From contig NC_088803.1 in NCBI RefSeq assembly GCF_011386835.1, positions 44,950,001 to 45,014,000 of the forward strand: a DNA stretch of 64,000 nt. Direction: 5' to 3'. The DNA comes from Chrysemys picta bellii. Its lineage: Eukaryota. Each line of letters opens with the position of its first letter. The stretch's first letter is position 1. Below, one piece after another: positions 1 to 64,000 of the stretch. Made by a program: the position numbers and the translations under genes. The notes below the pieces were generated by a model. That model ran no database searches. It worked only from the letters and a program-made list of their open reading frames with translations, and had not been told where the DNA came from.

Positions 1-3000
1 AGTCTCTGGTAATGAGATACTGCAGGCATGGGTGCACTAATACACAAGATAACTTGCCATTGTTTGTGGACTCTTCTGCAGAACTGCAAGAACCTTCTTT
101 TCTCCCAATACAAGTGGGACTCTCTATCAGACTTCAATCTGTAGTAGTTGAGTAAAGGGGACAGTGCTTCCTAAAGGGGATCAGAGTAGTGCTGCTGCAG
201 CAACTCTAGTTTATTACTACCATAACACTGACCCATTGCTCAAAGGAGGTGAATCTTTTGCATAAATAGTGCTTCCTAGTTCTTGGTGCTAGAACATTCC
301 AAAGTGCTTTGACAACATTTAAAATATAAGGCTTCAGGCACCTCTGGGAGTATTGTAGGTAGAAGGGACACCCAACTTTAACTCTTTGTAGTCTTCCATA
401 AGCTCCCCGTTTTCTCTCACCAAACAGAAGCTGTTTGTCTTTACTCTAAAAGCCTTTCATACCCACCCTACTACCATCTCTCATTTGCTGTTGAGACATT
501 GACTCCTGCCTTGAATTGGCCTCCATTGTCCTCTTAACTTTCCAAGCAAGCACTTTCATGCTTTGTCCTTTGCTGCCCCTTGTGGGTGGGAGGAGCTTGC
601 TGTAAACATCAGGATAATGACCTCATTATCCTCAAAACTCTCCTTTGCTGTGATGCCTACAAAAAATGGCTAGGCCACTGGTATGCCGAGACTAGTGCTT
701 ACCATGCTGACCAATACTGTTTCCTTGTTCTCCCCTGTCTATATCCATCTCTTGTCTTGTCCTCTACTTAAATTGTAAGCTTTTGTTCTTTTCATACAGT
801 GCCTAGCACAATGCACTCCATGACATGACTGCCATATAAATTGCTTTCAAGGTGGCTAACATTTTCCATTATAAATTATTTTCAATAGCTTATAACTTTA
901 CCAGATTATAACCATTCAGGTTGCAGTTTTTCATGCTGAATGTTTTGCCCATGTTTGAAAAAAATTCTGACCACTGTTTCACTGAGAAGCTCTACTACCT
1001 CCATGTGTTGAAGCAGAAATTATCCTGCTCTCAGGCAAATGGTCTTTGCTGTTCCAGTGAAAATCCACACATTTGGCCTCTGAAAATTCAGTTTGCACAA
1101 GGTCAGTTGAGGTTTGTTAGAGGCTGGCAGCAGCGTTCAGTTGGTACTGAGCATGCTCCTTCCCTGCCTGTAGCAGCTAAGCAGAACTTGCCTTGGAATT
1201 GCTGCTCCTGGCAACTGGACTGAAAGGAGGGAGAATGTTTGTTTGCATTTCTCAGTTTTCCCCCTGTTGATGCCTGGGCAGTGAGGAGGAAGCAGCCTAA
1301 CTCACCTGCAATGGGGCGGAGGATAAAAGGGTTTATAATTTATTTTAAAATGCTCCTTTCCAGAACCTGGAATGGAACCCAGGATTCTTCAATCTCATCA
1401 TTACTCTGCTGTCAGCAAATAGCAGTGAAATCCAAGATCAGCTAGTGTACCTCATCCCCTAGCAGTGGTTGGCTCACAGAGGCGGATAGCCAACTCCTCC
1501 CCATTGCTGTTAAAAAGAACCTTAAGGCTGAGTTTTCAAGAGTTAGGAAAAGTCAAAATTAGAATTGCCCCTACAACCATATTTTGTCCTTCAAGTGAAA
1601 GGTCTGTGGTGTGGACCTCAAGGGACAACCCTGCTGATGACCCATTTGGGTCAATGTGGCTTCATATTGTGGAACTTATATTTTTAGTAAACCTTAAATG
1701 TTTAAGTTAATTTTAAGAATAGCCAGGGTGCAAAGTTGAGTTTTCAAGAGTTAGGCAGTGTAGAACTGAGGTTGCCCATGCTTTGCATATATGAATTATG
1801 CTAACGTGACCATGTAACTAAAGACTATTAATTTTGCAACCTTCATGTTTTAGTATCCTTTTTTGACAGCTAAAGGAAAGGCATTTGGCCAAGTTCACAA
1901 AGAACATCTGTCAGAACTAGGAATAGAATGTAGCTCCTGTGGCCCATCCTATACTGTATCCATGAGACCAATGCTGCATGTTCCAATAGGGATCATAGGC
2001 CCCTAGACTGTCCTCTGTATTTTGCTAGGCAACTAGTTTAGGAGACAGTTTTCTCCCTCTGAGATTGAAGGTAGATTGGACCTTATCAAAGCAGCAGCAA
2101 TGGTGTTAGAAATCAGTGGGACAGTGGCGAAGCTAATAATTTGTAAAATAAAGCCCCTCTCACAATGAAACAACTGTAGATGAGTAATGTGCCTCTCTGT
2201 TGTAGGTCACAGGTGAACAATTATGTTTTTATTTAAAACAAAAAAGCAGCTGGCTCCTGAAATTAGAGATGTTTTAAGACATTCTTAACTTGCCAAAATG
2301 GAAAACAGAAGTCTGTAGATCCCTGCTGTCCTGTAGCATACCTGAAATGCAGACCCTAATCTCTGTTCTAGGTAAATGTGACCTTCAGTATGTTGTGGTT
2401 GATTAGCATCTCAGTCCAAGAGCAGGACCCTTGGTGACATGGGGCACTCAGTTTCTGTGCAAATTGTAGGTGTCCTTAGTTCACTCATATACACATGCGA
2501 TCATTGAAGGTGGCTCTATTCCCCCACCCATCCTTCGCTGGCACCTCCTGATGGTATTTAACTACAGTACAGATTCTGTTTAAACCTTGTCTGTGTCCTG
2601 GCAAGAGATGCTGCCATAGGTACCACTAACTTAATGCTGAGAAACAAATTCCATTAAACTCTTACAATCCACTTGCACACCCTCTAATCACTTCACATAA
2701 GAAACAATGTCAGTTTAACAACTGTGATTCAGTTAATGTTTGATATGGTTTGGGTTGTAATTTACACCATTACAGAACTAGGCACATGAGGTTGAGTAAG
2801 CAGGAAAGAGGAAGATAACATATCATCTTTCCTTGTATGCTAAAAGCTATGTCTCATCAGAACCCTGTTTCCATTCTCCTCCCCCCCCCTTAAAAAACCC
2901 TGTCATTGTCCTTGTACAGAAAAATAGTACAGCCATTCAAATACCAAAGCCTAGAATTAGAGTAAAGAAAGCATCAGGCAATAACAATCATTGCTTATAT

Positions 3001-3659
3001 TAAACATTTTCCAGTAGTTTTAAAGAGATTTGGTTACTGTTGCATCACTTTGTCATTTTTATCTGACAATCTGCAATGCAACACATGCCTTAGTGAAACA
3101 ATAGGATGTGACTATAGGACACAGTTTTAAAATAGAGAACAAAAAACATACTACGGTTTCTGCATTTATGTAGCTCACTGATATTTACTTTGCTATTGTA
3201 CTTTGTGTATATAATTTGCAAGTCTAAACCCAAATTTTTAAAAGAAATCCATACCTCTTGCTTAAAGTAAACTTTAAAGTTTGTACTAGAAGGAAAACCT
3301 CCTTTGTTACAAGTGTAAAACAAATCTTATATGGACAAGAAAGAATGATTTTTCCAGTGAGCAGATTTGTACCTATAACTTCTGATAAGTTGCTTGGTAA
3401 GTACCAGGCACATAAAGCAGAGGATAAGCAAATTTGTCTTAACAGCTGCTTTTAAATACGCAGTGTAAGTTAAAAATCTAGAGGCAGTTTTTCCACTTCT
3501 AAAACATCATGGTGATCTGAGCTAATTCCTCTTAACTGCCTGGTCATTCTTTACTACAGAATAGTTAAACTGCCTTTTAATTAAAACAAAATACAATTGG
3601 AGGGGGGAAAAAAAATAAAATTTCAAAGCCAGAAAGAACCCCATAAACCCTAGAAACAA

Positions 3660-3773
3660 TCAAGGTAATACAGGATCCCCGTAGGCACAATCCTCTTCAA
3701 TAGCGAGATTGTACTCAGCTCCTTTTCCACCTTTATATGCGCTTGTCACAATCCTCAGCCAGCCCAGTTCACC
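3660..3773 (-). CDS. CTSZ: Cathepsin Z exon 6 (last coding exon)
   Basis: Acceptor tacag|; reads [37 protein letters not shown] then TGA; matches the cathepsin Z C-terminus; 114 nt. Confidence 0.97.
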
Positions 3774-4353
3774 CTGTAGTAAATTAATTTTCATTAGTAT
3801 TGGCAAAAGGTTTATAAATTAGTAACATCAAAGTAACTTCTGTCTCATAAGCAGTGTACTTTGGGCAGAGCAAGGGGGACTAGAGGTGAAGGCAGATCTC
3901 TGCAAAGGGTTTGAGTGGGATTCACAAAACAAGCTTATTTGAAATAGCAGTTCTCTAGTGAACTCATTTGTTTCCAGCCAGGAATTCATTTCCATATCCT
4001 ACTATCCATAGCCAAATAGCTATTGGACCCATATATCACAAAGCTATTTACCACTGGCTTCAATGGGAGTTGCATACACATATGAGGGCAGCATTAAGAT
4101 TCCGCACAGAGGCTGGCCTGCTATTGCCTTACGTGTTCTTTGTAGTGGGGTAGCATTACATTCAGTTTATAGACTTTTTCCTAGTTGTCAGATGTATTAA
4201 AAATCATAGATTGAGACAACTCCTATGGCTAAGACGGAAACTTCGTTTTTTTTTTATAAACAAGCTAGTTGTACAACTTGTAATACAGAAATTTCTGGAG
4301 TTTTTAAAAATGTGCATTTCATTTTGAGCACATCCCTTCTCTCTCTTCCTTAC

Positions 4354-4516
4354 CCATGGTTCGCCCCAGGAGTTACGGACAATCCAGTATTCAGTTCCAT
4401 TTTCCACACCCCAGCCAGCCACAGATACAATGTGATTCACCATAGGAGAGGGGTTGTATTCAGCATAAAGTCCTCCAGTGTACGCATCCAGGCGTGCCGT
4501 AGCCATTATGCCACAA
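4354..4516 (-). CDS. CTSZ: Cathepsin Z exon 5
   Basis: 163 nt, AG/GT bounded; [20 protein letters not shown]...[10 protein letters not shown]...[11 protein letters not shown] carries the catalytic His and Asn of papain-family proteases. Confidence 0.97.
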
Positions 4517-4810
4517 CTGTAACAAGCAAAAAGAGCTTCCTCATTCAGAAATAATTATAGCAGACTAAAGGAGAACAGTGTCCGTCACCCACTTTCACTT
4601 CAAATGAAAAGTTCTTAACTTAAGTGGGTCTAGATCATAAGATATTGTGCAAAAGTTTAGCACAGATCCGTCTTCAGAGGCTAAGGCCTGGTCTGGTGAA
4701 GAAGTGCTGAATGAGCTACAGAAGGAGGCTCTCCAGTTTATCCCATGAAGCTTGCAAACAACTAAAAGAAAATTAACAGGATAACTCTTACCCTGTAATA
4801 CTGTCTTTAC

Positions 4811-4961
4811 CTGATTGGACCATTGGCATAGATTTCTGCCATCATTTTTTCCCTCCCACTGACAGAGCCATAGTCAGCAATTTTCCAGAGGGTGTAGTTC
4901 TTTATCACGTGGCATTCCCCAAAGGTAACACAGGTTCCACACTGGTTAAACCTCTTGCAGG
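4811..4961 (-). CDS. CTSZ: Cathepsin Z exon 4
   Basis: 151 nt, AG/GT bounded; [49 protein letters not shown]; phases match the flanking exons. Confidence 0.97.
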
Positions 4962-5705
4962 CTATAAAGAAGCAGTGATATTCGATTAACATTGCAAGCT
5001 AGTATTTTTCTTCTTACAGTTAATTATTCAATGAAATAATTAATGGTAAATTTTAATTCCTTTTGAGGGGCCATAATTATAAGATTAAATATAGCAGAGA
5101 AAACTGCTTGTTTCTTCAGGTTAGATAAAGCTGCAAGTTCAGATTGCTAATTAAGGCAGTCTCTACAGTCAATAATATTTCAAGGTTATGTGCTCTTTAT
5201 CTGTTTCAGTCTTCAAACATGCTTTTCAATGTAGGTTATAAAAACTACTTCCTGATAAGTGTCTCAGTATACAAATAATTAAATTGATTCTGTGGAGCTA
5301 GAGAAACAATTCAAGGGATTTGTTTGCAAGTAAGTATAGTAGACGGAAGTTCTGCTCTGGTAACTTAAGATGACACTTGTAAATATTACTGCATGAAAGC
5401 ACCGATGCACATCAATGCCTAGTGAGTTCACATTAGCAGCCTGAATGGTGGATGCTTGTTCAGACATGATGGCAACATCTATGCTGTCTGATTCTGGTGC
5501 AAAAAAAAACACAGACAGCTACTCTAAGGGAACTGCTGCTCCTAGTTAGATAGCAGGTGCTTCACTAGCAGCCCGCAGTAAGTAGAAGCAGAAAAAGAAA
5601 TGCGTGTGTTAGCTAAATTATATTTAATTTCCTTTAAAGCGAATACCAAACCCTGCCAAATAAGAGTGAGTAGTAGCTAGGAAGGTTTGCAATCTGTTGC
5701 CGTAC

Positions 5706-5885
5706 TTTGGTCTTTGGCTTGGTAGTTGTTACAGGTCTCATCTGGAATGCCATGGTCGTGAGCATACATCCAAACACCTGTGTGGTCTCCACCTTCGCAG
5801 GACCCTGCGTTGGCACAGTCAATAACATTCTGAACAGAGAGGTAGGCAGAAGGCCAAGCACCTTTTCTCTTAATGTTGATGCGGT
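5706..5885 (-). CDS. CTSZ: Cathepsin Z exon 3
   Basis: 180 nt, AG/GT bounded; [60 protein letters not shown]. Confidence 0.97.
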
Positions 5886-6226
5886 CTGTGGTAATAACAG
5901 AAGAATAAACAATTGGTGCTTGTTAGTTTTACTGTTGTCTGTAACTCATTACGGGCCAAATATTTCAACTATGTCTCCTTAGCTGCATCTGTTAAATATC
6001 TGCAGACAGCTGTGGGTGCAAAAGCTGTATATGCTAACAGAATGGCTAGGTGCCCACACCGTGACCCAATCGAGTGGGTGAAATGATGGCGTCTGTTTTG
6101 CAGGTGCAGCTACTGCTTTCCATTCAAATTTGGCTTCAGGGGCAGATATATGTGGATGTACATGTTTCATTTCAGTCCTTAATTAGATAAATCCTAACAT
6201 CCTCTACCAGTTATGAAAGCACTCTG

Positions 6227-6935
6227 TTGCTCCTCATTTAACATTGGTTATGTTCCTGAAAAATGTGACTTTAAGTGAAACAATGTTAAGCAAATCCAAT
6301 TTCCCCATAAGAATTAATGTAAATGGGGGGTTAGGTTCCAGGGAAATTTTGTGCTGTACAGTACTATAGTTGGCAGGTGCCCCCGCCTTACCCCACACAG
6401 CACAGCCCACTGGCACTGCAGACAATGAGGCAGGCAAGGAGGCTGAAGGCGCTGTAGGCTAGGAGAAGCATGTTGTGCAGCAGCCGCAGCACCTTCCCAG
6501 GGGTGGAGAGCTCAACCCTCGGCCTGCCCACACTACCCCGTCCCCCAAACTCCCACCCTTAACCCGCTTCTTCCCCCCCACCCCCTTTTTTTGCCATACA
6601 GTACAGTATTTGGGAGGGAGGGGGAGCCTGCACACTGAGTCCTTGCTCCTCCCCCCTGAACGCTGCAAGCCAGCTGATTGCCAATGGCAGGAGGTGCGGG
6701 GAGGAAGAGGAAGGCGCTGATCCACGGGATCTGCCGGCAGGCGGGAGGGGCTGTATGTGGGGCAGCATGGGGGAGCTGATGGTGGGGGGGCTGCCAGCTG
6801 TAGACAAAGCAGGCAGCCAAATGACATTATAGAGAAGCATCACACAACTTTAAATGGAGCATGTTCTGAAACTGAGCAGAGACGTAAGATCGAAACAACC
6901 TTAAGCGAGAGGACGTTAAGTGTGGAGTTACTGTA
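6227..6935. mobile_element. Non-autonomous Tc1/mariner (Tigger-like) element in CTSZ intron 2
   Basis: Right end gttaagtgtggagttactg|ta (reverse complement ta|cagtaactccacacttaac); left end is a degenerate match (ctcctcatttaac); GC-rich interior. Left boundary approximate. Confidence 0.6.
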
Positions 6936-7636
6936 ACCTGCTCCCAGCCCCATGTGCTTCTGTCCCACTGCTGCTGTTGCCCTAAAGAGGCAAAAGAGAA
7001 ACTGCTCCACGGAAAGCTAAACTCCAGCTGAGCTGCTGCCCCCACCCAAAAAGGGGAAGTCACAGTTGTATCTCGGTTTTCACTGTAATGATAGAATAAT
7101 TTATCTACCTGCTTCTCCTGGCTTTCTGGGGCTAACTGTGACTAAATGCAAGAGGGAGAAGAGAACTATACAGTAAAGAGAGTGTGACATTCCCACCCCA
7201 CAAGCAATGCCCCTTCTGCTAAATGTGTTTTAATCAATCCAATTTTTCCTTTTTAATCTGTGTATAATTCTAAATGAGGGAGGCCACCTCTACCACTCTG
7301 GAACATTCCACCAAGAAAAAAAATTCCCCTTCTCAGCTGCCAGTTGGGGAATTCCCACAGTATATGCTACCACCAAAACTACCTTCACTTTAAAATCTTC
7401 CTTACCCTCTCCCCTGTCTGTCTTATTTAGGGCAGGTACCTTGGCCCAGAGCCTCCAAGCTATTTAGGAGTTAGGCCCTTTGTCTTGTGAAGTGACAACC
7501 CTGAATAGTGCTGATAATCCTGCAAATCGAGGATTGCCTCCCCCCATCAGGGGTTCAGAAGGTTGGGGGATCCTGAAAATGGACTGACTGGCAAGAAAAC
7601 AATACCCAGTAACAACAGATACCCAGTAACAAGTAC

Positions 7637-7800
7637 CTGCTAAGGCACTGGTGCTGCCATGAGCCCAACAAGACCCACAGTACTGAGGAATGTGCTGGTT
7701 CCGAGTGGTACTGGCAAAATTGGTCCCGTTTACATTTCGCCAATCCCAACTCGGGGGAAGTTTAGTGATGTCCAGGTACTCGTGAGGTCGAGGGTAGGTT
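7637..7800 (-). CDS. CTSZ: Cathepsin Z exon 2
   Basis: 164 nt, AG/GT bounded; [54 protein letters not shown] contains the catalytic Cys and the HIPQY mini-loop diagnostic of cathepsin Z/X. Confidence 0.98.
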
Positions 7801-8499
7801 CTATATGGAAACAAAGTAGTAAGAATTAAGCCTGTTTCCCAGAGATGATTTTTATATTTTCAGAGAGAGAAAGGAAAAAAAAAAATCTTCCAGTCTCACA
7901 ATGATGTGTGAGAATTTCCATCCTAGCTTGAGATCACATGCTAGTTCTAGCCACCATGACCTTTAGTACCCTTCTATCTATGGTCTTGTGACTAGTGTTA
8001 ACTCACAGAAACAGCTACCAGGTAGGCAGCTGAGATTAACATAAGAAATGAGAGGCCTCCCCAATGCAGCCCTTTGCAGGAGTTCACATGAAACAATCCA
8101 GCCTTCATGCTGTTTTCGATCTACTCTGAAACCTCTCAAAACTAAGAGGATGGATTTATTGTCTCCCTTCTGCATTGCTCAGGAGTCCTGGATCAAGGAA
8201 TAACTTGGCAGCGGTGCAAATCCCCGTCTCCCCCCAATAGTCACCCTGTGCCCACATCCTCAAAGGTATTTAGGCACCAAATTCCCTCTGAGGAGTTGGG
8301 TCCTGGCCATTTGCCCCTAGAGAAGCAGAGAATCCTTGGCCCTGCTGCTGAAACTGGGGCCAACTACAAACACCCCATTTCCCCGGCTCCCTAGGGGATG
8401 GCGATGAGCCTGGATGTTATCGAAACTAATTGGTGCGGTGAAGTTCTCCGCTGTTACCAGGGGCTGCTTCGGGTCGGCCAGGCGCAGGGCAAAGGCGGT

Positions 8500-9430
8500 G
8501 GGTGCAGGCCGGGTACAGTAAGGAGGGGCAGCGGGGTAGGGTAGGGGCTGGGGAGGTCTCGGCATCACGTGGGCAGTGACATTCCGGGATTTCACCCCCA
8601 GCTGATTCCTCCGGGCTGCGGCGGGCGGCTGCTGGGCTCTGCCTGCCTGGCCCAGGCAGCGCCCCTGGGCCGTTCCCGGCACGCGAGAGGCTGACCGGCT
8701 TCTGCCTGGTCCTGGTCCCGGCTCCGAGGAGCCGCCTCTCGCCCAGCCAGTGGCCCGGGCGTAGCAGCAGCGTTGCACGTGGCTCCCTTCCTCCCACCCA
8801 GCCCAGCGGCGGGGCCGAGCGCTCACCTGAGCCCGGGGGGCTTGCGCGCGGCCGGTTTGTAGCAGTGCTGCCCCTCCCTGAAGTAGAGGCCGGCGTCGGA
8901 GGCCGGGCAGAGGCAGCCCCCGAGCAGCAGCAGGAGGAGCGGGGGGAGATGCTGGGGCAGCCCGGCCATGCTCAGCGCGGCGGTCCTGGAGCTACAGCTG
9001 CTTCCTGCGCTGCCGGGCCGGTTCCCCCCGTCCTCGGCGCGAGCATTTAAGGGAAGGTTGCGGCGTCTGAGTCAGCCAGGGGCTGGGCTCTGTCAATCCC
9101 CAGCTGCGCCCTGGGCTGGGAGGGACAAGAACCCGCGGCGCAGGAAGCGCCGGGCCCGGGGCCCGCCCGCGGGGAGTGGGCGGCGAGCGCGTGTGCAAGA
9201 GGGGCCGGGGCAGTGGCTCCCCTGGGATTAGCGCCTGGGACTGCATTGGCCTCGCCGCTAATCCCAGCCTTGGACATCCCCCCCCGCGATAGCCCCAGCA
9301 GCACCGCCCGGCGCTCTCCGCAATCTCGGGTGTGTTCGGTTGCTCAACCAGGCGCCTGCCCCCTGCGGGAGTTGCGGGCATTTGCAAGCCTAGAAGAATG
9401 GGGTCGTGAGAGCAGCCGGCTCCCCCCTCT
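8500..9430. promoter_or_regulatory. CpG island / CTSZ promoter
   Basis: Very GC- and CpG-rich stretch covering exon 1; AP-1/ARE-like TGAGTCAGC at 9068-9076. Boundaries estimated by eye. Confidence 0.8.
8827..8969 (-). CDS. CTSZ: Cathepsin Z exon 1 (signal peptide and short propeptide)
   Basis: ATG at 8969; MAGLPQHLPPLLLLLLGGCLCPASDAGLYFREGQHCYKPAARKPPGLR; donor AG|gtgagc; 143 nt. The six exons sum to 915 nt = 304 aa plus stop. Confidence 0.96.
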
Positions 9431-9789
9431 CCTCCCCCGCCTTTAATGATTATACTGCGATCGTTTCTCTTAATAAACTCGCAGGACCATCTGGTATCAG
9501 TTTGGTATCTGCCAAGAACGTGCCTTCGTGCTATGGTCAGATGTTTTTCTAGGTACAGACTTCACTGGCAAGGTCAGTTCCCCTAGGCTGCCTACAGAAA
9601 CACTGAGGCTCCTGCCTGTGTAAATCCTTTAACTATGTTCTTTAAGAGGTATTTCCATTAAGGCCCTGATCCTGCAAGAAGTGTGCATGTGCCTAACTTT
9701 ATGCACGGAGAGTAATGCCGTTGAAGTCTTCGCAGGATTGTGGTCCAAACAAGGAGGTTTTTTGCAAACTTTTTTTTTCAGTTGAAGAA

Positions 9790-10560
9790 AATTGTTGATG
9801 CCCACGACCCAAGGGAGCTTGGGATGAGGGGTTTGGAGTGTGGGAGGGGGCTCATGGCTCTGGGGTGGGGCCAGGGATGAGGGGTTTGGGGTGCAGGAAG
9901 GGGCTCCGGGTTGGTGGGGGCTCAGGGCTGGGGCGGGGGATTGGGGCGCAGGCTACCTCGGGCGGCTCCTGGTCAGCAGCGCAGTGGGGATGCTAAGGCA
10001 GGCTTCCTGCCTGTCCTGGCACCGCAGACTACGCTGTGCCCCAGAAGTGGCCAGCAGCAAGTCCGGCTCCTAGTCGGAGGCGCAAGCAGCTCCACGAGGC
10101 TCTTGCCCGCAGGCACCACCCCCAGGAGCGCCGCCAGCTTTTCTGCCGCCCTAGGCAGCGGAAGGTCCCGCCCTGAAATGCCGCCCCCCACCGAGGCGGT
10201 GGAAGGTCCCGCCGCCGAAATACCGCCGCAGTTGCCGCCCCCAAAATTGTAGCACCTTAGGCGACCGCCGAGGTCACCTAATGGGTTGCGCCAGCTCTGA
10301 CCACCCCCCCAGCTCCCATTGGCCAGTTCCCAGCCAATGGGAGTGTGGGGGCAGCATGTGGAGCCCCATGATCCTCCCCCGTCTAGGAGCCGGACTTGCT
10401 GCTGGCCGTTTCCAGGGCGCAGCGCGGTGTCAGAACAGGTAGGAACTAGCCTGCCTTAGCCGGGCAGCACCGCCGACGGGACTTTTAATGGCCGATCGGC
10501 GGTGCTGACCAGAGCTGCCGTGACCCAGTGCCTTCCAGTCCGTGACCCAGTACTGGTCTA
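9790..10560. mobile_element. GC-rich composite non-autonomous DNA-transposon-like repeat
   Basis: Internal imperfect inverted repeat (ggccagcagcaagtccggctcctag near 10049-10073 versus ctaggagccggacttgctgctggcc near 10383-10407); hosts a nested MITE; outer ends approximate. Confidence 0.5.
10123..10299. mobile_element. hAT-type MITE nested in a larger repeat
   Basis: CAG...CTG termini and a perfect 8-bp target-site duplication accacccc (10115-10122 and 10300-10307). Confidence 0.8.
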
Positions 10561-10569
10561 AACCACAGA

Positions 10570-10867
10570 GGGCATGTCTACATGGAAAGAAACAAACCCA
10601 AAAACCCTGTGGCAGCAAGTCTTAGAGCCCAGGTCTGGAGACTCAGGTTCACACTGTGGCACTAAACATAGCAGTGTAGATGTTCAGCTCAGGCTCTGAG
10701 AGCCTCCCCCTGGCCAGGTGTTGGAGCCCAAGCAGGAACGTCTAAGGTGTTTCCAGCTAAAAACACCATAGCATAACCCACAAGCTCCAGTCTGTAGACT
10801 GAGTCTATGGAACCAGCCTCTGAGCCTCACAGCTGGAGGTGGGGTTTTGTGCAGTGTAGACTTACCT
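10570..10867. mobile_element. PIF/Harbinger-like MITE (gtctaca...tgtagac family)
   Basis: Terminal inverted repeats gggcatgtctaca / tgtagacttacct; same family as 42938 and 48817; TSD not intact. Confidence 0.6.
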
Positions 10868-11912
10868 TTATAATGCTGACCAAGCTTTTGGTGGGAACAG
10901 AAAGCAGAAGCAAAACCAGTTGTGGTGCAATTTTTCACGCATTTCTAACTGTTGTGCAACTTTTATGTCTCGTGACACTTCTTTCTGGAGAATTAAATTA
11001 AATTGCACATTTTGCTGGCACACAGTGGTACAAACACAAATGCCTGACAGTTATTTTTCTAAGTGAACGTCATGCTTATGAAAAGTGCCTTCTTGACAGC
11101 CCTGGAGACTGAAATCCTCTGCTGAACCATAGAACAGGTACAATGTAGGCTGGTAATGGCAGTGCAAGCTCCCTCCAGTGCCCTATGATGTCTTTAACAC
11201 TAACCTGGTACGAGCATCTCTGAGGGTTCCGTTTCCATGGTTGTTCAGTGATTGTCCTTTCTGTTGCGCTGACAAACATGGGGGCCAATTGTGGTAGTGG
11301 GTTTTCCCCAGTTCTTTGGTGCTATGGAAACCTGTCCATTAGGCGCTAGGAGATGTGAAATGCACTACATACAAGTCACCAAAGCCATTAGATAGTAACA
11401 ATTTTTGGTCATTATTCTCTTGTGCCAGTTTTGAGCAGACAAATCCCTGTGCTAGCCACTGCCCACATTCAGCCCATGGTAGCTGGGACATGCGGTCCAC
11501 TATATAAACTGCTCTGCTAGAGTTTTCACAAATCCACCTGTATTGCTGTGTGATTAAGAGTGACATCTGGGGGCTCAGCCTGGGCGTCACACTTTTTTAA
11601 AACTAAAACTGAATTTGAAAATAAATAGCATCTGCTACACTTGGCATACAGAGATGAGTCAACAGGTGTGATGCTACCAACACAAAGGTTTGTGATACAA
11701 CTGCAGTTGCATTAGGACAAATGCTTTAAAGGGATGACAAATTCCAGATAAAAGGCCCCCTCATGTATGAAAAGATGCAGGAGATGCTTGGAAGCACAGA
11801 GCTACAAAACAACACATTGGTAAACGGTGGCCAGAGGCTGCATGACCACAGGCATGTCCATTTTTGTTAGCCATGTGTTTTTAACTGCTCAGGCCTTCCT
11901 GTGATATATATA

Positions 11913-13179
11913 TGTAACCCTTCTGCCCGTCTGAGTTGGCAGCAACAAGGGCTGGATTCAGTATCTAAGGGTTCCGTTTCAATAACACAATGCAAAACTG
12001 GCTCGAGCCCCCATCCAGTGACTTGGGACAATTACATACCCCCCCCCACCCCCCCGGGCGCCTCTAAGAGGCAATACTTCCCCTCTCGCAAGCACGGAGT
12101 CTGAGTGTAGCAAAATCCTTTTAATAAAAGAGGGAAAAAATGCGGCATTATGTTGGGGAAACACTAAAAACAGGATTCATAACACAAACCGTGAGCAAAA
12201 GACCCATCCCCAAGTAAGTTTGGCAGTGTCCTTTTCCCCTCAGGGTCTTAAGTCCAACAACCCAAAAGATCACCCCAAAGTCCCAAAAGTCCAATAACCC
12301 AAAAGTCTGTGTCCCTGGTCAGTGCAGCCCCAGAGTTCAAAAGTTTATCTGCAGAGTTTTACCCCCCCTCCCAGCCGGTGGGGGGAGAAGGAGGCACTTG
12401 GGGTGTTAAGGGGCACCTTACGTGGTAAGGCCAACTGCCCTGCCTCTCCGTGGGGTTCTGCTGCAACCTTCACCACGAGCCGCTCCACTCCACCATCCGT
12501 CCCATAAACCACTCCAGCCATCCCACAAACTACTCTGCTCCATTTCACTCCACTCACTATCCTATGGGCAGCTCTAACCGAGCAGCAAACTGCCACTTAG
12601 CAATATATTTTCAGGCTCCTGCATTAGTTAAGACAGTAATCTCAACTCTTAATAATTTTAGCTCTTTAGCAATTTCAGTTTGTAGTAGAAGAGCCCCAGT
12701 GCTAGTGCACCATTGGCCCAAAGTGAATTCAGTATAGCAGTCTGTAACTAGATTCTTAATAGAATCAAAATTAGCTCTGCTATTGAACAGTGGAAGAAGA
12801 TACAGCAGTTGCTGTTTCAGACTGCACCAAGCCCACACACTTACCTGTCCCAGGCTTTTCTCAATTCACTGGGTTTTGGAACCCATGTCCCTTGTCTAGC
12901 GAGTGCTACTTAGTTGATGGTGAGTCCCTCTGTCATAAAACAGTTCCACTAGCCTTGATTCACATAATCAGGGTAACAACACTTCATTCTTTCTGCCCCA
13001 ATAACAGAGAAACTGGGGATCCCACAGCAGCCAAAGTGAACATTTGGGCAGCTGTGGGCTCATGCTAGGTGGGGTGGGTGTGCCTATGCAAACAAGACCA
13101 GCCCCTGAAGTTCTTTTCCACAACTTGCCACAATTCACCACCAGATGTCAGGGTAGAGCTCATCCTGACTCTGCTTACA
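11913..13179 (-). mobile_element. Probable solo LTR
   Basis: Begins TGTAAC and ends TTACA (TG...CA termini), about 1.27 kb, no pol or gag ORF, flanked by TA/TC microsatellites. Orientation inferred from ATTAAA on the - strand near 12120; TSD not recognisable. Confidence 0.6.
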
Positions 13180-14435
13180 TCTCTCTCTCTCTCTATTTAT
13201 ATATATAAATATATATTTATAGCACAGGAAGGCCTGAGAGTTTATATATATATGGAAAAGTTTCAAAAGCCTTAACGTGACTTAAAAGCCTAATTCCTGT
13301 TTTCAAAAGTGCCAGGCAGTCACAAGCCGTAATCCAATTGCAAGCAAATGAGGGCCAGTTTTTTAAAGGGATTTTGGCATTGCTTGGCTGGGTGGAGCAA
13401 TGCCTATCCCCTAGGTGGCCTGGTGGCTACTGGAATTTTCAGCCCCAAGTTAAGCAGCTCCCTGTGGAGTGCAAAGGGGTAATTAAGTGCCTAAGAAAGG
13501 GCTTTTCAAAAGCCAGCCAGCTAAGTGGAGAGCCATCTAACCTAACCAGGCATGAAATGCCAAAAAGGGGGAGGAAAGGGGGAGGAGAGGGATTTAGGTG
13601 CCTAAGTAACTGACTTGGTACATGTGGCTGACACACCAGAGATAGGCTCCGCCCTCTGCTCGGGACCTCAGCTGCAAACTCTATTCTCCACCTAGATCAG
13701 GTCAGTCACTTAAGTAGCCCATGCCCTAGCAGCCAAAACACGCTCATATGCACAATACCGCGCTAATGCTTGCCCTATGGTTCACTGTGCCCTGGCTGTC
13801 TTTTGTGCAGGTGCTAATGCTGCCTCTGTCCCCTCCAGTCAGTGGCCATCATCAGGCCTTCCTGCTGCAAGGTCTGACAGATGTCAGGTTGTAGGCATGC
13901 TCAGAGCACACCTGTGATTGGACCTTAGTGGCAAGACAGGCGTTTGCCTGCCTCTTTTAAAAATTCTGCTTCAGGGCCTGGGGGACTTGGGCTTGGGCTA
14001 CAGCTATGAGCAGCTCATTGGGGTGGCTGGAGCACTGCGGCTGCTTTGAAAATGCCAACTAGCAGAAACGTAGGCATGTAGGGTACTGAGGCACCAGGGG
14101 TGGGTGGGTTAGGTGGTGCATGAGGTGCAGCTTTGAAAACATCAGTGGCACCCACATTAGGCATCACGCTGCCTGTTAAGGCACCTGAATCCTTTTAAAT
14201 ATCTGGCCCTGAGCTCCTGTGTGCTCATGTCACCTTTGAAAATGGGCCTTAGGCCCCTAAGTTATTTCGATGTTTTTTTTTTAATTTTACCCGACGGTCA
14301 TGTAATTAGTGCACCATAATGAAAATGCCTGTTGAGATCCCAAAATGTGGGTGAAGGTAGGATAGCCTTAAAACTGTCCATGAGGCAGTAGGGCCCATCT
14401 TACCCACACAACGCATAGCCCATTGATGACTAGGA

Positions 14436-14596
14436 GGAGGGATAGCTCAGTGGTTTGAGCATTTGCCTCCTAAACCCAGAGTTGTGAGCTCAACCCTTGA
14501 GAGAGCTATTTAGGAGTCTGGGGACAGGGCCTGCTTTGAGCAGCGGGTTGGATTAGATGATCTCCTGAGCTCTCTTCCAACCATATGATTCTATGA
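14436..14596 (+). mobile_element. tRNA-derived SINE with CR1-type 3' tail (turtle Cry / tortoise PolIII-SINE type)
   Basis: ggagggatagctcagtggtttgagc (A box) ... gagctcaaccc (B box-like) ... ttccaaccatatgattctatga (CR1 tail). Confidence 0.85.
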
Positions 14597-15116
14597 CTTC
14601 ATTAAGCCTGACTGAAGAGATGAGATTTTGCAGAAGAAATAAATGGCTGTTCTTCTAACCTAAACTATATTGAGAGAGAGAAACTTCAAAAGCAAACAGC
14701 TTGTGCTGGCAACAAGTAGTTTCGTTCCTGTGTTGAAGCATGATCTGCGTTCTATACGTGGAACAGATGGTGGCTTGACTTTCAACAGATGTTGTAAAAG
14801 GCTTTGAAGATGCCACATGCTATGGAAGTGCTGAATACGGTGTGTAACAGTCCCAGGAATGGCATTATGGCCCCGCTTGGTTGTGACTAGAATTGGTTAC
14901 AGGCTGGTGGCCATTCTGTGCCCTGTAAGACAAATTATTTGCTGGCTTCAGCCCAGTCTCATCACAATAAAATAAAAATAAAAAAGCCCCTCCCCAGAAA
15001 CAAAACACCATCATAAGAATGAATGTTCAACGACATTCTTGTTGGCAGTGTCCGCAACTGAACCAAGGATTAATGAAGCTTTACTGAGTGTAGTGCGCTC
15101 CTCTCCCTCTCCTCAG

Positions 15117-15254
15117 TTGTGATCCAGGCATGCCACAGATGAGGCCAGAGGGTGTAGCTTGTATGCTAGCACTGACTGCTGCACCCATTTTGTGGCTCTG
15201 TACAGAGGCCTCGCCAGGACTGAGAGGCTATTGCCTTCTGCAAGAACTAAACAG
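15117..15254 (+). CDS. Candidate unannotated gene, exon A (signal-peptide-coding)
   Basis: Strong acceptor ctcctctccctctcctcag|; only one frame is open through the exon; ATG at 15130/15139 gives MPQMRPEGVACMLALTAAPILWLCTEA-SPGLRGYCLLQELN; donor AG|gtgtta, phase 2. Confidence 0.55.
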
Positions 15255-15590
15255 GTGTTAAAAAAGCGAAAGATGCATTAGGTGCACTTAGTCCTAATCA
15301 TTACAATGCTGGGCAGGGGGTGGGGGCCATCTTTATGCCTTGCCACTATGTAACTCACATTAAAGACAGTGGAAACATGGAGTGGGCTGATAATATTAAT
15401 GGCCAATACAGCACTCCCCTGCGCTTTGTCACATTCACTTAAACTAAGTCACTATATTTATAGAGAAGCAACCCTTCAGCCATGTTCCTGCATGCTACAG
15501 CTGCTGATCACTTGAAAACATTCACTGCTTATCAATGGTAACACATGTACAACATTGGCAGATAGGGAATGCTTTAGTATTATTAAACAG

Positions 15591-15778
15591 GCTTGAAATT
15601 GCCAAACAGCCAAGGCATGCCAGGGTCAAAAACAGAGTTGTTTGTATAAAGACGACGAATTACAGAAAAGTGCATTTGAAACAATTCCATATTTGAGGGT
15701 ATTAAGGTACTTTGTGCCCCCGGCAACAATTTATCCAAGCTGTATTTCGAAGCTGTTAAAAAAGGCAAATGGGTTCAG
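15591..15778 (+). CDS. Candidate unannotated gene, exon B (carries an apparent 1-nt deletion)
   Basis: Acceptor aaacag| (weak pyrimidine tract). Phase-2 entry reads LEIAKQPRHARVK; adding one A to the A5 run at 15628-15632 continues KQSCLYKDDELQKSAFETIPYLRVLRYFVPPATIYPSCISKLLKKANGF to donor AG|gtggtt, phase 2. Confidence 0.55.
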
Positions 15779-15859
15779 GTGGTTAGCTTTACTGAAAAAT
15801 ATACTAACGAATGAGTCTCAGCGAATAATTTATTTTCACTTTTTTTGTTCTTTGCTCAG

Positions 15860-15981
15860 GAATTGTTCTCAAAAAGATTGTGACAATGTGTGTTACTCAA
15901 AACCATTCTGCCAATTTCTTCAGCAACTCGTTCTTGGGTGCCACTCATTAGCTAATTGTAATGATTTACAATGCAAACTGC
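15860..15981 (+). CDS. Candidate unannotated gene, exon C (Cys-rich)
   Basis: Perfect TACTAAC branch point (15802-15808), long U tract and cag|; NCSQKDCDNVCYSKPFCQFLQQLVLGCHSLANCNDLQCKL; donor C|gtaagt; enters phase 2, exits phase 1. Confidence 0.65.
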
Positions 15982-16077
15982 GTAAGTAAAATGCATTGGT
16001 CAGGCACTGTTGGGTCTTTGCCATGGCTGATGTAATTAAGCGCCTCTTGAGAATAGATTGTGCAAATATTCCTATCA

Positions 16078-16285
16078 CAGTGGTTCTCAAACTTTTGTAC
16101 TGGTGACCCCATTCACATAGCAAGCCTCTGATAGCGACACCCCCCCCACCCCTCATAAATTAAAAACACTTTTATATATATTTAACACCATTATAAATGG
16201 TAGAGGTAAAGCAGGGTTTGGGATGGAGGCTGATCACGTGTGACCCCCCTCCCCATGTAATAACCTCATGACCCCCCCCCCCCGT
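16078..16285. mobile_element. Truncated hAT (Charlie-like) MITE
   Basis: Starts cagtggttctcaaac and is colinear with the copy at 46018-46209; right TIR missing. Confidence 0.7.
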
Positions 16286-16407
16286 CCTAGCAGTAGAATT
16301 TGAGTGTTTGAATGTTTTCAGGCAGTGAACAGAAAATATATATTGCCAAATTCAAATTTGCTTTCCAATTCAAAGGAAAATTCACAATTTTCCCATCGTT
16401 CTTCCAG

Positions 16408-16532
16408 CTCTAGAAAATATCCATGATGCAGTAGGTGAACATGAAAATCTAGATACAACTTCCTTGCCTGTTAAAACAGAATGGTTAGATGATCTTCTGC
16501 AGCTGAAAGATGATGCACTTACCCCATTCTAA
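16408..16532 (+). CDS. Candidate unannotated gene, exon D (terminal)
   Basis: Strong acceptor ttttcccatcgttcttccag|; phase-1 entry reads (P)LENIHDAVGEHENLDTTSLPVKTEWLDDLLQLKDDALTPF then TAA; AATAAA at 16953-16958. Confidence 0.6.
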
Positions 16533-18008
16533 AGAACAAATGAAATGCGCTCATTCTGCCTCTTATTGCTATCATGCTTAATTACTGGGTGAATTATAAT
16601 GCTCAGACATGTGGAGGGTTGATCTAGGGGCAAAAGGCTCATTATGCCTGATGCTTGCACACAGATGTTGTGCTCCATTCCCTGCAAACAGTAGTTCTGG
16701 GAGCATTGTTTGCTCTGGGTCTTATTTATATTGGCTCTTTCTTTAGTCGCTAGCAAGATTGACACTACTTTTGTGGTGGGGAAGTCTGGATTAGGCTGAT
16801 ATTCCTTTGCGGGGTTCGGGGGGGGGGGGGTAGGAGGCCTCTAGATTGTCTTCTTTTATTTATAGTGCTCCATAATGTGATAAAACAAATTACTAGAAGC
16901 TCATTCAATGAGCCAAGGTCTTCCACTGTGCTGGTCTTATGTGTTTATTCAAAATAAACATTGAAAGGAATCGTCTTCTTAATGTTTCTTCAGTTCTTTT
17001 CCGCTGGCCTACTTGGAAACTGAAAGGAGAGTGTCACTGAAGTGTACTACATGCCTAATGTATAATGAAGCCATCTTAAACTCACAAAAGCGTCCTGGCT
17101 GGGCCATCTGGTGCTCTGAGATACCAGACCTGTGTCTATCTGCAGGGGACATGCCTATGTCATGGGACTGGTTGGAGTTATGTTACGTCTTTGATGCAAT
17201 GAAGCATTTGCAGTGTTCCTTGGGAACACTATTTTTTATCAGTAACTGCAATTGGGCCAGGCTTTTTCCCCTTTATTTTGATGGCAGATTCCATGGTACA
17301 TACTAGTCTTTCTTTCTAGCCAAATTCCTCGTGGGAGGCAGTAATGTCCCTGTGGTATAAGGAGGATTTCATAACAGACTTGTACAACTGTGCAGTACTT
17401 CATGGCAGTGTAACAAGGATTATAGTAAGCCAATATATAACAATAAAACAAAACACCCCATGATCTGCCTCAGCCTGTAACCCAAAGTGCTTCATAGGGT
17501 GACTAACAATTACAAAGTTAAACTATAAAATAGTTGCAGGGACTGGGGAGAGTGACGTGCAGGCAAAAGAAATGAAGGCAAAAATAGAGAGGTGTTGAGT
17601 ATGTAATTGAGTATGGTTGTTTCTCTGCCTGAGGTATAGTAGGTGAAAAAGCTAAAACTGTAATTTTTAAGATAATTTCATTACATTATTAAGGTCAGAG
17701 TTAAGGGTGTGCACTGCCAAGTGGTTTTTCATTTCTTGTGTTATGCCCTGAGGCTGATAAAGTTGTTGGATTGAATTAGTGTGGCTGAGTTGTGATAGTG
17801 GCCTAATGCTTGAAGGTCACTATTGGGTGTGAATGTTGCCTTAACTTAATTGTGGTGAGGAAACACACACACACATCTCTAAGTTAGCGATGGTTTTTAT
17901 GGGGCCTATGTGTAACATCTGGCGAAAGCAGCTGATTCTTATGGACTCAAGCCCTTTCTCTTAAACAGAATATTGCTATAAAGTCATGGATACGAATTCT
18001 ATTCAGAA

Positions 18009-18316
18009 CAGGGGTCAGCAACCTTTCAGAAGTGGTGTGCCGAGTCTTCATTTATTCACACTCATTTAAGGTTTCACGTGCCAGTCATACATTTTAACGT
18101 TTTTAGAAGGTCTCTTTCTATAAGTCTATAATATCTAACTATTGTTGTATGTAAAGTAAATAAGGTTTTTAAAATGTTTAAGAAGCTTCATTTAAAATTA
18201 AATTAAAATACAGAGCCCCCCCCAGACTGGTGGCCAGGACCTGGGCAGTGTGAGTGCCACTGAAAATCAGCTCGCGTGCCGCCTTTGGCACGCGTGCCAT
18301 AGGTTGCCTACCCCTG
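18009..18316. mobile_element. hAT MITE
   Basis: TIRs caggggtcagcaacct / aggttgcctacccctg; perfect 8-bp TSD attcagaa (18001-18008 and 18317-18324). Confidence 0.88.
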
Positions 18317-18909
18317 ATTCAGAACATCATTTTAGGGATGTAAATAGCATTGGTGTTGGCAGAGGTTTAGATTTTATCCTCATTGCTGCTCAGGATTGTA
18401 TTGTATTTGGATTTGGATTGGATTTGTATTGTAGCGATGGGTCTATATTTTAGTGAGTTATGGGCAATATCCCACGATCAATCCATGCATGGAGCTCTCA
18501 TTGAAATCCATGGGAGTTTTGCTTGAAGACTGATGAGAGGCTGTGGCATTTAACAATCACACCTTCGTTTCACAAACAGATGAGGAGTCAGCTTGAATTT
18601 GTTTGCCTCTGTGTCTAAAGCAGACTTAAGATAAGAGAGACGTACTCCTTCAATATGGAATATACGCATTTTTAGTGTCTGTTTCTGAACGGACACATTC
18701 CACACAGACTTAACATTAGTTGAGGGAGAAGCACATTCTTCCTCTCCACATACTCTGCAACGTACGTCTGATCTTACATTCCATATGTAGGAAGAACTCC
18801 CAGTGAATGGAAGTTTTGCCTATATGTGTGCAGGCTTTGTTAATAGGGAGATGAGCATAATGTGTGGCGTTGGATACTCCCCTGCTTGTTTGAGTGACAC
18901 CGTCACCAG

Positions 18910-18916
18910 TATAAAA
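18910..18916 (+). promoter_or_regulatory. Candidate TATA box of TUBB1
   Basis: TATAAAA about 120 nt upstream of the ATG; non-CpG promoter; AGATAA at 18629-18634. Confidence 0.5.
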
Positions 18917-19030
18917 AAGGCCCTTTTTGAAATGAGGCCAGTGTGGCTGTAACTGATACTGCAGGAGAGAGAGGGTTTCTTCCAGAGACTGAGCCAGGCT
19001 GTAGATGCTGAACTTTCCAGTCTACATAAA

Positions 19031-19087
19031 ATGCGTGAAATTGTGCATCTTCAGATTGGCCAATGTGGAAACCAAATTGGAGCTAAG
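19031..19087 (+). CDS. TUBB1: Beta-tubulin class VI exon 1
   Basis: [19 protein letters not shown], 57 nt, donor AAG|gtgaga. Confidence 0.97.
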
Positions 19088-19741
19088 GTGAGAATTGTTT
19101 TCAGTAACCATCATTAGTGGCAAATGATTTGGGACAATATGGGCAGTACAGGAGTGATTAAATATGGACTGATGTGCGGTATCATGGAGTTCTGTTCATA
19201 GGCAGCTTGAGAAGCATGAGCAGTGAAGGTGTAGGTTTTAATGTAATAGCAACGGGCTTCTTCATCAAGCAAATGCAAGGGCTGAGCATAAAACATCTGC
19301 AATAGTTATGTGATGATTTGGTTAGGTGAAGATTATCAGCATTCAAGGGAAATCAATCCTGCCAATAAACATTGGAATGTGTGCAGGTAACTTATTTATA
19401 TCAGTCTTGCAAAGTTCTCATACAAATGTACTAGTCTAGACAAATAATGTATTACCCCCACACTCAATATGCTGTTGATCGTAATAATTTATTTTAAAAG
19501 GTGGTTTACTTGACCATAAAAAAATATAATTACTTGACCTGGATAAATGAGTGAGTAGAATTTTCCCAGGTTGACAGAAAGCGGAGTTAAGGTCCAGTCT
19601 AAAACTCCACTTACAAAAGACAAATAAATGTATATTTATATTTACATAACTCAAAAACAACTGCATCAAGTACCACAGAGTTCAGACCAAAAGCAATTAA
19701 AAAAAAATCCTTAAATAAACTGTTTCAACTAGTTTTGAGAT

Positions 19742-19776
<35 letters not shown>
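19742..19776. repeat. (TA)n(GA)n compound microsatellite
   Basis: tatatatatatatatagagagagagagagagagag seen directly. Confidence 0.95.
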
Positions 19777-21610
19777 CTACATACCCTGGAAATAGCTTCA
19801 TAAAGATTGCTGTTAAAGCACATTATAGGGTATAAGATGGCTAATTTTTCAATGACCTTTGAGTCTCAATATCCTGCACATAAAATGCTATACAGTAATT
19901 ACCCCTCTAATTAAATACAAGCATTAACACAGATGCAGCAGTGATAGATGGCATAAAAAATAGACAGCATAGACAGGGAACACCTTTTCGCAGCAATCTA
20001 GATGAGGATGATATTAATGAAGAGGTTGCAACATATTGTGAAGTTTTACTGCCAAGGGGCTTTAGGTGATTTTTGTCAGCACTTAGTGTTAAGGTTCTTG
20101 CCATTACTTGTGACTGTAACTTATTTTGTTTGTATGTCAAGAAAGAAATATTATTTATGCATAAACCTATATCATAGGCTGTGATGGAAATGATTATGTA
20201 TTGTGTGCACAGGTGATGGGAGAAATACTGTTTGTGTTGCATGACTTTTGCAGGAGTTTTTCTCTTAAGTAGGAGTCTATCAAAATGACGTGGGACAATT
20301 CAGAAAAATAAGCTCTTTAGCAGATGAATCAAACAGAAAGCCTGGGCCTGGATTTCTCGCCCATCCACAATGCCCACTGACTTCTTTCCCTGGGAAATGC
20401 AGGAGTAGCCCGAGAGGAAATATCTTCTGAATGAAAAAGTCAATGTGGCTTTTTAAAGGTGTATATACTTTACTCTCTCTCTCTCACATACACACATACT
20501 CAGAAACTTTGCTCTGCAAACTGATGGTCTCTAGTAATGTTGGTGCAAAATGCTCACACTATGTAAGCACCATCATCTAGATATGTTATATTTGTAAATT
20601 TAAAATGAAGTTGTGTGCTAAAGGCAAGAGACCTTTAAAATTAAAATAGCCTGCTCATGACAGAGGGTGTGACTGCATTAACACTGCTGTAGTGAGCTGC
20701 TTAGATAAGAGATGCCAGGGCTGGCTCTATGAATGGAGGGCTAGATAGGAGTTTTACTAATTTTGTTTTTTGATGATCTGTTCCTGTATGCTCTGCGCAT
20801 GTTGCCTTTAAGTCTGCCTCTTACAAGAAAGCCGTGTTTATTTTGAATAGTTATGGGTCAGAAGCACACTCCAGATCCAAACACTCTCAAATGTGCATCA
20901 CTAAACCTGCATTACTAAAATTAAATATGATTCATTAGGAAAAGTGAAATGGCTTAGAAAGTAAACTCAAGCGTGAACTCTTGAATGCATTTTCTGCCTC
21001 TGCATCCCCAGAATCTGTGACAATTTCTATGCCAGACTCCTTATTCTACTCCTCTTCATCTTCAGAAAAACCCAAACACAACTGCAGACCTAATGCACAT
21101 GCACTGTTACTTGGACTGTGTGCGCAACGGCATGTGGAAATGATCACTTATGTAGCTAACTGGTCCCATTCGCCTGGCATTGTGAAGTATGCAAGCTACA
21201 CCTAATGAAAGGGTGACAAAGTTCTGGCTGTAATGTGTAAACCTGTCTGAGTCAGTTAGAATTCCTCCATACTCACTTCAGTGCTGGTCAATCCTCAAAA
21301 GACCCTTACTGTGTATGATCCTACAGGCTGGGCCTGGTGCTACTTCCCTCAAAATCAATGACAGTCTTGCAATTGACTATAATGCCCTTCTTTATCCAAC
21401 TTGTGCAGTTGATGCCTAGAACTGTAAACACGTATCTGTTGACTTTTTGTGTGGCACTTATTGGTTTTGTTATTAATGTCTCTGATGCATTTCATACCAG
21501 ACTGCTTGTATTAGGCAAGATGCTTTCCCCCCTGTGGCAGTGTTTATAGGTAAATGGTGGGACTCAAGAAGTGTTTACTTGGTTGTACTTAGTTCTGTTT
21601 CCTTTTTCAG

Positions 21611-21719
21611 TTCTGGGAAGTGATAAGTGATGAACATGGAATTGATGTCACTGGGAACTACCACGGTGATTCACCACTGCAGCTTGAGAGAATTAATGTG
21701 TACTTCAACGAAGCTCATT
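21611..21719 (+). CDS. TUBB1: Beta-tubulin class VI exon 2
   Basis: 109 nt, AG/GT bounded; [36 protein letters not shown]. Confidence 0.97.
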
Positions 21720-22239
21720 GTAAGTGCTCAGGGTCTTTAATGGGTTGGTTAAGCAGATTACAAAGTCATCATGGGAGGGTTAAAATAAAAAATACTGTGG
21801 GTGGGTGGGATTTTCAAAGTCAGTGTTTTAGGAGCACAAGTTCCATTGCCTCCAATTGGAATTGTTCTCCTAAGTCACTTTGGTGCTTTAGAAAATACCA
21901 CCCTGTATCTTCTCTTCCTGTCGTGTAGTCCTAACTTGCTCTTACAAATCAAAACCCCCACTGAAATCAACAAAAGCTTTCCCTGTAAGCACTGCAGGAG
22001 TGGGACCAATGTTGACTGACCAATGAGGGTTTTTCCAGATTGTGACATTAGTTGATCTTCTGTAATTACTAAAGGGACTATCAGTTCAATAGCATGGATT
22101 GCACTTTGCTCTGTTGTAGAATGTAGAATTTTTGTAGAATGTGCTGACTGAAATGTCTAAACTGAGGAGATGTGATGTGACGGGGGTAAGATTTTGCCTG
22201 GCTTCCTGTCAACTTATTCTTACTTTCCTTTTGCCACAG

Positions 22240-22350
22240 CCAAGAAGTTTGTGCCCCGTTCTATCTTGGTGGACCTGGAACCTGGAACCATGGACAGTGT
22301 ACGATCCAGCAAAATAGGCCCACTCTTTCGACCTGACAATTTTATTCATG
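22240..22350 (+). CDS. TUBB1: Beta-tubulin class VI exon 3
   Basis: 111 nt, AG/GT bounded; [36 protein letters not shown]. Confidence 0.97.
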
Positions 22351-23961
22351 GTATGTGCAATATGTTGTTAATAATATAAATAGGACATTATGGGGATACT
22401 GTGAAGGTTGACAGATCCAGAATCCCAAACACAGGGTTTCCCTTAAATATATTGTTTTTGTTTGTTTGCTTGTTTTTAAAAGCATCCCTACATAAAGCAA
22501 AAAAGTATTCACTCAACACAGAATTGCTACAATAGTGTTAGAGGGAGACAGATTATACACAATACATTTTTTTTAAGTTTGTGTCTGGGATAGTAATAAG
22601 AACTTAAAGTGTTAAAACTGAATTTTTCAAATCTGATTCACTCTTCACTATTAATTCTGATTTACTATATGCATTTAATTCAATTAAAACAAATTAGTCA
22701 ATTTCACTTTTCAGCCTTCTTCAGCTAGTGCAATACTGCAATGATTGGGTTCCCCAAAATGCCTGGGAATGTTAAAATACAACAAAACAAACAAACAAAA
22801 TACAGAACACTTTGCACTGGAATTTAAAACAAAATATTTAATGGAATCATTTTTATTGTACCTTCAGATTTTGTAAAACTGGTTTATACAAAACCTAAGT
22901 TTTAGAAACATATACAAATGCCAGTGGGTCTTTAAAATCCCAGCTGCCAAGCTAAGCAACGCATCCTATTCAAAACAAGTTTTTCAAAATCTTGGCAGAA
23001 TTTGTCTTTTTAATGTCAAGAAGTCAAATAATTAGAAAATAGTGTGCAAAATGTTGCAATTAACACCTAAAATTACAAAGATTGGAAGAGATAAGCGGAT
23101 ACAAAATTCTGTTTTTCTCAGTTAACTTTTTGCATTTGACAACCCTTTGTATATAGTCAGTGTCCATGTTTCCTCTGTTGTGTGTAGGTTCCTGTTCTCA
23201 CAGCAACGTGGAAGAGAAAAACCTTTTTTTTAAATTGGAAAGTATGCCAATAAAGCCATAGTCAAAATATAACATACTGGGGAATAAGTAACATTCTTAA
23301 TGTTTTTAGTCACAGAAAGTTAGGGTATTACAATTAAGGAAAGGTTTAGAGGGTTATTGAAAATCAAGATACAGGAGTTTTACCTTGGAACTGTTCCAGG
23401 TTCACAAAAGGGATGAGCCATAGATATTTTGTATCTGAAAAAGTTTAATAAATTCCCAATTGTTTTTTGTCTGTATTTGAAATGCAGCAACTTGTTCTAG
23501 TGCTATTGGAAACTTTGAGTGTGTAAGCAGCATGTAATAAAGAATTGCGGTTACTATTGAAAATGGTAGTAATTTTGTATGAATTTAGGAATTCAGCAAC
23601 TAACACCAGAACTGTGTTAAAATTTAAAAGAAGATAAATAGCAAAATAAGGAAATTCCATTTCTTCATAACAATTTTGGAGGAAACAAATCAGTTTGTTG
23701 ACTCTTTCCCGAACTGAATGTGCAAGATAGGTGTGCAATTGCATATTTCGAGTTTTTCCAACCCGAGTTTTCCCAGATTCAGCAAATGCACATTACTCCT
23801 TAGCTAATGGGAATGATTAGACACTGGCTTCTTTAGAACATCTTTTTTTGTATTTGTGGGCAGTTATGATGTCTCTCCACTATGTCATTTGTCCTATGGC
23901 CTTTCTACATCTGTCAATATTTGGCAGCGTTCTTATTAACGACTTTTTACATGTGGCCTGA

Positions 23962-25083
<1,122 letters not shown>

Positions 25084-27151
25084 TATCAGAACACTATACA
25101 AGAACACTTATTGAATGTACGTCCTCTATAAAAAAAAAAAGCAGTAATACTCACCTACGTATCTGAAGGGAGAACTCTTAAAAGTATCTACTTTTTTCTA
25201 TATTAAACCAAAGCATATCCAATGTATATACGAGTATGAAGTATAGTGACGCTGAAATTAACACCCATGGTACCTTTTCCTCATAAACAATGTCTGGTAC
25301 AGCAAACCCCACAAAAATAACAACCATGAGGGCAAGTTGTACTGTGTCAGCCATCTTCACAATTTACTAGCTTTTAGAATGGTATAGTCAGATTCTGAAT
25401 GTAGCAGTGTGTTGTGTGTGACAAAAGTCATGACAATGAGTGTTGGTGTAATATGCTCTAAACTGTCATAACAATTATTTATTCTCAGGTAAATGCAGAT
25501 TTAGGTTTTTCATTTGGGAATTTGTGATTTTTAGAAGCATACATGTGTATTTACCCATCAGGTTATAACAGTATGTACCTATTTTGTTCTGCACTCCAAT
25601 CATCAAGTTGAATCAGTATCTGTTAAGGAGTGTAGAAAAAAGTTTTAAGGTACCTTCTAAAGCTTTTCTTAACAGACTGAAAGAGTATTAACCAATAGAA
25701 TCACTTTCTTTTTGTTTTATATTATGGAAGATTTTTTTGTATTCACAATGTTTTTATATTTCATCTTCAATTAAATATTTAGGCTGGTTTATATTAGCTC
25801 AGTTTTGTGAACTTTATCTAGAAGTTTATTTTGGTGCCCTCCCTCTCCCTTTATATAGGGTATTTATAACTTTCCCTCTTATTGTTTCATACAGTGAACT
25901 AAATAGAATGGTTTGCAGCTAGTTTGAGATGTAATCCCAATGTTACAATTCAGTTTACAAAATTTAGGAAAGTTAAAAACAACAATACATCTCACTCAAA
26001 GACAGATCCTGTTGCTAGCCATTGTGGTGGTGTTATCCATTCAACACTATAATATAGCAATTATTACTGTGGTGTTTTGATGTTTCCTGAATCATTCCCT
26101 CACTTTAAACGAATATGTAACAGTTTACTCAAATAATTTCTAACTACTTTACAAAACTTTTTTGAAAATATTTTTCCTTGTCTATCAAATGTGCTTCATT
26201 AAAAGTTAAATCTCATACAAAACAAGTGTTTATGTTCCAGACAAATTTGAGCTTTTTTAAGTTATGCATTATTTAAAATAAAAAGAAAAGACAAAATTGT
26301 TAGGTCATTTATTTCCCATCCTTTCAAGCTCTAACTTTGCCACTTGCTTGGAGATGAAATAATTAACCTTTTCTAGGGTAGAACCTTAAAAGATGAATGC
26401 AAGTCCCATTAATATGCAATTCCACTTAACACATGGACACTTTAAAATCTTACAGACACTGGATATTAGAATCAACTATAGAATCATAGTTCAGTTGTGT
26501 ATGTTCTGAAAGTATTTTTAAAAATGTGATTTCATCTATCTTTTTATGGGCTGTACCAACGCAACTGACTACATTCTCTTCCAGTGAGAGGTGAATGGCA
26601 AGGTGACTTAAATAAGTCTTGCTATGCAAATGGGTTATGACTACATATGTAGATTTCTCAATCCCCACTATGATGGATAAAAGAGACATTTATTTTTCTC
26701 AGCCCAAACCACAAAACTTGGTTACTACTTATCTGGGAAATAAGGCAATTGAGCCAGTTATCTGTGGAAAAGCCAGGTCTGACCTATTTATAAGAGTCTC
26801 TTGCGTCAAATGCAGACAACATAGTCCACAGCATTCCCTCTGTTAGAAAAGGGTCATTAAAAACAAAAGGTGAGATTTTCAAATGAGCCTGATTTAGGTG
26901 CACAAGTCTCAATGACTTGGGAGGAATCGCAACTTTAACCCAGTTTGATCAGTACATTGAACACAGTGTGTCTTGTCTACATTAGGCTTTTCAAACATGT
27001 TAGCTAGCACATATTAGCAAACATCACACATTTACATCCTAAGCTAGAAAAGGTTTTAGGCTGTTTGGAAAATCCCAGCCAAAGTGTTTCTCTCTGAGCA
27101 CTAAACTTTATCACTCATACTCACTCCCAACTCAGAAACCCAATCTGTAGC

Positions 27152-27346
27152 TTTCAGAGTAGCAGCCGTGTTAGTCTGTATCCGCAAAAAGAACAGGAGT
27201 ACTTGTGGCACCTTAGAGACTAACAAATTTATTAGAGCATAAGCTTTCATGGACTACACGAAAAAGTGGGCTGTAGTCCACGAAAGCTTATGCTCTAATA
27301 AATTTGTTAGTCTCTAAGGTGCCACAAGTACTCCTGTTCTTTTTGC
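27152..27346. mobile_element. Palindromic Penelope-like retroelement remnant
   Basis: 75-bp inverted arms (27184-27258 / 27272-27346) with one mismatch and a 13-nt loop; flanked by caatctgtagc / caatttgtagc (putative TSD, 10 of 11). Family assignment is from recalled consensus, not a search. Confidence 0.7.
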
Positions 27347-29029
27347 CAATTTGTAGCATTACTCTTCTGAATCACAGCTTAGGTTATACTGAAAGACTCC
27401 AAGGAACAGATTCTCCTGCAGTAGTTCATTTGTGCAACGACCTCCTCTGTCACATCTAGAGCTCTACTCTTTGGCCTTCTGTTTTGAGAAATGGAACTTG
27501 AACTTTGTCTAGATAACTGTATTACAAGCCAAGCAGCACTCTGAAGTTTATACATGCCTTTAAGGTAACGTTTTCTTCTGTAAAAAATTCAAATACAAGG
27601 AGCCGAGAACATTAAAAACTTGTTTGAGATTTGTTTATTGTCCAGATCAAAATGCTTGACACTTCAGTTGCATTAGTCTGGTCATACAAGTGAACACACC
27701 CAGTGACCCAGCTATTCTGTATAACTAAACTTGGACAATATTACATAGCTCACATATTCTGTTGCTGAATGATTAACTTTGAAAGGACTCCTGTAGCAAA
27801 GAGATAAGTAACAAGTTAGGAGTATGAAAGCCTCAATGACACTGTAAATTCTTTTTAAAGATGCTGCCATTTCATGAAAACTAGTTATTCGACTTAGTGA
27901 CAATACTGCATATGCTATTTCCATTTTCCTATCATTATATGCAAACAGGAATAGCTGAATGAAGTCAGAATCTTAGATGGCTTGTATATACTTCATCTGA
28001 ATTAAGATAGGCTAGCAAAGTTGTGGGCCATACAGTCCGCAGTAGTTGGGAGAGCCACATTCTAACTGTGAGACCTCTTTGCTGTTTGCTATTTCCCCTC
28101 TACTCCCATACCGCTCTATTTTTGGTGAACATATTTGGGTATCCTATCCTTTGACCTACAGTAATGACAATAGTAACACTTTGTCAATTTACAAGAAATG
28201 ACCCATAGAATTGGTTGTGGTGTATACCCCAACTTCCTGTTATTCTGCCCACACAATAATGTGTGAGTGCTGACGAACATTTAAGTGTTAAAGATAGGAT
28301 CAGAGCATTAGATGTTATTACATTTATATACATTACTTGTATCTTTAGAAGCTACACAACTAGACACTGGGGGAAGGGATATTAATCAAATGGTACCAAA
28401 CAAACCCTCGGGCACTGTACTTAGTACTGGGGTTGTCAGAGTTGTGATTTCAGTAACAAAAAAACCACGAGATGCACTTTATTAGTCAAAAGTATGTTTT
28501 GTCACCTTCTACTGGAACACTATGGTTCTTATTGTTTCCTGTAACTACAATGAAAAGGTTGGCTGATAGATGGTAGGGCCACTCAACCACTATGGAAACC
28601 TCCTCCCCATAGCCTCTTTCTAACTGCCCCATAAAACATACCAACCTTGAAGAAAGATTCAGCAAGTGTGGCAAAAAAATACCATGTACAAGATATCCAT
28701 AATTTTCCAGTGTTTGAGTAGAGTTTAACTGTGATTGTTGCTTAAATTTCAAGGAAAAAAAAAAAGGGTGAGATTTTAAAAAGCAAGCGCGGGTCTTAGA
28801 AGCACAAGTCCCAGTGTACCTAAATAGTCACTTAGGCTCTTTTGAAAATCCCAGGCAAAACTTTTACAATGTTATTTCAAAGTGGACTTTTATCAGCAAA
28901 GATAGTTTATGGATTCCCTCAATTTTGACTAATTTCCCCTGGGTCAGATTGGCAGAGACCCTGGGGTTTTTTTTGCCTTCCTCTGCAACATGGGACACAG
29001 CTCACTTGCATATTTAAACTAGTATAAAG

Positions 29030-29196
29030 GGTGGATTCTCTAACTTGAAGTCTTTAAATCATGATGTGAGGACTTCAGTAACTCAGCCAGAGGTTGTGGG
29101 TCTATTACAGGAGTGGGTGAGGCTCTATGGCCTGCAGTGTGCAGGTCAGACTATCACTAGATGATGATGAGCCCTTGTGACCTCAAAGTCTATGAG
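29030..29196 (+). mobile_element. CR1 LINE 3' end fragment
   Basis: ggattctc...acttgaagtctttaaatc...caggtcagacta...gatgat...ccctt...aaagtctatga resembles reptile CR1 3' UTRs. Confidence 0.65.
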
Positions 29197-30384
29197 CTTG
29201 AATCGTTTCCACATTGCAATTATTTTTTTAAAATATTCAATTTGGTAAAATTCTTGTGTTTTCAAGAGCATGCCTGGAATTTTTCTTTTTTTCTTTTTAA
29301 GTAGTACTAGAATTTTCTGCTTCCTTGCAGATGTTTTTAAGGGACTTTTCAGCAAGGAACAGTTCTTAGGGCCACACACATTACCTCAATCCTGACCTCA
29401 GTTGCTGAACAACCTGGGAAGTAGATATCTATGGAGCAAAAGGGGCTTCCTTGGAGTTTGCAGAGAAAAGGCCCCTTTCCCTGCCCCCTTGCTCTGTGCA
29501 GGCATTCTGGGAAAGAGGACACCCTGCTGGTGCCAAACTCAGAAACAGTAATGGTGTTACTGCTACTTATGAACACCCTTTAGGACAATCCAGAGAAACA
29601 GGAGAGCTCCCTTCAGACCAAGGTATGAGAGTATTGTTCAACATATGAAATTCCTTCAGAGGAAGCTAAAGTACCCTAATGGAATAGTTTCCATTTCTTT
29701 CCATACACAGCTATGACACTTGTCAATAGAAGACTGTAACAGGTGTTAAGTTGAAGTAAGCTATAATCTTCAGAGGGAAATTTGGTCTTTAGCTATCACA
29801 TTTTAGAACTGTTAATCTGTCCAAAAATTTACCATTTTTTGAATGTAGAAGTTTAATGCTTGCAGTGAATTGGGAACATCAACTCCTAAAGGTAACCTGT
29901 GAAGAACCTGGATTTGTGCCTTTATTTCCCCCCCCCCCTTTTTTTTTTTTTTTTACACTTTCAAAATACCAGGAATGTCAACTTTGGTATCCCTGCGTTT
30001 TGGTAGTAGACTTGTTGGGAGTGAAGGGGTATCACAGAACAAGTTTATTGTGAGCGCCTCAAAGGAGATAGACGGCTTTTTGTAAAGATTGAATACCAGT
30101 CTCCAAGATGTTCATTAGTCACGGAAGGCAAGTAGTTGAGTAGTCTGACTTAAAAAAACAAAAAAAAAAAACACCAACAATTCTTCCCCTCTCAGCTTGT
30201 ATTAAACTCCTCAAATTCACCATTTTACTCTTTTGCAGTAACTATAGAATTTCCAATATAAAAGCCACTCAAATTTCCTTTAAGAAAGTCTAACGATTTG
30301 TCTCTCTCACAAAAGAGAAAGTAAATGCCCCTACCAAAGATAGTAACTCATGCTTTCAAAGAGAAACCACAATAGCAGCTATGG

Positions 30385-30574
30385 TCATGGTGAACTAGAA
30401 GCTCAGTTTATTAGCATGTTGACTTACACATGCAGACAGATTTTATAGCTAACACGAAGAGACTACATTGCACATCTTCAGACCCATGACCTTGTCTTCA
30501 CTTGATATTTTGTCCATACAGTTCATCACAGGAACAATCCTATGAGAGATTTAAAGAATGTAATAAGTCATTTG
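30385..30574 (-). other. ATP5F1E: Probable non-coding last exon (3' UTR) of ATP5F1E
   Basis: Acceptor tcctgtctccttacag| ending at 30575; AATAAA on - at 30407-30412; segments resemble the human 3' UTR as recalled (tgaagatgtg, aataaa...gttcac). 3' end approximate. Confidence 0.55.
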
Positions 30575-30819
30575 CTGTAAGGAGACAGGATGTTAGCTTT
30601 TGCAGTGTGTTTCTAAACAAAAGTAGTATTTATTCATAATGGGGGTGGGAAAAGAGTTGTCTCAGTTCAAGTGCAAAGGTTCTGCCCTGTATGTTTAGAA
30701 CTGCTAAGCCTCCTCACCCAGTGGTCATCCTTGTGGTAGAGAAAGACTAGACCGAAGGGCCCCTGAGAAATTAATTACTTCGGGCTACATTCACAAAGGG
30801 ACAGCAATTTTGGGGGCTG

Positions 30820-31130
30820 GCTGGTAAATCCTCTCACCTGGGAGGTGAGATCCAGGTTTGAATCCCTGATCTGGAGCAGGGACTTGAACATGACTCTCCC
30901 ACATCCCATTAAATGCCCTAACCACTGAATTAGAGAGAGTTACTTTCTCTCTCACTAGCTCAATGAACAATGATTTATTCAACATGGAACAGCTTCAACA
31001 TAAAGAGACCCACCCATGAATATCTGACAGCTGAGTGGTTAGGACACTCCTGTTCAAATTCCACTCCAATTCAGGAATTCAAACTAGGAGCTCCCACCTC
31101 CCAAGTGAGTGCCCCGATTTGTAAATCTAG
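30820..31130. mobile_element. Degenerate tRNA-head SINE-like repeats
   Basis: ggtttgaatccctg / gacttgaac / gccctaaccactga and gagtggttaggacactc motifs occur in both orientations; similar motifs recur at 43600-43900. Confidence 0.45.
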
Positions 31131-32206
31131 CCCTGTGTGTTCAGGGGACAGAAAAACACTAAGAAGACTGAAGTTATTTACTTTGTCAACATTTGTAACA
31201 GATGATCCTAGTTCAGTTTGTATTTCAGTTTTTACCTTTATCTGCAAATTTTTAGATAATATTGCTCCAACTTCTTGAAGAGTGACACTATGCAGACATG
31301 GTTTCTATCAACAAATACAATGGGAGTTTTGGCCAGGATGCTGAAGAAAAACATGGCACCTTTACTGAGAAAGATCGATATCTCCACTAGACTGCAGTTC
31401 TAGTTACATGACTTCATATAGTCTTTGGTCTGTTTTGACTAGCCAGGCTAAACCAACAGGTACACACTAGATTTCTCATCCACAGTCATTCCAGTCCATA
31501 GATATCTGGAAAGACTCCTCTTTAATTGCTTGCAGTGTACATTTCCTTACAAGTGAAGGGACAAATAGTATCCACCTTTCACAAGCACAAAACATTTGCT
31601 CAACAGAAAAACAATGTAGATGAGATTAAGTTGCTTATTAACCATCTGGGGAAGAGTTATTTAGGAATGAACTTTGGCTCTGTGTGCTAGGTTGGGTGAT
31701 GGGGTGGGGTGGGGTGCACAGTTCAGGGACCAAATCAATCGCTTGGTCTTGTTCAAATGAAGTGGAGGAACTCAAAAAAACAAAAAACAAACAAAACAAA
31801 AAAAAGACAGCTATTCAAGCTAAAAGCTTTTAAGCCGCCTGTAACAGTTTGACCCAACCAGACACATATAGAGCTCAAAGTCCACACAACCTAAGCTCTT
31901 GTTTGAAGGCTGAGAGGATCTCATTTTACTGAGCTGAAATTAAATAGTTTCTTCCTATCCCTGAGCCAACCGATAGTCCGAGAAATCTACACTCAACATG
32001 CTACTTAATAGCCTATGCAACTAGTCTTATGCACCAAGATCTGGGCTACACCTTCCGCACAGTGTACAAACTACCTGCAGGTTTGAGATTGTTGTTAACC
32101 TGAAAGGTAATATGAGAGGATTCCTCAATATCACTCACCGTTAGAAGAAGTTAAGAACCTATAATAAAGGATCCAAAAAACCCTTCCCATACTATTTACT
32201 TACATC

Positions 32207-32330
32207 TTACTCCTTTTTAGGCTTCACTATTTTTATAGTGGCCCCAGCAGCTTTTTCTGCCTCAGCTTTGTATTGTGGTTTCATCGCTGCTCTGACAGCA
32301 TTGGCACAGATCTGGGAATAGCGAATGTAG
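32207..32330 (-). CDS. ATP5F1E: ATP synthase F1 subunit epsilon exon 2
   Basis: (S)[40 protein letters not shown] then TAA; the exon continues 3 nt (to 32204) before donor gtaagt. Confidence 0.97.
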
Positions 32331-32479
32331 CTGAAAAGAGGAAATAAACAGGATGAAAAACCAGGTGGGGCCCAAGAATTAACATAATCAGTTCCAGGGA
32401 CTCTAGCTCTACCGGGAGCAGGCGAAGGTGCTGCCAACAACTGCACTGCCATGTTTTTAGGCAGTTCCCTACGTGAGGG

Positions 32480-33560
32480 CCTGCAGCAGAGCACCCTTCC
32501 CAGCGAGGCGCCCTCCTCTGCCTCGTGAGCTAGTCAGTGGGTGTGATCGCACGGGGGAACAGGCTCTCGCCCTTGGCCCCACCAGACCACGGGTGCTGAA
32601 ACTAGGGGCGTGGCAACACCTCCTTGCTTGAGATTGCTTCCATCATCTACAGGGTTTAGTTTCGTTCAATGGCTTCCCGCACCTCACTATAGAATCTGTT
32701 CCAGTGCCACGAGCCGGGGCCGCTCCCCAGCTTGGCAGTGGCCAGGCTGGGCTCCCAACCTCGGCTCCCCAGGGGCCTCCTCCCGGCCGCGCCTGGACCC
32801 CAGGCGGCTACAGCCCAGGGCCACACCGCACACCTTGTCCCGGGCTACAGACCCTCCGTTCAGGGTCACTGAGGCGCCGCTGCCCCACTAGCGTCTGAGG
32901 CGCTTGCGGCCGCTCCCCGGCAGGAGACTGGGGTATGAGGCAGGCGCGGGCTGGCCGCGAGCAGCCGGTACCTGACACCGGCCTGTCTCCAGTACGCCAC
33001 CATGGCTGCGGTTCCGGGGCCTCAGGGAGCAAACAGCCGGGACCCGCCAGCCCCAAGGTCAGCGCGCACCGGAACAGGAAAGGCCAAGGAACTCGCCGGT
33101 AACCAATCAGAAGCCGCCCCATTTCGCCAATCAACGCTTACATCCCCTCAAGGAACTCGGCCAATCGCAGCCAACGAACTGTTCCCACCAATCGCAACCG
33201 GATTCCTCTGTGCCGCCAATCAGAGTGCGGAGTGACCTGGCGCCGCCCCCCCACCCCATTTGCTGCAGGGTTTGGCAGCGCAGCGGTGCGGGGAAGCGGC
33301 GGGTTCGCGCTTATAGGCAACCAGCGGCCACTGTGCCATCGCCCGCCCACCAAGGGTCCATGGCGCGTCCCGAGCCCCTGCAGGCAGCCCCTTGCCTTGG
33401 GGGCTGAAATCTCACCCAGGCCGAGCCAGTCACCGCGGGGTTGCCAAAGCAGCCCGGGGTTTGCACCCAGCGCTAGTCCCGAGTGGGGCACCCCCCAGTC
33501 CCGCTCAATCCACCTCCAGAGCCCTGACTAGGTTGTGGGAGCATGATAACCCCTGCCTGG
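32480..33560. promoter_or_regulatory. CpG island / ATP5F1E promoter with five CCAAT boxes
   Basis: CpG-rich; CCAAT at 33103, 33127, 33161, 33188 and 33216; ETS-like ccggaa/caggaa near 33069-33081. Confidence 0.8.
32972..33003 (-). CDS. ATP5F1E: ATP synthase F1 subunit epsilon exon 1
   Basis: ATG GTG GCG TAC TGG AGA CAG GCC GGT GTC AG|gtaccg = MVAYWRQAGVS; total CDS 156 nt = 51 aa. Confidence 0.97.
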
Positions 33561-36500
33561 CATCGTTAACCTAAACCCCCACCCTTCTGGCTGAAATCTG
33601 CCTCACCTACTGCTGCCCCAGGTGGCACCCAAGATCTGTGTGGCTGAACGAGATGAGAGGAGAACATGCCTCCCTTTCTGTTTCTTGGTGCATTCAAGAA
33701 TGCTTTGGGGGCAGCTCCACTCTTCCTGATCGATAGCCAATTAGCACCTGATTCAGGGTTCCATAGAGACATAAGAGGCCCACCTACAAGGAACAGCACA
33801 GGATCAGGGCCTTGTGAATATCCCCCTGTTGCTTTGTGTGGGTCTTTAACACAGCAACCAGAGAGAGATAAACCACTAAAATTGGGGGAGGGGGTGTAAG
33901 GGGAGGGGAGGTGTGGTATCCAGAACCACTTCCAGAACTCTCTTGAAACTGACTGGGTTTCAAGTTGACTGTGTTCACTGAAGATTATATTTTTATGAAA
34001 ATGTTGTTTAATGTTCAACAATCTGGGGTTGTTGTTAACCCTAGACACCACAGCCCCAATCCTGGCAACTGGCTCTGGACTGGCAGACCTCTGACCTGCA
34101 TAATGTTCTAAACACTAATGGGGTGCTACATGTGTTCAGAGGTCTGTCTAAAGGGAACCAGTTTCAGGATCAGGGCTTTGGTTTTTCATTTCTAAAACCA
34201 CTGCCAATAACTTGCCTGAAAATCACCAAAAGTTAGGACAAAATAAACAGAAAGGAAACCCTAATTATTTTCTACAAGGCTGGAGAACAGTGGATGGTCT
34301 TATTCATCATCACATAATGACATCTTACATTTATATAACACCTTTCAGTAGGTTTTAGGTTACAACTGACTAAAACATAGCTGAAGCAAACATCTGAGAA
34401 TATGCTTTTATAAAATGCACATAATCCATACCAAGATAATCATACTTGAAGAGATGAAAATTGTTAGCAAAGGTGTCTGCAGACCCTAAAATTCTCCCAC
34501 AATCACTGAGACCTCATCCTTGGGAAAGTGAGGCTTTAAAAGGGTCCTCCTTTAGATACAACAAAAGAAAACTGTCTTTTTTATATTTGTATACTCCTGA
34601 AAACTATACCCATAATTTGCCTAAACATAGACATGGAAAAGGAGGGAAAATATATATCACTAACCAGAAACCCAATCTAATCATTTTCTACAGTGGCCTG
34701 AAAATGGTGGGTTACTTTACATATATAACAACAATAATTAAAAAAATGATGGACCCAAGCATGCCCTCCTGCAAATTGAAGGTCAGAAGTTTGAGGATGA
34801 ATCTCTGAGCCTCCCTTATGGAGCCTGAGCCAAAGCTCATGTAAATCAATCGGAGTAATTTCATTTACTTCAATGGGCCTTGGATCAGACCCATTGAATT
34901 GTTCCACTGAGGTATGTGCATGTGAGTCCCCCACCCCAAAAACAAAACAACAAATTATGGATCCTCTTGGATCAACATGGGTGTAAGGGAATCCCTGAAG
35001 ACCTGTGCCATCCATGCAGATGCGCTGTTCTTCCATGGCTATTCTGAGCTTTGCTGCAGTCTGTCTCCATAGAAGCTACACTGCAAAAATTTCCTCAGCA
35101 GAGACTGCCCCTTGGAATGCCTTTAAAGGAAACTTCTCAAATGTGAAGTGGCTCCACTATGACGTGAAGCCTCAAGCAGATTTACTGCTGGTTGCCTTCC
35201 GAGATGGCCTGCTCCCGGTGCAGGAGTCCTGGGAAGGGGCAGAGACGGTGCTGTGGAGGTGGATTTAAACTGGGCATGATCTGAAAACCAGCCTCTTTCT
35301 CTCATCCTTTCAGAGCTGTTGCCAGAAAAGCAGCATTTGAAAGGTCCATGTTGGAAGCAAAGCCTATTTCGTTCCATCAGAGAGAAGCAGGACACCACCA
35401 CTAGGCAAATCCCTCCAGTAAACATATCAATTAACTTATTAGTGTGTCTGTCTCACACACAGAAGCCTCTACATGGCAAAGAACAGGTCATTTCCAAATG
35501 CACTAGAGCTTCCACTTGGTCTAAAAACCATGACAATAAAAAATCCATACATGATAAGAATGACAACATAGCTTCTCCAGAGTCCAAACTTGAGCTTGGT
35601 GGATAACGCTGATGAAAGATGTGAGATTCACAGTCCTAGAGACATCTATTCATGCATAGATACAGTCTGTTACGCAGCATGTACAGCAAAGGCAGTAAAA
35701 GTGAAAATGTGTCCATTTTGCCACACCAGTGTGCCTGAAAACCCTGTAAGTCTGGAAGGGTGAGTTCACTCTCCCTGCACATTCCCTACTTGACTTTTCC
35801 ATTGAGACTGCTAGCAAGGGTTCCAATTAGTGCCACTAGTGATTACTGTACGTGTTTAAGGTGGACACATATATATGGAACGGAACTTGACCAGCTCATT
35901 TCACCTCAGCCACTAATTTGCTGATTTTTAAGGGTCTACTCAACTGCTTGACCTCAAATGCAGCAGTTGAAGTCAAACTTAATTTTTAAAAGCTTTTATA
36001 AAATAAAAACATCTCACAATTTCTCCTATAATAATTCCACAAAAATTATTATAAAAGAAGCCAACAATCTTCTTTGATGTGTTTATTTTCTTGCTTGGTT
36101 TTTTGCAAGTCATTTTTGCTCTCTTACTTATGAGGCATACATGGCATGTTGGAATAGTTTTCCAGCATGTAAAAAGTAACCTATTACTACAGAAATACAA
36201 ATTCTTTCTACTGAACACTCAGCACTTTGGGCACAGCAGCCAGAGGGAGTGTCAATCAGTCAATATAAAACCCAACAAACTGAACCAACAGCCTGAAAGC
36301 ACAGGTAGTATCCGTGACAGAACGAAAAAGAGCAGGATACCAGGAAGCATTGGAATATGCTCACCTCTATTATGTTTGTGACAATCCTGCCAACAAATGA
36401 GGTGTTGCACAGCTAACTGTTCTATTTGCTAAATCCAAGTCATTTTAGTATTGGTGGGAGAGAAGGAAGGGTTATTTTTAAACTAGGGTTGCTTTGATTT

Positions 36501-37125
36501 GTTACAGCTGGTGATTTTATTTGATAAATACCATAGCTCCAAGCAAGGTCATTTGATGCCTCATGTGTTGCCCAAACCACCAAGACAATTTATTAGGATA
36601 TTAGAAGCCCTGGGCACCTTTATCCCACTAAATGTTCCTCTACTTTTCTCTGTCTTCCCCACACCATCCCGTGCCTGTCTTTCTAGCTCTGTCTCTCCCT
36701 CTTCCTCTTTGGTCTTTCTTTTTTTCATCCTGCTTTGCGCTTTTGTCCATGTCTTTCCTCTCACTGTACATCAGTGTGACATACTACCTGCCTCGACTTG
36801 TGCACACTTTGCTCAAGTTTTGCAGACATGCAAACTGAGTGCAATTATTTGATCATTTAGCCCTTGTGTCATCTGTTGATCTTGGGTAGAAGATGAAAAT
36901 TCAATATGAGCTTTTAAAAAGAGGCAGGGCTCTGAGAGAGGTAGCAGGCTGAGACAGAATGAGGCTTAGTGTATGCACATAAAAGCAGAGCTCTACAAAA
37001 ACTCTATAACATAGATGACTGACTTTTCTGCAGCCATAAACAAGGCACCACTACAGATCTGTACAAACTGTTTTCATACCCAGGGTTGAGTACAATTTAT
37101 AGAACTCTCCCAAACAGGAACTAAT

Positions 37126-37986
37126 TTAAAGAGCTCTGACAGAGAGGTCCTGAGATGCTAAAGAGGTGAGATTGGAAAGGTCCAGAGAAACTGAAGAGGT
37201 GAGAGAAGCGGCATCCTGAAAGGTGAGGTCAGAGAGGTCCAGAAAGGGTGAAGAGATGAGATTAGAAACATCCAGAGAGGTTGATAAGGATAAATCAGAG
37301 GAACGCTGAGATGTTAAAGTGTTAAAATTAGTGAGGTCTAGTGAGGGTGAAGAGGTCGAAGAGGTGAGATCAGATACATTCAGAGAGGGTGAAGAGACTC
37401 CATAAGGAAGGTCCAAGGAAGTTGAAGAGGTATGACTGGAGACGTCTAGGGAGGGTGAAGATGAGAGACTGGAGAGATCCAAGGAGGCAGAAGAAGTGGG
37501 ACTGGAGAGGTCCAAGGATACTGAAGAGCTGGGATTAGAAAGGTCCAGAGAGCCCGAAAAGGTGAGACTGGAAAGGTCCAATGAAACTGAAGAAGTGAGA
37601 CTGGAGAGTTGCAAGGAATCTGAAGATGTGAGACTGGAGAGCTCCAAGGAAAGTGAAGTGGTGATGCTGGAGACATCCAGAGAGGCCAAAGAGCTGCAAC
37701 TAGAGAGGTCCAGAGAAGATGAAGAGGCGAGATCAGAGAGGTCCAGGGAGGATGAAGAAGTGTTGCTTGAGAGGTCCAAAGAATCTGAGGAGCTGAGACT
37801 GGAGAGGTCCAATGAATCTGAAAAGGTGAGTTTGGAAAGTTCTAAGGAGGCTGAAGACTCAAAAATGGAGGGGTCCAGGGAGGCCAAAAAGGTGAGACCA
37901 TGGAGATCCAGGGAGACTGAAGAGACTGAAAAGCCAAGTAAATCCACAAAATGATTGGCGTTTTATACGATCGTAGGCAGGTTCAG
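37126..37986 (-). CDS. Candidate large exon encoding a Ser/Leu/Asp decapeptide repeat (SLDLSSLTSS)n
   Basis: 30-nt degenerate tandem repeat; one - strand frame is open for 273 codons; the conserved Leu is encoded by CTG, TTG, CTA and TTA; acceptor ttttag| ends at 37987 but is one base out of frame with the repeat ORF. Confidence 0.55.
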
Positions 37987-38146
37987 CTAAAACTCTCCAA
38001 CAATTAAAATGCTAAGAAAATATAAAACAATGAGAACATGAAAACCAATTAATATTACTACTGAAAGTAACTAAACACAGATTTCACTCTGGGAGTTTAA
38101 TCAACTAAATTCTAATATTATAAGCTCACAACATGATCCCTTAGAA

Positions 38147-38400
38147 CAGTGGTTTCCAAAGTGGGGTGCGCAAGAGGATCCTTGGGGTGCGCGGCAGGAG
38201 GAGCGCTATTTTTGTTTGTTTGTTTTGTTTGTTTTTTTGCTTTTTTGCTTTGTCAGTTCGGGCGGGAGTCCGAGTGGCTTTTTTTTTTCTTTTTCTTTTT
38301 TTGCTTCGGCAAAAATGGTAGAGCTGGTGTGGCAGGGGGTGCGTGCTCAAAATCTTTTTACTGATAGGGGTGCGTGATCAAAAAAGTTTGGAGACCACTG
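38147..38400. mobile_element. hAT MITE
   Basis: TIRs cagtggtttccaaa / tttggagaccactg; TSD ccttagaa / ccttaaaa (7 of 8). Confidence 0.85.
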
Positions 38401-41087
38401 CCTTAAAATATTAGCATTTCCTAGAATCCCAGACAAGTAAATGCATAGAAGCATTTGTGCATCAGTATGTATCTGTCTTTCTAAGTGTATCTATGTCTCT
38501 AGACCATAGTATGTGCAAAATCTTAGCACAGGACCCTCCAAATACCCTCCTGTTACATACACAAGCTCATCACCTGCCCTGATGATTTAAAATAAAATCA
38601 TAATTAAATAAGAGAATGAAAGTTACTAAACCTTCTTTTCAACTTCTGGTCTCCAGATACCAGAGGGCATTCAGATGCCATAGTGATTAGAGCGGAATAA
38701 ATGCCATTGTAGACAGATAGGTTTTTAATGGCTTACAGTTAAAACAAATATGTAGTTGTAAATGGCAAGTGTGAGTCCTACTTGGCCTATCACTATAAAG
38801 ATATGATGGATCATTTCTTTCTCATCTGAATCAATGCTGAGAGAGGCAGCATACTTCAGCAAAGTGCATCTCCTTGAGGACATTAATAGAGATGGAAAAG
38901 AAAATAGTAATTCTCTCAGCAATAAGTATTGATTTATTTTGGGGGGCAATGTCATTCCAAATTGCCTTCACAACTAATTAAGAAACGTATTGAAAAGGTC
39001 TGGCAGCTTCTGTTATGCTCTTTTATTTATTTTATATACTGGTCCCATCTGATCACTTGTTATTTTTTTCTTTGGGTGTAATTCTTAATAAAATAATGAT
39101 GATCTTTAATTTGTGGGCACTCTGGCTGCCTTAATAAACTACTGAAGAGATCAATTATGATAAAAAGACAATACATCCATTTTAATCCTGAGAATAAAGT
39201 TTGGCAAATGCTCAGCAAAACCACAGAACATAAGCAATGTATAGCTGAAAAGGGAACTGAAAACTTCAGATTCTAGTTCAGAATGGTGCCTTTAATATAG
39301 TTTGGGATAGATCACAAGATGGAAATTCTGCAGGCCCCGCTCCTAGCCCCTCAAGACTGCACAGCAAGACAGTCAGCAGTTCCAATCTTACTGACACCAG
39401 TTGTCATGATGGGACACATGGCAAGAGATGTATTTAAAAAAAAATCATTACAAACATATATTCACTCACAGTTGTGTTCAAACACAGTATAATGGGCCAG
39501 GACATGTAAAGCATGCACTCATGATGCAAGGCTGCAGTTTCTCAGGTGGTTAGGAACACAACTGAACTTTGTCTGTATCATCGTCTGACTGAGGGGCAGA
39601 CACACGCATAATTGATTTAACATCATCACTCCCACTAAGTGAAGAGAAGTCAACAGGAGTTTAGTTGTAGCATGTACAGACTAAGGACCACAGGAATTTG
39701 GCACAATATGAAAAATATTTAATTCTACAAAATAAAATCCACATATGCAACAACACAAGGCCTAAACAATACTGAATTACCAAATAAACTTTACATTTAT
39801 TTTTAATAAACCTGTGATTTTAGAGGTCATCCAATATAATTGTCATTTTATCAAGTGTACACAGTATATGGATCAGGATGGCAAAATACATGAAAATCTC
39901 TTGCCACACAGGTTTCAGTAGTGTTTATGATGAGCATATAAATATGCTCACTCTCCTTCTTCCCTTGCACACTATGATGAAACAACAAAAATTATGAACC
40001 ATCCCTGAGAAATCCTTTCCCATCTAACGAATAAGGATCCATCATTCTGTGACTCTCTCTCTCTTCAGATTAAAAAGTTTCACGCATGCACATTACAATA
40101 GAAAACAAATAATTATAACTAAGCTAATCGCAACACAATGAAAAGCCGGTGTTGACATGATTTCCAACACACTACAGATTCCAGTGTCCCTTCACTGTGT
40201 CTCTTCTGCATTTGTTTAGAGTGGCAAAGCTACTCTGTTTTTCCTGTGAAATGACACACATTGGAGAAACATGGAAGCATAGTCATTACTGCACAGAACA
40301 TAGAGAGCGCTTTAATAATACTTCATACCTTCTCTAGTTGTGGATTTGTCACCTTTCTTCCCTAGTGTGAGCCATATTGGGCCCTGCTGTTAAAGCTCTG
40401 CTGTGCTTCCTGAAAATGACCCTAATCTGTTCAACAGCTACTGGAAATCATGCCATGCTGATTAAAATACAGGTAATCTTCTGGTAAATCCCTTACTGCC
40501 GCAATGAAGCACTCAGCATGGAGCACTAGTACATAATACTGTATTCTGAAATCATCTACACTTTTAATGTAAGGTTGCAGTTCTGTATTGTTTTCTGTTA
40601 CAGAGCTAGATGTTGGAGATGAGCTGGTGATGTGGATGAACCCATTAGGTGTTTTTTAACTTTTGGACATTTGGATTCAACGCCTGGTTTAGACTGTAAG
40701 TAAAAATGACTTTGGCAGTGAAATTCTAATTTTCAGTTGTCCACTCTGCAAATTAGACACAATTTGGCAGGCTTGGCTGACTATTCTCAGTCTAGAGAGC
40801 CGTAGGTTTGGCATAATAAGGAAATTGTGGGTCAGGATTCAGTCCACATTTACTAGTTACAAATAACTATTGTAAATGATGATAATGACTTTTCCTTGTT
40901 CTTTTAATTTAAAATATATTTAACGGTCTTATGCCCTGTCTGTTGTAATATAACATAATAATATAGGGTTTTTTTCCATAAATGTCAAAGCGTTTTACAG
41001 AAGATAGTAAATAACACTGGGTACAATTTACTAAAGCACCTACGTGACTTAAGAGCCTCATCAAAAGCAACTAAGACACTTAGGTGT

Positions 41088-41150
41088 GGATTCACAAAGG
41101 TACTTAGGCACCTAACTGCCCTTGAAATCACTAAATACCTTTGTGAATCC
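41088..41150. repeat. Short hairpin MITE-like element
   Basis: 15-bp perfect inverted repeat ggattcacaaaggta / tacctttgtgaatcc around a taggcacctaa core. Confidence 0.6.
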
Positions 41151-41167
41151 AAACCTTAGAAGACTAA

Positions 41168-41428
41168 GTGTTTGCTACGCAGTGCATTAGTCCACTTTAG
41201 AGGGGTGTAAATGCTATGTGCACTAACTGGCCCATATGGACCCCGTTGGTGTGCATTAAAAATTCGCTAGTGTGTATTAACGTAGTACTGTTTGAAACTG
41301 GACTACATTAATATGCATTAGGGAACTTTTTAGCGCATGCCAGCAGGGTCCACACGAGCCAGTTAGTGTGCAACATGCTAGAATTCACACCTCTCTAGTG
41401 CGGACTAAGGCACCATGTAGACAAGCCC
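41168..41428. mobile_element. Degenerate PIF/Harbinger-like MITE
   Basis: Right TIR tgtagacaagccc followed by taa; left end degenerate but preceded by taa. Confidence 0.5.
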
Positions 41429-42937
41429 TAAGTTCCAGTGAAAGTCAGTGAGACTTAGGCTGCTAAGCCACTTAGCCACGTTTGAAAATGTTACCCATTT
41501 TACAGATGGGGAAATTGAGGCACAGAGAAATAAAGTTGCTTGTCTAAAATCAGACAATGGCAAAATCAGAATTATAACCCAGGTCCCCTGACTCCCAATC
41601 CGATGTCCTATATATTAGACCACGCTGCTGCTACTACTAGTTGTAAATACGTTTAAAACTGTCTGCAAACATGGTTATGCCCAAGCATAATTGTAACACA
41701 GCTCTGAGTTAAGCAGAACAGTGCTTGTTTTCAAATATGGTTGTACTCAAGCCAGGCTCTTTTGATGCTCCAGAATGTAAATGGCTTTAGGACCCGATAC
41801 TCTTCAAGTTGCTGTAAACTGAGCTCTTCACCTCAAGCCATGCTACTGCTTCTATATTTTGCATTCTCTTAGTGGTTTGGGACATAGCTGCTTTTGAAGA
41901 GGAAAAGGGTTTTAAAAATTCTTCGTCAGAAGCAGGTTACTTATTCATCTCAATTTCAATGCAGGGAATATAAAAACATCAATCCCAGAGTCCAGACACC
42001 TTTGACTGCAATCCAGTGAAGACGCAAACAGCAGCAACAAGCTCATAAACTGACTCCACAGAAAAGAAGTCACTGCACACAGCTGAAAATTTCCCCACCT
42101 CACTTCCCACAAAACACTACTCTAGCCCCAAATAAAATTCACACCCCAGCTGAACATTTTATTGTGCAACTCCCCTGTGACTAAACACTATTTCCATTTG
42201 TTTCCTAAATGTTTGGTTTGTTTACAAGAATAATTTCAGCTCAAACCCCAGCAACGGGCGAAGCAGCAAACATGCACTGGCTCAGCTTGAAGCGAACCTG
42301 CCAGCTGATAGGAAAGCCACAAAGGCTGTACAATCTTTACATGACGTCATATTTATTTTAAATACATTGAAAAATAAGACAAAAAACAAGCCAAAAAATC
42401 CCAAGGCTGCCAGCGAATCAGATGTCTCCCCTTTTCACTGGAATTTTACAAAGATTATTAACTGTATATGTAGCCCCATATGTTTACATTACAAACATAG
42501 GCCCTGGTCCTGCAAACCTCTCCATTGGAGCAGACCACTATACCTGCATAGAAACCACATTGACGGAGATTTGCCCAGTGGCGCTGCTTGCAGGATCAGG
42601 GCCATAAAACAGAACAAGTTTCTTTTTCTGTCTTTGAAATCTACAAAGTTCTAGGAATTTCTTTAAAGTCCACACTGGGCTCAATCCTGCTCCAATTTAC
42701 TTCAGTGAGAACAAGATTTGGCCCACTGTTTGCAGGAAAAATTATTTACTATACTCATATGATTGAGTTTATGATCTCTAGTTGATAGCATAATAATAAA
42801 GGAAGAACTCTGATGGGCTACTAAGCGTTCCCAAGCTAGCCTTTTCTCTGTGCAGCATCACGTATTGGTATATTGCATATACCAGAGAGAGGATCACAAA
42901 TTTACACTCAGTTAGAAGCATTAGGTTTTATGTGAAA

Positions 42938-43213
42938 GGGTACATCTACACTGCAATAAAAGACCCGTGGCATCAAGTCTCAGAGCCCCGGTCAACAGAC
43001 TTGGGGTCATGGGACTAAAAATAGCAGTGTAGTTATTCTGGCTCATCCTGGAGCTGGGGCTTTGAAACCCAATAGGAGAGGGTCTCAGAATCCAGACTCC
43101 AGACCAAGCCTGAATGGCTACATTGTTATTTTTAGGCCTACAGATAGAGCTCAAATCAGCCTGGGCTCTGAGACTTGTTGCCGTGGGCTTTTTATTACAG
43201 TGTAGACATACCC
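42938..43213. mobile_element. PIF/Harbinger-like MITE
   Basis: Long TIRs gggtacatctacactgcaataaaa / ttttattacagtgtagacataccc. Confidence 0.75.
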
Positions 43214-45465
43214 ACAATGTAGAAAGAAGCTACCAGGGCTAGATCCATGAAGGGACTTAGGCGTGATGTAGCTTTTAGGTACCCGGCCACCCAATGGAAT
43301 CCACAGCCCTGAATTAGATTCCCTATACAATGCATGGGGAATGTCAGGCACCAAGGGGTTCACAGAAGCCAGCAAGATGAGCAGGGAGCCACTCAAGCTA
43401 ATCAGTAGGAAATGCCAAGAGGGGAGTGGCCTAAGCCCTACCCCTCTACAGCAGCTAGGTGCACATCACAACTTGGGATTCACAGCTGTGAACCCTCTCC
43501 TGGATTGATGCCTAAATCAGGACAGCCCTTTATTGTGAAAAACCAGAGACAGCCTGACCCTTGCCCCAGCCACTCCCCAATTATTACAACTAATAGTTAC
43601 AACTAGTGGTTCGGACACTCACCCGGGATGTAGGTGAATCAGGTTCAAGTTCCTAATCTGCCTGTTTTGAACTGGGGTTTCCTACATCTCGTGGAGTGTT
43701 CTTCTCGTTCTGTCTCAATGAATATTATTTGTACAAAGGGAAGAGCTTCAACAGGAAAGACTGAGCGAGCCCCACTCCAGACAACCCAAAAGCTTGCTGG
43801 TTAGGGCATTCGCCTGGACTGTAGGTGACCCACGTCCCTGCTCCAAATCAGATTTGAAAACAACCTCGCACACTTTAGGTGAGGGCCCTAACCATTGAAC
43901 TATTGGGTATTCTGGGACATAGCCTCAGCCCCTAAAAAATCCTGATCTGGTTGCCCTAAGGCTGCCTTTTGTACAGATTAGGTATGGTCTGAGCATACCT
44001 ACCAAATTGGGCCCCACTGGAAAACCTTTGTGTGAGCATCCCACCAGGGCTTATCTGTGAGCTAGGGCACCAACCAGTTCAACAGGACTTGGGCAGCTTT
44101 GCACATACCCACCAGTGGAAACACAGGCTCCTAGGAAACTTTACTGGCAAAAACAGCTGGTGCTTAGAGAATTTGGATGTTAGGCAGATTTTGAGAATCT
44201 CAGTGGCACCTAAATGTTGGACTTAGGTGCCTAAAATGGCAGTTAAGGACGTACGTCCTTTTGTGGCTCTAACCCGAAGTGCTTTGAGAGAGGGAAAAAG
44301 TGAAATGAAAGAGCAGCCTCTAACTGTGAAGTTGAGGAGCTCTGAAATGACAGCTTTCACGAGGTCTCCTTGCATGCACTTCCTCCACTGGGTCATAAAC
44401 CTGGTTCTGAACGTTGGCAGCAGGTTGATCTTTCCTCTGAATGGGATACCCATCAGTGTTCGGTGGTTTTCAAAGGATGCAATGAGGTATTTAGACTCTT
44501 AGACTTACTGTACATTACTGTTCTCAGGAATGGGTTAAGCTATACACTGTTTAATGGCAAGCCTAGACAGGACAAGTTATTTAGCACTCTTTTAGGAAAT
44601 GGTGGTTGAAACTTGCTCAGAGCAGATCTTCCAAAATAGCCTGAACACAGCTTGGGCTGGTCTCCGGTTGCCGTTAAATTGTGTATAACTGAACTGATGC
44701 TGACACCCACTGTCAGCAATGGGTAATATTTCCTAAGTAAACTAGGATTTAGTTTTGCAAGTATTTCATTTCCATCAGTGTCTATGAACCACTTAAGGGT
44801 GTATTTTAATATTTGTACTGACAAATACAACTGACTTTGCTGTCATAGCAAGTTCAGTCATTTGCATTGTGGTAGGCTAGATAGCTTTACTTTTAGCTGT
44901 TCAGATAGTGAATTGATATGTACTGTACTTCTTTCAGAAGAGCACTATTTTCACTCGGTTAGAAAGATTTTAATGCAGGATGAATTATACCCCAGTGCGG
45001 AGGACAAATGCAAAGTTTTCTGCACCATTTAAGACCTAAATGGGTGGGTGGGCAGACAGCTGCAAACAGCTGCTGCATGCATGCCATGGAAGGGGGCTCC
45101 ATGATGGAGGGTGCAGCAGGGTTGAGGGTTTGCTAGAGCCACCCTTATGTGGAAACCCCAAAAGTTGAGGGTGGCAAACTCCATCACTGGAACCCTGGAT
45201 TAGATACTCACCCTAAAGCCTATGTAAATGATGCAGTGGGGGGTGGGGTGGGGGAGAAGAGTAAACATCACCCATAGTGAAATTGTTTACTAAAACAAAA
45301 AAATCCCAAAACACTAGATTAACTATCCCACTAAACCCAAAGAAAAATACCGTTTTGCTCTTTTATTATTTTTTTAAATACACATTGCAGCCTTCAGCCA
45401 TACAGTAGGAGCATGATTTTAAAAGGCAATATCCTTGATTAGCTAGTGTGACCAGTTAAAGGTAT

Positions 45466-45643
45466 TCATAGAATATCAGGGTTGGAAGGGACCTCAGGAG
45501 GTCATCTAGTCCAACCCCCTGCTCAAAGCAGGACCAATCCCCAGACAGATTTTTGCCTGCAATCCCTAAATGGCCCCCTCAAGGATTGAACTCACAACCC
45601 TGGGTTTAGCAGGCCAATGCACAAACCACTGAGCAATCCCTCC
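45466..45643 (-). mobile_element. tRNA-derived SINE with CR1 tail (near full length)
   Basis: Reverse complement reads ggagggattgctcagtggtttg...gttgtgagttcaatccttgagg...ttccaaccctgatattctatga; same family as 14436. Confidence 0.9.
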
Positions 45644-46017
45644 TCCCAAAATGAATAGCAGAAGCCATTTACTTAAAGAAACTGATGCGCCAAGCAAGGC
45701 TTGAACTCTCAACCTCAGCATCACTCCCAACAACACTGCTCTATAAGTACTGTGCACTAACCTATTGTGGGGACAAAAACTCATTGAACAGATTATAAAA
45801 TTTGGTTGAAAATAATAGCAGTAGGGTAACAACCTAGATAGTAAATTTCAGTAGGACCTGAGATTAAACTGGCCAATGTATCATATTCCCAAATTTAATT
45901 TAAAATGTAAATTTCAAATAAGATTAACTACAGCAGCACTAGTGGGCTTCACTCACATTAAAGAATCCACTAGAACTCTATTGGGTCTCTCTAAACAGGA
46001 ATCCTCAGTACAGGCCG

Positions 46018-46209
46018 CAGTGGTTCTCAAACCTTTTTACTGGTCACCCTTCACATAGCAAGCCTCTGAGTGCGAGCCTCCGTATAAATTAAAAACACAT
46101 TTTTATATATTTAATACTATTATAAATGCTGGAGGCAAAGCGGGGTTTGGGGTGGAGGCTGACAGCTCGTGACCCCATGGCGTCCCAACCCCCAGTTGGA
46201 GAACCCCTG
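46018..46209. mobile_element. hAT (Charlie-like) MITE
   Basis: TIRs cagtggttctc / gagaacccctg; homologous to 16078; no clean TSD. Confidence 0.75.
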
Positions 46210-48462
46210 TGCTAGAAGGTATGCTATGGAAACAGAACAGGAAAAATCTGACAGTATTGCATCCAAAATAGCCGAGAAGACAAATATAAAGTGGCAATAA
46301 TAGTATGCTAGGCTTGGTTATGTACTTGCAAAGCAGACAGTGAGCACACAACACTGAGGAACCAACAACTGGCGGAATGGGCTCTGGCCTATCTTAATTC
46401 CTTTCTGGCTGCCTTCTGAGGGCCTGTCTATAAAACTCACACAGCCAGTGTACAGTTGTCTGGCAGACTTTGAGTGACTCAGTATATTTTTGCTTGTTGT
46501 ATACATACAATATTGCTATTGAACTATTATTCCCTTGTAACAGTGTAGACTTGTAGTGTATAGTTTTGAGTAGGAGAAAAGTGATTTGGGGCCTATCGAG
46601 GATGATAAATTTGACCACTCCATCCCTAGGATCTGGCAACTCCTACATTAAAAATTTACTCTGAATTCATAATGCAGCAACGTTGAAGCAGAACTCCTAC
46701 TGAACTCAATAATGGTGATCTGCTTAAAAACTGATAGCACAATATGGCTCTTTATTAAGGATACCTGATTTCCTGCTTCAAATTTTAAACTCTGGACCAG
46801 ATCCTCCTTGCTGTGCTCACAGCAAACCCTAGTCAGCCTAGCGTCTTTAAGTCACTTTTGTGCCTAAAGTCATTTGTGTGCCAGTCGCAGTATCCAGCAT
46901 AAACCAGCTTCAGGGTTGCTGTAAATTAAGACAGCTGCTGACATCCCCCAGAGGCTATTCAAATAGCTGTGGGTCAGCTAGATACAGGGGGGCCCTGGCT
47001 GCTCTCTACCTTGGGGGCTGGATAGAAGGGGCACGGGAGGCACTCTGGAGACTCTGCACCAACCAGTACTTCTCCTAAGCAAAGGAAATCATCCATTAGC
47101 TAGGTAAACTATTTAGGACTGCTTTGCACAGTTGGCATGGCACAAAAACAGCTTTACCACAGGGGAGAAATGGGCCCATTAGATCCAAAGCAAACCACTG
47201 AAAATGGTGAAAAGTCTACCACCCTCCTTCCTTGCTCCCTCTCCCATGAATGGCCTCACCCTGTGAATAAGCCAACCTTTCAAAGCAGTTAAAAATGGTT
47301 TCACCTAAACCTATTTCTAAGTCTGGCCAGCCTACTAGTTAAAACATTTTTTAAAAACATGTTCCTAGACTGGTTAGGAACTAAGAAACTGGGTCCCAGG
47401 CCAGCTTTCTATAACCCAAGGGTTTAATGCCACGGTGATAGAGAAAGCAAACAGGTATAAAAAAAGAACCATGTTACTATGGTAACTGTGGTTCATAGTG
47501 TTGTCGCTCCCTAGTCACACTTGCAGGATGTTACCCCCAGTGCCATGGAGCTTTAGGAAATTTCTGGAAAGTAGTTTTTGTTGGAGGTCACAACAAGCTC
47601 AGAGCAGAAAGGGCTGCACAGCCCCTATGGCTTCAGTTCCCTCTGTTAACCCCAAGAAAGGTGATCAGATATTGCAAAGAAACATGCACTGACTCCAATG
47701 GACTTGGAACTGGGCTGCAGGTTAATGCATGGTGGTCTTACAGAAAAGATACTTGGCAGTACAGAAAGGTTATAGGAACTGTTTGTGCTTAACTTATTAG
47801 TGCCTCTGTAAATTTGGGGATATGCTATTTCATAAGTAAATTAAAAAGCAGAGTGTCTCTTCCCCTGCATTCAGTGCTTTCCCTCTGCTACAGAACAGTG
47901 AAGAAAAGAATCAGTAGCCTTCAAACTGACTGCTACTCTAAAGGGCATATAGGATCTCATGACCTGACTGATTTCTTACAAACTAGCCAACACTCAGCCA
48001 CAATTTTATTTAAAATAAAAAAAATTCACACACAAAAGCACTACCCTGCTCAGGAAGAGCACAAAAGCCTACTAAATATAGTCAGTTCAAGTTAGTTGGT
48101 CCACAGCGCAGCAAAATGAGGAAAATGTATATTGAGTTTAAAAAGCACAGAATTAAGCTAGGTTTAAGAGAAAAGGTACAAGTTTAAAAAGTTTCTAATC
48201 ACTAATTTGAGCATTGCAACTTTTATCACAAGATACAGTATGACTACAGAAATTTTATCAAGTAGCAACATTTACTAATCTTTAGTTGAAATATAATTTC
48301 AGTTGTATGAACAATCTCCATGTGTAAAAAAAGCCACAAACCCTAATGGATTTGAGTTGCTTTTACAAATGTACTAACAAAGTCTCTAATTAAAATTTCA
48401 TAGGTTTTAAGTAGAAAAAAATATTAAATTTTAAATAGGTAAATTTTCTTTTGTTGCATTAT

Positions 48463-48483
48463 ACACACACACACACACACACA
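48463..48483. repeat. (CA)n microsatellite
   Basis: About 10 CA units seen directly. Confidence 0.9.
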
Positions 48484-48816
48484 GTCTTTCTTCTATATAA
48501 AATCTCATTGAAGTTTGTGTTCCCACTATATTGAGCACTGTTAAACTAAGAAAAGATCTAGTTTTGTGTCACTAACACACAATATTCAATATGCAACTTT
48601 AGTATCACAGAAAAATGGCATATAACAGAAAATACTAAACAGGTGACATCTTATATTCTGAAAAACGACACAAAACAACATATGATTAGGATTAGGTCTG
48701 AAATGCCAAATGGACCCTTATGGCACCAGAATTCAGGATTTCCGACCAGTAAATCATTAGTGCAGTTTCTTTAATGCTACATTTTGCACTTTTCCCCCAC
48801 ACTGAAGGGTGCGTTA

Positions 48817-49025
48817 GGATTTGTCTACACTGGCACTTTACAGTGCTGCAACTTTCTCGCTCAGGGGTGTGAAAAAACACACCCTTGAGCACTGCAAGTT
48901 TCAGCACTGTAACGTGCCAGTATAGACAGTGCACCAGCGCTGGTAGCTACGCCCCTGGTGAAGTGGGTTTTTTAGCTGTGCCATGACTACACAAGCCATG
49001 TAGGCAAGCCAGTGTAGACAAGACC
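48817..49025. mobile_element. PIF/Harbinger MITE
   Basis: TIRs ggatttgtctacactggc / gccagtgtagacaagacc with TTA target-site duplication on both sides. Confidence 0.85.
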
Positions 49026-50407
49026 TTATTTTATGAGATTGATTCACTGATTCCAATGGAATTATCTGCAGAGTAATATGGCACTTGACTTCAGTACAGT
49101 TGGCAAAAATCTGACAGTTAATGATAAGCTGTGGGAACTCAAGAATGAGACAGCACCAAGAATCTGTGGCCAGTACCAAGAGACAAGATTATCGAACCCT
49201 CTTCTAAATTCTGATTCCTGACTTTCATTTAAAAGCCTTGTTTGTAAGCAGACATTTCAATAAGATATAAAAGAGGCACACAAAGCATTACATAGAAAAT
49301 TAAATGCAAAATACTGTTTTTAAATTAAAGAACAGCCAAATAGTCCATGATGTCATGCTTAATGAGTATTTTTGAAGCATGATTAGGCAACATTTTAAAC
49401 ATGTTTAGCGATGTAACAACTCCTGTAAACATACGAGGAAGTATCTCAGTCTTACTTCTACAATTCTATAAAGTTCCTCTAACATCTTCAAGGAAGTTTT
49501 TCTTCTGAATTTCAAAATACATTTCTACTTTTCTATGAAGCTTTAATGGTCTACAAAATTACATGTTAAAATGCACATGTGGTTACAGTACCCTTCTACA
49601 TAGAGGTTGTTTTCCTTTGTATTGTGATGGTGGACGAAAAATAAGTAAGCCACATAGGGCTAAATTCTTCCCCCAGTTATTGGCATGTAACACTCAATTT
49701 CATATTTAAGGACAGAACTTGGGCCTCAGCAGGTAAGTACACTATTCAAAACTATGACTTTTATTGTGAGTTTTAAGATGCTGTTTGATGGATATAGTTA
49801 ACTTTAAAAGTACCGTTTTAGCTTAGCTATCCAATAACTTTTTAACAGCAGTTTATCAAAACAAGTATTTTTATACAAACATTCATTTATACTTCAGACT
49901 TCAAGTAATAAAACTTCCATCTAAATCAAGTTATATCATTCAACTGCCCAAGACAAACATAACACCAACTTTGCTAGAACAAGCCATTTTGCTTAATTAT
50001 GGGCTTGGTCCCAAAAGAGGTAGAGTCCATGAATCAAACCACTAAATTCCACCCAAGTAGGATTCACTAACATGTCAATCTCCCGCAACATCTGCGACCT
50101 TACCTAGGATAAAAACTATTTTATACAAGTGTTCATTAAATACAGGAATGAGCTCTGAATGTTAGGAGGTTATTTCACTTGAAACAAACGTTCAGCCCAA
50201 TGGAACTAACATGTTAGTGAAGCCCCAGCACATAACCTTCAGTCACAAGAATTTGTAACTTCTCTCCAAGTTTTAATTTAAAAACTACCTAATATACAAA
50301 TATGCCTTTAAATAACAAATATAAGAATAAATATATTTCAACTTGGAGAGAAGTTTTAGTTTGCTTATTTCACTTAGACCTATTAATTGATATAGCTGTA
50401 TTCACTA

Positions 50408-50533
<126 letters not shown>

Positions 50534-52247
50534 TTAAAAAATACCAACAATTATTGAACAACTTATTCAAACATTTATGAAGAAAGGAAAGGTTTGTAAG
50601 TAAATGGCCAGGCATCATATTTTCTTGAAGACTAGCTAGAACACAACAGTTGAAACTGGCCCTAGTTTTTTTTTTTTTTTTAAAAGGAGAAATTCTCTGT
50701 ACAATGATGCTGTCAACATCAAGGACGAAGCTACTGACAAAGAGGAAACAGGGCATTCTCAAGAACAGGACCAAGGCTTCAGAGTTTACTCCACAGGAGA
50801 TTAAAATTATCACAAATATTACAGCCTTCAGAATTAAGTGAAAACTCTCTTCAGTTTCTCTCTCCTACAACTGCAATAAAAACCACAAAGAAGATGACAA
50901 GAAAAAAGGTATAGAAAAAAGGAAGAGAAAAATCAGAAAATGAATAGTACAACAATGAGAAAAGAGAACATTCACATAAAAACAGTTTAAAAAAAATTCA
51001 CGTGACTGACAGATGGGAAAGCAAGGAGGAAAATTAGGTCTCTAGCTGTTCATAGATTTGATTTCAAATTCTTTGGGAGACACTCATAACTAAAATGATG
51101 GGCACTATTATAAAAACCATAAGAGAGAAATATTAGAGGGGCCATAGATAAAATTATTATAAATGGCAATACAATTATCCAGTTTTGTCTTCTTGTCTCT
51201 GGCACCAGCAAATATAATGGATTATATTTTAGGGCTGAAATTTATCCCCATGCAGGAGGCCCACACAAAGCCTTACAAGTCCCTTATTCCCCATTTTAAA
51301 AGACAAACTATACCTAAGTTGTCACATGAAACAATGCGCAGAGCATCTTTGCACCGAGGTGAATACTATGTGAAGTAGTATTTTTTTAAATTCGGTTTAT
51401 ATTTACTGCCTTTTCATTTTGTCTGTCCCAAAGTTCTGTATTCTATGACAATATCAAAAGCTAGGGGTGACTAAGACCATTCATATAACTAATAAATTAA
51501 AGTTTTAGCAAACCAAAGTTGAAGAATTTATTTTCTATAAAACTCAAGATGTAAATTAAATGAGACCTCAACACACACAGTTTCAACAAATAAAGCAAAC
51601 AACAAAAGTATCAAGGAAATAAGTGCAGCTTTTCATTTAAAAAAAAAAAAAGATTTTCTTTAGTTTAGCAGTGCTTAAATTATGATCTGCAAAGTTGCTT
51701 CTGTCAAACCTATGCTTCCCAACTGCTGTAGCGCAGTCCATGACCTGTTTGGATTTCCAGAGGCTAGCTGACCAGTTGCACTAAAAGAAGCAACTTTTTG
51801 CATCTGCTTCACATCTGCCGGATGTAAAATTTTGGATGGCACTTGAACTGGAGGAATAGTAAACAGTAAATAGTAAACATATAGAACAGAACCAAAGTTC
51901 AAAGTGACCTGGAGATGCTAGCCCAGGCAGCATGGGGATAATTTGGTATTAATAAATATACAGTCAATGAGGGGAAAAAACCCTAAAGGTTCACAGAGAG
52001 ATGTGATCAAGCAGCCACACCCATCATGCTAAAACGTGCTTATTTTCATTTTGTCATCTTAAACGTTAGGACAATATTAACAAAGTGCTATTGTTACGCT
52101 AGGGAAGGTGCAGAATCAGGATTGAGAGGTTGAGCGTGGAGATGTCTATGACAGGATCTGTATTTTAAGAAGTGATTCACACTACGATCCCTTTTGAGAA
52201 GCCCTGCTCTATTTTTTTCAAAAGTAAACTAAATGTAATACGAATTA

Positions 52248-52463
<216 letters not shown>

Positions 52464-53651
52464 TTATTTTTTTATAAAAATAGCTTCCTCCCCCCTTCCA
52501 AATGCCCTACTTCCACAGATCTACCTGGCAAAAAATTTTCTCTCTCTTGCTTCTAGAGTGCTGGAACAGAAAAGCATATACACACTCCCCACAATGGCTA
52601 ATTGTTTTGAAATGGACTATGTTGCTGTGAGGCTGGGTGTGCATGATTCTCTGTTCCAGCATTCCAGAAATAAGATACAGTAATTCCCACCCACCCACAA
52701 ATGTCCCTTACTTCTTCTTGAATCCTTTAATTCTCCATAGTAAAGGGTAAAAGGGAGGGTCAACATGGATCTGCAGAGGGAATACATTCAAAGAACAAAA
52801 GTCACCTCTCTTTCTCCCTTATGACATTGCCAGGACATATTCCCACTGAGAGAGACTAACTAGTAGCAACAATTTTCCAGGAGGGGGCTGTGGAATATTA
52901 CTAGCTACAAAATGATAACACAGCTCTCCCAAAAGGAGCAACTAATCTGATCTACAATTACTTTAGTCGTTCTAAAAGAAATCCAGATGCAGACAGAGGT
53001 GTATGGTCTGTGTGCACTCAGGTTGATGGAAAGAGGGGGAGGGAAGAAAAAAAAAAAGAGTAGAGACCCATGAAATTCCTTTTATTTTATTAAACAGTTT
53101 TTCATTTTATTTTCCTGCAATTTTGTGTTATTTAATTTTATCCATTTTATCGACATGGGGAAAGGGGTGATGGGTCTTGCCAAGGGAAGTCACAGAGCAA
53201 GCCTGCCCTGCACTCACCTGGCAGTGGCATCATGACGACAGAGGGGCGGCCGGGCCAAACCTGAAATGGCACTGAGAAACCATGCACCAAGTCACAACAC
53301 CCCAGAGCAAGGAGATGGGCCCAGCCCCATGGGACAGAAGCCATAGCTGCAGGTGAGTTTTTTGCTTTATATGTTGTTTTTCCATTTTATTTCATATTTG
53401 TAAAAAACACAGGACTCTGGAAATGAGAGACAGTTGGGAGACCAGGGATTTTTATACCATTCATTTTAAAATGCTGAAACAGAGGGGCATATGCTCACTC
53501 CCTGAACAGCTGCTTTGAAATGGACTCCACTGTCATATGGAAGGGCATGCAATCTCAGTGGGGATTTGCGGAAGCAATGCCATTAAGGATAATGTAAATT
53601 TATTTTCCTCTTCTAAGGTGCAATCTTGAAGACAAATATACATGTGCTTAC

Positions 53652-53722
53652 TTTTCTGGCTCTTGAGGATGTGGTTTATAGATAAGCCTTTCATCTACTG
53701 ATACCAGATTTGTAAATGAAAT
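53652..53722 (-). CDS. PRELID3B: PRELID3B exon 4
   Basis: 71 nt, AG/GT bounded; ISFTNLVSVDERLIYKPHPQEPE(K). Confidence 0.97.
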
Positions 53723-54033
53723 CTATGGAATAAAATGAGTTAGATTGTCATCACATAAATACAAAAAAAAAAAAATTCATTAAGAAGATGAAATAAACAC
53801 AACTAGAACAACCTAAGACCTTAACACTCAAATATCTGATTTTAAACACCATCTTTCAATGTGGTATTCTAATTTATTATTCTAAAATTACAGCTGAAAT
53901 ACTATTTAACAAAACTGGCATAAACATACACAAAAGAAATAAATCCTAAAGTTCAAGCTTGCTAAACTACTTTTTCTTCTTATGTCCTTCAACATGAACT
54001 GTCAAGGAGTGTCGGGGGGGGGGGGGGGGGGAA

Positions 54034-54080
54034 GAGGGATAGCTCAGTGGTTTAAGCATTGGCCTGCTAAACCCAGGGTT
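54034..54080 (+). mobile_element. 5' tRNA-like head fragment of the SINE family
   Basis: gagggatagctcagtggtttaagcattggcctgctaaacccagggtt, preceded by a long G run; truncated before the B box. Confidence 0.75.
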
Positions 54081-54340
54081 TAACAATGACCATGTACAAA
54101 CGATATACAGTACTGAGCAAAGTACTACACATTAAGGTAGCAGCAATACTACAAAATAATTTTTGAAACAAAGTGGGATGCTTTGTATATGCTAATCACT
54201 AATCATTTCTAGTGCTGGTGTTTCATAACAAAGCTGGCAAAAAAGTTCCTTTACTACAATAGGCTGTTGAGAATATGAGGTATGCTATTTTCAAGATAAA
54301 ATTTTCTCTTTCAAACTGTTTATACAATTTAAACATGTTA

Positions 54341-54481
<141 letters not shown>

Positions 54482-54583
54482 CTACAAGAAAGACACCCAA
54501 GATTATACACACAAACACACTGCAATAACTATTCTGAAAAGTTTAAAGATTTGTATTTACTTTTTTCCTTTCATTTCAACATA

Positions 54584-54744
54584 CACCTCTACCCCAATAT
54601 AACACGAATTCTGATATAACGCAGTAAAGCAGTGCTCCGGGGGTGGGGGGCGGGGCTGCGCACTCCGGCAGATCAAAGCAAGTTCGATATAACGTGGTAA
54701 GATTTTTTGGCTCCCGAGGACAGCGTTATATCGAGGTAGAGGTG
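54584..54744. mobile_element. Tc1/mariner (Tigger-like) MITE
   Basis: TIRs cacctctaccccaatataac / gttatatcgaggtagaggtg with TA target-site duplication. Confidence 0.85.
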
Positions 54745-56073
54745 TACTATGGAATATCAAAGTAAACATTACTATACTGAATAAAGAGTAAGAAATGCAA
54801 CTAGCCTTAAAATGACAAAGTTGGTATTTATTTCCTGCTTAAAATAATAGGTATAATTTAATTCAATTTATTTAAAAGAAGACCATCGGTTTGAAATCTA
54901 TCAAAGAAAAAAAGCTAAAAGTCCCACTGTTCTTCCCTCTGACAGTTTTAAAACCACATGCTCCTATTAAAAAAACTTCTCACCCATTATGCTGCAAAAA
55001 ATGATTATGCAGGGGAAAGGGTGAATTTGTCCATAGACAGTTGTCAAATGTGCAGGGAAAAATAAAATAATTTTTCTATCATTCTTTTCAGTTATAGCAA
55101 CTGTGTTACTTTTAACAACTGTAGGTAAAACAGTTTATATTGAAATGTGATTTAAGTTAACATCCTTTTAAACTTTGGAAAAGTATGCAACAGTCTAAAC
55201 TATATTATCTACTGCTTACAAAACAGATTTCTGTTCAACATTTAAAAGTAATATCACAAAAAAAACAGAAGAATGCTATTTTCTCAACTAGATGAGAAAT
55301 AACTGGCATGGTTTCCCCAAGTCCAACCTTATTCTTCCAGAACATAAAATAGGAGCACTAGGTATTAAAAGGAAATAATACTACTCCCTTACTCCCAACC
55401 TTTGTCTGTCTTGTCTAGTCAGACTGAATTTGGGGCAAGAACAGTCTCTGACCATGTGTATCTAAAGTGCAACAATGGGATCCAATCTTGATTTACGGGG
55501 TATTTAAAACTGATAATAAGGAAGCATGTGGTTCTTCCACCAAGCTAATAAAGAAACTCATCATGAGGAAAGCCATGGTACTACATTGGGAATGATTTAT
55601 GTACCTTTCAGGACCAAAGTATACTACAAAACTTCTTCAAGGATCAAACCACAGTACAAGAATGTCAGTGTGTCTGACAATCCAATACAAATTTGCCATT
55701 TTTAGGAATAGGACACCTTAAGAGAACAGCTGTTAACCAGATTACTTGAAAAGCAGCAGCAGTAACCAAGCAATAAGATACAAGAGTTGTTGCTGCAAGC
55801 AAAGACATGAAAGGTCATATTGGGCTTTATCTCCACCTGCCTACACAAAGCAAGAATTAGACAGAAGAGCAGCTTCTGTGCTTGAGGGTGGGTAAAGTTA
55901 CTGCTCCCTCCTAGTGCCACAAGGACATAAATAATTGTAAAGGAGATAGGGACGTGGGATGGCACTAAGGAATCGTGAGGTACGTATGATCCCCCAGGCC
56001 CTGTGTTGTCCCAAAAAGAGCTGGATTGTAAATTATATACAGTTTTGATTATTTATAAAAATGAGATAACTCA

Positions 56074-56313
<240 letters not shown>

Positions 56314-56493
56314 TTACATACATTAGTTTGTCATACTTCCTATTACATCATAAAAAAAGATGCAGTTCACAGTTTGCTTTAAAAATACAGGTACAAAACA
56401 TATTCCGTTGAAACCATACCTAAACAAACCAAACAATTAGTTGTGAAATACCAGAGTAGCGTAGATTTCTTAATTATTGGCTTTATTGTAAAA

Positions 56494-56801
56494 GAGCAGT
56501 TCTCAAACGGTGGGTCATGACCAGGGCTGGCTTAGACTTGCTGGGGCTTGGGGAAGCCAGAGCCCCACAACCCTAGACAGCGGGGCACAGGTTACAGGCC
56601 TCCTGGCTGGAGATAAAGCCTGGGGCGTGGGTTTTGACCCCTTCCTCGCCCAGGGTGGTGAGGGTCAGGCTTTGCGCCCCCACTCCACCCGGGGCAGTGG
56701 GACTGAGGCGGGCTCAGGCTTCGGCCCCCCCCTCCTGGGGTCGTGGAGCAATTTTTGTTGTCAGAAGGCGGTCGCAGGGCAATGGCGTTTGAGAACCCCC
56801 C
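56494..56801. mobile_element. hAT-like MITE in PRELID3B intron 1
   Basis: Ends gttctcaaac / gtttgagaac; GC-rich interior; TSD unclear. Confidence 0.6.
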
Positions 56802-57650
56802 GCCCCACCGGAATGAACAACTATGTAAGGCTCTAGCCCGCACCCACAATCCGCGACGGGCCCCCGTCCCAACGCCCGCGGGTCGCTCTTCACACCGGCC
56901 CGGCTGGGGAACAAGCCCCACCGGGGTCGCTCACCCCCCGCACAGCGCGCGCGTGGCCCCGCGGCCGTTGCCCCTCTTCGCCCAGCCCTTACTCGAAGAC
57001 ATGCTCCGAGGTCCAGATCTTCATGGTGCCGGCGGTGACCGGCCCGGGGCGAGGCGGGGCGGGCGGTGCTGCGGCCGCGCGTCTCCTCCTCACGCGGCGC
57101 CCCTGCCGTCCCTGCGAATGGAATGGAGGCCAGAGCCGGCGGCGGCCCCTGCGCCTGCGCCGTGAGGAGAGTTAGGCCCTGGTGGGGGTGGGTGGGAGAC
57201 TCCCGTCTCCCATCTGACGCTCTTGCGTCAGTGTGACATCAGAAGGGAAGCGCCACTCGTCGGAAGGGCACGCAGCTGGCCACGTGCTGCGCTGGCTCCC
57301 CTCCCCAAGCAGACGCGCCCGCCGGCGACTGTCTCGTGACATAATTGCACTCAGGACGCATGCGTACCTATAGGCCGGCTAACCCCGCAAGACACCCCCC
57401 CCTTCGTGGGTGTGTCTCGCGCATGCGGCTGCGCAGCCTTGGAACTGACTCCCACTGAGTCAGAGAGAGTGTGTGGCTCCCTCGCTGGGCTGGCTGGGGG
57501 CGGTGTGCGGGGGGAGGCGAGTGGGCCCAGCGTGGGGGGACGGGACACAAGTACCTTTAGCACTGCACTGAGGCGGGAGGGGGTGCAGTGTAAGGGACTC
57601 GCTGGCCCTGCGCTGCAGAGGCGGGCAGGCAGCACTTGTCCAGTCCGCGT
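56800..57650. promoter_or_regulatory. CpG island / PRELID3B promoter
   Basis: CpG-rich; E-box CACGTG at 57281-57286; NRF1-like GCGCATGCG at 57419-57427; CRE-like half sites near 57215-57240. Confidence 0.8.
56993..57024 (-). CDS. PRELID3B: PRELID3B exon 1
   Basis: ATG AAG ATC TGG ACC TCG GAG CAT GTC TTC GA|gtaagg = MKIWTSEHVF(D); the six exons total 585 nt = 194 aa. Confidence 0.97.
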
Positions 57651-57753
57651 AGGCTGACCAGACAGCAAATGTGAAAAATCGGGAGGGGGGTGGGGGGGTA
57701 ATAGGAGCCTATATAAGAAAAAGACCCCAAAATCGGGACATCTGATCACCCTA
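57650..57753. mobile_element. Short hAT MITE
   Basis: TIRs taggctgaccaga / tctgatcacccta; degenerate 8-bp TSD agtccgcg / agaccacg (6 of 8). Confidence 0.7.
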
Positions 57754-57851
57754 AGACCACGCTTTGCAGCACAGCTCGCTCGCTCGCCCTCTTACATAGC
57801 CAACCCCATTGTCCTCTCGCAGCAGCGTTATGTGCAAACAAGAGGCAATGG

Positions 57852-59176
57852 TAGGGTTACCATACGTACTCTTTTTCCTGGACATGTCCGGCTTTTCGGC
57901 AGTCAAACCCCCATCCAGGGGGAATTGCCAAAAAGCCGAACGTGTCCGGGAAAATGGCGGCTCTGCTCCTTCCTGACTCTTCGGCTCTGTTTAAGAGCCG
58001 GGCTGCCCGAGCGCTACCGGCTTCCGGCAGCCCCGTGCCTCCAGACCCTGTGCCGCCAGAGCCCGGGAGGGGAAGTGCCCGGCTGGGGGCGCAGGGTCTG
58101 GAGGCACGGGGGCTGCCCGAAGCCGGTAGCGCTCGGGCAGCGCAGCTCTTAAACAGAGCTGAAGAGTCGGGGAGGAGCAGAGCCGCGGCGGCTGGAGCCT
58201 CCAGCCGCCCGGGCTCTGTGTAACTAACACAGTGTCAGTTACACAGAGCCAAAGAGGAGCAAAGCCTCCAGCCTCCCCCCCGCCCCCCGGCTCTGTGTAA
58301 CTGACATATGGTGTCAAGTATCAGGTGGTAGCCGTGTTAGTCTGTATATACAAAAACAACAAGGAGTCTGGTGGCACCTTAAAGACTAACAGATTTATTT
58401 GGGCATAAGTGAGGTTTTTACTCAAGAAAGCTTATGCCCAAATAAATCTGTTAGTCTTTAAGGTGCCACCAGACTCCTTGTTGTTTTTGTAACTGACACA
58501 GTGTCAGTTACACAGAGCCGCAGCCGCTGGAGGCTCTGTTTAAGAGCCGGGCTGCCCGAGAGCTACCGGCTTCGGGCAGCCCCCTTGCCTCCGGACCCCA
58601 GCCACCGGCCGGGCACTTCCCCTCCCGGGCTCCGGCGGCGCAGGGTCCGGAGGCACGGGGGCTGCCCAAAGCCGGTAGCGCTGGGGCAGCCCGGCTCTTA
58701 AACAGAGCCTAAGAGGAGCAGAGCCTCCAGCTGCGGGGGCTCTGCTCCTCTTCGGATCTGTGTAACTTATACAGTGTAAGTTACGCAGAGCTGCCGGAGC
58801 CCCGGAGGGGAAGTGCCCGGCTGGGGGCGCAGGGTCCGGAGGCATAGGGGCTGCCCAAAGCCCGAGCGCTACCGGCTTCACGGTTTGCTGGGCAGCCTCC
58901 AGACCCTGCGCCCCCGGCTGGGTGCTTCCCCTCCCGGGCTCCAGCTGCGCTGGGGAAGCGCCGGCTGGGGGCGCAGGGTCTGGGGGCTGCCCAGGAAACC
59001 GTGAAGCTGGTAGCACTGGGGCAGCCCTTTCCCCCTGGCTGGGAGTGGGAGGGAGGAGGGGGCGGAGCTAGGGTGGGGAAGGGGTGGAGTTGGGGCGGGG
59101 CTAGGGGTGGGGAAATGGGCGGGGCCAGGGCCCGTGGAGGGTCCTCTTTTTTTATTTATGAGATATGGTAACCCTA
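57852..59176. mobile_element. 1.3-kb non-autonomous hAT element with internal tandem GC-rich modules
   Basis: Perfect 13-bp TIRs tagggttaccata / tatggtaacccta; perfect 8-bp TSD ggcaatgg (57844-57851 and 59177-59184). Confidence 0.92.
58317..58490. mobile_element. Palindromic Penelope-like remnant nested in the hAT element
   Basis: Perfect 60-bp inverted arms (58350-58409 / 58431-58490) with a 21-nt loop; related to 27152-27346; flanked by an imperfect 16-18 nt duplication aactgaca...gtgtca. Confidence 0.7.
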
Positions 59177-59673
59177 GGCAATGGGGGTGTTACCTACTGC
59201 AAAGTTAATGGCTTCCACCCATGGTGCATAGGTAAAAGTAGCAATTACGATGCAGAAGGTTCCTTTTAAGCAGGAAGGTGGCACGTGCTCTAAAAGCTTG
59301 TAGAGAAACATCAGATTGAACGGGGGAGGGAAAGCACAATTATCCAATTAAATTTATACAAAAAGCAAACGACTACAGGTAGTAGTAGCACCTGCTTTAT
59401 TTCTAAAAGTGAATTAACTCCTAGCCATTTAAATATTACATTCAGGACAAACTATTTCCCACCACCTCTCTACCCTGAGCCTTAAGACCTACACTAGTGT
59501 TTTTTTTCTTTCCAGTGTCACAGCAAGTTCTCTACGTTAGTGTTTAATACACCCCAGTCCTGTTCATTCTAATAAACTGAATCCTAATCGGATTTTAAAA
59601 AATCCAGCCATCTCAAAAAAGCACAAGTAGTCAATAGTCCAGAGTGAGAATGTCTTTTCTTGGAAGTACGAGT

Positions 59674-59847
59674 TTAGTGTTCAGCTGCTTTATAAACTGG
59701 TGGGAAAATCCTCCTTGAGTTCTTCTTAACCCATGGATGTTTTATTATTTCTTTGAGAGACAGCCTCAAAGAAGGAGTGCGCTTAAGTGTTTTTGAAATA
59801 AGGTCCTTAGCACCATCAGGCATCCATGTGGGAAATGTGAATTTAAC
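59674..59847 (-). CDS. Aurora B/C-like kinase, last exon
   Basis: Acceptor cccccag|; VKFTFPTWMPDGAKDLISKTLKRTPSLRLSLKEIIKHPWVKKNSRRIFPPVYKAAEH then TAA; AATAAA on - at 59396-59401. Confidence 0.92.
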   Translation of the reverse strand, partial: VKFTFPTWMPDGAKDLISKTLKRTPSLRLSLKEIIKHPWVKKNSRRIFPPVYKAAEH

Positions 59848-61977
59848 CTGGGGGGAGGGAGGTGAGGGAAAAAAAAAGAAGAGAATATTAGTTCCACCAG
59901 GTAACAACAGGTATGATGCAAGTACAATGAATAGTATAATATCACCTAGGAGCCTGCGTCATGGACCAGGACCCCAATGCACTAGGTGCTGTACAAACAG
60001 AATGAAGGTGTTGGGGGAAGATAGTCTTTGCTCGAGAAAGCTTGCAATCGAACTATAAGACAAACTGACACAGGAGACAGCACTGGTCAGCACAATAGAC
60101 TGTGGTCTCGACCACTGCTTGGTGTCTAGTGTGCTAAGTTTTTGTAGTCTTCACAGCTACAAAAAGTACTGCTTAACGGGTAACGAGTGATGTAACAATA
60201 TTACCAAAGCCAGGCAATTCCAGGATAGTAAATTAGTGTCTTAAAAAAAAAAACACGACGAAAATGCAAGCGTGTTACTGACAGTTAAGATTTGGAATGC
60301 ATACAAGTCTGATAGCGTATAGTTGGGTTATGATGACAACAACTGAATTTCAATGAAAAGTAAGATTCTTTGTGTGCTCCAGAATTACACTGCAACATCT
60401 CCTATACCAGATCATTGTCAGAGCAGCCACAGACTAGATCTAATCACAACAACTTTATCTGATATACTTTTAACCCTGATTAATGTGCAAAATAAGATCG
60501 ATGTTTCTGGCATAATACACTTCCAATTATCTGTGATACAGTGTGCACATTACAGTCACACAGTCAAGGACACTAGCTGATAGTGTTCACTGGAATAAAT
60601 TGGTTGGCTGCTTAATTTTAAAGAGACATTTTGTACTGAGCAGTGTGGAAGACAGAATTAATGAAGGAGAGTAATCTTCATTGAATAAGGCCAGTATTAG
60701 AACCAACTGGTACACTTTGTATCTGTATCCCTAGTCTTCAATATATTTATCTACATTTGTTCATCCCCCTCCACCATGTCAATTTTGCAGATAGAAAAGA
60801 TATTACAGCCTCAGTCTTGCTCCCCTTCAAATCAATGGCAAAATTCCATAGATATATGGATACAAGACAAGGCCCCAAATCTATATCCAAGATGATCCAC
60901 TGTTTCAAATTAGGTAGTTTACATCTTGTCACCACTTTTCACCCCAAACTCCTTACAAAAAAGGAGCAGCTGTCTGAAGCACATCCAACACTAATTTAGA
61001 TTTAACAGTTTTGCCATATGTATTGCCAGTTGAAGTGCCACAGTATGTGTTTGTGCTATTTTTAGTAACTAGGTAGCACAATTGATGAGTGCTTCAGTAA
61101 AAGGGAGTGCCTCACATTACTATTTAAGGACTCTTGTTGATTTAAGAACGAGTCCATGTGCTCTGAAGGCATCTTTATCCAACCCTGCTCAACTACAGAC
61201 TTTGAAGAGGGAAATGGTAAGGGCAAGAAAAAGTAACCAGGATTTTCTCATAATAAACAATGTTATTTTGACATTGTTCTGAAGATTTTAACTGGGAATG
61301 TCAGGGATCCTAATGAATACAGAGATGGTATCAAACAAGATGCCCAGTTCTCTGTAATGCACTCTGACAGTGCTTTAACCAGTCATGTTTAAGGCCAACA
61401 AAATCAAAACCCAAGCAGTGTCTGATTCTAAAGAAGAGACTTTATTGGCCTGGTTATCAGTGGTGCTGACAGTTGTGGGTTCCTAGTCTAATCTTTTATA
61501 TGATTAGGTTATTTGTAGGCTTGCCAGAATTTGATTTTTATATAATTCAATAAGTATCAAATGTTTAAGCTTTTTTCCATTTTTATCAATTTAAATTTTC
61601 ACAGTTGCAGAAAATTGGGGCGGGGGGGGAGAGAAAAATCAGACAATTATTTAATGACAGATGGCGAGATTCAAAAAGTTTAAGTGTTATAACCACTAAA
61701 ACACAAAGTTGTCAACATCAGTCAAAATATACAAAGTAAATATCCTTAAAGCACAAAGTTCTCAAGCAGCATTTTTCGTACTTTGCCTATCTGTAAACTT
61801 TGATCATCATCAATTAAGCTATTATTTCATTAGTTTGTGCGTACCATGAAATCATCTTTCCCTGATTTAAAAAAAAAAAAAAATCCTTCGGAGCCTAATT
61901 ATTTGTTTGCCTGTCGGAGGTGGTTTTCTTTGCTCTCAAAACCAAGTAACCTCTTCCATGGATTTAGGAAAGCTTAC

Positions 61978-62152
61978 CTCTGCAATTCTTTTGTATGTTT
62001 CATTGCGGGTGGGTGCTTCAAATGGCGCATACCCCACAAGACACTCAAAACATAGAACACCAACACACCAGACATCAACATTTTCATCATGGGTTCTCCC
62101 ATCAATCATTTCTGGGGCAAGGTAATCAGTCGTGCCACAAAATGTTGTCCTC
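61978..62152 (-). CDS. Aurora-like kinase exon (activation segment to helix G)
   Basis: 175 nt, AG/GT bounded; [58 protein letters not shown]. Confidence 0.94.
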
Positions 62153-63191
62153 CTGTTGAAAAAATAAATCACCAGTCATTTTGTTGCATTAAAATAAGGT
62201 AGAGTAAATTTATCAATAACTGATTTACTGCGCACATCCACACCCAATTTAGAACTTTAGGGGCCAGATTTGGACCCACTAGAATCAGAGCTGTTTTGAA
62301 GATCTTGCCCGAGGTAGGATGTCAGCTTTGTGGCCTAGGTGTGGGGAAAGTAGATTAGCTTCTGTCTCCATCCTAGGAAGTGCTTTACTTACCCAGCAAT
62401 TAACCTTCTGACCAATTAAGGCCCAAACTTTCAAAATTGTGTATGCAAGCTGCGTGACTCCGTGCATATAGTTTCTTAAGTTTCAGTCTAAAGGAGTAGT
62501 TTTGATTAGGGACTAGACATAACTCCTGAAGCCAGAGATCTAGATTAGGTCAAACAGAAGCTACATGAGGGGTTGGGCTACAGAGTCAAAAACATTCTCT
62601 TAGTGCTTCATGAAAGACAAGAGGCACTTATATGGCTCCATGACAGTAATATTACAGACTATAGTCTGTGTCGCAAGAATCTTCGGAAAAAAATAAATAT
62701 TCTAATATCTAAGAAAAGCCATATGCACTGTTTTGCTTTCTTTCCTCAAAGTGCCAGTCAAGGTGTAGAGATAGCCAGCCTTGAAGGAGAGCTTCTCTCA
62801 GCTGTTGGTCCTGGGGCTACTGACAAACCTCTCTGCTCATGCTGTCTCAGGGACCATGTAGTGGAAGCAAAGCAGGACACAAGGACTATACTTTTCATGC
62901 CTTTGTAGAGGCCAGGAGGATTCATTTCAGTGTTCAAGGGACCACACAACCTTGAACCAATCCTGCTCCTCCTTGCTCACCATCAGTGGTGTCACAATCC
63001 AATGATTGTCCACAGTTCATTTCTTTGGAGACAATTATGTGGCATCAGTGAATCAAGATGAGAGGATTAGGATATTAGACAGATTTTTACCCAAATGTTG
63101 TCAGTGGAGGAGCTGTAAATACAGGATAGTCAAATAGAGACTGAGTCCATATAGTAGTGGTCTTACAATTGAAAAGAGGAGTCAGACTCAC

Positions 63192-63340
63192 CTGAGTGAC
63201 GGAGCATGCACGGACCAGCCAAAGTCTGCTAACTTCAGTTCCCCTTTAAGTCCTAGCAGGAGGTTTTCAGGCTTGATATCTCGGTGGATCACTTTCTGAG
63301 CATGGCAGTATATCAGAGCATCAGATATTTCTTCTACATA
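63192..63340 (-). CDS. Aurora-like kinase exon (HRD and DFG motifs)
   Basis: 149 nt, AG/GT bounded; [49 protein letters not shown](R). Confidence 0.95.
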
Positions 63341-63817
63341 CTGCAGAATGTGCCACACCCAAGAGAATTATACAGTCAAACACAGTTTATGTAGTGGTTT
63401 TCTATAGGAAATATGACTTAGCCATTTAGTAAGTTAAATACAAACCTTGTTGTGGCTCAGCAGTGAGTGATTTGGTTTGATATTTACCATGTTTGTTTGG
63501 ATATTGCTTGTAAGAGTTGCGTAGAAAGCTAATGATAGTACTATATAAAACCAGGGATGGATGTACTGAACCTTTGAAGATTAGAAAGAAGCCTTGCCAC
63601 ATCTTGGCAATTCCTGGCTCTATCCAGGAACTGGAACGTTGGCAGTCACGCGAGACACTTTGTGAGCAAGATATTTCCAACTAGTTTTACTTAGGCAAGA
63701 TGATTTGTTCTGCATACAAACCCAGAGTGTATGCCTACAGTGCATACATTATAGTAGTTCCAAGATGAGATTCCATTCCCCTTCACAAAACATAAGCAGC
63801 ATCAACGCTTTACTCAC

Positions 63818-63956
63818 CGTGGCAGTTCTAGTCTCCTCAAAATGCTCATGTTTTTGCAACTCTTTGTACAGCTCCCCTCCTGGAGCATATTCCAACATCA
63901 GGTAGATCCGTGTTCTGTCGTGAAAGTAGTTATAAAATCTCAAAATATTTGGATGC
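63818..63956 (-). CDS. Aurora-like kinase exon (hinge); upstream exons lie outside the window
   Basis: 139 nt, AG/GT bounded; [46 protein letters not shown]. Confidence 0.95.
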
Positions 63957-64000
63957 CTAAAAAAGCCAGAAAGGACACGTTTGGTAGCTGAAAATCAAAC

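What the first reader, a model, noticed from the sequence alone, without database searches (positions are those of the whole stretch)
37126..37947. A 30-bp minisatellite evolving like a coding exon: (SLDLSSLTSS)n, 273 codons
Seen: roughly two dozen degenerate 10-codon units. Only one - strand frame is stop-free end to end; the mirrored + frame has five stops between 37150 and 37440. At the conserved S-L-D/E core the Leu is CTG, TTG, CTA (37441-37450) or TTA (37838-37847) and the acid alternates GAC/GAT/GAG/GAA, i.e. mostly synonymous or conservative change. Caveat: a pyrimidine-rich strand is naturally poor in stop codons. Inference: a Ser-rich low-complexity protein, either mucin-like (O-glycosylated) or, given the repeated S-x-D/E, a candidate secretory-kinase (FAM20C-type) phosphoprotein such as those of mineralised or egg matrices.
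Basis: partly seen in the sequence, partly recalled or inferred. Interest (0 to 1): 0.75.

Follow-up and report, generated by a model that had tools for sequence, protein, structure and literature searches.

The report
Ancient unannotated serine-rich repeat gene exon
What looked like a minisatellite in the painted turtle is a protein-coding repeat (about 24 units of 11 amino acids, S-L-D-L-S-S-L-T-S-S-x). Turtles, birds and a lizard have all kept it in one reading frame for roughly 280 million years, yet no genome annotation or protein database searched here contains it.

Summary
The repeat is real, but its period is 33 bp (11 codons), not 30. There are 17 units in perfect register plus degenerate edge units, about 24 in all. 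The minus frame is open for 278 codons stop to stop.

The plus-strand frame (LERSKESEEVR type) shares the same wobble position.

I fetched the orthologous locus upstream of ATP5F1E from 13 turtles, two birds and a lizard. The array sits there in all 16, unit for unit.
- The S-L-D frame has no stop in any of the six species counted frame by frame; the other five frames have 4-42.
- 16 of 17 indels between clades are multiples of three.
- Mismatches follow position 2 < 1 < 3.
- dN/dS is about 0.3-0.4, with dS near neutral.

So this is a coding sequence on the minus strand, at least as old as the turtle/bird-lizard split.

What remains open:
- The frame has no Met.
- I found no upstream coding exon.
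- No CDS is annotated on this strand in any of the 16 loci.
- A search of 1.84 billion protein representatives found no orthologue.
- The mucin or FAM20C reading is untested.

The parts
37129..37817 (-). Best-supported coding part: about 229 codons of the 11-residue repeat (S-L-D-L-S-S-L-T-S-S-x), running from a conserved phase-1 acceptor to the last sense codon.
   Evidence: The 3-periodic divergence is strong from codon 54 onward. The acceptor (Y)nTTTTCAG|AT is conserved at the same place in turtles, birds and the lizard. dN/dS is 0.28-0.40 between clades. This frame has no stops in six species, against 4-42 in the other frames.
37126..37128 (-). TAA stop codon that ends the frame (...DLSVRAL*).
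   Evidence: The same C-terminus and stop are kept in emydids, Mauremys, Chelydra and sea turtles. The tail differs in Gopherus, Emydura, Pelodiscus, the birds and the lizard.
37818..37962 (-). 5' part of the open frame, made of degenerate units. Its status is uncertain: it may be coding, or it may be the intron end and acceptor region.
   Evidence: Codons 1-21 show no third-position excess and codons 22-53 only a weak one. The frame-breaking indels on the 5' side all lie here: +1 nt in Gopherus, 5 nt between birds and turtles, and 1 nt between the two birds. An in-frame stop sits just upstream in every species.
37409..37923 (.). The 33-bp tandem array as Tandem Repeats Finder called it.
   Evidence: period 33, 15.6 copies, 69% matches, 0% indels. 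The 66-bp period scores slightly higher.
37963..38077 (-). Conserved T-rich non-coding stretch directly upstream of the frame, with acceptor-like sites and the TTGTGGATTTA motif.
   Evidence: The turtle-bird blastn alignment starts about 115 nt before the frame. No frame is conserved here, and short hydrophobic mini-ORFs appear in all clades.
39290..39299 (-). Candidate TATA box (TATATTAAAG) inside a conserved block at 39248-39314. This may be the promoter of the gene.
   Evidence: The block aligns at 76% between turtles and birds, where it reads ACTATAATTAG. It is conserved in most turtles, but Chelydra carries a 9-bp deletion that removes its last four bases. Its function is inferred only.
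39608..39629 (-). Deeply conserved AT-rich motif, GGTGAT(G/T)ATGTTAAATCAATTAT, about 330 nt upstream of the TATA-like box.
   Evidence: It matches Lacerta over 22 nt at 95% and is also present in birds and turtles. A regulatory role is inferred.
36824..37083 (-). Conserved sequence downstream of the stop codon, probably 3' UTR.
   Evidence: It aligns with birds at 65-87%.
36520..36594 (-). AATAAA (36594-36589) followed by a GU-rich stretch. This is the candidate 3' end of the transcript.
   Evidence: The AATAAA and the TGGTGGTTTGGG stretch are conserved in the five turtles compared, including Emydura. The downstream block also aligns with birds.

Best explanation
The array is most likely the large, probably terminal, coding exon of an unannotated gene. 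The gene lies between PRELID3B and ATP5F1E and would be transcribed on the same (minus) strand. It encodes an acidic protein with almost no lysine or arginine: 36% Ser, 22% Leu, 10% Asp, pI about 4. The protein consists of about 24 units of 11 residues, S-L-D-L-S-S-L-T-S-S-x.

Shown here:
- The repeat domain already existed in the common ancestor of turtles, birds and lizards.
- It has since evolved unit by unit under moderate purifying selection on this one frame.

Inferred:
- The coding part probably starts at a conserved phase-1 splice acceptor at 37818/37817. It would then need an upstream exon that supplies the start codon.
- Phase-1 junctions are typical just after signal-peptide exons. 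Together with the Ser- and Asp-rich composition, this makes a secreted, heavily serine-modified (phosphorylated or O-glycosylated) matrix-type protein my preferred function. That function is a guess.
For: Orthology and age:
- Orthologous loci came from ATP5F1E look-ups.
- The array is present in the same place and orientation in 13 turtles, two birds and Lacerta.

Reading frame:
- The S-L-D frame is open for 278 codons in 7 turtles and 256-300 in three others. It is open for 291 and 295 codons in the birds and 291 in the lizard. The best other frame reaches 111-194 codons.
- Stops per frame are 0 against 4-42.

Substitution pattern:
- Codon alignment gives dS 0.63-0.75 and dN 0.23-0.27 for turtle-bird, and dS 1.5 with omega 0.28 for bird-lizard.
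- In a frame-blind nucleotide alignment, mismatch rates at positions 1/2/3 are 0.24/0.17/0.35 (p=8e-6) and 0.36/0.30/0.52 (p=7e-7). 16 of 17 indels are multiples of three.
- Within durocryptodire turtles there are 139 parsimony substitutions, split 48/26/65 by position. 60 are synonymous against 43.1 expected (P=0.0015), and there are 0 new stops against 3.0 expected.
- The antisense frame collects stops at the neutral rate: 5 observed against 4.8-6.6 simulated.

Gene structure:
- A conserved acceptor and conserved promoter-like and polyA-like blocks are present.
Against: - There is no Met in the frame in the species whose frame I read, apart from one internal Met in each of the two birds. An in-frame stop lies just upstream.
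- Crude scans found no ATG exon with a usable donor within about 5 kb upstream.
- No CDS is annotated on this strand in any of the 16 loci.
- HMMER against 1.84 billion representatives found no orthologue.
- Contig sets of four small runs hold 98-100% of the sampled words of 36900-38200, flanks included. If those runs are RNA, that suggests unspliced RNA here.
- Across the 13 turtles the array changes about as fast as its upstream flank (0.356 against 0.323 substitutions per site).
- Emydura has a 2-nt deletion that cuts off the last ~55 codons, and Pelodiscus has lost about 50 codons.
Confidence: 0.72

Rival explanations
1. The array is a conserved non-coding element. It could be an exon of a long non-coding RNA, or a DNA element, whose pyrimidine-rich 33-nt units bind a factor. 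On this view the open frame is a by-product of a stop-poor pyrimidine strand.
For: - The frame has no start codon, no upstream coding exon was found, and no annotation pipeline calls a CDS on this strand.
- The flanks appear to be held in the same small contig sets.
- The first 21 codons are conserved without any 3-periodicity.
- The array changes about as fast as its flank within turtles.
Against: A unit-level binding constraint predicts 33-nt periodicity, not a 3-nt one that follows the genetic code.
- Position 2 changes least and position 3 most.
- Leu varies only within YTR.
- Asp mostly varies as GAY.
- 16 of 17 indels between clades are multiples of three.
- The two other frames on the same pyrimidine-rich strand carry 5-15 stops, against 0 in this one.
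- dS is near neutral while dN is about a third of it.
Confidence: 0.15
2. It was a coding exon in the sauropsid ancestor, but in turtles it is now a relaxed or decaying relic that slow turtle evolution has not yet broken.
For: - Pairwise omega within turtles is higher and noisy, 0.38-0.88.
- The array's rate equals the flank's.
- Emydura has a frameshift, Pelodiscus has large deletions, and the C-terminus has changed in Gopherus.
Against: - Within durocryptodires there is still a synonymous excess (P=0.0015), a 48/26/65 split by codon position, and 0 new stops against 3.0 expected.
- 10 of 13 turtles keep the full frame.
- 9 of about 13 indels that are not whole units are multiples of three, against 7 of 20 in the flanks.
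Confidence: 0.1
3. The coding strand is the plus strand. It would encode a charged 11-mer repeat (LERSKESEEVR type), as in the 113-residue CDS called in Mauremys mutica.
For: - This frame shares the wobble position, so it shows the same pN/pS among units (0.49).
- It is open for 172 codons in Chrysemys and contains ATG codons.
- A CDS in this frame is on record for Mauremys (L006 5345-5686, minus strand of the locus).
Against: - It carries 4-8 stops across the array in every species checked.
- Its longest open stretch is 111 codons in birds.
- Stops accumulate at the simulated neutral rate.
- Its synonymous excess is weaker: P=0.07 among units and 0.0145 among species.
- The word search found no relative.
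Confidence: 0.03

Closest known systems
Acidic serine-rich repeat phosphoproteins of mineralised and egg matrices (SCPP family such as DSPP and DMP1, and phosvitin), which are substrates of the secretory kinase FAM20C
   Same: It is an extreme Ser- and Asp-rich, very acidic, low-complexity repeat protein. It has 20-23 S-x-D/E motifs, and most of the protein sits in one large exon.
   Different: - It lies between PRELID3B and ATP5F1E, not in the SCPP cluster.
- The motif is mainly S-L-D rather than S-x-E.
- The likely acceptor is phase 1, whereas SCPP genes, as I recall them, use phase-0 introns.
- No signal peptide was found, and it is rich in Leu.
- There is no detectable sequence relative.
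Mucin-type PTS tandem-repeat domains
   Same: It is a tandem repeat encoded in one large exon. Ser plus Thr make up about 43% of residues, and the repeat evolves faster than typical globular domains.
   Different: - It is poor in proline (2-6%) and has 14-22% Leu.
- Repeat number and unit identity have stayed fixed for about 280 million years, instead of the rapid turnover typical of mucin VNTRs.
- No signal peptide or flanking mucin domains were seen.
Leucine-rich repeat (LRR) proteins
   Same: The core L-D-L-S-S-L/N mimics the LRR strand motif LxLxxN. The best database hits are LRR proteins with 22-residue units (E=4e-36 for P0002, carrying Pfam LRR_EndoS, LRR_Zer-1 and LRR_4). The 66-bp period equals two units.
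   Different: - The unit is 11 residues, about half the shortest LRR. The second, variable half of an LRR is missing.
- The Pfam LRR score is 14.5 bits against a cut-off of 27.9.
- The AlphaFold model is of low confidence (pLDDT 56.8), and Foldseek finds nothing better than E=0.7.
Non-coding minisatellites (VNTRs)
   Same: Head-to-tail units of 33 bp with degenerate edges.
   Different: There is no homogenisation or copy-number flux. Units are orthologous across clades, and substitutions follow the genetic code.

Membership tests
Protein-coding exon (general) | The reading frame is kept open in distant relatives while other frames are not. | tested here: met
   0 stops against 4-42 in the other frames in six species. 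The frame is open for 291-295 codons in birds and the lizard.
Protein-coding exon (general) | Substitutions are biased to synonymous sites and indels to multiples of three. | tested here: met
   omega is 0.28-0.40 between clades. Mismatch rates follow position 2 < 1 < 3 with p down to 7e-7, and 16 of 17 indels are multiples of three.
Protein-coding exon (general) | A start codon, or a splice junction to an exon that carries one. | tested here: not met
   There is no Met in the frame and an in-frame stop lies upstream. A phase-1 acceptor is conserved at 37818/37817, but no ATG exon with a donor was found in about 5 kb. The scans used a simple weight matrix.
Protein-coding exon (general) | Transcription of the coding strand, and translation. 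| not testable with these tools
Run kinds are only guesses.
SCPP / FAM20C-substrate phosphoproteins | Gene located in the SPARCL1-linked SCPP cluster. | tested here: not met
   The locus is CTSZ-TUBB1-ATP5F1E-[array]-PRELID3B.
SCPP / FAM20C-substrate phosphoproteins | N-terminal signal peptide and S-x-E motifs. | tested here: inconclusive
   There are 20-23 S-x-D/E motifs, mostly S-L-D. No signal peptide exon was identified. The hydrophobic mini-ORFs upstream are not joined in frame.
Mucin PTS domain | Repeats rich in Pro, Thr and Ser, with variable copy number. | tested here: not met
   Ser is 34-36% and Thr 6-7%, but Pro is only 2-6% and Leu 14-22%. Copy number is nearly static.
Leucine-rich repeat | Units of about 20-30 residues that match an LRR profile above its threshold and fold as a solenoid. 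| tested here: not met
   The unit is 11 residues. Pfam LRR_EndoS scores 14.5 bits against a cut-off of 27.9. There is no significant fold match.
Hypervariable minisatellite | Rapid gain and loss of units and homogenisation among them. | tested here: not met
   Only four whole-unit events (66, 66, 66 and 99 bp) occurred among 13 turtles. Units align one to one with birds and the lizard.

The most novel reading that the evidence does not exclude
This is a protein family new to science, kept by all sauropsids sampled and absent from every protein database searched. It would be translated from a frame that has no AUG, either by non-canonical initiation on an unspliced RNA or through a cryptic micro-exon. 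It would fold as a short-period (11- or 22-residue) beta-solenoid rather than staying disordered.
Probability: 0.1. Interest if true: 0.85.

Novelty: new variant of a known kind. Interest (0 to 1): 0.7.

Why it matters
If it is translated, this is a roughly 280-million-year-old gene of birds and reptiles that annotation pipelines have missed. Three properties could explain why.
- Its conserved frame has no start codon.
- It is low-complexity.
- It has only 2-4 Lys or Arg residues, so tryptic proteomics would hardly see it.

One annotation (Mauremys) appears to have called the wrong strand. The locus also shows that an apparent minisatellite can be a frozen, unit-by-unit conserved protein domain. 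It offers a concrete test case for finding missing sauropsid genes by codon-aware comparison. The human PRELID3B-ATP5F1E gap is about 1 kb (from memory, not tested here), which suggests the gene is absent at this position in mammals. The same neighbourhood holds the extra Aurora kinase reported earlier.

Tried and rejected
**Read laying.** I asked for 35000-40999 on four runs. There is therefore no depth, strand or splice evidence.

**Protein searches**
- The word searches of both frames found one weak LRR hit for the minus frame and nothing for the plus frame.
- HMMER over 1.84 billion representatives returned only periodic look-alikes: LRR proteins, and an unrelated protein with SLDVTGNTSSx 11-mers.
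- Pfam gave nothing above its cut-offs.

**Other local checks**
- A transposon origin was considered. I found no terminal inverted repeats and no other copy of the unit or the flanks in the window.
- Rfam gave nothing.
- Earlier findings searched by sequence and by words gave nothing relevant.

**Upstream exon hunt**
- A scan for an ATG, a hydrophobic core and a phase-1 donor found none.
- Scans for any ATG-ORF donor between the TATA-like box and the array, and across 5 kb upstream, found none in turtle or birds. One weak site turned up in Lacerta.
- PRELID3B donors, read by eye, are in phases 2, 0, 0, 2 and 0. None fits the phase-1 acceptor.
That frame has stops in birds.

**Upstream mini-ORFs.** Hydrophobic mini-ORFs lie upstream (MFSLFYIFLAF... 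in turtles, MSFWLVLACY in birds). I rejected them as a signal peptide, because they end in stops, lie in varying frames, and sit in a T-rich tract that encodes hydrophobic residues in any frame.

**Structure.** The AlphaFold model was too weak to use.

**Literature.** Two searches found no description of a gene between PRELID3B and ATP5F1E. A synteny list in bioRxiv 10.64898/2026.05.15.725496 names none.

Full report
**The observation.** The stretch 37126-37947 is a degenerate tandem array, but the period is 33 bp, not 30. Tandem Repeats Finder reports 15.6 indel-free copies over 37409-37923 at 69% matches, with a 66-bp period scoring slightly higher.

On the minus strand the unit is 11 codons, S-L-D-L-S-S-L-T-S-S-x. 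Seventeen units stand in perfect register. The degenerate remainder differs only by a +9 bp and a -9 bp indel. The minus frame has 0 stops and the other five frames have 5-31. The stop-to-stop frame is 278 codons (37129-37962). That makes it the longest open frame in the 17-kb gap between ATP5F1E and PRELID3B. It contains no Met.

**Context.** An earlier finding names the genome as painted turtle. Locus L002 from the Chrysemys picta assembly matches the window at 100%.

The window carries these genes:
- CTSZ on the minus strand;
- TUBB1 on the plus strand;
- ATP5F1E on the minus strand, with its ATG at 33003 and a CpG island at 32501-33500;
- PRELID3B on the minus strand, with its stop near 50440;
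- an Aurora-like kinase.

The array lies about 4 kb upstream of ATP5F1E, on the same strand as both neighbours.

Among units, codons 1-5 vary mostly at position 3 and at the synonymous first position of Leu, and hardly at position 2. pN/pS among units is 0.50 in the S-L-D frame.

The plus-strand frame (LERSKESEEVR type, open for 172 codons) uses the same wobble position and scores 0.49. The other four frames score 0.98-1.35. Third-position excess therefore cannot identify the strand.

Finer tests lean to the minus frame.
- The synonymous share is 0.43 against 0.26 expected (P=0.0003). For the plus frame it is 0.29 against 0.23 (P=0.07).
- The plus frame holds 5 stops where a neutral-decay simulation expects 4.8-6.6.
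- The minus frame holds 0 where 2.4-3.4 are expected (P=0.03-0.08).

Units are related to one another, so these within-array tests are only suggestive. A conservative count gives p=0.015.

**Databases.** The word search found one weak LRR hit for the minus frame and nothing for the plus frame. Pfam gave nothing above its cut-offs.

HMMER over 1.84 billion representatives gave 108 hits. All are at 13-40% identity, and the six I inspected are periodic look-alikes:
- LRR proteins with 22-residue units of the type LDLSxCxxLxxLxL;
- an unrelated protein with SLDVTGNTSSx 11-mers.

No orthologue appeared. That library does hold RefSeq turtle, bird and lizard proteins, as the ATP5F1E search showed.

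**Reads.** The look-up of sequencing runs listed four small contig sets of the same organism that hold 98-100% of the sampled words of 36900-38200, flanks included. Two related organisms hold 38-63%, and six other runs of the species hold none. All run kinds are guesses.

I therefore have no depth, strand or splice evidence. After that I sent none of those letters to any search tool. There was one lapse inside the sandbox: the local BLAST query (L002 3001-9000) spanned the L002 copy of those places. I masked them from then on.

**Orthologous loci.** I searched ATP5F1E by its second coding exon alone, by reference, and built no joined model. I listed the turtle members of the clusters and fetched each gene with 10-kb flanks.

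The array is present at the same place and in the same orientation in all of these:
- Trachemys, Chrysemys, Malaclemys, Emys, Terrapene, Mauremys, Gopherus and Chelydra;
- Dermochelys and two cheloniid sea turtles;
- Pelodiscus and Emydura (80-98% identity);
- two birds (73-75% over 810-940 bp) and Lacerta agilis (72% over 651 bp).

**Frame conservation.** The S-L-D frame has these open lengths:
- 278 codons in seven turtles;
- 273 in Mauremys, from in-frame deletions;
- 256 in Dermochelys and 300 in one sea turtle, from changes of two whole units;
- 286 in Gopherus, where a 1-nt insertion near codon 24 alters the start;
- 221 in Emydura, from a 2-nt deletion;
- 198 in Pelodiscus, from several in-frame deletions and a diverged tail.

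In the birds it is open for 291 and 295 codons and in the lizard for 291. The best other frame there reaches 111-163 codons. Across six species the frame has 0 stops, against 4-42 in every other frame.

**Substitution pattern among turtles.** Among eleven durocryptodire turtles, parsimony gives 139 substitutions split 48/26/65 by codon position. 60 are synonymous where 43.1 are expected when the same changes are moved to random sites of the same base (P=0.0015). There are 0 new stops against 3.0 expected.

**Substitution pattern between clades.** Values are.

| Comparison | dS | dN | omega | Mismatch rate at positions 1/2/3 |
|---|---|---|---|---|
| turtle-bird | 0.63-0.75 | 0.23-0.27 | 0.33-0.40 | 0.24/0.17/0.35 (p=8e-6) |
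| turtle-lizard | 0.80-0.91 | 0.26-0.27 | about 0.3 | 0.29/0.21/0.41 |
| bird-lizard | 1.5 | 0.41-0.43 | 0.28 | 0.36/0.30/0.52 (p=7e-7) |

The mismatch rates come from a nucleotide alignment made without regard to frame. In that alignment 16 of 17 indels are multiples of three.

Synonymous sites thus drift at roughly the neutral pace while replacement sites are held back. This is the signature of a translated sequence under moderate constraint. It is not the signature of an RNA or DNA element, whose constraint would follow the 33-nt unit rather than the genetic code.

Units align one to one across clades. The domain was therefore complete in the sauropsid ancestor and has been almost static since. 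It is not a minisatellite in the dynamic sense.

**Where the coding part starts.** The 3-periodicity is absent in codons 1-21, weak in 22-53 and strong from 54 onward.

One acceptor, (Y)nTTTTCAG|AT, is conserved at the same place and in phase 1 in turtles, birds and the lizard. In the window the exon would start at 37817. All the frame-breaking indels on the 5' side lie upstream of it:
- +1 nt in Gopherus;
- 5 nt between birds and turtles;
- 1 nt between the two birds.

I therefore take 37817-37129 as the coding exon and 37818-37962 as uncertain.

**What is missing.** An in-frame stop precedes the frame in every species, and the frame has no Met. Simple weight-matrix scans found no ATG exon with a usable donor in the 5 kb upstream.

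None of the 16 loci has a CDS on this strand. Mauremys has a 113-residue CDS called on the opposite strand, in the LERS frame, which I consider a wrong-strand call.

Conserved non-coding blocks suggest a compact gene:
- a TATA-like box at 39299-39290, shared by turtles and birds;
- a 22-nt AT-rich motif at about 39629-39608, also shared with the lizard;
- AATAAA at 36594-36589 followed by a GU-rich stretch.

**Protein properties.** The protein is 36% Ser, 22% Leu and 10% Asp. It has 3 Lys+Arg, 30 Asp+Glu, pI about 4, and 22 S-x-D/E motifs.

AlphaFold on a nine-sequence alignment gives pLDDT 56.8 and pTM 0.55, with short strands about every 11 residues. Foldseek finds nothing better than E=0.7. 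I draw no fold conclusion.

A secreted, serine-modified matrix-type protein is my preferred function. It rests only on composition and on the phase-1 junction.

**Verdict.** The functional class is open.

The rivals rank as follows:
- a conserved non-coding RNA or DNA element (0.15);
- a relic relaxed in turtles (0.10);
- plus-strand coding (0.03).

Noticed in passing
window 40101-40680 and 39775-39886 (minus strand): Two blocks are conserved between turtles and birds, and the first also with the lizard, but neither has a conserved reading frame. The second holds a conserved AATAAA. Together they look like the distal end of a very long PRELID3B 3' UTR or an alternative terminal exon. A 218-residue gene model in Pelodiscus ends inside the first block (L013, up to 4670).
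   Followed up: partly
L006 5345-5686, minus strand of the locus (Mauremys mutica): The record for this assembly carries a 113-residue CDS in the antisense (LERS) frame of the array. The frame comparison here suggests the wrong strand and frame were called.
   Followed up: partly
window 38004-38039 (minus strand), and the homologous places in birds and the lizard: A short ATG-initiated hydrophobic mini-ORF lies 60-90 nt upstream of the repeat frame in the turtles and birds, and about 24 nt upstream in the lizard. It reads MFSLFYIFLAF* in turtles and MSFWLVLACY* in birds. In Lacerta it reads MSLDCQIILWIYL* and is in frame with the repeat, separated by a single TAA. It may be an artefact of a T-rich tract, a uORF, or part of an unresolved 5' exon.
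   Followed up: partly
window 37937-37950 (minus strand): The motif TTGTGGATTTA is identical in turtles, birds and the lizard, although it falls in different frames relative to the repeat. It is therefore conserved as DNA or RNA, not as protein. Its function is unknown.
   Followed up: no
L012 (a cheloniid sea turtle assembly, GCA_965152275.1): An intronless ATP5F1E copy sits inside a BRSK-type kinase gene. It is probably a retrocopy with an intact 51-residue frame.
   Followed up: no
L001 and L003, about 270 bp inserted roughly 160 bp downstream of the repeat's stop codon: Trachemys and Malaclemys share an insertion that Chrysemys, Emys and Terrapene lack. It is a clade marker within the deirochelyine turtles.
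   Followed up: no
window 37126-37947 (minus strand): Most of the well-preserved units carry TCTTCAG or a close variant, which looks like a 3' splice site. These sites are all in phase 1 and 33 nt apart, so using alternative acceptors would add or drop whole units in frame.
   Followed up: no

Follow-up and report, generated by a model that had tools for sequence, protein, structure and literature searches.

The window, that is, the whole 64,000-nucleotide stretch of Chrysemys picta bellii DNA that was analysed, carries the 3' half of an Aurora kinase gene. Its last four coding exons were read from the sequence between 59674 and 63956 on the minus strand (Table 1), and the 5' part of the gene lies beyond the window end. 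The 139-nt exon encodes the end of the kinase N-lobe and the hinge (from EYAPGGEL to TAT), the 149-nt exon encodes alpha-D/E, the catalytic loop, and the start of the activation loop (SVHAPSL), the 175-nt exon encodes the RRTT threonines of the activation loop and a changed activation segment, and the last exon encodes the C-terminal HPWVKKNSRRIFPPVY tail. The exon phases are consistent, with one AGG codon split over the 149/175 junction. PRELID3B follows downstream in the same orientation, approximately 3.4 kb past the kinase stop codon, and ATP5F1E, TUBB1, and CTSZ lie further along. The G+C content at 56-58 kb of the window is 0.57, and this G+C-rich segment is presumably the PRELID3B promoter region.

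Table 1. Features of the PRELID3B-linked kinase locus (window positions)
Feature	Position	Strand	Remarks
Coding exon, 139 nt, fourth-from-last	63956-63818	-	AG acceptor and GT donor; exact substring of the NCBI model
Coding exon, 149 nt	63340-63192	-	AG acceptor and GT donor; exact in the NCBI model
Alternative upstream exon within the 149/175 intron	62920-62392	-	Joined to the 175-nt exon; joint 62151->62392 (skips 240)
Coding exon, 175 nt	62152-61978	-	AG acceptor and GT donor; exact in the NCBI model
Last coding exon, 174 nt (171 nt + TAA stop at 59676-59674)	59847-59674	-	AG acceptor; exact in the NCBI model
3' untranslated region	59673-59380	-	AATAAA at 59401-59396; contigs of runs X1, X3, X4
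PRELID3B coding exon, synteny anchor	56277-56110	-	Flanked by AG acceptor and GT donor

The gene was analysed exon by exon, with searches by single exon, rather than as a joined spliced model. In alignment A1, the four exons were placed as separate rows under a distant seed. Database proteins P0460 (C. picta bellii) and P0273 (Gopherus) were used as full-length stand-ins. P0460, which NCBI names 'aurora kinase C-like isoform X1' of C. picta bellii, contains the translations of all four exons without a mismatch; therefore, the gene model is already public. An annotated isoform X2 is without the first 15 codons of the 149-nt exon. Since its protein (P0388) reads TAT and then KVIHRD, it probably uses an acceptor inside the exon, which would then begin at 63295.

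The PRELID3B-linked kinase is transcribed and spliced as predicted, as shown by runs presumed to be RNA. In four runs of three coded species, spliced contigs connect the predicted exons with exact GT..AG boundaries; the joints were 63340->63818, 62151->63191, and, in four of four runs, 59845->61976. The contigs of runs X1, X3, and X4 extend from 59380, 59418, and 59421, respectively, to 59845, and the transcript probably ends near 59380-59420. The alternative exon within the 149/175 intron was seen in runs X3 and X7 only (two related species, coded organisms B and C), in which contigs over 62392-62857/62920 reached depths of 232 and 91.6. It has no open frame through its length, with stops in the ORF list. 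The turtle kinase is under strong purifying selection: dN/dS, summed exon by exon, was 0.04 against Gopherus (13 synonymous and 2 non-synonymous differences over 210 codons) and 0.08 against Tiliqua.

The 149-nt exon contains both HRDIKPEN and DFGWS, which are the marks of a protein kinase, and full-length P0460 has the catalytic lysine (ALKVIFK) and the alpha-C glutamate (QLRREIEI). PF00069 is precomputed for Gopherus P0273. The activation-loop threonine is in an RRxT context, and RRTT spans the 149/175 exon junction. The window has Asn, in FYNYF, at the position of AURKA Gly198, and this Asn is kept in all 18 proteins of the lineage (R/B2). This position, Gly198 in AURKA and Asn142 in AURKB, is the one at which Asn selects INCENP over TPX2. 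The residues that bind the phosphorylated TSS motif of INCENP are Arg90, Glu93, His97, His190, Ser193, Leu194, and Arg196 in AURKC (PMC6639382). All are kept in P0460 (RREIEILSH and SVHAPSLRR); however, they discriminate poorly because most are conserved in AURKA too, and only Leu194 discriminates.

Three orthologues, from a tortoise, a skink, and the frog Ascaphus, have the exon series 192(189)/139/149/175/17x with phases 2,0,2,0. The same series and phases occur in canonical AURKB of the turtle Emys and of the elephant shark Callorhinchus. This recurrence verifies the claim of an earlier note on this DNA that the gene has Aurora architecture and is not a retrocopy. The B-type motifs quoted in that note were all present in the sequence, including NSRRIFPP near the C terminus, and PRELID3B was correctly named as the neighbour. 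When each exon was searched alone against PDB sequences, Aurora B or C ranked ahead of AURKA. The best match was Xenopus AURKB-A for the 139-nt and last exons, human AURKB for the 149-nt exon, and human AURKC for the 175-nt exon (marginally, followed by AURKB). Full-length P0460 scored 460 bits with Xenopus AURKB, 442 with human AURKB, 431 with AURKC, and at most 430 with AURKA. All of the top PDB sequence matches were Aurora A, B, or C, with E values down to 2.6e-137 (P0460).

Orthologues are present in the tuatara, lizards, and snakes (71-85% identical to the turtle kinase), and the window exons are identical to the Gopherus orthologue at 208 of 210 positions. In turtles and squamates, the kinase shares a chromosome with AURKA. 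A PRELI-domain gene follows the kinase on the same strand, at 1.2 kb in Gopherus, 2.1 kb in Tiliqua, and 3.5 kb in Ascaphus; upstream of the kinase, Ascaphus and Gopherus have an AIG1-like gene. The frog has the AIG1-like gene, the kinase, and the PRELI-domain gene in the same arrangement and orientation. Among annotated proteins, no orthologue from mammals, birds, crocodilians, other amphibians, or ray-finned fishes was present in the best 120 matches listed. The earlier note had offered two readings, a divergent extra Aurora paralogue that reptiles have retained and a transposed duplicate specific to one lineage. The former is what we found, with orthologues in turtles, the tuatara, and squamates. 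The latter fails because these groups and, at the same position, Ascaphus carry the gene. Since a frog has the kinase at this position, the lineage (R or B2) predates amniotes.

A maximum-likelihood (ML) tree was computed from 78 rows and 269 columns. The reptile clade (R) had support of 100/99, and its grouping with the kinase of Ascaphus and a second, B-like coelacanth protein had 98/92. The clade of R, Ascaphus, and the coelacanth protein was sister to canonical bony-vertebrate AURKB (92/90). All B-type Auroras grouped together (93/94), with support of 96/94 when the two long rows (Ascaphus and coelacanth) were left out, and the placement outside all bony-vertebrate canonical AURKB was unchanged by their removal. 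Perhaps the lineage even predates the coelacanth split, as the position of the second coelacanth protein may suggest. However, the stem branch of the clade is long (0.34 changes per column), as are the branches of Ascaphus and the coelacanth, and attraction could inflate the apparent age.

The kinase might be regarded as the AURKB of Chrysemys itself, the 'AURKBC' of cold-blooded vertebrates, at a non-mammalian position. Surveys give C. picta bellii two Auroras only, AKA and AKBC (PMC5796022), PDB searches with the exons favour AURKB, and canonical AURKB of Chrysemys was not seen among the cluster listings, whereas that of other turtles, including Emys, was found. However, the identity of the kinase is 96-99% to turtle proteins of its own lineage and approximately 67-70%, with a maximum of 70.5%, to any canonical AURKB compared, turtle proteins included; that of the emydid Emys is approximately 67-70% identical. 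In Chelonia, Chelonoidis, and Mauremys reevesii, AURKA, the PRELID3B-linked kinase, and canonical AURKB are three separate proteins. The first two share one chromosome-size contig in these turtles, whereas canonical AURKB is on another. In Chrysemys, AURKA was found on the same 55.6-Mb contig as the PRELID3B-linked kinase. The separate AURKA and AURKB loci that the earlier note wished to see confirmed were seen in three other turtles and, for AURKA, in Chrysemys, but canonical AURKB of Chrysemys was not. The kinase also stands outside the canonical clade, the two clades being separate and well supported, and it lacks the 17p13-type neighbourhood (TMEM107, RABEP1). Rabaptin (RABEP1) and TMEM107 are neighbours of human AURKB. 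The B-type Aurora of Callorhinchus adjoins a Rabaptin gene, and AURKB is annotated in Caretta and Prochilodus as a fusion with a TMEM107 domain. These fusions are the only evidence that places TMEM107 next to AURKB. In Emys, no match to the TMEM107 part of the Caretta model lay within 10 kb of AURKB. Searches by other routes were less informative: a representative search with the last exon alone returned fragments and 50%-cluster representatives only, its best match being a 67-aa fragment (P0001, contig L001, with a colubrid-like tail), so the gene was not identified by that search alone, and a word search seeded with pike AURKB returned canonical AURKB only. The PRELID3B-linked kinase is distinct from canonical AURKB, the locus of which is elsewhere, near 17p13-type genes, and it is the sole AURKB or AURKA of neither these three turtles nor turtles as a group, for which this reading is refuted. 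We give it almost no credence for Chrysemys.

The kinase might instead be a younger duplicate of AURKB, specific to amniotes or sauropsids, that initially evolved fast and was pulled deep in the tree by long-branch attraction. The length of the stem is in keeping with this, the secure members of the lineage are all lepidosaurs and turtles, and an amniote-only duplication, which costs 19.8 lnL, was weakly rejected by the AU test, with a marginal p value (p=0.0335). However, the Ascaphus kinase shares the derived motifs EEISDAL, YLMLE, and GAKDLI with the reptile proteins and lies in the same arrangement of AIG1-like gene, kinase, and PRELI-domain gene, and the R clade still falls outside bony-vertebrate canonical AURKB without the long rows. 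We regard a younger duplicate as very improbable. A local duplicate of AURKA on a 20q13-like chromosome, in which B-like residues were gained secondarily, is improbable to a slightly lesser degree. The chromosome shared with AURKA in turtles and squamates and the AURKA-like RRTT agree with such an origin, and the AU test did not reject a tree joining the PRELID3B-linked clade with AURKA (p=0.218); therefore, B-type membership is favoured, but is not secure on 269 columns. The phylogeny with vertebrate AURKA, AURKB, and AURKC that the earlier note called for thus placed the kinase with the B-type in the ML tree and left AURKA standing as a sister in the AU test. The Tyr that follows TAT is also AURKA-like; however, it is present in fish, gar, and elephant-shark AURKB as well and, thus, is no evidence for an AURKA origin. 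The ML grouping with B-type Auroras, with or without the long rows, the Asn at the Gly198 site, APSL, the NSRR..PP tail, and the higher AURKB scores in PDB all argue against it.

We consider it probable that the kinase belongs to an old B-type Aurora lineage retained in turtles, the tuatara, and squamates, and that the window carries the 3' half of its functional turtle gene. A wider reading, which we put forward tentatively and do not expect to hold in full, is that of a fourth, ancestral vertebrate Aurora lineage (B2) that arose before tetrapods, possibly before bony vertebrates, was lost independently in mammals, archosaurs, and most amphibians, and persists as a specialised passenger kinase of reptiles without a KEN box, with a meiotic or early-embryonic role, for instance. 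If this is true, B2 would parallel eutherian AURKC as a counterpart that evolved independently.

Judging from its residues, the turtle protein is predicted to be an active Ser/Thr kinase. Similar to AURKB and AURKC, it would be activated by the IN-box of INCENP and act as the catalytic subunit of the chromosomal passenger complex. We speculate that it is a specialised, perhaps germline or embryonic, counterpart of AURKB because it has no KEN degron and its glycine loop and activation segment are remodelled. In its role, it may be analogous to eutherian AURKC, without orthology.

In the accepted account, cold-blooded vertebrates have AURKA and 'AURKBC', and a third Aurora is a eutherian invention (PMC5796022, PMC8470780). 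A third, strongly conserved Aurora in turtles, the tuatara, and squamates, so old that a frog has it too, contrasts with this two-gene account. Literature searches on AURKC in turtles and other reptiles, on 'aurora kinase C-like', and on AURKB with PRELID3B or ZNF831 returned no description of the gene or its lineage. Annotation pipelines apply the names 'aurora kinase B', 'C', and 'C-like' to the PRELID3B-linked kinase and to true AURKB without distinction, and care is needed when orthology tables are used or the chromosomal passenger complex of reptiles is compared. With its altered glycine loop and activation segment and without a KEN degron, this B-type Aurora is also a natural experiment that may help to explain why some lineages keep two passenger-type kinases. 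Moreover, the gene-loss history of the PRELID3B-ZNF831 interval now covers a kinase besides AIG-L, the AIG1-like gene between PRELID3B and ZNF831.

AIG-L adjoins the kinase and has a broadly similar pattern of retention in non-mammals, but belongs to an unrelated protein family. It is reported to be lost in eutherians and neognath birds (PMC8394805); that study does not mention the adjoining kinase. AURKA resembles the turtle kinase in its chromosome, the RRTT dipeptide of its activation loop, and an identity of approximately 69% in the kinase domain. The turtle kinase departs from AURKA at the TPX2 site, where it has Asn in place of Gly, and in APSL, where Leu replaces Ser. Its C-terminal tail is of the B type, its N terminus is short, and it groups with the B-type in the ML tree, with the AU test result given above. 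Eutherian AURKC, a germline Aurora, is likewise an extra B-type Aurora without a KEN box, human AURKC is marginally the best match of the 175-nt exon, and the label 'aurora kinase C(-like)' in databases hints at kinship. However, orthology with AURKC was rejected: human-AURKC-like proteins nest in mammalian AURKB (98/94), far from the R clade. AURKC has been dated to eutherians (PMC5796022, PMC8470780).

The closest known system is canonical AURKB (the 'AURKBC' of non-eutherians), with which the turtle kinase shares the kinase fold motifs, the sizes (192/139/149/175/17x) and phases of the exons, Asn at the site that selects between TPX2 and INCENP, APSL before the T-loop, the NSRR..PP tail, the contacts to the phosphorylated TSS motif of INCENP, and the best PDB sequence matches. 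It differs in its separate clade, in its locus at PRELID3B rather than one of the TMEM107/RABEP1 type, and in the N-terminal KEN box, which 17 of 18 R/B2 proteins lack and 13 of the 14 canonical AURKB proteins examined have (a partial coelacanth sequence is the exception). The glycine loop of the R/B2 lineage reads GKGRFG[TAS]VY, whereas that of canonical AURKB is invariant (GKGKFGNVY). EEISDAL stands against EELADAL, and the activation segment RRTT.CGT[TP]DYLAPEM against RR[KR]TMCGTLDYLPPEM. The PRELID3B-linked kinase extends a well-known family and is not a new kind of system.

The Aurora kinase on the minus strand at 59674-63956 extends past the window edge at 64000, and its first exons are outside. 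Its last four coding exons, the translations of which include HPWVKKNSRRIFPPVY, are listed below.

Coding exons of the window kinase and adjacent features
Feature	Position	Strand	Remark
Exon W, 139 nt	63956-63818	minus	canonical splice sites
Exon X, 149 nt	63340-63192	minus	canonical splice sites
Exon Y, 175 nt	62152-61978	minus	canonical splice sites
Exon Z, 174 nt, TAA at its end	59847-59674	minus	canonical splice sites
AATAAA	59401-59396	minus	read from sequence, 3' of the kinase exons
PRELID3B coding exon	56277-56110	minus	downstream of the kinase, same strand

Exon sizes and phases were identical across the R genes (the turtle, tuatara, and squamate Aurora lineage that includes the window kinase), Ascaphus, Emys AURKB, and Callorhinchus. 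Therefore, the Aurora copies arose by DNA-level duplication, and the view in the earlier note that this is not a retrocopy was confirmed. On the 3' side, PRELID3B and ATP5F1E (same strand) are followed by TUBB1 (plus strand) and CTSZ, which is the order at human 20q13.32. Between PRELID3B (5' end) and the kinase (3' end), positions 57800-59100 are G+C-rich and contain a unit in several copies, some direct and some inverted, which is CLRAGLPERYRLRAAP-like in the ORF listings of both strands; it is a repeat, either dispersed or local. In the PRELID3B-ATP5F1E interval, (SLDLSSLTSS)-like repeats make up a long open frame at 37126-37947 (minus strand).

Each kinase exon served as a separate query. 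In the PDB sequence search, each exon singly gave top scores to Aurora B or C, with Aurora A lower. An exhaustive search with the last exon recovered only a 67-aa fragment (65% identity) and cluster representatives. A word search seeded with pike AURKB returned canonical AURKB of fishes through mammals, several turtles among them. Since the window exons (210 residues) were at most 70.5% identical to the canonical AURKBs among the matches listed, and approximately 67% identical to turtle AURKB, the window kinase was ruled out as the canonical AURKB of the turtle. A profile search (alignment A1, the four exons as separate rows plus a distant seed) retrieved turtle proteins labelled "aurora kinase C-like". 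The Gopherus orthologue P0273 was identical to the window exons at 208 of the 210 residues, and its cluster includes P0460 (XP_023970684.2), Chrysemys picta bellii "aurora kinase C-like isoform X1". Because P0460 exactly matches all four exon translations, the gene model is already public under a misleading name. Database proteins represented the full-length window kinase in further analyses. The 90%-identity cluster of P0273 also includes AIG1-like ("androgen-induced gene 1 protein-like") proteins from the same contigs. This clustering artefact, presumably caused by a read-through model bridging both neighbour genes, could mislead automated annotation.

A word search with P0273 against annotated proteins listed orthologues (71-85% identity) in tuatara, geckos, a skink, an amphisbaenian, an agamid, a python, colubrids, and vipers; none from birds, crocodilians, or mammals were among the matches listed. 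In Ascaphus, the kinase has an AIG1-like gene on one side and a PRELI-domain gene on the other, with the three genes on the same strand. The order is the same in Gopherus (AIG1-like, 18 kb, kinase, 1.2 kb, PRELID3B), and in Tiliqua the PRELI gene follows the kinase at 2.1 kb. The location beside PRELID3B described in the earlier note is thus conserved, and the shared position supports, independently of the tree, that the Ascaphus kinase belongs with the R genes. The AIG1-like neighbour is AIG-L, which is reported to have been lost in eutherians and neognaths (PMC8394805); that paper makes no mention of a kinase beside it.

In the maximum-likelihood tree (78 rows, 269 columns, plant Auroras as outgroup), AURKA formed a clade (97/86) and all B-type Auroras grouped together (93/94), with chondrichthyans as the first branch of the B-type part. 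Ascaphus P0408, the second coelacanth protein P0427, and the reptile clade grouped together (98/92; reptile clade alone, 100/99) as the sister of bony-vertebrate canonical AURKB (92/90). The latter included sequences of lungfish, fishes, and amphibians, as well as the first coelacanth protein, every amniote AURKB, and the AURKC-like mammalian representatives. Removal of the two long rows left the position of the reptile clade unchanged. Constraining the duplication to amniotes cost 19.8 log-likelihood units (AU p=0.0335). The B-type identity claimed in the earlier note was recovered in the tree, although grouping of the clade with AURKA, at a cost of 9.1 log-likelihood units, was not rejected (AU p=0.218). 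Between the two origins that note had offered, an additional paralogue retained in reptiles or a lineage-specific transposed duplicate, the former is supported by the tree position and by orthologues in turtles, tuatara, and squamates, with a positional one in Ascaphus. An old B-type Aurora paralogue kept in lepidosaurs, turtles, and at least one frog is the best-supported explanation.

Birds are said to have lost AURKBC (PMC8470780, PMC5796022). However, bird "aurora kinase C-like" proteins (Columba, Patagioenas, Dromaius, and Cairina) fell in the canonical AURKB clade, and antibodies raised against chicken Aurora B exist (PMC2806593), which contradicts this loss. Separately, Erythrolamprus reginae (P0073 and P0270) has a second AURKA-like protein, labelled "aurora kinase C-like isoform X2", 90% identical to its own AURKA and on a different chromosome-size contig; it looks like a recent, misnamed lineage-specific AURKA duplicate.

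Separate AURKA and AURKB loci were found in Chelonia mydas, Chelonoidis abingdonii, and Mauremys reevesii, each of which has AURKA together with the R kinase on one chromosome-size contig, with canonical AURKB on a second, smaller one. In Chrysemys, AURKA and the window kinase share a 55.6-Mb contig; its own canonical AURKB was not among the matches listed, the closest of which was that of the emydid Emys. The Callorhinchus B-type Aurora adjoins a Rabaptin gene, and the canonical AURKB models of Caretta and Prochilodus are fused with a TMEM107 domain. Canonical B-type genes occupy a different neighbourhood from that of the PRELID3B-side kinase.

Differences from Gopherus across 210 codons, counted per exon and then summed, were 13 synonymous and 2 non-synonymous (dN/dS 0.04); dN/dS against Tiliqua was 0.08. 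Read contigs from four runs of three species contained the joints 59845-61976, 62151-63191, and 63340-63818, with skipped ends CT..AC (GT..AG on the minus strand), and one contig reached 621 nt further 5', past the window edge. This intron-less joined form, in runs presumed to be RNA, is evidence of a spliced transcript. In two related species, an intronic stretch (62392-62920, minus) was spliced onto the 175-nt exon at depths of 232 and 91.6, at least those of the 3' exons, and upstream kinase exons were weak in one run. No open frame crosses the whole stretch. It may act as an internal promoter or an alternative first exon, yielding a transcript without the N-lobe. In Chrysemys isoform X2, the 149-nt exon is missing its initial 15 codons (63295-63340, minus; TAT then KVIHRD), as it is in isoforms listed for Chelonia and Dermochelys. 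This skip implies an inner acceptor and would delete a portion of alpha-D/E; none of the read contigs listed showed the corresponding joint. At 59677, all four runs, including those labelled with the window's species, have T and the assembly G (plus strand). With T, the last codon encodes Gln instead of His, which agrees with Gopherus; the His of the assembly is either an allelic variant or an error. Over the intronic segment 61675-61830, all four runs had very deep contig coverage and numerous loose ends, as is typical for an interspersed repeat that is expressed from, or present at, other genomic sites.

We found no paper describing the R kinase. It adds a new member to a known family, its gene model being already public; it revises the two-gene account of Auroras in non-mammalian vertebrates and shows that reptile annotations use the names AURKB and AURKC inconsistently. 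Its catalytic residues are intact, and the residues to which binding of the phosphorylated INCENP TSS motif has been assigned (PMC6639382) are present. The R kinase probably depends on INCENP and plays a specialised role. In comparison with canonical AURKB, the R clade has GKGRFG[TAS]VY rather than GKGKFGNVY in the glycine loop, EEISDAL rather than EELADAL in the alpha-D region, and RRTT.CGT[TP]DYLAPEM rather than RR[KR]TMCGTLDYLPPEM in the activation segment. The Ascaphus and coelacanth proteins share EEISDAL with the R clade and keep the ancestral activation segment. The pattern is one of a burst of change along the reptile stem, with tight conservation thereafter. The N-terminal KEN box is absent from 17 of the 18 R/B2 proteins (R plus Ascaphus and the second coelacanth protein), whereas 13 of 14 canonical AURKBs possess it.
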